From: an uncultured delta proteobacterium
GTDB lineage: Bacteria > Desulfobacterota > RBG-13-43-22
Assembly: GCA_963743305.1 (NCBI GenBank)
Contig: CAVUPH010000038.1
Coordinates: 1-19,536, forward strand
DNA length: 19,536 bases
Reading direction: 5' to 3'
This document shows, piece by piece, positions 1 to 19,536 of this stretch. How positions within the stretch are numbered: the stretch's first letter is position 1; the number at the start of each line of letters is the position of its first letter. The position numbers and the translations under genes were made by a program. Below the pieces are notes generated by a model. That model was not told the DNA's origin. It saw only the letters and a program-made list of their open reading frames with translations, and made no database searches.

Positions 1-26
1 TTGGATTTGTAAATAGGGGTCGGACC

Positions 27-353
27 CAATGCCGTTAACTTAACAGAAAGAGCCTGTTTTTGCTATCTTTAATGGTTTCGGGAGCCAGGGGCAAGGGCTG
101 GGGAACGGGGTATTTGCGAGGACGTCCCCGGCGACGTTTTTCCAAGCCCCGACTTTTTCGGCGATATTCCTGTCGATCCCGAGTGAACTGACGGCCCGGT
201 TTTATAGACACGCGGTGCCGGGCACAGGCCTTTATAAAGACCTCCCAGAAAGGCCAGAGTAGCTTTTCCGAAGTGGCCAGCAGTAATTTCAGAAACAAAC
301 GGGTTTCGGTAAGTGCCCGAGCAAAACTGATCTGACCGACGGAAACGTGGATC
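27..353 (-). mobile_element. IS4-family element right-end fragment: transposase C-terminus plus terminal IR CAATGCCGTTAACTTAA (27-43)
   Basis: ORF 35..355(-) reads ...QISFARAL...KPGRQFTR...RRRGRPRK...LLS*, typical of IS4 transposase C-termini. The stop codon lies inside an IS4-type terminal IR. No DDE core is present; the fragment ends at 354. Confidence 0.7.
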
Positions 354-369
354 AAATCGGGGCAGGACC

Positions 370-664
370 CAATGCCGTTAACTCAACAAGAAAAGTGAGC
401 GTCCGATCCCAATTGAAACGCAAACCCCAATTTATCAGATGAGGTGTGAACCAGGGTATCAACCCCGTCAACGGCTTCACATGCAGTGACAAATCAGATA
501 AGGAGATAGACGTGAGATTTATTTTACTGTCCCGACATACAGACAACAGCGAAATTCCAGAGATGGATTTACACACGAGGTCTTCCCAGAGATTTCCCTG
601 GAGGAGGCGGCTGGGAGAAAATGAGAAGCGCAGTATATCCAAGGAGATGTTCGCCGGAAGAGGC
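370..664 (+). mobile_element. Probable IS4-family left-end fragment: IR CAATGCCGTTAACTCAA (370-386) plus degraded transposase N-terminus
   Basis: The IR matches 27-43 at 16/17. An AAGGAG RBS precedes a GTG near 512. One frame gives EVFPEISLEEAA...GDVRRKRR, reminiscent of the IS4 N-terminal 'RxRKLP' region. Confidence 0.5.
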
Positions 665-785
665 GAATCGGGGTCTAACCAAACAAACCCATTGAATTTA
701 CCTAAATCATGTTGAATCAGGAAGGCGTTTGAAGCCTTAAAATGCCCTTTTTACCCCCAAAAAAGCTTTCTAAGCAGACAAACCC

Positions 786-988
786 ATGCCCAGGGCCAAT
801 CGGCATTTCATCTCCGGTCAGATCTGGCACACCACCCACCGCTGCCGCAAGAGGGAATTTTTACTTTCCGGGATGATCGGTGGACGGAAAGCCTGGCGGT
901 TGGGGAGAGGTCTTTTAAAAGAAATTCGGGAGGCTTTAGGGGTAAGGGCCAGCGGCCGTTCAGTCATCTCGGATGAGGAAAATTATGA
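786..988 (+). pseudogene. Internally deleted Y1 (HUH, RAYT-like) transposase
   Basis: N-terminus MPRANRHFISGQIWHTTHRCRKREFLL (786-866) is joined directly to C-terminal motifs RDDRWTESLAVG (from 869, another frame) and KEIREALGVRASGRSV. The HUH and catalytic Tyr core is absent. Confidence 0.75.
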
Positions 989-1546
989 ATGGCGAATGAC
1001 GATAGCACCAAAATAATTCCCAGAGGAACGCCGGGATCAGCGGCCATGTCGGCAAACATAAAACGAGCGATGGCGATCACCGCCAGCCTCAACCGTTTGA
1101 CGTACAACGATGCGGGCGAAATCCGCGCCTTGTTCAGCGAGCTCATCGGCAGGAAGGTGGACGACAGCTTTCTATTGATTCCACCGTTCTATACGACTGG
1201 CGGGTCCGATATCCGTGTTGGGCGTAATGTTTTCGTAAATCAGAACTGCACTTTTTATGATCTTGGAGGCCTCGACATTGCCGATGATGTGATGATCGGC
1301 CCGAACGTGAGCATCATCACGTCCGGCCATCCCATTGAACCTTCTCAGCGGCGCGCCTTTGTAGTCGCCAAGCCCATTGTGATTGAAAGAAACGTCTGGA
1401 TCGCAGCCGGAGCAACGATCATCGGCGGAGTGACGGTCGGCGAAAACTCTGTTGTTGCGGCAGGCTCCGTAGTCACCAAGGACGTTCCCCCGAATACTCT
1501 TGTCGGAGGAAATCCGGCGAGAATCATTCGCTTGATTGGAGACTGA
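989..1546 (+). CDS. Sugar O-acetyltransferase (maltose/galactoside acetyltransferase-like, hexapeptide repeat); putative gene cassette
   Basis: 185 aa with left-handed beta-helix repeats (IRVGRNVFVNQNCTFYD, VMIGPNV, VWIAAGATIIGGVTVGENSVVAAGSVVTKDVP, GNPAR). Confidence 0.92.
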   Translation: MANDDSTKIIPRGTPGSAAMSANIKRAMAITASLNRLTYNDAGEIRALFSELIGRKVDDSFLLIPPFYTTGGSDIRVGRNVFVNQNCTFYDLGGLDIADDVMIGPNVSIITSGHPIEPSQRRAFVVAKPIVIERNVWIAAGATIIGGVTVGENSVVAAGSVVTKDVPPNTLVGGNPARIIRLIGD

Positions 1547-1559
1547 GGAAAGGAACGCC

Positions 1560-1631
1560 ACTCAGCATGGCACTGCAGCCGACCGCCAACCCGCTTCGCG
1601 GCCTATTGGCGGCTGAGTTTAGGCCATGGGC
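1560..1631 (+). mobile_element. Degenerate integron attC site
   Basis: ACT-G-CAGCCG...CGGCTG-AGT L-box hairpin with an extrahelical base, 13 bp after the stop codon. The R boxes are eroded (ACTCAGC / CATGGGC). Confidence 0.6.
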
Positions 1632-1657
1632 CCTGGAGGTACAGAGAGGAGAACACG

Positions 1658-2002
1658 ATGAGCAACGAACAGGCGGCACCCGAGACGAAAGGTGTTACGG
1701 TGAAGTTACTGGCAACGGTTGACCTCGGCCCTGAGATCGAGGGCCTGGCAGGGCGCCAACTTCGGATGCGGATGGTGACCATCGAGCCTGGAGGCGTCTT
1801 CGGCCCGATTCACGACCATAAAGACAGACCGGGCACCGTCTACATACTGCAAGGAACGATTACGGACCATCGAAATGGAGTCGCTACGGACTATGGCCCG
1901 GGTGTAAGCTGGCCCGAGGATAGGAACACCACACACTGACTTGAGAACAGAGGAACGGTTCCGGCGATGGAGATCTCGGTCGATATAGTCAGGCAAGAGT
2001 AA
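1658..2002 (+). pseudogene. Cupin-domain protein (114 codons) with an in-frame TGA at 1937-1939; putative gene cassette
   Basis: GAGGAGA RBS and cupin motif 1 (HDHKDRPGTVYILQG). The frame continues past TGA as H*LENRGTVPAMEISVDIVRQE* (cupin motif 2, Trp expected). Confidence 0.8.
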
Positions 2003-2030
2003 GCGCAGGCCCGACATCTACCACGGTCGG

Positions 2031-2108
2031 CCCTAACACGCGGCTCAACCGGACGCGCTTCAGTCGGCTTGGCCTCCTTTCACGCGCCGGCTAGCCACAA
2101 CGTTGGGG
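2031..2108 (+). mobile_element. Integron attC site
   Basis: R'' CCCTAAC (2031-2037) and R' GTTGGGG (2102-2108). Arms GGCT-C-AACCGG-A-CGCG / CGCG-CCGGCT-AGCC carry two extrahelical bases. Confidence 0.85.
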
Positions 2109-2109
2109 C

Positions 2110-2235
2110 TCCTACATTGCAAAGGCATTGGGAGATATTGCGCGCGCGAAGGGCATGTCTCAGGTAGCACGGGATGCAGGCCTGTCCCGCGAAAGTCTTT
2201 ATAAGGCGCTGTCAGGAGAACGAACTCCAGGTTTT
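2110..2235 (+). pseudogene. Fragment of an addiction-module antidote protein (HI1420-like HTH antitoxin)
   Basis: Manual translation SYIAKALGDIARAKGMSQVARDAGLSRESLYKALSGERTPGF is characteristic of the family. Both the N- and C-termini are missing. Confidence 0.8.
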
Positions 2236-2259
2236 GTTAGGTCTTATATTGCTATTGAT

Positions 2260-2442
2260 TCATAGGGGATAAAAAAGCTTCCCGGTTTCGGCCATCTCCC
2301 GGATGAGCCCCGCCGGTTGATAGCGGGGACCATACCGCTTTTCCAGGTCCAACAGTTTTTCATAGACCGGCTTCAATCCCCAAGCGTCGGCGCAGCGCAG
2401 GATCCCGCCGCGATAGGCCGGGAAGCCGGTGCCGTTGATCAT
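2260..2442 (-). pseudogene. Orphan 3' end (60 codons) of a FadB-like 3-hydroxyacyl-CoA dehydrogenase
   Basis: 51/60 aa identical to the protein encoded by 5282-5464, including GTGFPAYRGG. Confidence 0.85.
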
Positions 2443-2714
2443 TGAAAAAGAGGATACTTGGAATTGGATTATTGGGCTTCCGCAGCTCCATCATCCCCCT
2501 GAGCTGCGAGGTCCGCCGGAGGCCCAGGATGTAGTTCGTCCCGTTTTTGGCAGTCGCTCCCCCTTTTTTCCGGGAGACCCCCATGGTCCTCCTGCTTTGG
2601 ACCCAGTTTATCTTCTTGATTTTGATTATATTTGCGTCGATTGGGATTGATCGCGTCTTTGGTTTAGATTTTATCGGTCAACCAGGGACCTGGATAACAA
2701 GGGAGTAAATCCGG

Positions 2715-4406
2715 CTAAGAAGGCATACTAAAGTCACGGGGACTTCGCAATTCATTTTTTACCGCCATCCCCAGTGTTTCGATGGCATAAGGCTTTTTAA
2801 TATAGGCGCCTGCTCCCAATTCCTGGGCCTTTTTGACGCGGTCAGATTCAGTGAATCCGCTGGCGATGATAGCTTTTTGCCCTGGATGAACATCAATAAT
2901 TTTTCTGTATGTTTCCAGGCCGTCGATTCCGCCTTCCAGAATCATATCCAGAATCAATAAATCGACAGAATGATTTGTCAGATATTGAATGGCTTCTTCC
3001 CCACTTGAAACAGAACTCACTGTGTAATTCAGTTTTTCTAACATGGCTGTGCAGAGTTTCCTTTGCAGTTCTACATCGTCAATAACCAAAATAGATTCCC
3101 CGCTTCCGGAATAACCTTCAAGATCCAGTCTGTGCTCTCCGATGAATGCCGCTTCCCTTGTGGCAGGGAAATAAAGGGTGAAAGTCGTACCTTCTCCTTT
3201 TACGCTTTGAAGATCAACATAACCTTTGTGGTCTTTTACGGTTCCCCAGACAATTGCCAGCCCGAGTCCGGTCCCGCTTCGGCCCATGGCCTTCTTTGAA
3301 TAGAAGGGTTCAAAAACCCTATTTAGATCTTCTTCTGCTATGCCTTCCCCGTTATCCGAAATTCTGAGGGCCACGTATTCGCCTTCTACCAGGACGTCAT
3401 AATTACTTGTGGGTTGATCGATATAGAGATTTGAAGTGGAAATGGTGAGTTGTCCCACGCCCTTCATCGCTTCCATGGCATTGGCAAACAAATTCATAAT
3501 AGCCTTTGAAAGATGGATTTGCGAACCATGGACATTAAAAAGGTCCGGTTGCAGATCTGTTTCAATCCGCGTGTCGGGATAATCGTCGGCAAGTTTCAGG
3601 AACTCGGGAGATTCCAAAATGTCTGCTAAGATATGGTTCAAATTGAGTATTTGAGTAGAAAAAACGCCTCTTCTGGCCAGAGTCAGCAAGTCCTGAACGA
3701 CCGCTGCAGCCCTTTCACCGGATTTCTGTATGGCGAGGATAGGTTCCCGTAAAGGACTGTCTTCAGGAATATCGAGAAGAATAAGTTCGGGATAAGCCAC
3801 GATACCTCCCAAAATATTATTGAGATCATGGGCCACGCTTCCGGCAAGGATGCCAACCGCCTCCATCTTTTCGGCCCTCTTGAGACTGGCTTCCAGTTTT
3901 TGATTTTCTATGCTGGCCTTCTCCCGTTCCATCATTTCTTGTTTAAGCATTTCGTTGCTCTTCAAGAGCTGCTTCGTGCGATCCTCCACCAATTTTTCCA
4001 GCTTCTCCTTATAATGCTGCAATTCCCTTTCGAATCGCTTTCTCTCTTTGAGTTCGTGGTGAAGGCGTTTGGCCAAGTCGCTCATCTTGCCCATTCCTGC
4101 AGCAAATATCAGGGTAATGGTATTTGATATTAACCCCATGGGGAAAAAGTCAACAACGGCCTTCCCTGCCATTTTCGCCAGAAAAGCGAGAAGCAAACTA
4201 TGAAGGATCCAATATAGAATCCCCAGCCGGAATCCTAATAACCATCCGGCAATGAGAGGAAAGATACTGAAAACGAGGAAAGCACCGTCTGCGATCACCG
4301 AGAAAAGCGGCAAGAATCCCAATCCCAAAAGAATCAAAAAGCACAAAATGAGTGCATACGGTTTGAAAAGAGACTTTCTTGCCCACAGGGTTTTTAACCC
4401 GCCCAT
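2715..4406 (-). CDS. Membrane-bound hybrid sensor histidine kinase/response regulator
   Basis: Hydrophobic N-terminus, coiled coil, H-box AHDLNN, N-box NLFANA, G1 DNGEG, F-box FEPFYS, G2 GTGLGL, and C-terminal REC domain (IDD...LILDM...KKP). Confidence 0.95.
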   Translation of the reverse strand: MGGLKTLWARKSLFKPYALILCFLILLGLGFLPLFSVIADGAFLVFSIFPLIAGWLLGFRLGILYWILHSLLLAFLAKMAGKAVVDFFPMGLISNTITLIFAAGMGKMSDLAKRLHHELKERKRFERELQHYKEKLEKLVEDRTKQLLKSNEMLKQEMMEREKASIENQKLEASLKRAEKMEAVGILAGSVAHDLNNILGGIVAYPELILLDIPEDSPLREPILAIQKSGERAAAVVQDLLTLARRGVFSTQILNLNHILADILESPEFLKLADDYPDTRIETDLQPDLFNVHGSQIHLSKAIMNLFANAMEAMKGVGQLTISTSNLYIDQPTSNYDVLVEGEYVALRISDNGEGIAEEDLNRVFEPFYSKKAMGRSGTGLGLAIVWGTVKDHKGYVDLQSVKGEGTTFTLYFPATREAAFIGEHRLDLEGYSGSGESILVIDDVELQRKLCTAMLEKLNYTVSSVSSGEEAIQYLTNHSVDLLILDMILEGGIDGLETYRKIIDVHPGQKAIIASGFTESDRVKKAQELGAGAYIKKPYAIETLGMAVKNELRSPRDFSMPS

Positions 4407-4494
4407 TCTTCTTTATCCTTTACTGTACGTGTATGAAAACGGAAACGCATCTTTCCGGGAAAATGTTTCAATCTGACTTACGGGAATAAAAGTT

Positions 4495-4812
4495 GGTTGT
4501 TCGCCCTTTGGGGTGGGTGGCCACAATATATAGTATACTACCTGAAATCGGATCTCCGTGTCCTCCGGGTCTCAGCGAAAGGGTTTTCCATATTGCTTTT
4601 TAAGTTCTAACCCGGCCCCCGTGTTTTCAAATCTTCCCGGAGGCAGGGCCGGCCTGGGAGGTGTCAAAGGATTCGGAGTATGGGCCTGCCTTGAATAAAG
4701 TTAGTAAATTAGGCCCGGATTCGAAGTCCGGAGTACCTTTGGAAAGCCCTTTCGCCGAGACCCGGAGGACATACCAGATATTGGGGGTACCCACCCAAAA
4801 GGGCGAAGCGTC
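4495..4812. mobile_element. 318-bp non-autonomous MITE, ISL3-like
   Basis: Exact 8-bp direct repeat TAAAAGTT at 4487-4494 and 4813-4820. Long imperfect inverted arms: 4500-4536 vs 4771-4807, and 4559-4590 vs 4740-4771 (30/32). Termini GGTTGTTCG / GACGCTTCG resemble the ISL3 end GGCTCTTCG. Confidence 0.8.
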
Positions 4813-5281
4813 TAAAAGTTTTGCTTTTTCTGGGTGATTAGTAGTGGAAGAATGATGCTGTCTTCTACAGGAAATATAGTGAAATTGGTTTTAAAGATCA
4901 AGAAGAATTCTGGGCGGATGTTAAGGACCACCGGCGGACCTCCGCCGGCAAGAAATACGCCGCCCATATTTCATTTGACGAAAATCCGTCTTTCTGGTCC
5001 AATAAATCCAGTATTTTCATAGTACCAGAAGGGAGATTAAGAAGTAGGTGTGGCCCGACCCTCGTTTCAAATGATGGAACTAGGAGACATAGGCTTTGAT
5101 CACTGATTTGAACTGCGGACCAAAGAATTAATTCAGAAGGATCGCGACAGGGCTTGGGTATCGGTAGTTTACCGGGGCTCTTTCCTGGTCATGAATGAAC
5201 CCTTAAAGGTCTTCGCTTGGTCCGAACCAATCTAACAGGCATTCCAGTAGGACAAGGACTTCGGGAAAGGGAAAAACAACT

Positions 5282-7417
5282 TTAACCTGGATAAAAGGTC
5301 CTCTCGGATTCCGCCATCCCCCGGATCAGGTCGGCCGGTATATAGCGGGGTCCGTAACGCTTTTCCAGGTCCAACAGTTTTTCATAGACCGGTTTCAGCC
5401 CCCAAGCGTCGGCGTAGCGCAGGATCCCCCCCCGGTAAGCAGGGAACCCGGTGCCGTTGATCATGGCCAGGTCCATGTCCGCAGGGCGGTCACAGATCGC
5501 CTTCCTCGATCATCAGGGCCGCCTCGTTAATGCCCAGGGCCAGGAGGGTGTCGACAATTTCTTGAGGTTCCATATTCCGAGGAGCAATCCCCTTCTCTCG
5601 CTGATATTCCCGGATCACTTCCGCCACTTTGGGGTTAGGGACAGGCCTGGCACCCGAATAGTCAAAATAGCCGGCCCCTGTTTTCCGCCCATAGCAACCG
5701 GTTTGATAGATCCTTTCCACCAGGGGATGAAGGGTATATTGCTTTCCCAGTCGCCGCGCAAAGGTTCGATTCACATGATAGCCGATATCGATCCCGGTCA
5801 GGTCTTCCAAGGCGGCCGGCCCCAGGGGCATCCCGAAGTCCGTAACGGCCCGCTCGATAGCCTCCAGATCCACGCCGTCGGCCAGCAGGTAGGGCAATCC
5901 CGGCAAACAGGGCAATGAGTTGCCGGGTAACATAAAAACCAGGGCCATCGTTGACCACCAGCATGAATTTTTTAATGCTCTTGGCGAAGGAGACACCGGT
6001 GGCCAGGGTCTGGTCCGAGGTCTTCTCCCCGCAGATAATTTCCAAAAGCGGCATCCGCTCCGCCGGGTTGAAGAAATGGAGACCGATCATTCGTCCTGGA
6101 TCTTTCAGGACGGAGGCCATCTCGGTGATGGGCAGGGCCGAGGTGTTCGTTCCGAAAATCGTTTCCGGTCTGCAGATCTCTTCCAGTTTTTTCCAGATTT
6201 CCTGCTTGACCTCCATATCTTCCAACACGGCCTCGATCACCAGGTCTACATCCTTCAGACCCTCAAGCGAAGTGGTGGTGATGAGTCGGTCTCGGATCAG
6301 TCCCTCAAGATCCTCCTCGGTCATTTTCTTCTGTTTGATCGGATAAGCAAAGCTCCGACGGACTGCCTCCAGCCCTTTTTGAAGGGCCGCTCTCGTCGAT
6401 ATCCCAGAGCACGGTCTCAAAACCGTTTTTAATCAGCAGATGGACAATCCCCGAGCCCATGACTCCGCCACCCAGCATGGCCACCTTCTTGATTTTAGCC
6501 GGTTCGAGGCCCTTGATCCTCGGGTGCCGTCCGGCCGCTCGGGTGTTCAAAAAAACGCCGATCAAATTTTTGGCGATAGCGGATACAGCGCAATCGCTAA
6601 ACAGTCCCACGTCCCGGCGGATGTCGATTTCCAGATCGGCAGTCAGCCCTTGCTCCAAGGCCTCCAGGGCCTTGAAGGGGGCCAAGACCCCCCGGAATTT
6701 TTTGGCGTTCCGATTTTTGAATTCCTCGATGACGGCCTTTTTCTCTTCTACGTCGGGTAGAAGATCCTTTCGATTCCGGGTTATCCGCTGCCCCCGGTCG
6801 AGTTCTCCGGAAATAAACCGACGCGCGGCCTTCAGGGCGGCCTCCTGCAATTCGTCGGGCCCGACCACCTCATCCACCAATCCCAGCGTCCGGGCATCGC
6901 CGGCCCTGATCGGCTGCCCGAAGGCGATCATCTCCAAGGCACGAGAAAGACCGATCAGCCGGGGCAGCCGCTGGATCCCGCCCGCCCCGGGGATTACTCC
7001 GAGTTGGACCTCCGGCAGACCCAGAAGGGCCTCGGGGACGGCCACCCGGTAATGCCCGGCCAGGGCCGCCTCCAACCCGCCGCCCAAACAGTTGCCGTTG
7101 ACAGCCATGACCACCGGCTTGGGTGCGCTCTCGATGGCGGTGAACAAGCCGGCGGCGGTCCAACCCAACTGAAAGGCCTCCTCCCGGGTTTTCAAGGATT
7201 GCAGTTCGTTGATGTCGGCACCGGCAATGAAGTTCTTTCCGGTTCCCGTCAAGATCAGGGCCTTGACCGCCGGGATCGGCCAGGGCTTCTTGAAGGCGTC
7301 CCGCAGGTCCCGGCTCAGTTGAGGGGACATGGGATTGACCGGCGGGTTGTCGATGGTCAGGAGCGGCTATATTCCGTCCTGGAGGGATATTTTGATTGTT
7401 TTAAATTCGGTTTGCAT
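5282..7417 (-). CDS. FadB/FadJ-like multifunctional enoyl-CoA hydratase / 3-hydroxyacyl-CoA dehydrogenase (several frameshifts)
   Basis: Start MQTEFKTIKISLQDG at 7417. Crotonase motifs (NPPVN, FIAGADI, GGGLE, PEVQLG), Rossmann GGGVMG, EAVLE, NTSAL, GLHFFNP, GMPLGP, GRKTGAGYFDY and GTGFP are spread over four ORF pieces. Confidence 0.9.
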
Positions 7418-7510
7418 TGGAATTAGTCCTTTTTTATTTTCATAGTAACCGCCAAAGCCCAGCGTGGCGCCGGCGCATACATGACAGTTAGAATGGGTCA
7501 ACGAATTGGT

Positions 7511-7598
7511 CGTCATTCAGGACGCCGAGCGAAATCCGGAATCCAGGGTAGTTTGAGCCCCAAAGTACTCTGGATCCCGGATCGAGTCCGGGATGACG
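7511..7598. repeat. REP-like palindromic element CGTCATT...CCGGAATCCAG / CTGGATCCCGGATCGAGTCCGGGATGACG
   Basis: Nested inverted repeats are visible. The inner hairpin CCCGGATC(G/A)AGTCCGGG recurs at 18116-18132. Confidence 0.7.
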
Positions 7599-7679
7599 GA
7601 CTAGAGCCTTTCAATGATTTTCGTTCGCAAAGCGGCGATGTATTTTGATTGGCGGAGTTCTTCGCCAATTACAAAAATT

Positions 7680-7710
7680 CTCTTTGCGTCCTTTGCGACT
7701 TTGCGGTGAA
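7680..7710. repeat. Short CTTTGCG x3 repeat ending GCGGTGAA
   Basis: CTCTTTGCGTCCTTTGCGACTTTGCGGTGAA directly downstream of the thiolase stop; resembles intergenic repeats seen beside GxxExxY genes (from recall). Confidence 0.5.
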
Positions 7711-7713
7711 TAC

Positions 7714-8902
7714 TTAAGCCTTTTCGATCAAAATGGCCTGTCCATGGCCGCTACCCCCACACAAGGCGGCCAGCCCCAGCTTCAGGTCCCGCTTTTCCAT
7801 TTCATGGATCAGGCTGACCACCAGCCGGCAGCCGCTGTTGCCAATGGGATGGCCCAGGGCAATGCCGCCGCCGTTGACGTTGACGATCTCCCGGTTCAGG
7901 CCCAGCTCCTTCTCCACTGCCACCGAGGGGGCGGCAAAGGCTTCGTTGATCTCGAACAGCTCGATAGCTTTCAAGGCCACCCCGGTCTGTTGCAATAGCT
8001 TCCGGATGGCCGGGATGGGGCCGATGCCCATGATCCGGGGATCCACTCCCACGGCCACCGAACTCACGATGCGCCATCTCCGTTTCATGGCCAATTGATC
8101 GGCCAGATCCCGAGAAACGACCAGCACCGCGGACGCCCCGTCGTTGAGCCCGGAAGAATTCCCGGCGGTCACCGTCCCGTCTTTTTTGAAGGCCGGAGGT
8201 AACTGGGCTAGCCCTTCCAACGTCGTTTCCGGACGCGGATGTTCATCCGTATCGAAGACGATATCTTTCTTACCCCGCTTGCCGGGGATCACCACCGGCA
8301 CGATTTCTTCTTTAAACCGTCCTTCTTCCAGGGCCTTCTTAGCCCGTTGCTGGCTGGTATAGGCAAATTCATCCTGGTCCTGACGGGAAACCTTGAATTG
8401 CTCGGCCACGTTCTCCGCTGTCATCCCCATGATCAGCTTGGAATATTGGTCGAACAACCCGTCCCAGACGCCGTCTGACAGTTCCTGGTGTTTGAGACGC
8501 AACCCCCACCGGGCGTTCTTAATGGAAAAGGGCACATTGCTCATGCTCTCCCCTCCCCCGGCGATAATGGCCTCCCCTTCTCCCAGGCGGATGCGCATCG
8601 AGGCGATCCGGATGGCCTCCATGGACGAACAGCAGGCCCGGTTAACGTGCACGGCCGAGACGTGTTCGGGAATCCCGGCCCGCAGGGCGGCGCAGCGGGC
8701 CAGGCCGTTTTCGTCGCTCCTGCACCATGACCACGCCCCAATAAATGTCTTCCAGCTTTTCCCGGGGGAAGTCCACCCGCTTACAGACCTCATCCATCAC
8801 CGTCGTGGCCAGTTTCTCGTGCAGCACGTCCCGCAACGACCCGCCGAAGGAGGCGATGGGCGTCCTAACGGCGGAAACAATGATCGGATCTTTTTTATCC
8901 AT
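7714..8902 (-). CDS. Thiolase (acetyl-CoA C-acyltransferase), one frameshift near 8720
   Basis: N-terminus AVRTPIASFGGSL, nucleophile region VNRACCSS, GGESMS, TAGNSSGLNDGA, NEAF, GHPIG and LCGGSG. AAGGAG RBS. Confidence 0.93.
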
Positions 8903-8961
8903 GGGTTTTGGTTCTCCTTAGTACGAAAAAAAAGATTTGGTTGCCTATTCCGGTTCCTAGG

Positions 8962-9066
8962 AAATCCCCCTAAATCCCCCTTTGACAAAGGGGGACTTTG
9001 CTCCCCCCTTTAGGAAAGGGGGGTGGGGGGGGATTTTCATGCTTTGCGGTGCTCGCCCCGAGCATT
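8962..9066. repeat. Double-hairpin repeat AATCCCCCT..CCCCCTTT-AAAGGGGG..CCCCCCTTT-AAAGGGGGG..GGGGATT, copy 1
   Basis: Two GC hairpins inside outer inverted arms; an inverted, diverged copy lies at 10731-10809. Confidence 0.75.
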
Positions 9067-9129
9067 GGGGTTTAGTCGGATTTCGGGTTTCGAATTTAGC
9101 TAAAACTTTCCCACTATTGTATACCTGGA

Positions 9130-10621
9130 TCATAAGGTTGGCGGAAAAGCCGGCAGGTCGGCATAATCGGGATGGCTTTTTCCGTCGTCGATCCCGGCGG
9201 CCCTTTTAGCCGCAGCCTTGTAGCGCCCAAAATCCGCCAACTGCAGAATGGACATCTTCTGGGCCTCCAGCGAGCCTTCGGCGTGGATGGTCAAAACGTC
9301 TTCATAGGAAGAGGTCAGGTCCCGGGCCAGCTTCATCATCCGGAAGCGATCTATGGTCGGGATACCGTCCCGGCCGGCCAGGTATTTTTCCACCATGGCC
9401 CGGGTCTCAGGATTCAGCAGATCTTTAGCGGAGGGCGCCGTGACCATGATCCCGCCGGCGATGTCCTGCAGGTATTTGGTGGCCGTATGCCAGTTGTCGG
9501 CAAACTGATATTTACAGATATTGGCGATCATCGGGTTGGGATAGACCAGGTCCGAACCTTCTTCCTGGATGCAATGTCTCCGCCGCCGCTTTTCCCAGCA
9601 CCTCGATGGATTCGGTGTACATGACCAGCCAGGTCAGTTTTTCCCGCACGTGGGCGGCCTTTTCGATGCCGTTGTACTCGGCCAGCAGGGCGGCCGCGCC
9701 GGTCACCAGCTCCAGTTCCATGGCCTTGTAGGTCTCGGCACTCAAGCGGTGAAAGTTGGCGAACATATACGCCACCTGGCCGGCGAATTCCCATTCCCCC
9801 TTGAGAAAGATGCGCTCGTTGGGAATAAAGACGTCCTCGAAGATGATCATGGCGTCGTTGATATAGACGGACCCGGAAATAGGGTGGTCCATCAGATTGA
9901 AGCCCTCGTGCACTTCCGGCTGGGCGGAGATAAGGGTCAGCCCCGGGGCGTTCACCGGGACCCCGAAGGCCACGGCATAGGCCCGGTCGTCTTCGCGCAT
10001 GGCCCGGCAGGGGGCCACCAGGATCTCGTTGCAGGCCGGGGCCTGGCTGATGTGGGCCTTGGCCCCCCGGACGACGATGCCGTCCTGGCGTTCCTCGACG
10101 ATATGGACGTAAAAATCCGGGTGCTGTTTCTGCTGGGAGGGACGCAGGCTGCGGTCGCCCTTGACGTCGGTTAGACCCATGGCGAAGGCCAGGTCGTTCT
10201 TCTGCAAGTGCCGGCGATAGGCGGCCACGTTGGCGGCATAGTGAGTCCCGTATTTCTTATCGATCCGCTCACCGACCACGGTCACCGCGTTCAGGCCGTC
10301 CTTGGCCACAAACTTGGCGCCGGAAGGTTTGCCGAAGGTGGCCCGGGCCCACAGTTTGACCATTTCTCGCAGCCGGAGCAGGTCTTCCCGGGTCCGCTGG
10401 GGCTGCAGGGCAAAACTGACCCGCTCTCCGTCTCCGTCCAGGTCGGTCAGCAGTTCCTGGTACCGAGGATCATTATTCATGACATAATCCATGGCCACCC
10501 ATTCGTTGCAGATCTTCAAAATAGGATGTTGGGTAACATCGGGTACCCGCTCCCCGTCGCAGTAAACCACCCGGCCGTCTCTGAGGCTGGCCAGATATTC
10601 TTGAGGTGTCTTGATTGCCAT
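9130..10621 (-). CDS. 4-hydroxybutyryl-CoA dehydratase / 4-hydroxyphenylacetate 3-hydroxylase (AbfD/HpaB) family flavoprotein, Cys-less variant; frameshift near 9570
   Basis: MAIKTPQEYLASLRDGRVVY, TDVKGDRSLRP, DGIVVRGAKAHIS, FEDVFIPNERIF, FANFHR, DIAGG, HAEGSLEAQK. AAGGAG RBS before the ATG at 10621. Confidence 0.9.
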
Positions 10622-10730
10622 TGGTATTCTCCTTTTTTCTTGATCAAAAATTAACAATTAAGATAATTGATTATTGATTGTTGGCCATGCTTCGAGACCC
10701 ATCTGACGCGCGATGGCGGCATCCCCGAGG

Positions 10731-10809
10731 CATGTACAATCCCCGCAATACCCTTTGCCGAAGGGGGGAGTCGAAGTCCCCCTTAGCATAGGCGGGATTT
10801 AAGGGGATC
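10731..10809. repeat. Double-hairpin repeat, copy 2 (inverted, diverged)
   Basis: The reverse complement GATCCCCTTAAATCCCGCCTATGCTAAGGGGGACTTCGACTCCCCCCTTCGGCAAAGGG...GGGGATT..CATG aligns with 8962-9041. Confidence 0.65.
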
Positions 10810-10851
10810 GGAAGAGCCAGATACGTACCAGCCGAACTTACTATTTTCGTG

Positions 10852-11336
10852 CTAAAACGTCCGGGAACAGGCGATCGTTTCATGCTCTTTCCCCCGGACG
10901 GAGAGGACGGGCACCGGGCAACGGCGAAAGACCTTTTCCGCCGTGGATCCGAACAGGGTATTGGCAATATTGGTTCGGCCTTTGGTCCCCATGACCACTA
11001 AATCCACTCCCTGATCCTTGACGATCTCCAGCAGTTCCACCCAGGGAACCCCGACCCGAAAAACCTGGACGACCTTTATTGTCTGACAACCGGTCTCTTT
11101 CAACAGTTGATCAGTTCTTGGCGGCTCGGTCCTGCTTTTGATCGGAGATAAATTTTTCCTTTGTTATCCCGACACTTTCCACTTTGCTGATGGCATCCAC
11201 ATCCCGTTGGTTGATAACGTTGACCACCACCAGAGCGGCGTTCAGATGAACCGGCCAAAAAGGCCGCGTAATTAAGGGTAGCCTTGGAATAATCGGAAAA
11301 ATCGACTGCGGCCATTATTTTATTAATCGGTCCCAT
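10852..11336 (-). CDS. Universal stress protein (UspA family), frameshifted
   Basis: MGPINKIMAAVDFSDYS...; C-terminus DLVVMGTKGRTNIANTLFGSTAEKVFRRCPVPVLSVR. GAGGAGG RBS. Confidence 0.88.
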
Positions 11337-11469
11337 CAATACCTCCTCGGTTATTATTAAATTCGGAGCTTCGCCCTCTGGGGGATACACCGGACACCTG
11401 CGAAGCATGAAAATACATGGACTTGCCAGCAAAGACGTCATTGCGAGCGGAGCTGGGACTATCTTCGTA

Positions 11470-12237
11470 CTAAGCTATGCCGTGCCACAGGCTCAACTCC
11501 TCATCCGTGGAAACGGTGCCGGTCACCCCGGAAGCATCCTGGGCGGCCAGGAAGAGAGCGCATTTGACCATCTTGTCCGCGGAAACCCAGCCCTGGCGCT
11601 CTTCCGGTTTGGTCCAGAAGCGCATCCCCTCGGTATCCACCGGTTCTTTGGGCTTCAGGCCGTTGACGGCGATATTGGATTGCCCCACCTCCACGGCCAG
11701 ACCATAGGTGAAACGGTCCAGCCCGGCCTTGGCCACGCCGTAGGCCACCCCGGTGGGGACGGTACCGGCGTCCCGTTCGTCGGCCGCCAGGGAGGAGATG
11801 TTGATGATGCTGCCCCTTTTCTGAGCGATCATGGCGGGCAGTACGGCCCGGGCGCATAAAAAGGCCCCGGTCAAGTTCACCCGCAGGACCGTTTCCCACC
11901 GTTTGAGCGGCGTTTCGATAATCGGGTAAAAGAAGGCCACCCCGGCGTTATTGACCAAAATATCGATGGTCCCGAAGGCCGCTATGGCCGCCTGCACCAT
12001 GGCCTGGACGCTTTCTTCCCGGGTCACGTCGCATTGAACCGGCAGGGCCTGGCCCCCCCCGGCTTCAATCGCGGCAGCGGTTTCCTGGATGCTCCCATCG
12101 AGCCCGCCCTCCCGGGGGACAAAGGAACGGGCCGCCAGGATGACTTGCGCACCCTCCCGGGCCAGCCCCAGGGCAATGGCTTTGCCGATGCCCCGGCTGG
12201 CTCCGGTGACGACGGCGGTTTTGTCTTTGAGAAGCAT
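11470..12237 (-). CDS. Classical SDR family NAD(P)-dependent oxidoreductase
   Basis: TGASRGIG, NNAG, NISS and YGVAK catalytic motif; 255 aa. Confidence 0.93.
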   Translation of the reverse strand: MLLKDKTAVVTGASRGIGKAIALGLAREGAQVILAARSFVPREGGLDGSIQETAAAIEAGGGQALPVQCDVTREESVQAMVQAAIAAFGTIDILVNNAGVAFFYPIIETPLKRWETVLRVNLTGAFLCARAVLPAMIAQKRGSIINISSLAADERDAGTVPTGVAYGVAKAGLDRFTYGLAVEVGQSNIAVNGLKPKEPVDTEGMRFWTKPEERQGWVSADKMVKCALFLAAQDASGVTGTVSTDEELSLWHGIA

Positions 12238-12275
12238 GGGTTTCTCCTAATTAAATTTTTCGATAAATCGTTCTT

Positions 12276-12289
12276 TGACTGAACGGTCA
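12276..12289. promoter_or_regulatory. Putative TetR operator TGACTGAACGGTCA upstream of the SDR gene
   Basis: Near-palindrome; the 12-bp core is the exact reverse complement of 17904-17915. Confidence 0.65.
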
Positions 12290-12354
12290 GTTACTCAGCC
12301 CCTGGGGTTACCCGTGGAGTTTCTATGATCGGCAACCGGTAACGGCCTTACCTC

Positions 12355-13674
12355 CTATCCGGCACCCAACAGCTTCCGCGGCAGCCAGGTAGCCAGCTCC
12401 GGAAACAGGATGCAGATGATCAGTAGGAGGGCCTGGATACCCACAAAGGGGACGACCGACCGGATAATATCCCCCATGGAAATATTCGACGGCACGATGG
12501 CCTTCATGTAGAAAAGATTGAAGCCGAAGGGCGGGGTCAGGTAAGCCATTTCCATGTTGACGATGAAGAGCAACCCGAACCAGACGGGATCGAAGCCCAG
12601 GGCCTTGATCACCGGCACGAAGACCGGCGTACAGATCATGATGATCCCTCCCGGGTCCAGCAACATCCCCAGAATGAAGAGCACCGCCTGCATGCCGATC
12701 AGGATCATATACTTGGAAACCGGCAGGGTGGCGATCACTTCCTGAATGAACTCCACGGCCCCGATGGCCGTGTAGAGGGAGGTGAAGGCCGTGCCCCCGA
12801 TGATGATCCAGACCACCATGCTGCTGAGCCGCAGGGTGGAGTAGCTCGATTCCGTGATCACCTTCCAGGTGAGGTTTCGGGACACGGCGGCGCAGATCAT
12901 AGCCCCCAAAGCGCCCAGGGCCGCCGCCTCGGTCGGAGTGGCTATCCCTTTAAAGATAGACCCCAGGACCAGGGCAATGAGGACCAGGGGCAGGATCACG
13001 GCCCGGAGGGATTCGAATTTTTCCTTCCAGGTAGCCCTTTTATCTTTGGGGAGGGCCGGCCCCAGATCCTTCTGAAAAAAACAGCGGATCAGGATATAGA
13101 AGATAAACATCAACCCCAGCAGGATCCCCGGGATAATGCCGCTGGCGAAGAGGGCGCCGATGGATTCCCCGGAAAAGAGGCCGTAGAGGATGAAGGGGAT
13201 GCTGGGCGGGATCAGGACGCCGAGGGCCCCGCCGGCGCTGATGCAGCCGATGGAGATGTCCTTGTCGTAGCCCCGCTGCAGCATGGAGGGCAGGGCAATG
13301 AGTCCCATGCTCACGGTGGCCGCCCCGCTGACCCCGACCATGGCGGCGAAGATCATACAGATGATCACCGTCCCCACGGCCAGCCCGCCCCGGACCCCGC
13401 CAAACCAGCGGTACATCATTTCGTACAGATCCCGGGCCAGCCCTGACTGTTCGAGAACGACGCCCATGAAGATAAAAAGGGGGATGGCGATGAGGATGAA
13501 ATTCTGCATGACCCCAAAGGAATTGGACGAGATCTGCATCAATCCCTGCGGCCCCCAGAGCAGGTAGGAAAAAATGACCGCCGCGCCGCCCATGACCATT
13601 ACCAGGGACGCGCCGGTGGCCAAAAACAGGAGCAGACCGACAAACAAAAGCGTGGTGATCAATCCGAGGTCCAT
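12355..13674 (-). CDS. dctM: TRAP transporter large permease
   Basis: Highly hydrophobic 439 aa from MDLGL; motifs AIPLFIFMG, GALGVLIPPSI, ATPTEAA, LTPPFG. Confidence 0.95.
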   Translation of the reverse strand: MDLGLITTLLFVGLLLFLATGASLVMVMGGAAVIFSYLLWGPQGLMQISSNSFGVMQNFILIAIPLFIFMGVVLEQSGLARDLYEMMYRWFGGVRGGLAVGTVIICMIFAAMVGVSGAATVSMGLIALPSMLQRGYDKDISIGCISAGGALGVLIPPSIPFILYGLFSGESIGALFASGIIPGILLGLMFIFYILIRCFFQKDLGPALPKDKRATWKEKFESLRAVILPLVLIALVLGSIFKGIATPTEAAALGALGAMICAAVSRNLTWKVITESSYSTLRLSSMVVWIIIGGTAFTSLYTAIGAVEFIQEVIATLPVSKYMILIGMQAVLFILGMLLDPGGIIMICTPVFVPVIKALGFDPVWFGLLFIVNMEMAYLTPPFGFNLFYMKAIVPSNISMGDIIRSVVPFVGIQALLLIICILFPELATWLPRKLLGAG

Positions 13675-13678
13675 GGGA

Positions 13679-14263
13679 CTACCCCTTTCTACCCGTCGAA
13701 CGAAGGGTTTGGCAATCGCGTATGAATTTGGCAATGGCCTGCAAGAGGAACAATAAGGCCCCCAGGGGGAGCATGATCCGGAAAGGATAGAGCGGGGGGC
13801 CCCATTGCGAGGAATCGTGCTCCAGGGTGGCCAGCGACCGCCAGGCCCCTTCTCCCCCTTTCCAGAGCAGGATGCCCAGAAAGGGGATGGTCAGAATAAA
13901 GAAAGTGACGATATCCAGGATGGCCCTGCCCCGCGGGGAAAAACGGCTGTAAAAGATATCCATGTTGACGTGTTTATTTTCCTTGGCCGTGTAGGCCCCG
14001 CCCAGGATGATGAAGGTGCCGAATAGCATGGCCGACATTTCCTGTGCCCAGACGGTCGGCGCGCCAAAAAAATAACGCTTGACCACGTCGTAACTGACCA
14101 TCAGGGCCAGTACCACGATCAATAGACCGGCCATTTTCCCCACCGACTCGCTGAGCCAATCGATGCCGGCCAGCAGGCCGCCCCCGCCCTTTGACGGGCG
14201 GGGAGCGGATTGTTCCTCCCGGGTGGCAGAGGGACCGGGATCTTGATTTTCTTCCCTGTTCAT
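13679..14263 (-). CDS. dctQ: TRAP transporter small permease
   Basis: About four hydrophobic segments; APTVWAQE and HVNMDIFY motifs; lies between dctP and dctM. Confidence 0.92.
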   Translation of the reverse strand: MNREENQDPGPSATREEQSAPRPSKGGGGLLAGIDWLSESVGKMAGLLIVVLALMVSYDVVKRYFFGAPTVWAQEMSAMLFGTFIILGGAYTAKENKHVNMDIFYSRFSPRGRAILDIVTFFILTIPFLGILLWKGGEGAWRSLATLEHDSSQWGPPLYPFRIMLPLGALLFLLQAIAKFIRDCQTLRSTGRKG

Positions 14264-14277
14264 GCCTCGCCTCCTGA

Positions 14278-15300
14278 TCAGTGGCCTTTTTCTTTCCGCA
14301 ATTCCTTCAACAGGTTGACCGCCTTGGCGGACAGGGCGTCCTTCTTGGACATCTCCGCCTCCAGCTCTTCGCCGACCTTATCCATTTTTTGCTGCTCGGC
14401 CGCGGGCAGGGTGACGAACTGGACCTTCCATTTCTTGGCCATGTCCTCCTTGGCGGCCTTGGTCAGTGCCCGGGAACTGGTGAAGCCTGCCAGACCGCCC
14501 TTCTGCAGGGAAGATTCGAGCGCGGCCCGCTGTTCGGGTTTCAGTTTTTTCCAGAGGTCCAGGTTGATCATGATGTTGTTCCAGGAGCCGATGATCGGTT
14601 CCGGTTCCATGTAGTTTTTAAGCACTTCCTGGAATTTCATTTCATACATGGGGCCCGCATCCCCCCAATGGGCGCCATCGACCACGCCGGTGGCCAGGGC
14701 GGTATACAATTCCCCGGCGGCGACTACCGTGGTGGAGGCACCCAGCTTGCCGAGGAAATCGGCCATGATCCCCATGGCCCGCAGCTTCATTCCTTTCAGG
14801 TCCTCCACCTTGTGGATCGGCTTCTTGGTCATCAGGCCGACCGAAAAGGGTTCATAAGGGATGATATAGACGTTGTGCTTGGCATAGCCTTCGCGCAGGA
14901 GGTTGAGGTAGCCCTTCTTGAACATGAATTCCCGGACTTCATCAAAGTTAATAAAGGAATAGGGCACTCCCTGGCCGATTTCGCTGACCGGGATGGCCTT
15001 ATACCAGAAGCCTTCCGGATACATGGCCAGATCGAGCGTGCCCTTGCCGACGGCGTCCATCATCTCCTTCACCGGGACGATGGCTCCCGCCGGGAAAATG
15101 GTGAGCTCCAGGGTCCCCTTGGAGGCCGCGGCCAGGTCCTGGACCAAGGTGGCCGTGACCCGCTTGGTCTGGGTCGGGATCAGGTGGGTCTGCATCCGCA
15201 GTTTGAGTTTGGGTTCATCCGCCGCACCGGCCAGCGTGCCGATGACAAACACCATGACCATTCCCAATACCAGTGCCCAAAAAACGTTTCTGTGCTTCAT
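14278..15300 (-). CDS. dctP: TRAP transporter substrate-binding protein
   Basis: Signal peptide; IFPAGAIVP, DLKGMKLRAMG (conserved carboxylate-binding Arg), ELYTALATGVVDG. GGAGG RBS. Confidence 0.95.
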   Translation of the reverse strand: MKHRNVFWALVLGMVMVFVIGTLAGAADEPKLKLRMQTHLIPTQTKRVTATLVQDLAAASKGTLELTIFPAGAIVPVKEMMDAVGKGTLDLAMYPEGFWYKAIPVSEIGQGVPYSFINFDEVREFMFKKGYLNLLREGYAKHNVYIIPYEPFSVGLMTKKPIHKVEDLKGMKLRAMGIMADFLGKLGASTTVVAAGELYTALATGVVDGAHWGDAGPMYEMKFQEVLKNYMEPEPIIGSWNNIMINLDLWKKLKPEQRAALESSLQKGGLAGFTSSRALTKAAKEDMAKKWKVQFVTLPAAEQQKMDKVGEELEAEMSKKDALSAKAVNLLKELRKEKGH

Positions 15301-15351
15301 ACTTTTTCCTCCTTTGGTAATTAATAAATTAATAATGGGTAATTAAAAATT

Positions 15352-15494
15352 GATGGTTTCGCAAAAAGTTGAAAAAGCCGTCATTGCGAGCGAAGCGAAG
15401 CAATCCCCACCTTGGCAAGTAGCTGAATATTGGAGATTGCTTCGTCGCTTCGCTCCTCGCAATGACAGCCTCGGGGACTTTTTGCGAAACCATC
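15352..15494. mobile_element. 143-bp MITE with perfect 18-bp TIR GATGGTTTCGCAAAAAGT and internal GTCATTGCGAG...CTCGCAATGAC palindrome, copy A
   Basis: TIRs at 15352-15369 and 15477-15494; flanking direct repeat AAAATT at 15346-15351 and 15495-15500. Confidence 0.85.
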
Positions 15495-15512
15495 AAAATT
15501 GATGATTGATTA

Positions 15513-17182
15513 TTAATTACGCTTTCCTCCGGCATTTTCCGTTTCCTCCTTGACCAGAATTCGTTTCAAAAGCTTCCCGGCCGCGCTTTTCGGCAGTTCT
15601 TCTCGAAACTCGACCAGGTGCGGGCGCTTATAGGCCGCCATATTTTCCTTGCACCAGTCCAGGATTTCCTTCTCCGAAATCTTCCCCGCATATTCCGGCT
15701 TCAGGATAATGAAGGCCTTGGGCGTCTCACCGCGATAGGGATCGGTGACCCCGATAACCGCTGTTTCTTTAACGGCCGGATGCCGGTAGAGCAGGGCCTC
15801 CACCTCGGCCGGAAAGACGCTGTACCCGGAGCACTTGATCAGCTCCCGTTTGCGGCCCAGGAACTTGACGTACCCTTCCTCGTCCATGAGCCCCAGGTCC
15901 CCGGTATGGAGCCGGCCGTCGCGGAGGACCTCGGCCGTCTCCTTCGGATTGTTCCAATAGCCGAGCATGACCACCGGCCCTTTGATGGTGATTTCACCCT
16001 CCTCGTTCGGCCCCAGTTCGCGCGTCCCGGTCTCCAGGTCGCGGATCTCGATCTCATTGAGCTGGGGAATGCCCAGAAAACCCGGTTTGTAGCGGTGGAG
16101 GGGAGTGACAGCTCCGCCGTGGGAGATGGTTTCCGAAAGGCCGTAGCCTTCGCCGATGGCTGCCCGGGGGGCCAGTTCTTTTAATTGATTCTGGAGTTCT
16201 ACCGAGATAGGGGTCCCGCCGGTCAACAGGACCCGGAAGGAAGAAAAATCGTATTGCCGGACATTGGGCAAACTGAGCAGGGCGATCATCATGGTGGTGG
16301 CCCCCACCCAGTAGGTACAGCGGTAATGGGTGATGGCCTGAGCCACCACCTCCGGAATAAACCGGGCGAGGATCACGATCCGCCCGCCGGAAACCAACGG
16401 GGTGCAGAGGAGTTGCTGTTGCCCCATGACATGGAAGAAAGGGGTCACCCCGAGGTGCACGTCATCCTCCCGGTGACGAAACCAGAACATAGCCCCTAAA
16501 TTAGCGCAGCTCAGGGTGTGGTGGCTGATCATGGCCCCTTTGGGCAGTCCCGTGGTCCCCCCGGTATACTGAAGGACGGCCAGTTCCTTCTCCAGGTCCG
16601 CTACCCGGCAGATGGGTCGATCGGAGGATCGTTCGAGGAGGTCCTGGAGGTCGATCGTGTCCGGAAAGAGGTGTTTGGGTTCCGTTGCTTCCTTGGGCAG
16701 AGGGAGGATGGGTTCGGGCGGGAGGTACTCACTAAGGGAAGTCAATATGACCTGTTTAAGCGGAGTCTCGGCTACGGACCTTTTCCAGCTCGGGATAAAG
16801 CGTATCGAGTCCGATCAGGGTTTCCGCCTGGGCGTCGTTCAATTCGTAATCCAGTTCGGCCTGTTTGAACATGGGGTTGACCGGCACCACGACCGCCCCG
16901 GCCCTTTGGATGCCGAAATAGGCAATGACGAACTGGGGACAGTTTTCCATGTGGATGGCCACCCGGTCGCCCGGTCTTGATTCCCAGATCCACCAGTCCC
17001 CAGGCGCACCGGTCGATCAGACTGTTCAACTCCTGGTAGGTGAAGTCCCGACCATGGAAACTGAGGGCGATGTGGCCGGGGGTCAGGAATGCCCAATCCC
17101 GAAGGTACTCGGAAGTCGGCTTTTCGACGGTAATCGTTTTTGGAACCCAGAGGGGCCAGACTTTATGCCAACGACGTTCCAT
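15513..17182 (-). CDS. Long-chain-fatty-acid--CoA ligase family AMP-forming acyl-CoA synthetase (frameshifts near 16975 and 16760)
   Basis: YTGGTTGLPKG, GYGLSE, HTGDLG, GRKRELIK and LPKSAAGK motifs. The N-terminus is split across ORFs 16772..17182 and 16756..16962. Confidence 0.92.
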
Positions 17183-17201
17183 AAACAGCCTCCCTTGAAG
17201 C

Positions 17202-17252
17202 GATGATTCAGTCTATTTTTATTTTGGTCTCTACTGGATTGAATGTTCAGTC
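17202..17252. promoter_or_regulatory. Two degenerate copies of the putative TetR operator upstream of the ligase (GATGATTCAGTC 17202-17213; GAATGTTCAGTC 17241-17252)
   Basis: 9/12 and 10/12 matches to GACCGTTCAGTC. Confidence 0.5.
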
Positions 17253-17270
17253 CAGAAACGCCCAAAAAAA

Positions 17271-17876
17271 CTATTTCTTTTGCCGGTCGGCCACTCCCTC
17301 CAAAATAAACGTACGGACGGTACGGACGAAAGCAGGCATATCCATGGAATCCCCATGCACCAGCCACTGGACCAGCATCCCGGTATGACAGGCAATAATG
17401 GCATGGGCATAGAGGGCCGAATCCACTTTCTTTTTCACGGAACCGTCCTTTTTCCCTTCATTCAGCATTTCCTCGATGATGCGGCTGAATTTTTCGTAAA
17501 CGTTTTTAGCTATTTTTTCCGCTTCGGAGTTGGTGCCCACGATCTCATTCAGGAGGGTATTGAAGGCCAACGACAGGTCCCGGTGATCTCGGGCGAATTC
17601 CGTGGAATACTTATGAAAAATACGATACTTGGCCGTGAAATCCCCCCGAACGGACCGGACCGTTTCCGCCAATTTCTCCAACAGTTCCGTGTCAAATTTC
17701 CGAAAGATGGTGATCAGAATATCATCTTTACTCTTGAAGTACCAATAAAGGGTCCCACGACCGATGCCCGCCGATTCCGTAATCTCCTTGACCGAGGTCC
17801 CCCGGTACCCCTTGGCCAGGAAAAGCCGGGTACTGGCTTCGAGGATCCTTTCCTTGACATCACTTTTCTCGGCCAT
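17271..17876 (-). CDS. TetR/AcrR family transcriptional regulator
   Basis: N-terminal HTH ILEASTRLFLAKGYRGTSVKEITESAGIGRGTLYWYFKSKDD; 201 aa. Confidence 0.95.
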   Translation of the reverse strand: MAEKSDVKERILEASTRLFLAKGYRGTSVKEITESAGIGRGTLYWYFKSKDDILITIFRKFDTELLEKLAETVRSVRGDFTAKYRIFHKYSTEFARDHRDLSLAFNTLLNEIVGTNSEAEKIAKNVYEKFSRIIEEMLNEGKKDGSVKKKVDSALYAHAIIACHTGMLVQWLVHGDSMDMPAFVRTVRTFILEGVADRQKK

Positions 17877-17903
17877 CTTTCGAAGGTTTCCTTTTCCTGT
17901 ATC

Positions 17904-17959
17904 GACCGTTCAGTCTATTGCCGGCTAAATTTTTATTACAACTACAATGCCGATGTCAA
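17904..17959 (-). promoter_or_regulatory. Putative tetR promoter (-35 TTGACA at 17959-17954, AT-rich -10 near 17938-17930) with operator GACCGTTCAGTC (17904-17915)
   Basis: Perfect -35 hexamer, imperfect -10; the operator sits between the promoter and the ATG, as expected for autorepression. Confidence 0.55.
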
Positions 17960-18016
17960 GAAAAAAATTTCGAGTGCGCGTTCAGGACGTTAGGAACGCC
18001 CAGGAGGATCATTTTT

Positions 18017-18171
18017 CATGGTTTCGCAAAAAGTCCCCAGCCCTGTCATTGCGAGGAGTGAAGCGACGAAGCAATCCCTAAAAATCAGCTAGTTACCATG
18101 GTGGGGATTGCTTCCCCCGGATCAAGTCCGGGGTCGCAATGACAGGTTTTTGGATTTTTTGCGAATCCGTC
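18017..18171. mobile_element. MITE copy B (inverted relative to copy A)
   Basis: Aligns end to end with the reverse complement of 15352-15494. Flanking direct repeat ATTTTT at 18011-18016 and 18172-18177. Confidence 0.82.
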
Positions 18172-18311
18172 ATTTTTCACGGTTTAAAAACTTTTAGCTT
18201 TAAATCCTTGATCGACTTGAAATGTTTGGCATTGGAGGCGAATAATTAAGTGAGCTTGCCCGTCATGTTCCCCTTGCGCTTCCGAGGGACGCACTTTCCG
18301 AAGTTGCAACC

Positions 18312-18797
18312 TCAACCGCGGCGCGCCGCCTCGATTGTTGCAATGTCAATCTTTTTCATCTGCATCATCGCATCGAACGCGCGCTTGGCGGCATCGGCAT
18401 CCGAATCGTTGACCGCTCTCGTCAGGGTGATCGGCGTAATCTGCCAGGACAATCCCCATTTGTCCTGGCACCAGCCGCACGCGCTCTCCTGACCCCCATT
18501 GCCGACGATCGCCTCCCAGTAGCGATCCGTTTCGTCTTGGTCAGCAGTTGCGACCTGAAACGAGAACGCTTCGCTGTGCTTGAACGCGGGTCCGCCATTG
18601 AGCCCGAGGCAGGGAATGCCCATCACGGTAAACTCGACCGTCAATACATCCCCTTTCTTCCCGGACGGAAAGTCTCCCGGGGCTCGGTGCACCGCGCCGA
18701 CGGATGAATCGGGAAAGGTCTTGGCGTAAAACCTCGCCGCGTCCTCGGCGTCGCCATCGTACCAAAGGCAAATCGTGTTCTTTGCTGGCTTCATCAT
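18312..18797 (-). CDS. VOC family protein (3-demethylubiquinone-9 3-methyltransferase / PhnB-like)
   Basis: CLWYDGDAEDAARFY, GLNGGPAF, CGWCQDKWGLSWQI, MMQMKKIDIA. AAGGAG RBS. Confidence 0.92.
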   Translation of the reverse strand: MMKPAKNTICLWYDGDAEDAARFYAKTFPDSSVGAVHRAPGDFPSGKKGDVLTVEFTVMGIPCLGLNGGPAFKHSEAFSFQVATADQDETDRYWEAIVGNGGQESACGWCQDKWGLSWQITPITLTRAVNDSDADAAKRAFDAMMQMKKIDIATIEAARRG

Positions 18798-18798
18798 G

Positions 18799-18900
18799 TC
18801 ATTTCTCCTTCGTTATGAGCCACCCGAAGCCGGAGTAAACGATGCACTCGCAGTCGAAGGGCATGGGCTCGGCCAATCTCTCCGCGTCAGTCTGCAGCAC
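18799..18900 (-). pseudogene. Degraded C-terminal remnant of a DUF1428 (YbaA-like) gene
   Basis: Manual translation VLQTDAERLAEPMPFDCECIVYSGF...* resembles the family motif MPFDGKRMIYGGF; the stop codon abuts the VOC start. Confidence 0.5.
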
Positions 18901-18946
18901 AATTCGTATCATTATGACCCCTGCTTCAGTGTGCCTCGTTTAGTCG

Positions 18947-19004
18947 GGATAACGCAGGCATCAGCCGCGCTGTTTTTTGCGTCGGCTGGATGCATTTGTT
19001 GGCT
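18947..19004 (-). mobile_element. Integron attC site (58 bp)
   Basis: Minus strand AGCCAAC-AAAT-GCATC-C-AGCCG-A-CGC-loop-GCG-CGGCT-GATGC-CTGC-GTTATCC: AAC/GTT core, paired L boxes and two extrahelical bases. Confidence 0.82.
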
Positions 19005-19155
19005 CTGGTCTCGTAGGAGCAAGACGGACGATCTTGTGTCCAGAGGTGGTCTGAATGGAACGTAGATCAGCACATATTGCAGAAAGATCGCCTCGAAATT
19101 TTTGAGTGTGTTCCATTCGATGCATACGCACTTCTTCAACAATGGGGTCTTTCAT
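18961..19155 (-). CDS. Small protein paired with the PIN toxin (putative antitoxin)
   Basis: MKDPIVEEVR...DLSAICADLR...SGHKIV is typical of small ORFs downstream of this PIN subfamily. Starts 3 bp after the PIN stop, with a GGAGG RBS. Confidence 0.7.
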   Translation of the reverse strand: MKDPIVEEVRMHRMEHTQKFRGDLSAICADLRSIQTTSGHKIVRLAPTRPEPTNASSRRKKQRG

Positions 19156-19158
19156 TTT

Positions 19159-19536
19159 TTAAGCCTCCAATAATTCGTCAGGTGAACAGATTTCAGGGCA
19201 AATATATCCTTCATTTTCAATGATTCGCCTTATCGCTCTACGAGTGAAGGGGTTGTTCAAATGAGCAAAATTCCATGTGACAACCACATCGATACTGTTC
19301 ACCGCCGCTATTGCAATATGAAGGGCATCTTCCGGATAATTAGCCGGTATACCCCTCCCCGTAATGATATTTCCCGCAAGAGATATAACCTCGTCGCCAA
19401 TTTCAAGCATTGGAAAAGGTCTAATGGCTGCTATCCGAATTCTTGGCTTGATCCAAATCGCCTTTGCCGGCCTCTTCGTATACGAGTGCCGAGATATACG
19501 TCTCATACTTGGTTGATAATTCAGGCCAAAGATCCC
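19159..19536 (-). CDS. PIN-domain (VapC-like) toxin, 5'-truncated by the window edge, frameshift near 19445
   Basis: YISALVYEEAGKGD (upstream frame), then EDALHIAIAAV..DVVVTWNFAHLNN...PEICSPDEL. Confidence 0.88.
   Translation of the reverse strand, partial: GIFGLNYQPSMRRISRHSYTKRPAKAIWIKPRIRIAAIRPFPMLEIGDEVISLAGNIITGRGIPANYPEDALHIAIAAVNSIDVVVTWNFAHLNNPFTRRAIRRIIENEGYICPEICSPDELLEA

Follow-up and report, generated by a model that had tools for sequence, protein, structure and literature searches.

The window, by which we mean the whole 19,536-bp stretch analyzed, is an entire contig of a 43-contig, 90%-complete draft genome (G000); its position 1 is a contig end, with no sequence to the left of it. 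The first kilobase holds remnants of an IS4-type insertion sequence (IS) with its inverted repeats (IRs) and of a TIRtron, in which a RAYT-like Y1 transposase gene (TIRYT) is flanked by terminal inverted repeats (TIRs). The features, given with the evidence for each, were as follows.

11..26, + strand: motif copy 1, the outer part ("tip") of a TIRtron TIR; the same tip flanks intact TIRYT genes.
18-26: 9-bp target of the IS4-type element within motif 1, GGTCGGACC, seen as the target duplication in full IS copies.
27..356, - strand: truncated right end of an IS4-family IS (tblastn, E 1.8e-47 and E 1.6e-32).
354..369, + strand: motif copy 2 (tip), with which a 62-bp relic begins on the left; placed by its motif match and by a G002 ortholog without 347-432.
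370..399, + strand: second IS4-type IR (370-386) plus ~13 nt, right-end-like (positions 2-24 of the full copy L010 versus 371-394, 87.5%).
400..415, - strand: inverted tip, 3 mismatches from the consensus, at the right-hand end of the 62-bp unit 354-415.
416..664, + strand: host DNA with a YCII-gene remnant at ~486-624, from the G002 ortholog; no IS homology.
665..700, + strand: motif 3 and the inner TIR part, together the uninterrupted TIR at the 5' end of a TIRtron; from its start to the start codon (786) are 121 bp.
786..1013, + strand: TIRYT (Y1) pseudogene, internally deleted and frameshifted (E 2.9e-8; C-terminal piece at 51-53% identity).

A sequence-only reading of this DNA had described three REP-like motif copies as an array whose spacers were the two ends of an IS4 element. 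The copies themselves were readily recovered: RAATMGGGGNNNRACC occurred three times in the window (11-26, 354-369, and 665-680, spaced by 343 and 311 bp), all on the + strand, where 0.03 copies per window were expected by chance and none of 200 shuffles reached three. An IS4-type IR had been placed right after motifs 1 and 2, and the 17-nt CAATGCCGTTAACTYAA was indeed found immediately 3' of both (27-43 and 370-386), with 0 expected.

The first spacer had been read as an IS right end carrying the C terminus of the transposase in reverse, and protein comparisons agreed. A 264-aa IS4-type fragment from contig C23 matched window 355..38 (tblastn; 77.6% identity, E 1.8e-47), and the full transposase of a relative matched 370..38 (E 1.6e-32). 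The relic (27-356) comprises a 17-bp IR (27-43) and the last ~107 transposase codons (minus-strand ORF 35-355), and the DDE/YREK core is absent from it. Eight such right-end relics, from 128 to >1,200 bp, were identified in G000, where no IS left end or N terminus was found, and all 21 inspected IS fragments of the same type were right ends. Nor was an intact IS4-type transposase found in the 90%-complete draft. Full copies were found in relatives of the same family. In genome G020, L010 had 17-18-bp IRs (TAATGCCGTTAACTTAAG and CAATGCCATTAACTTAAG) 1,927 bp apart and a 354-aa ORF (Pfam DDE_Tnp_1, 1.2e-17; NCBIfam transpos_IS4_1, 150 bits versus a cut-off of 115), while L070 had a single uninterrupted 527-codon ORF. 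The Y-2-R-3-E-6-K signature was present in the ORFs of relatives as YHLRWDIETFYRDFK. The published end consensus of the IS4 subgroup, -AATR--------WTW (PMC2266710), was fitted by both IRs of the window (CAATGCCGTTAACTTAA at 27-43 and CAATGCCGTTAACTCAA at 370-386). Two properties depart from the values listed for the subgroup in that source (length of 1.40-1.65 kb, target duplication of 10-13 bp): the IS is longer (1,919-1,934 bp, about 1.93 kb), and its 9-bp duplication is shorter, the latter value lying inside the range of the IS4 family. By homology the element is an IS4-family member, and by its ends it belongs to the IS4 subgroup, with an IR of (C/T)AATGCCGTTAACTTAAG and MITE derivatives.

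Motif 3 leads into the other mobile element. The Y1 remnant that had been suspected 3' of the repeats was confirmed, as window 786-896 matched the first 36 residues of a 234-aa Y1 protein that is intact in a relative (54% identity, E 2.9e-8). The window copy consists of these N-terminal 36 codons and a C-terminal piece at 903-1013 and could be aligned with L067 of genome G001; it has neither a 3' TIR nor the part of the gene that encodes HUH and the catalytic Tyr. An intact 234-aa gene in L022 of genome G008 (Pfam Y1_Tnp, 5.2e-10; best NCBIfam model REP_Tyr_transpos, REP-associated tyrosine transposase, at 67.6 bits, below the cut-off of 80) was bracketed by AAATGAGGGTCGGACC upstream and by GGTCCGACCCCATT downstream, the latter being the motif inverted. 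The 3' end of the TIRYT element was conserved between G008 and G001 as far as the tip and divergent beyond it. Within G000, the sequence after motif 3 was found in ~9 places ahead of Y1-gene remnants; at least 9 TIRYT gene copies were present, all of them broken, and no intact TIRYT of the window's subfamily was found in the draft. Since neither an intact IS4-type transposase nor an intact TIRYT of the subfamily is present there, activity of either element in G000 cannot be inferred.

The association of this TIR with TIRYT genes extends across phyla. A survey with one genome per species took in 605 relatives, of which the best 80 were fetched, from Desulfobacterota, Nitrospirae, anammox Planctomycetota, and one Zetaproteobacterium among others, and 51 had full flanks. 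Among these 51 fully flanked loci (from the best 80 of 605), GGGGTCGGRCC with at most 2 mismatches lay upstream of the start in 43, mostly at 105-170 bp (range 62-268; 121 bp in the window), and tip-like sequence lay inverted on both sides in 34. An IS4-type IR was found inside 0 of the 80 loci (best 80 of 605). The TIR consensus across loci was GGGGTCGGACC-A-n-G-n-TAAC, i.e., GGGGTCGGRCC-A-N-G-N-TAAC. At one insertion in G001, seen at its left junction alone, the tip came with the element, G000 having an uninterrupted dehydrogenase-like ORF in that place. Judged from these surroundings, the 16 bp of the motif form the outer portion of a TIRtron TIR, and the link between motif and Y1 transposase drawn by the sequence-only reading holds in that form.

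Its description of the motif as REP-like, in the sense of a high-copy repeat, does not hold. A loose search for the tip gave 36 matches in G000 versus 26 in the reversed genome, the surplus copies lying beside short palindromes, TIRtron ends, or IS4 IRs. When the tips and 345-425 were folded as hairpins, the energies were no better than those of shuffles (z from +1.55 to -1.26), and the 3' TIR of two relatives folds into a similar stem. Tips in one orientation also cluster in G001 and G007, and in G001 inverted tips enclose TIRtrons that are gene-less or have an internal deletion (L067 1467-1630 and 2282-2830). The window's TIRYT probably falls in subclass 2.1 of the TnpA-Y1 family, an assignment that is not established because no HTH-type C-terminal Pfam domain was detected; the intact TIRYT had no relative among the sequences of the PDB.

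How the IS came to lie against these tips was addressed through its flanks. The full copy L010 is flanked on both sides by direct repeats (GGTCGGGCC/GGTCGGGCC), and the flanks of L070 (GGTCCGACC) likewise match as direct repeats at 9 of 9 bases. Comparison of all 18 complete inverted IR pairs in G000 and in loci retrieved from relatives (4 of IS size, 14 of MITE size) revealed perfect 9-bp direct repeats in 6, and in none of the 18 did the inverted match exceed the direct one by more than 1 base. Where flanks were non-palindromic, direct matches outnumbered inverted ones by 9 to 6 (L010), 9 to 4 (L057), and 9 to 6 (L061). Because the flanks of these three are clearly non-palindromic, their direct repeats cannot be part of a TIR; the direct 9-bp duplications therefore place the start of the IS at (C/T)AATGCC and the motif in the flank outside it. 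The 9 nt beside the IR at 92 distinct IR junctions, a set unfiltered for orthologs or chance IR matches, agreed with GGTCNGACC at every base in 37 cases; allowing 1 mismatch raised this to 55, and allowing 2 raised it to 72. G-rich and AAT positions were seen further out from the junctions, and GGGTCNGACCC fits GGG-N5-CCC. Among recognizable TIRtron left ends in G000, inspected by eye, an IS4 or MITE end lay exactly at the core in 4 of 9; two of those four are in duplicated segments of contigs C33 and C40, which leaves 3 of 8 distinct ends. On the evidence of these flanks, the IS4-family element and its MITEs insert into the palindromic TIR core GGTCNGACC and duplicate 9 bp, and we infer that the transposase itself chooses this target. 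The earlier proposal that the IS targets the motif is thus upheld.

Three MITEs (L064, L037, and L054, the last on contig C7) had flanks that matched at 9 of 9 bases when inverted and 8 of 9 when direct, their central base being flipped. Such flanks are not expected from a simple insertion into a 21-bp palindrome, so a second step is needed: they can be produced when a TIRtron has a MITE in each of its TIRs and the two recombine, and mobilization of tip-to-tip units could give rise to them as well. A separate idea, that the IR of the IS (…TAACTTAA) mimics the inner TAAC box of the TIRtron, was dropped because left ends in the genus of G000 are without a TAAC box.

The second spacer (370-664) had been taken for an IS left end with the N terminus of the transposase, and this identification failed. 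Three full IS copies, compared with window 1-1100 as DNA and as all ORFs of ≥80 aa, matched only 27-356 and 370-394, the latter again right-end-like, and 395-664 gave nothing better than E 0.4 against any of them. Bases 400-415 are instead an inverted tip, making 354-415 a 62-bp unit of tip, IR remnant, and inverted tip; the linker at 385-399 aligns ambiguously, either as a continuation of the IS or as separate sequence. Pfam searches of the window's short ORFs returned nothing useful, the fragments being too short. The sister species G002 (L068) was informative for the rest of the spacer. Its syntenic blocks correspond to window 17-346 (89%), 433-563 (86%), 563-739 (94%), and 738-2002 (94%), and its ortholog is without 347-432, that is, without the second unit, ~10 nt of the IS, and 17 nt on the host side. 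G002 carries there an intact 114-aa gene (Pfam YCII, E 1.2e-8) that aligns with window ORF 446-715; the window has kept the ends of this gene (~486-624) and has ~204 bp deleted near 563. With the gene intact in G002 and its ends present here, 416-664 belongs to the host and contains a pseudogene. That transposon ends were collected in order, as had been suggested, is not borne out where only one of two spacers derives from the IS and the ortholog is without 347-432.

The junction between the two spacers was placed by metagenomic sequence. Contigs of two unrelated metagenomes match 16-356 at ~94% and then continue as IS sequence like that of contig C23, unlike the window, which switches to tip 2 at 356; the relic was therefore broken at 356, within the 3 nt it shares with the tip. 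Contigs of four metagenomes, from related organisms, cover only 1-370 and 630-1100, with none covering 371-629, and none of the public runs held >13% of the sampled words of window 1-1100; a gap in such cover carries no weight either way.

We regard it as quite probable that the locus is a decayed nest of two interacting mobile-element families lying ahead of host genes, with no functional array. What the parts are, that the target is duplicated, that the TIR is conserved, and that 416-664 comes from the host were demonstrated above; the order of events that we infer is as follows. The resident elements would be TIRtrons, each a gene for a RAYT-like Y1/HUH transposase between TIRs of the form given above, and their palindromic core would be the preferred target of the IS4-family IS and its MITEs, presumably read as a symmetric site by a transposase dimer, by analogy with other IS4-family elements. 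Insertion would proceed by ordinary DDE cut-and-paste with 9-bp duplication, and insertion at the core yields "tip + IR" junctions such as those at 11-43 and 354-386. Each insertion would disable one TIRtron end, and deletions would then erode both elements, so that here only the right end of the IS survives at 27-356 and only 62 bp of the second unit; the 5' TIR left untouched would be motif 3, in a TIRtron with an internally deleted gene. That several tips share one orientation may reflect strand-biased insertion, as by single-strand transposons, or the clustering of TIRs described for TIRtrons. Several observations count against the decayed nest: the flipped-center flanks of three MITEs, the length and duplication size of the IS relative to the subgroup, the one-base departure of the TIR core from the published GGGGWSAS, and the absence from the draft of an intact copy of either element; no public run containing the organism was found that could give the junctions read support. 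In addition, the IS relic abuts the outer edge of tip 2 exactly to within 3 nt, and in L020 of genome G007, 35 nt of IS end are followed by a full tip and TIRtron, whereas random deletion does not predict IS fragments that end at tip edges.

A different account holds that inverted-tip units with IS4 debris are non-autonomous elements moved in trans by TIRYT, which we think unlikely, if worth keeping in view. Its examples would be window 354-415, C25:48211-48476, and perhaps the tip-flanked MITEs; the second unit would have been inserted beside or into the IS relic rather than left by deletion, and motifs 1 and 3 would be explained as in the decayed nest. One line of support is the unit on contig C25. 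This 266-bp unit (C25:48211-48476) consists of a tip, an IR, ~221-231 bp of IS right end, the linker, and an inverted tip; it shares with the window the tip, IR, and IS right end (91% over 231 bp) and the right boundary (window 385-415 and C25:48446-48476, 30 of 31 identical), while the flanks of the two differ immediately outside the tips. That boundary sequence was present at these two places in G000 and at 0 in the 20 relatives searched. The gap in the G002 ortholog, the gene-less TIRtron derivative bounded by inverted tips (L067 1467-1630), and the flipped-center flanks of the three MITEs, which fit tip-to-tip units, point the same way. Against this, G002 is also without ~10 nt of IS beside the second unit, so that a deletion in G002 explains the gap in 347-432 at least as well as an insertion in G000. 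There are two copies only, with no empty site, target signature, or circle junction seen, and no orthologs of the C25 flanks were found in G001-G003; the likeness between C25 and the window may reflect either the copying of a tip-bounded unit or recombination between dispersed IS relics, which could yield the same pattern. TIRYT activity had, moreover, never been shown as of the 2013 description of TIRtrons (PMC3733652).

It is very improbable that the motif is instead the outermost part of a long TIR (~33-37 bp) belonging to the IS4/MITE itself, its link to Y1 being incidental. The recurrence of GGGGTCGGACCCAATGCCGTTAAC as a single block ~20 times in G000, a 188-bp MITE on contig C7 whose ~36-bp inverted ends include the motif, and the three MITEs with perfect inverted and imperfect direct flanks would all suit such a structure. 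It is already largely refuted by the direct duplications, the 9 bp beside L010, L057, and L061 being clearly direct and non-palindromic. Like motif 3, moreover, at least 8 further copies in G000 run into TIRtron sequence with no IR, and the motif accompanies TIRYT genes of other taxa at 43 of 51 loci with the IS4 IR at 0 of 80 (best 80 of 605).

Also very improbable is the proposal that Y1/HUH cleavage trims a landed IS at the motif, or that IS-end fragments are gathered in an array as decoys or antisense templates. Two IS-end fragments do stop a few nt from the outer edge of a tip (window 356; G007 L020), the three tips share one orientation as do clusters in G001 and G007, and the 21 of 21 right ends are antisense to the 3' end of the transposase gene. 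But one spacer is IS-derived and the other a host YCII pseudogene, the second unit is missing in G002, and no other place shows spacings like the 343 and 311 bp seen here. Other IS relics vary widely in length (35-330 bp), and the DNA into which most of them run is unrelated and has no tip. G000 retains no intact Y1 gene of the subfamily that could do the trimming, a search of the entire window at the Rfam gathering threshold gave 0 matches to known RNA families, and further decayed copies of these elements are dispersed through the genome.

The structure is real but is an ordinary pile-up of decayed mobile DNA. As such it carries little weight for cell biology, being dead mobile DNA ahead of ordinary genes. 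What it brings to light is an IS4-subgroup element with its MITE family, not described before, from uncultured relatives of sulfate reducers. Their sharp 9-bp palindromic target lies in the conserved end that TIRtrons carry, and TIRtrons are widespread Y1-transposase elements whose function is unstudied. A thin literature search found no paper that names TIRtron TIRs as the target of an IS. The cross-phylum TIR consensus, ~105-170 bp upstream of the gene, could serve as a substrate for a first biochemistry of TIRYT. For annotation, "tip + IR" junctions warrant caution, as they resemble long MITE ends and REP arrays. Should the tip-bounded units (354-415, the 266-bp unit on C25, and the MITEs with inverted flanks) turn out to be non-autonomous elements copied by TIRYT acting on TIRs, a prospect we hold to be doubtful, they would be genomic footprints of TIRYT-driven mobility, never demonstrated before, and would imply a two-way parasitism in which a DDE IS specializes on Y1-element ends while the Y1 element in turn spreads fragments of the IS.

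Among known systems, a CRISPR-like or decoy array would have regular repeats, spacers of a single origin, and conservation of the array; the locus has three repeats, spacers of two origins, and a second unit absent in an ortholog. REP/RAYT systems comprise >100 dispersed palindromes of 20-40 nt, usually tagged by GTAG, around a single-copy RAYT. Common to those systems (and to REPINs) and the elements here are a Y1/HUH gene between inverted short GC-rich repeats and the occurrence of gene-less doublets. The differences lie in the absence of a high-copy family (36 matches versus 26) and of a GTAG tag, in a weak hairpin potential (z from -1.3 to +1.6), and in several decayed gene copies (at least 9) instead of one conserved.

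TIRtrons come much closer. Di Nocera, De Gregorio, and Rocco (2013) gave this name to TIR-flanked RAYT-like genes, and that of TIRYT to the proteins, and described a common GGGGWSAS motif in the TIRs at a constant distance from the gene, with TIR copies that are single, dimeric, or clustered (PMC3733652). The elements here share the RAYT-like Y1/HUH gene of ~234 aa between TIRs without REP hairpins, a TIR that starts with GGGG + W + S mostly 105-170 bp upstream, a low copy number, and TIR copies that are single, paired, or clustered. They differ in that the core is GGGGTCGG, one base off the published GGGGWSAS, and in that all copies in G000 are broken, with only the 5' TIR (665-700) surviving in the window. 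According to Quentin et al. (2018), most TIRYTs fall in TnpA-Y1 subclass 2.1; its members have a median length of 238 aa and are not accompanied by REPs, and these authors equate it with Bertels' RAYT group 1 (PMC6006769). L022, at 234 aa, is near that median and has NHIH and WE, but its Y motif is YMDLNM where the subclass has YIELNP/Y[IV]HLNP (Y[IV]ELNP), and no second Pfam domain was found in it at E ≤ 0.01 where the subclass has an HTH-like C-terminal domain.

On the side of the IS, palindromic target motifs with staggered cuts are familiar. Table 1 of Linheiro and Bergman (2008) gives GGGNNNNNCCC (11 bp) for IS231A, GNNGCTNAGCNNC (GCTNAGC; 9 bp) for Tn10/IS10, and 9 bp for IS50 (PMC2577343), and strong conservation of target arms is described for members of the IS4 subgroup (PMC2266710). 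The element here likewise duplicates a symmetric site, in its case 9 bp whose central base is free, and differs from those elements in conservation that reaches far beyond the duplicated 9 bp, because its target belongs to another mobile element. IS231A itself reportedly prefers the ends of Tn4430. The closest precedent is ISRm22. The element here likewise is a DDE IS of the IS4 family that occupies one position of a palindromic, GC-ended site within another repeated element and duplicates about one helix turn of target. All copies of ISRm22, from Sinorhizobium meliloti, lie inside REPs, and REP targeting is known for IS of five families, IS4 included (Tobes and Pareja, 2006; PMC1525189). The two part ways in that ISRm22, of the IS4Sa group, targets a high-copy REP, whereas the element described here, of the IS4 subgroup by its ends and accompanied by MITEs that share its target, enters the TIR of a Y1 element.

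The draft genome to which the window belongs (G000) contained two pairs of duplicated segments with TIRtron ends bearing MITE insertions, and therefore not all copies of the junctions represent independent events:

Duplicated segments in G000
C33:145.0-146.2 kb and C40:2.7-4.8 kb, pair 1
C6:238273-238952 and C6:242134-242731, pair 2

An IS relic on contig C25 (within C25:47646-49246, corresponding to L081:700-2300) was 94% identical to the copy that the sister species G002 carries at the locus orthologous to the window and 91% identical to the window copy, and its flanks had no match in the related genomes G001-G003. The greater closeness of this relic to the G002 copy could reflect gene conversion, or the contig could have been binned from another strain; the contamination estimate for G000 was 5.7%.

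Comparison with the syntenic G002 locus (L068) revealed that a YCII-domain gene, intact in G002 (L068:2455-2799), is now a pseudogene in the window (486-624), having lost ~204 bp internally. In the TIRtron remnant, G002 also had a 166-bp insertion within the 5' leader (L068:2915-3080) that was absent from the window at the matching point (739/740). Because this insertion contains two GC-rich, hairpin-like palindromes, it looks like a member of a different MITE family.

Two contig termini lay 7-10 nt outside an inward-pointing tip, the 16-bp outer part of the TIRtron TIR (window 1-26 and C6:245276-245291); these repeats seem to be points where the assembly breaks. Elsewhere in G000, lone palindromes of ~20 nt, in which a tip overlaps its own inverse (AAATCGGGGTCGGATCCCAATT and similar), were observed at C33:51500-51530 and C14:418955-418985 with neither an IS nor a gene attached; they may represent unoccupied target sites or TIR dimers of minimal size. 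Among the matches of a sequence search was a further dispersed repeat with GGGGTAGGGGTGGGACCATTTGAATTCACTTCAAATGGCGG, which resembles the tip only in having GGGGT-GGACC and is present in at least five copies:

Copies of the GGGGTAGGGGTGGGACCATTTGAATTCACTTCAAATGGCGG repeat in G000
C7:242627
C9:39215
C13:29321
C14:134026
C14:163776

A more distant IS4 relative (L015, on G023:C68; 41% protein identity) came from a host in the same phylum but a different family. Its IR is CAATGCCGTTAAGATAA, and since it adjoins GGGACAGACC / AGCCTGACC, the target preference may, judging from these sequences, be older than the IS lineage described here.

Follow-up and report, generated by a model that had tools for sequence, protein, structure and literature searches.

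The window analysed here is a stretch of 19,536 nt from an uncultured delta proteobacterium (GenBank assembly GCA_963743305.1, contig CAVUPH010000038.1). A gene of the AbfD/HpaB family lies on its minus strand at 10621..9130, with the start codon ATG at 10621-10619 and the stop codon TGA at 9132-9130 as read from the sequence. The ribosome-binding site AAGGAG (10629..10634, minus strand) is placed 7 nt ahead of the ATG. The predicted product, if one extra base is left out, is a Cys-less flavoprotein of 496 aa (9130..10621). With translation table 11, the gene falls into two minus-strand ORFs that overlap, 9512..10657 (381 aa) and 9130..9531 (133 aa); one frame codes for residues 1 to about 348, and the +1 frame for the remainder. 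Pfam domain HpaB_N (1.1e-79) and positions 1-74 of the 202 positions of HpaB were found on the first ORF, and HpaB positions 75-202 are encoded in the second frame.

The frame is broken by the single extra base of GAG-A-CAT at 9577..9578 (minus strand). In DNA alignment, two orthologues with 94-95% identity (L006 and L007) have GAG/GAA-CAT at this place, and a 95%-alike contig from sequencing run X2 likewise has one base fewer at 9578. The orthologue at L005:1057-2547, with 95% identity, is intact and 496 aa long. As the base is absent from three relatives and at least four neighbouring operon genes are likewise split between frames (Pfam on window ORFs), it is probably an artefact, and an assembly error is the most likely explanation of the break in this gene copy. 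Programmed frameshift was ruled out, since the three relatives without the extra base read straight on in frame. A real pseudogene, with the extra base present in cells of the source organism, would agree with the broken frame and with a likewise broken paralogue on contig C25, but it is improbable in view of the further split genes of the same operon. Split genes also occur in a further assembly from that genus (L016), while short-contig assemblies of 94-95% relatives (L017 and L018) gave single matches, and the frames beside the break are 94-95% identical to intact orthologues, with zero internal stops in either. The share of sampled words did not exceed 0.20 in any public sequencing run, and the four runs examined contained only pieces 88-99% alike, i.e., DNA of relatives. 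Contigs from an RNA library (run X20), 97-98% alike, span positions 9203-9484, which is not proof of transcription.

The gene row, which is on the minus strand throughout, is headed by a TetR-family regulator at 17271..17876 (Pfam TetR_N, 1.9e-17). An AMP-forming acyl-CoA ligase follows at 15513..17182 in at least two frames, with AMP-binding domains on 16772-17182 and 15513-16745. Among solved chains, it is nearest to Archaeoglobus FadD-1 and to 4-coumarate-CoA ligases (about 1e-73), relatives that would fit fatty or phenylpropanoid acids as the substrate but are not decisive. A TRAP transporter occupies 12355..15300 and consists, according to Pfam, of DctP (14278-15300), DctQ (13679-14263), and DctM (12355-13734). 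The nearest solved binding protein, a lactate binder of Thermus, matched at only 8.4e-23, and a call of the transported substrate is therefore impossible. An SDR oxidoreductase at 11470..12237 (Pfam adh_short, 1.4e-51) is the conserved upstream partner, with 3e03, 2et6 (annotated as "(3R)-hydroxyacyl-CoA dehydrogenase"), and 3kvo (HSDL2) as the nearest solved chains. A universal stress protein gene lies in two frames at 10852..11441 (Pfam Usp on 10852-11103) and has an intact 168-aa form in L007. Downstream of the AbfD-like gene are a thiolase gene in two frames at 7714..8902 (Pfam Thiolase_N positions 2-57 on 8642-8902, and positions 59-260 plus Thiolase_C on 7714-8793) and a FadJ/FadB-like fused enoyl-CoA hydratase (ECH)/3-hydroxyacyl-CoA dehydrogenase (HCDH) in three frames at 5490..7330. 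Domains ECH_1, 3HCDH_N, and 3HCDH of the latter were found on three ORFs, and its match to the NCBIfam FadJ-like model is below the cut-off. The whole operon is present in two copies in the genome.

Orthologues are usually flanked by genes for CoA ligase, transporter, SDR, hydratase/dehydrogenase, and thiolase; an acyl-CoA dehydrogenase (ACAD) is rare beside them. The SDR is the most regular of these neighbours: an SDR-like gene is present in 43 of 58 orthologous loci, 13 of the 58 have a copy of at least 45% identity on the same strand at a distance of up to 1.7 kb, and an SDR adjoins four of the seven Glu-type paralogues in genome G014. Examination of the homologues' neighbourhoods, proposed as a check in the first-pass annotation, revealed a thiolase, HCDH, or ECH in the available flanks of 40 of the 58 loci; ACAD was found in 8 of these 40 and ETF in two. 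Among all 58 orthologues, an ETF gene is near two. These counts were made without a matched control across other genomes, and the comparison within the own genome covers eight thiolase loci only: five have an ACAD within 9 kb, two have the AbfD-like protein or a paralogue, none has both, and one has neither.

Residues were compared in a phmmer alignment of the 94% orthologue (L007) with 4-hydroxybutyryl-CoA dehydratase AbfD (PDB 1u8v), whose [4Fe-4S] ligands are Cys99, Cys103, Cys299, and His292. The AbfD segment "cfqrc VGMD" is opposite "sgakf VAKD"; the codons of S100-G-A-K-F104, opposite C99-F-Q-R-C103, are at 10310..10324 (minus strand), with C99 replaced by S100 (codon 10324-10322) and C103 by F104 (codon 10312-10310). 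The segment HRQSYGGCK is opposite HRLSAETYK. Here His291 (codon 9749..9751, minus strand), opposite the cluster ligand His292, is kept although the cluster Cys residues are absent. Tyr298-Lys299 (9725..9730, minus strand) are opposite Cys299-Lys300, i.e., C299 is replaced by Y298 (codon 9730-9728) and K300 is retained, and Y296 is replaced by A295. In the third segment, "ESMHGAGSPQAQR" of AbfD is opposite "LTIHAEGSLEAQK", in which E455 is replaced by L443 and A460 by E448. The GAA codon of Glu448, in the motif H-A-E-G-S, is at 9277..9279 (minus strand), opposite AbfD Ala460 and the Glu of the ACAD motif YEGT. Three of the four cluster ligands are thus replaced and only the His is kept (S, F, Y, H). 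The first-pass annotation had read KPSGAKFVAKD in place of CFQRC-VGMD and HRLSAETYK in place of HRQSYGGCK, had concluded that all three cluster Cys are gone and only the His is left, and had put the Glu codon at 9277-9279; the alignment to 1u8v bears out each of these points (C99 to S, C103 to F, C299 to Y, and GAA at 9279-9277).

In the available part of a preprint (bioRxiv 10.1101/2020.02.05.935528), T190, E257, Y296, and E455 are listed as important for the dehydratase activity of AbfD, with Y296/E455 as its radical-generating pair. These four are S, D, A, and L in the AbfD-like flavoprotein, i.e., two conservative changes (T190S and E257D) and two losses, and the radical-generating pair reads A/L. 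The two proteins have in common the same length, the TDxKGDR region, His292, and Lys300, and both are encoded beside CoA-ester enzymes. They differ in that Cys99, Cys103, Cys299, Tyr296, Glu455, and Ala460 of AbfD are all missing, the last being Glu.

Conservation was counted in 25 rows from the two adjacent groups of the tree to which the protein belongs, with 45 Cys-bearing rows for comparison. Glu448 is present in 25 of the 25 rows versus 0 of 45 in the Fe-S clade, and Tyr298 in 23 of 25 versus 0 of 45, the position being Cys in all 45 of the latter. His291 is invariant in the group (25/25), and the His is also found in all seven Glu-type paralogues of G014. Judged by these counts, the motif differences from AbfD are not due to chance. 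No substitute Cys triad is conserved in the 25 rows; the best columns have Cys in 17 and 10 rows, and only these two reach 40%. The flavin-region motif TDxKGDR is retained, with D152 and K154 in 23 and G155 and R157 in 24 of the 25 rows.

The Cys-less group has the signature H..Y[KR] plus H[AG]EGS, and its members are diverse. In the tree, which was built on all columns, the diagnostic residue columns included, it is outside the Cys-bearing Fe-S clade (clade support 100), and the two neighbouring groups adjoin this clade rather than nest inside it. The phylogeny of HAEGS homologues proposed in the first-pass annotation thus revealed a separate Cys-less group with Glu in 25 of 25 rows, and the notion of an AbfD that lost its cysteines is unsupported, as the group is set beside the Fe-S clade. 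Orthologues with 72-95% identity occur in several phyla, and the close orthologue group alone comprises more than 120 clusters at 90% identity. Within the AbfD/HpaB superfamily, the gene represents a branch of its own that is widespread. No fused or longer forms were found among proteins of 869-2480 residues, which is weak evidence. Protein P0218, an ETF-alpha fusion of 825 aa, is of the Cys-bearing type and has no direct bearing on the group.

An AF2 model of the 95% orthologue has a pLDDT of 95.7. In Foldseek, AbfD 1u8v was recognized as its nearest structure (E 8.5e-37, TM 0.82), followed by HpaBs (about 1e-29) and acyl-CoA dehydrogenases, among them SCAD and butyryl-CoA dehydrogenase (about 1e-10). 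AbfD is also the best solved relative by sequence (1.6e-72), with HpaB next at 6e-53. In hhalign, Glu448 aligns with the YEGT Glu of 13 ACADs of the own genome (probability 91.9% in global and 92.4% in local mode), and a nine-row Cys-bearing set including canonical AbfD-type rows gave the same register, with Ala460 on the ACAD Glu (probability 96.4%). In the model, Glu448 is situated in the loop that joins helix 439-446 to helix 451-461. From the profile alignment and the model loop rather than from 3D superposition, it is supported that Glu448 is the equivalent of the ACAD catalytic base, and the ACAD-type Glu of the first-pass annotation is upheld at about 92%. The protein has in common with MCAD and SCAD the fold class and the Glu of the YEGT motif. 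It differs from them in that Pfam Acyl-CoA_dh_N/M/1 were not detected, in being about 110 residues longer with 14-16% identity in the profile alignment, and in having no ETF partner gene nearby. No ETF gene is present in the window, and the genome has 13 ETF-domain matches away from the operon. There are also 33 ACAD-domain matches in the genome, a stock already at hand that may be noted against a further dehydrogenase.

Type-2 homologues of AbfD were first noted in Crenarchaeota. As described in the accessible text of PMC4681859, these archaeal 4-hydroxybutyryl-CoA dehydratase homologues keep His292, have no cluster Cys, and are uncharacterised, which agrees with the type-2 homologues cited in the first-pass annotation; one was very highly transcribed in an archaeon encoding nearly the whole HP/HB cycle. 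The AbfD-like protein likewise keeps the His and has no cluster Cys. A candidate type-2 member comes from Vulcanisaeta; this protein bears the name 4-hydroxybutyryl-CoA dehydratase and falls in the P0141 cluster. P0141 has H..YR and HAEGS, belongs to the same tree group, and is about 37% identical to an orthologue of the AbfD-like protein. No characterised Cys-less member of the family was found in literature searches.

The enzyme is most likely a dehydrogenase that supplies 2-enoyl-CoA, a reading we favour tentatively; it would be FAD-binding and free of Fe-S clusters and would act on an acyl-CoA thioester. We infer that FAD is bound, which reaction takes place, and what serves as electron acceptor and as substrate. 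The latter would presumably be an organic acid that enters through the TRAP transporter and is then activated by the ligase. Glu448, at the position of the ACAD catalytic base, would take the C2 proton from the thioester, and the C3 hydride would pass to N5 of FAD. The 2-enoyl-CoA product would then go to the neighbouring hydratase/dehydrogenase and thiolase. The operon has no acyl-CoA dehydrogenase, and by making 2-enoyl-CoA the AbfD-like enzyme would fill the place usual for one in operons of beta-oxidation type. The invariant His291, on the side of the AbfD cluster, would probably bind a polar group of the substrate near C4, or protonate it. Against the dehydrogenase reading are the absence of an ETF gene from the operon and its rarity near the orthologues. 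His291 would be unneeded for plain alpha,beta-dehydrogenation, and isomerisation or elimination at C4 would be a better fit for it. The operon likewise agrees with the 4-hydroxybutyrate branch, in which a ligase, a dehydratase, a fused hydratase/dehydrogenase, and a thiolase act without need of a dehydrogenase.

These same points speak for a redox-neutral enzyme, which is the main rival reading but on the whole somewhat unlikely. Glu448 would again take the C2 proton, the flavin would be transiently involved or uninvolved, and His291 would act at C4. The reaction may be isomerisation of 3-enoyl-CoA to 2-enoyl-CoA, as in vinylacetyl-CoA isomerase, or cluster-free elimination of the C4 substituent from 4-hydroxy- or other gamma-substituted acyl-CoA; both would yield 2-enoyl-CoA for the neighbouring enzymes. 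Acyl-CoA dehydrogenases isomerise vinylacetyl-CoA via their catalytic Glu, which counts for this alternative. So does His291, whose invariance despite the absent cluster, in the group and in the paralogues alike, points to a part in catalysis on the side of C4. The enzymes of the operon are exactly those of the 4-hydroxybutyrate branch, no electron acceptor would be needed, consistent with the scarcity of ETF, and the SDR could introduce a hydroxy or oxo group into the substrate or take one away. The high transcription of the type-2 homologue reported in the accessible text of PMC4681859 points the same way. However, AbfD needs radical machinery for the unactivated C3 hydrogen of 4-hydroxyacyl-CoA, and Tyr296, Glu455, and the cluster are all absent here. 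Moreover, in Metallosphaera, the protein listed as up-regulated and assayed in the available part of PMC7078158 is the Cys-bearing Msed_1321, whereas Msed_1220 is listed there as not regulated and with no activity determined. It is rather doubtful that the whole H[AG]EGS group, archaeal type-2 proteins included, is a cluster-free 4-hydroxyacyl-CoA dehydratase, which for want of a cluster would be oxygen-insensitive. Glu448 would then act at C2 with transient reduction of the flavin, His291 would be the acid at the C4 hydroxyl, and the radical, iron-sulfur route of AbfD would give way to dehydrogenase-like chemistry.

An HpaB-type two-component monooxygenase, hydroxylating a phenolic compound with reduced flavin and O2, is very improbable. 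The Pfam domain names come from HpaB, of which the Thermus enzyme (PDB 2YYG) has these domains and the fold in common with the AbfD-like protein. NCBI names relatives [quoted passage not shown] and one related cluster "aromatic ring hydroxylase", and one paralogue in G014 (L110) adjoins a flavin-reductase-like ORF. However, AbfD is nearer than HpaB by both sequence and fold, and both NCBIfam HpaB models are far below their cut-offs (TIGR02309, 181.7 vs 480.2 bits; TIGR02310, 103.8 vs 885.2 bits; N-terminal 369-aa piece, the whole protein scoring somewhat higher). Residues R100, Y104, and H142 of Thermus HpaB, presumably those that bind phenol, are opposite V105, G109, and M148. No flavin reductase gene was found among the 21 window ORFs scanned, and all neighbours are CoA-ester enzymes. 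Many of the record titles name lineages known in culture as anaerobes, e.g., Desulfatiglandales, Desulfosarcina, Desulfomonile, and Syntrophorhabdales. Even less probable is a true AbfD-type 4-hydroxybutyryl-CoA dehydratase with its [4Fe-4S] cluster held by other residues: AbfD is the best solved relative and its His292 is kept, but the replaced ligands, the loss of Tyr296 and Glu455, and alternative Cys columns that do not exceed 17 of 25 rows argue against it. Two exclusions made in the first-pass annotation are accordingly supported, that of a radical dehydratase by the replaced cluster Cys, Tyr296, and Glu455, and that of an O2-dependent HpaB by V, G, and M at the phenol-binding positions.

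The invariant Glu-His pair and the recurrent operon context turn the "function unknown" of type-2 proteins into a short list of assays. As a dehydrogenase, the enzyme would be a second solution, non-homologous by Pfam, for the opening reaction of beta-oxidation, and its carriers belong mainly to lineages known to be anaerobic. A dehydratase function without a cluster would alter how a radical reaction from the textbooks is seen. The operon would then encode a pathway for 4-hydroxy acids, 4-hydroxybutyrate cycles could be run by type-2 genes, and the group would stand, as a living intermediate, between the acyl-CoA dehydrogenases and the radical enzyme AbfD. The gene abfD is used as a marker in work on carbon cycling and dark CO2 fixation, and figures in papers on both. 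JGI routinely labels proteins of this kind 4-hydroxybutyryl-CoA dehydratase, and abfD surveys may be inflated because enzymes unable to hold the cluster carry the dehydratase name. Public genomes and metagenomes contain these proteins in abundance, and the sequencing runs with small shares carry the labels of soil, sediment, wetland, and other metagenomes.

The AbfD-like gene runs on the minus strand from an ATG at 10621-10619, with AAGGAG seven bases before it, to a TGA read from the sequence at 9132-9130. Under translation table 11 it appears as two ORF pieces, 9512..10657 and 9130..9531. In Pfam, the first piece carries HpaB_N in full length (1.1e-79) and HpaB positions 1-74, and the second frame carries HpaB positions 75-202; as HpaB is divided over both frames, the pieces form a single gene with a +1 shift. 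At the break the window has GAG-A-CAT, against GAG-CAT or GAA-CAT in two orthologues that are 94-95% identical, a 95%-alike contig from the public sequencing run X2 has one base fewer at 9578, and intact orthologues of 496 aa are present in three related genomes. In one operon (5490-17182, minus strand), five or more genes are frame-split according to Pfam: the acyl-CoA ligase (17182-15513), Usp (11441-10852), the AbfD-like gene, the thiolase (8902-7714), and, in three pieces, a fused enoyl-CoA hydratase/3-hydroxyacyl-CoA dehydrogenase (7330-5490). This indicates that single-base indel errors are frequent in the assembly, and the break in the AbfD-like gene is probably one of them. That the gene is a true pseudogene in this strain is improbable.

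The minus-strand row consists, by Pfam, of a TetR regulator, the ligase, TRAP DctP, DctQ, and DctM, an SDR, Usp, the AbfD-like gene, the thiolase, and the fused hydratase/dehydrogenase. This is a CoA-ester operon with all steps of beta-oxidation but the first; neither an ACAD nor an ETF gene was found in the gene row of the window. The ligase is similar to those for fatty acids and 4-coumarate, and the nearest solved relatives of the SDR include (3R)-hydroxyacyl-CoA dehydrogenase and HSDL2. Comparison of the TRAP binding protein with solved relatives gave no clue to the substrate. A hybrid histidine kinase (HisKA, HATPase_c, Response_reg; 2715-4406, minus strand) lies downstream of the operon, and Desulfosarcina variabilis has a similar one (L056, 5283-7568) upstream of its orthologue.

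The operon occurs a second time in the same genome, on contig C25 at about 52,900-64,200 (locus L117), likewise without ACAD, and its AbfD-like paralogue has the same three motifs as the window protein. Outer genes match those of the window closely (DctP 98%, ligase 96%, SDR 95%, ECH 97%, HCDH 93%), and the central ones are more diverged (AbfD-like 65-78%, thiolase 80%, Usp 69%). The pattern resembles a mosaic with a swapped central cassette; alternatively, one of the two copies may stem from a co-binned strain (contamination 5.7%). Among only eight thiolase loci of this one genome, an ACAD lies within 9 kb at five, the AbfD-like gene or its paralogue at two, both at none, and neither at one.

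In a locus scan with one genome per species, 62 loci were found, 58 of them with at least 65% identity to the N-terminal piece. By record title, the carriers are Deltaproteobacteria/Thermodesulfobacteriota (Desulfatiglandales, Desulfomonile, Desulfosarcina variabilis, Syntrophorhabdales, and Syntrophales), Actinomycetota, Anaerolineales, and a Spirochaetia MAG, and orthologues in these lineages are 72-95% identical. In the flanks of the 58 loci, which vary in length, thiolase, HCDH, or ECH was present at 40, an SDR-like neighbour at 43 (an SDR of 45% identity or more, within 1.7 kb and on the same strand, at 13), the ligase at 14, the TRAP DctM at 10, ACAD at 10, and ETF at two. Where beta-oxidation genes are present (40 loci), ACAD was found at eight. 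Pfam bore out the neighbour classes for 63 neighbours at five loci. The actinomycete locus L019 has a FadH-like Oxidored_FMN/Pyr_redox_2 enzyme upstream (6059-8161), an ADP-forming acyl-CoA synthetase instead of the AMP ligase, and a Liv-type ABC transporter instead of the TRAP system. The Anaerolineales locus L053 also has a Liv-type transporter replacing TRAP and a FadH-like enzyme about 4 kb downstream (14608-16695); no ADP-forming ligase was found among the ORFs scanned there.

For residue comparison, an intact orthologue of 94% identity (L007:1027-2547) was aligned to solved structures. AbfD 1u8v was the top match (1.6e-72), followed by the Nitrosopumilus 4HBD 6vjr (1.6e-63) and, after these two, HpaB 2yyg (6.2e-53). 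Against 1u8v, the cluster cysteines C99, C103, and C299 are replaced by S100, F104, and Y298, H292 and K300 are kept as H291 and K299, T190 and E257 correspond to S192 and D256, Y296 and E455 to A295 and L443, and A460 to E448. A preprint (bioRxiv 10.1101/2020.02.05.935528) gives C99, C103, C299, and H292 as cluster ligands of the archaeal enzyme and, beyond these, lists T190, E257, Y296, and E455 as important to dehydratase activity, so three ligands and two of the four further residues are missing here. All three AbfD motif comparisons of the first-pass annotation hold in this alignment, and the Glu codon is indeed at 9277-9279. For the 95% orthologue, a confident AF2 model (mean pLDDT 95.7, pTM 0.91) had AbfD as its top Foldseek match (E 8.5e-37, TM 0.82), followed by HpaBs (about 1e-29) and, at about 1e-10, by short-chain, butyryl-, and glutaryl-CoA dehydrogenases. 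Alignment and model show an AbfD-like fold without the cluster ligands.

Of 33 ACAD-domain matches in the same genome, 26 were ORFs of 360-440 aa, and 13 typical ones were kept, eight with xEG[TS] and five with GGT or AGT variants. A 22-row profile of the Glu-type group matched these ACADs with a probability of 91.9% (global) and 92.4% (local), and in both alignments 'IHAEGSLEAQKM' falls onto 'RIYEGTSEIQRM', Glu on Glu. Nine rows of the Cys-bearing clade, the canonical AbfD-type ones among them, gave 96.4% and the same register with Ala460 on the ACAD Glu; the register is therefore independent of the Glu itself. In MCAD, the ACAD Glu is Glu376, the established catalytic base. In the model, Glu448 is part of the loop that joins helices 439-446 and 451-461, so profile alignment and loop placement both put this invariant residue at the predicted position of the dehydrogenase base.

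Searched exhaustively, the 50%-identity representatives yielded 2990 proteins at E <= 0.001, 317 of them at E <= 1e-30. The family alignment of 102 rows comprised 94 near-full-length sequences among the best 150 representatives, six close homologues, and two orthologues. In the FastTree tree, computed from all columns including those of Glu448 and the cysteines, with local support only and midpoint root, every one of the 45 rows that carry Cys in both the C103 and C299 columns falls into a 55-row clade (support 100). The protein studied belongs to a pair of adjacent groups (10 and 15 rows, support 92 each) in unresolved mutual order. Glu448 is present in all 25 rows of these groups versus none of the 45 Cys-bearing rows. 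Twenty-seven rows have the Glu and no Cys at the C103 and C299 columns; 24 are in the two groups, and three (P0155, P0224, P0260) are placed in a separate 22-row set that includes HpaB-like patterns. The 25th row, P0125, has Cys at the C103 column and Lys at 298. His291 is found in 25/25 rows versus 35/45 Cys-bearing ones, Tyr298 in 23/25 versus 0/45, Tyr335 in 24/25 versus 1/45, Asp15 in 25/25 versus 1/45, and Arg17 in 25/25 versus 8/45. The former ligand position is thus held by an invariant His across the aligned group.

Row P0141 has H..YR and HAEGS, and its cluster includes a Vulcanisaeta protein named 4-hydroxybutyryl-CoA dehydratase. Cys-less type-2 AbfD homologues were already known, as the first-pass annotation stated; PMC4681859 describes them as uncharacterised, with His292 kept and cysteines absent. 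Taken together, these traits group the bacterial protein, by sequence, with the archaeal type 2. In the related genome G014 (loci L106-L116), the family counts 13 proteins: seven Glu-type and six Cys-type. Positions 298-299 vary among its Glu-type copies (YK, KM, HK, AI), with His291 and H[AGT]EGS always kept, and neighbours of these copies include SDRs, ECH, HCDH, ligases, a carboxylesterase, and, in one case, a flavin-reductase-like ORF. None of the database names given to relatives fits the residues present. In P0218 (825 aa), an ETF alpha subunit (ETF and ETF_alpha, residues 7-286) is fused to a Cys-bearing family protein with CxxxC, C299, HGGGS, and Tyr at the His292 position, which hints that some Fe-S members may exchange electrons with ETF.

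The Cys-less AbfD-like protein is a real feature, and the defining features of both AbfD proper and HpaB proper are absent from it. By descent, as judged from its sequence, it falls within the HpaB/AbfD superfamily, on the Cys-less type-2 branch, which is uncharacterised; its predicted function is most like that of an acyl-CoA dehydrogenase or the isomerase side of AbfD. FAD would be held as in AbfD, because the TDxKGDR region is kept and S192 stands for T190. Glu448 would remove the C2 proton of the acyl-CoA and, in the tentatively favoured dehydrogenase reading, the C3 hydride would pass to the flavin. The missing AbfD radical pair and the ACAD-free operons speak for this reading. The main rival, somewhat less likely, is an isomerase or gamma-eliminase, in which the proton taken by Glu448 would be relayed and His291 would act at C4; it has the invariant His291, the absence of ETF, the steady SDR partner, and an operon exactly matching the 4-hydroxybutyrate branch on its side.

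An O2-dependent HpaB role is highly improbable: V, G, and M face R100, Y104, and H142, the phenol-binding residues of Thermus HpaB, and neither NCBIfam HpaB model reaches its cut-off, both scores being far below. The search for an alternative conserved Cys site in the 25 rows gave 17/25 as the highest Cys column, which makes a replacement cluster site in the group unlikely, and a cluster bound elsewhere in the protein is hardly credible.

Our literature searches turned up no report of an invariant Glu where dehydrogenases have their base (the two key AbfD papers may discuss Ala460), of the position of the group beside and not inside the Fe-S clade, or of an ACAD-free beta-oxidation context that recurs in bacteria from several phyla. 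Wetland metatranscriptome contigs (public run X20) match 9203-9484 at 97-98%; this hints at transcription of close relatives of the gene in that habitat but does not prove it.
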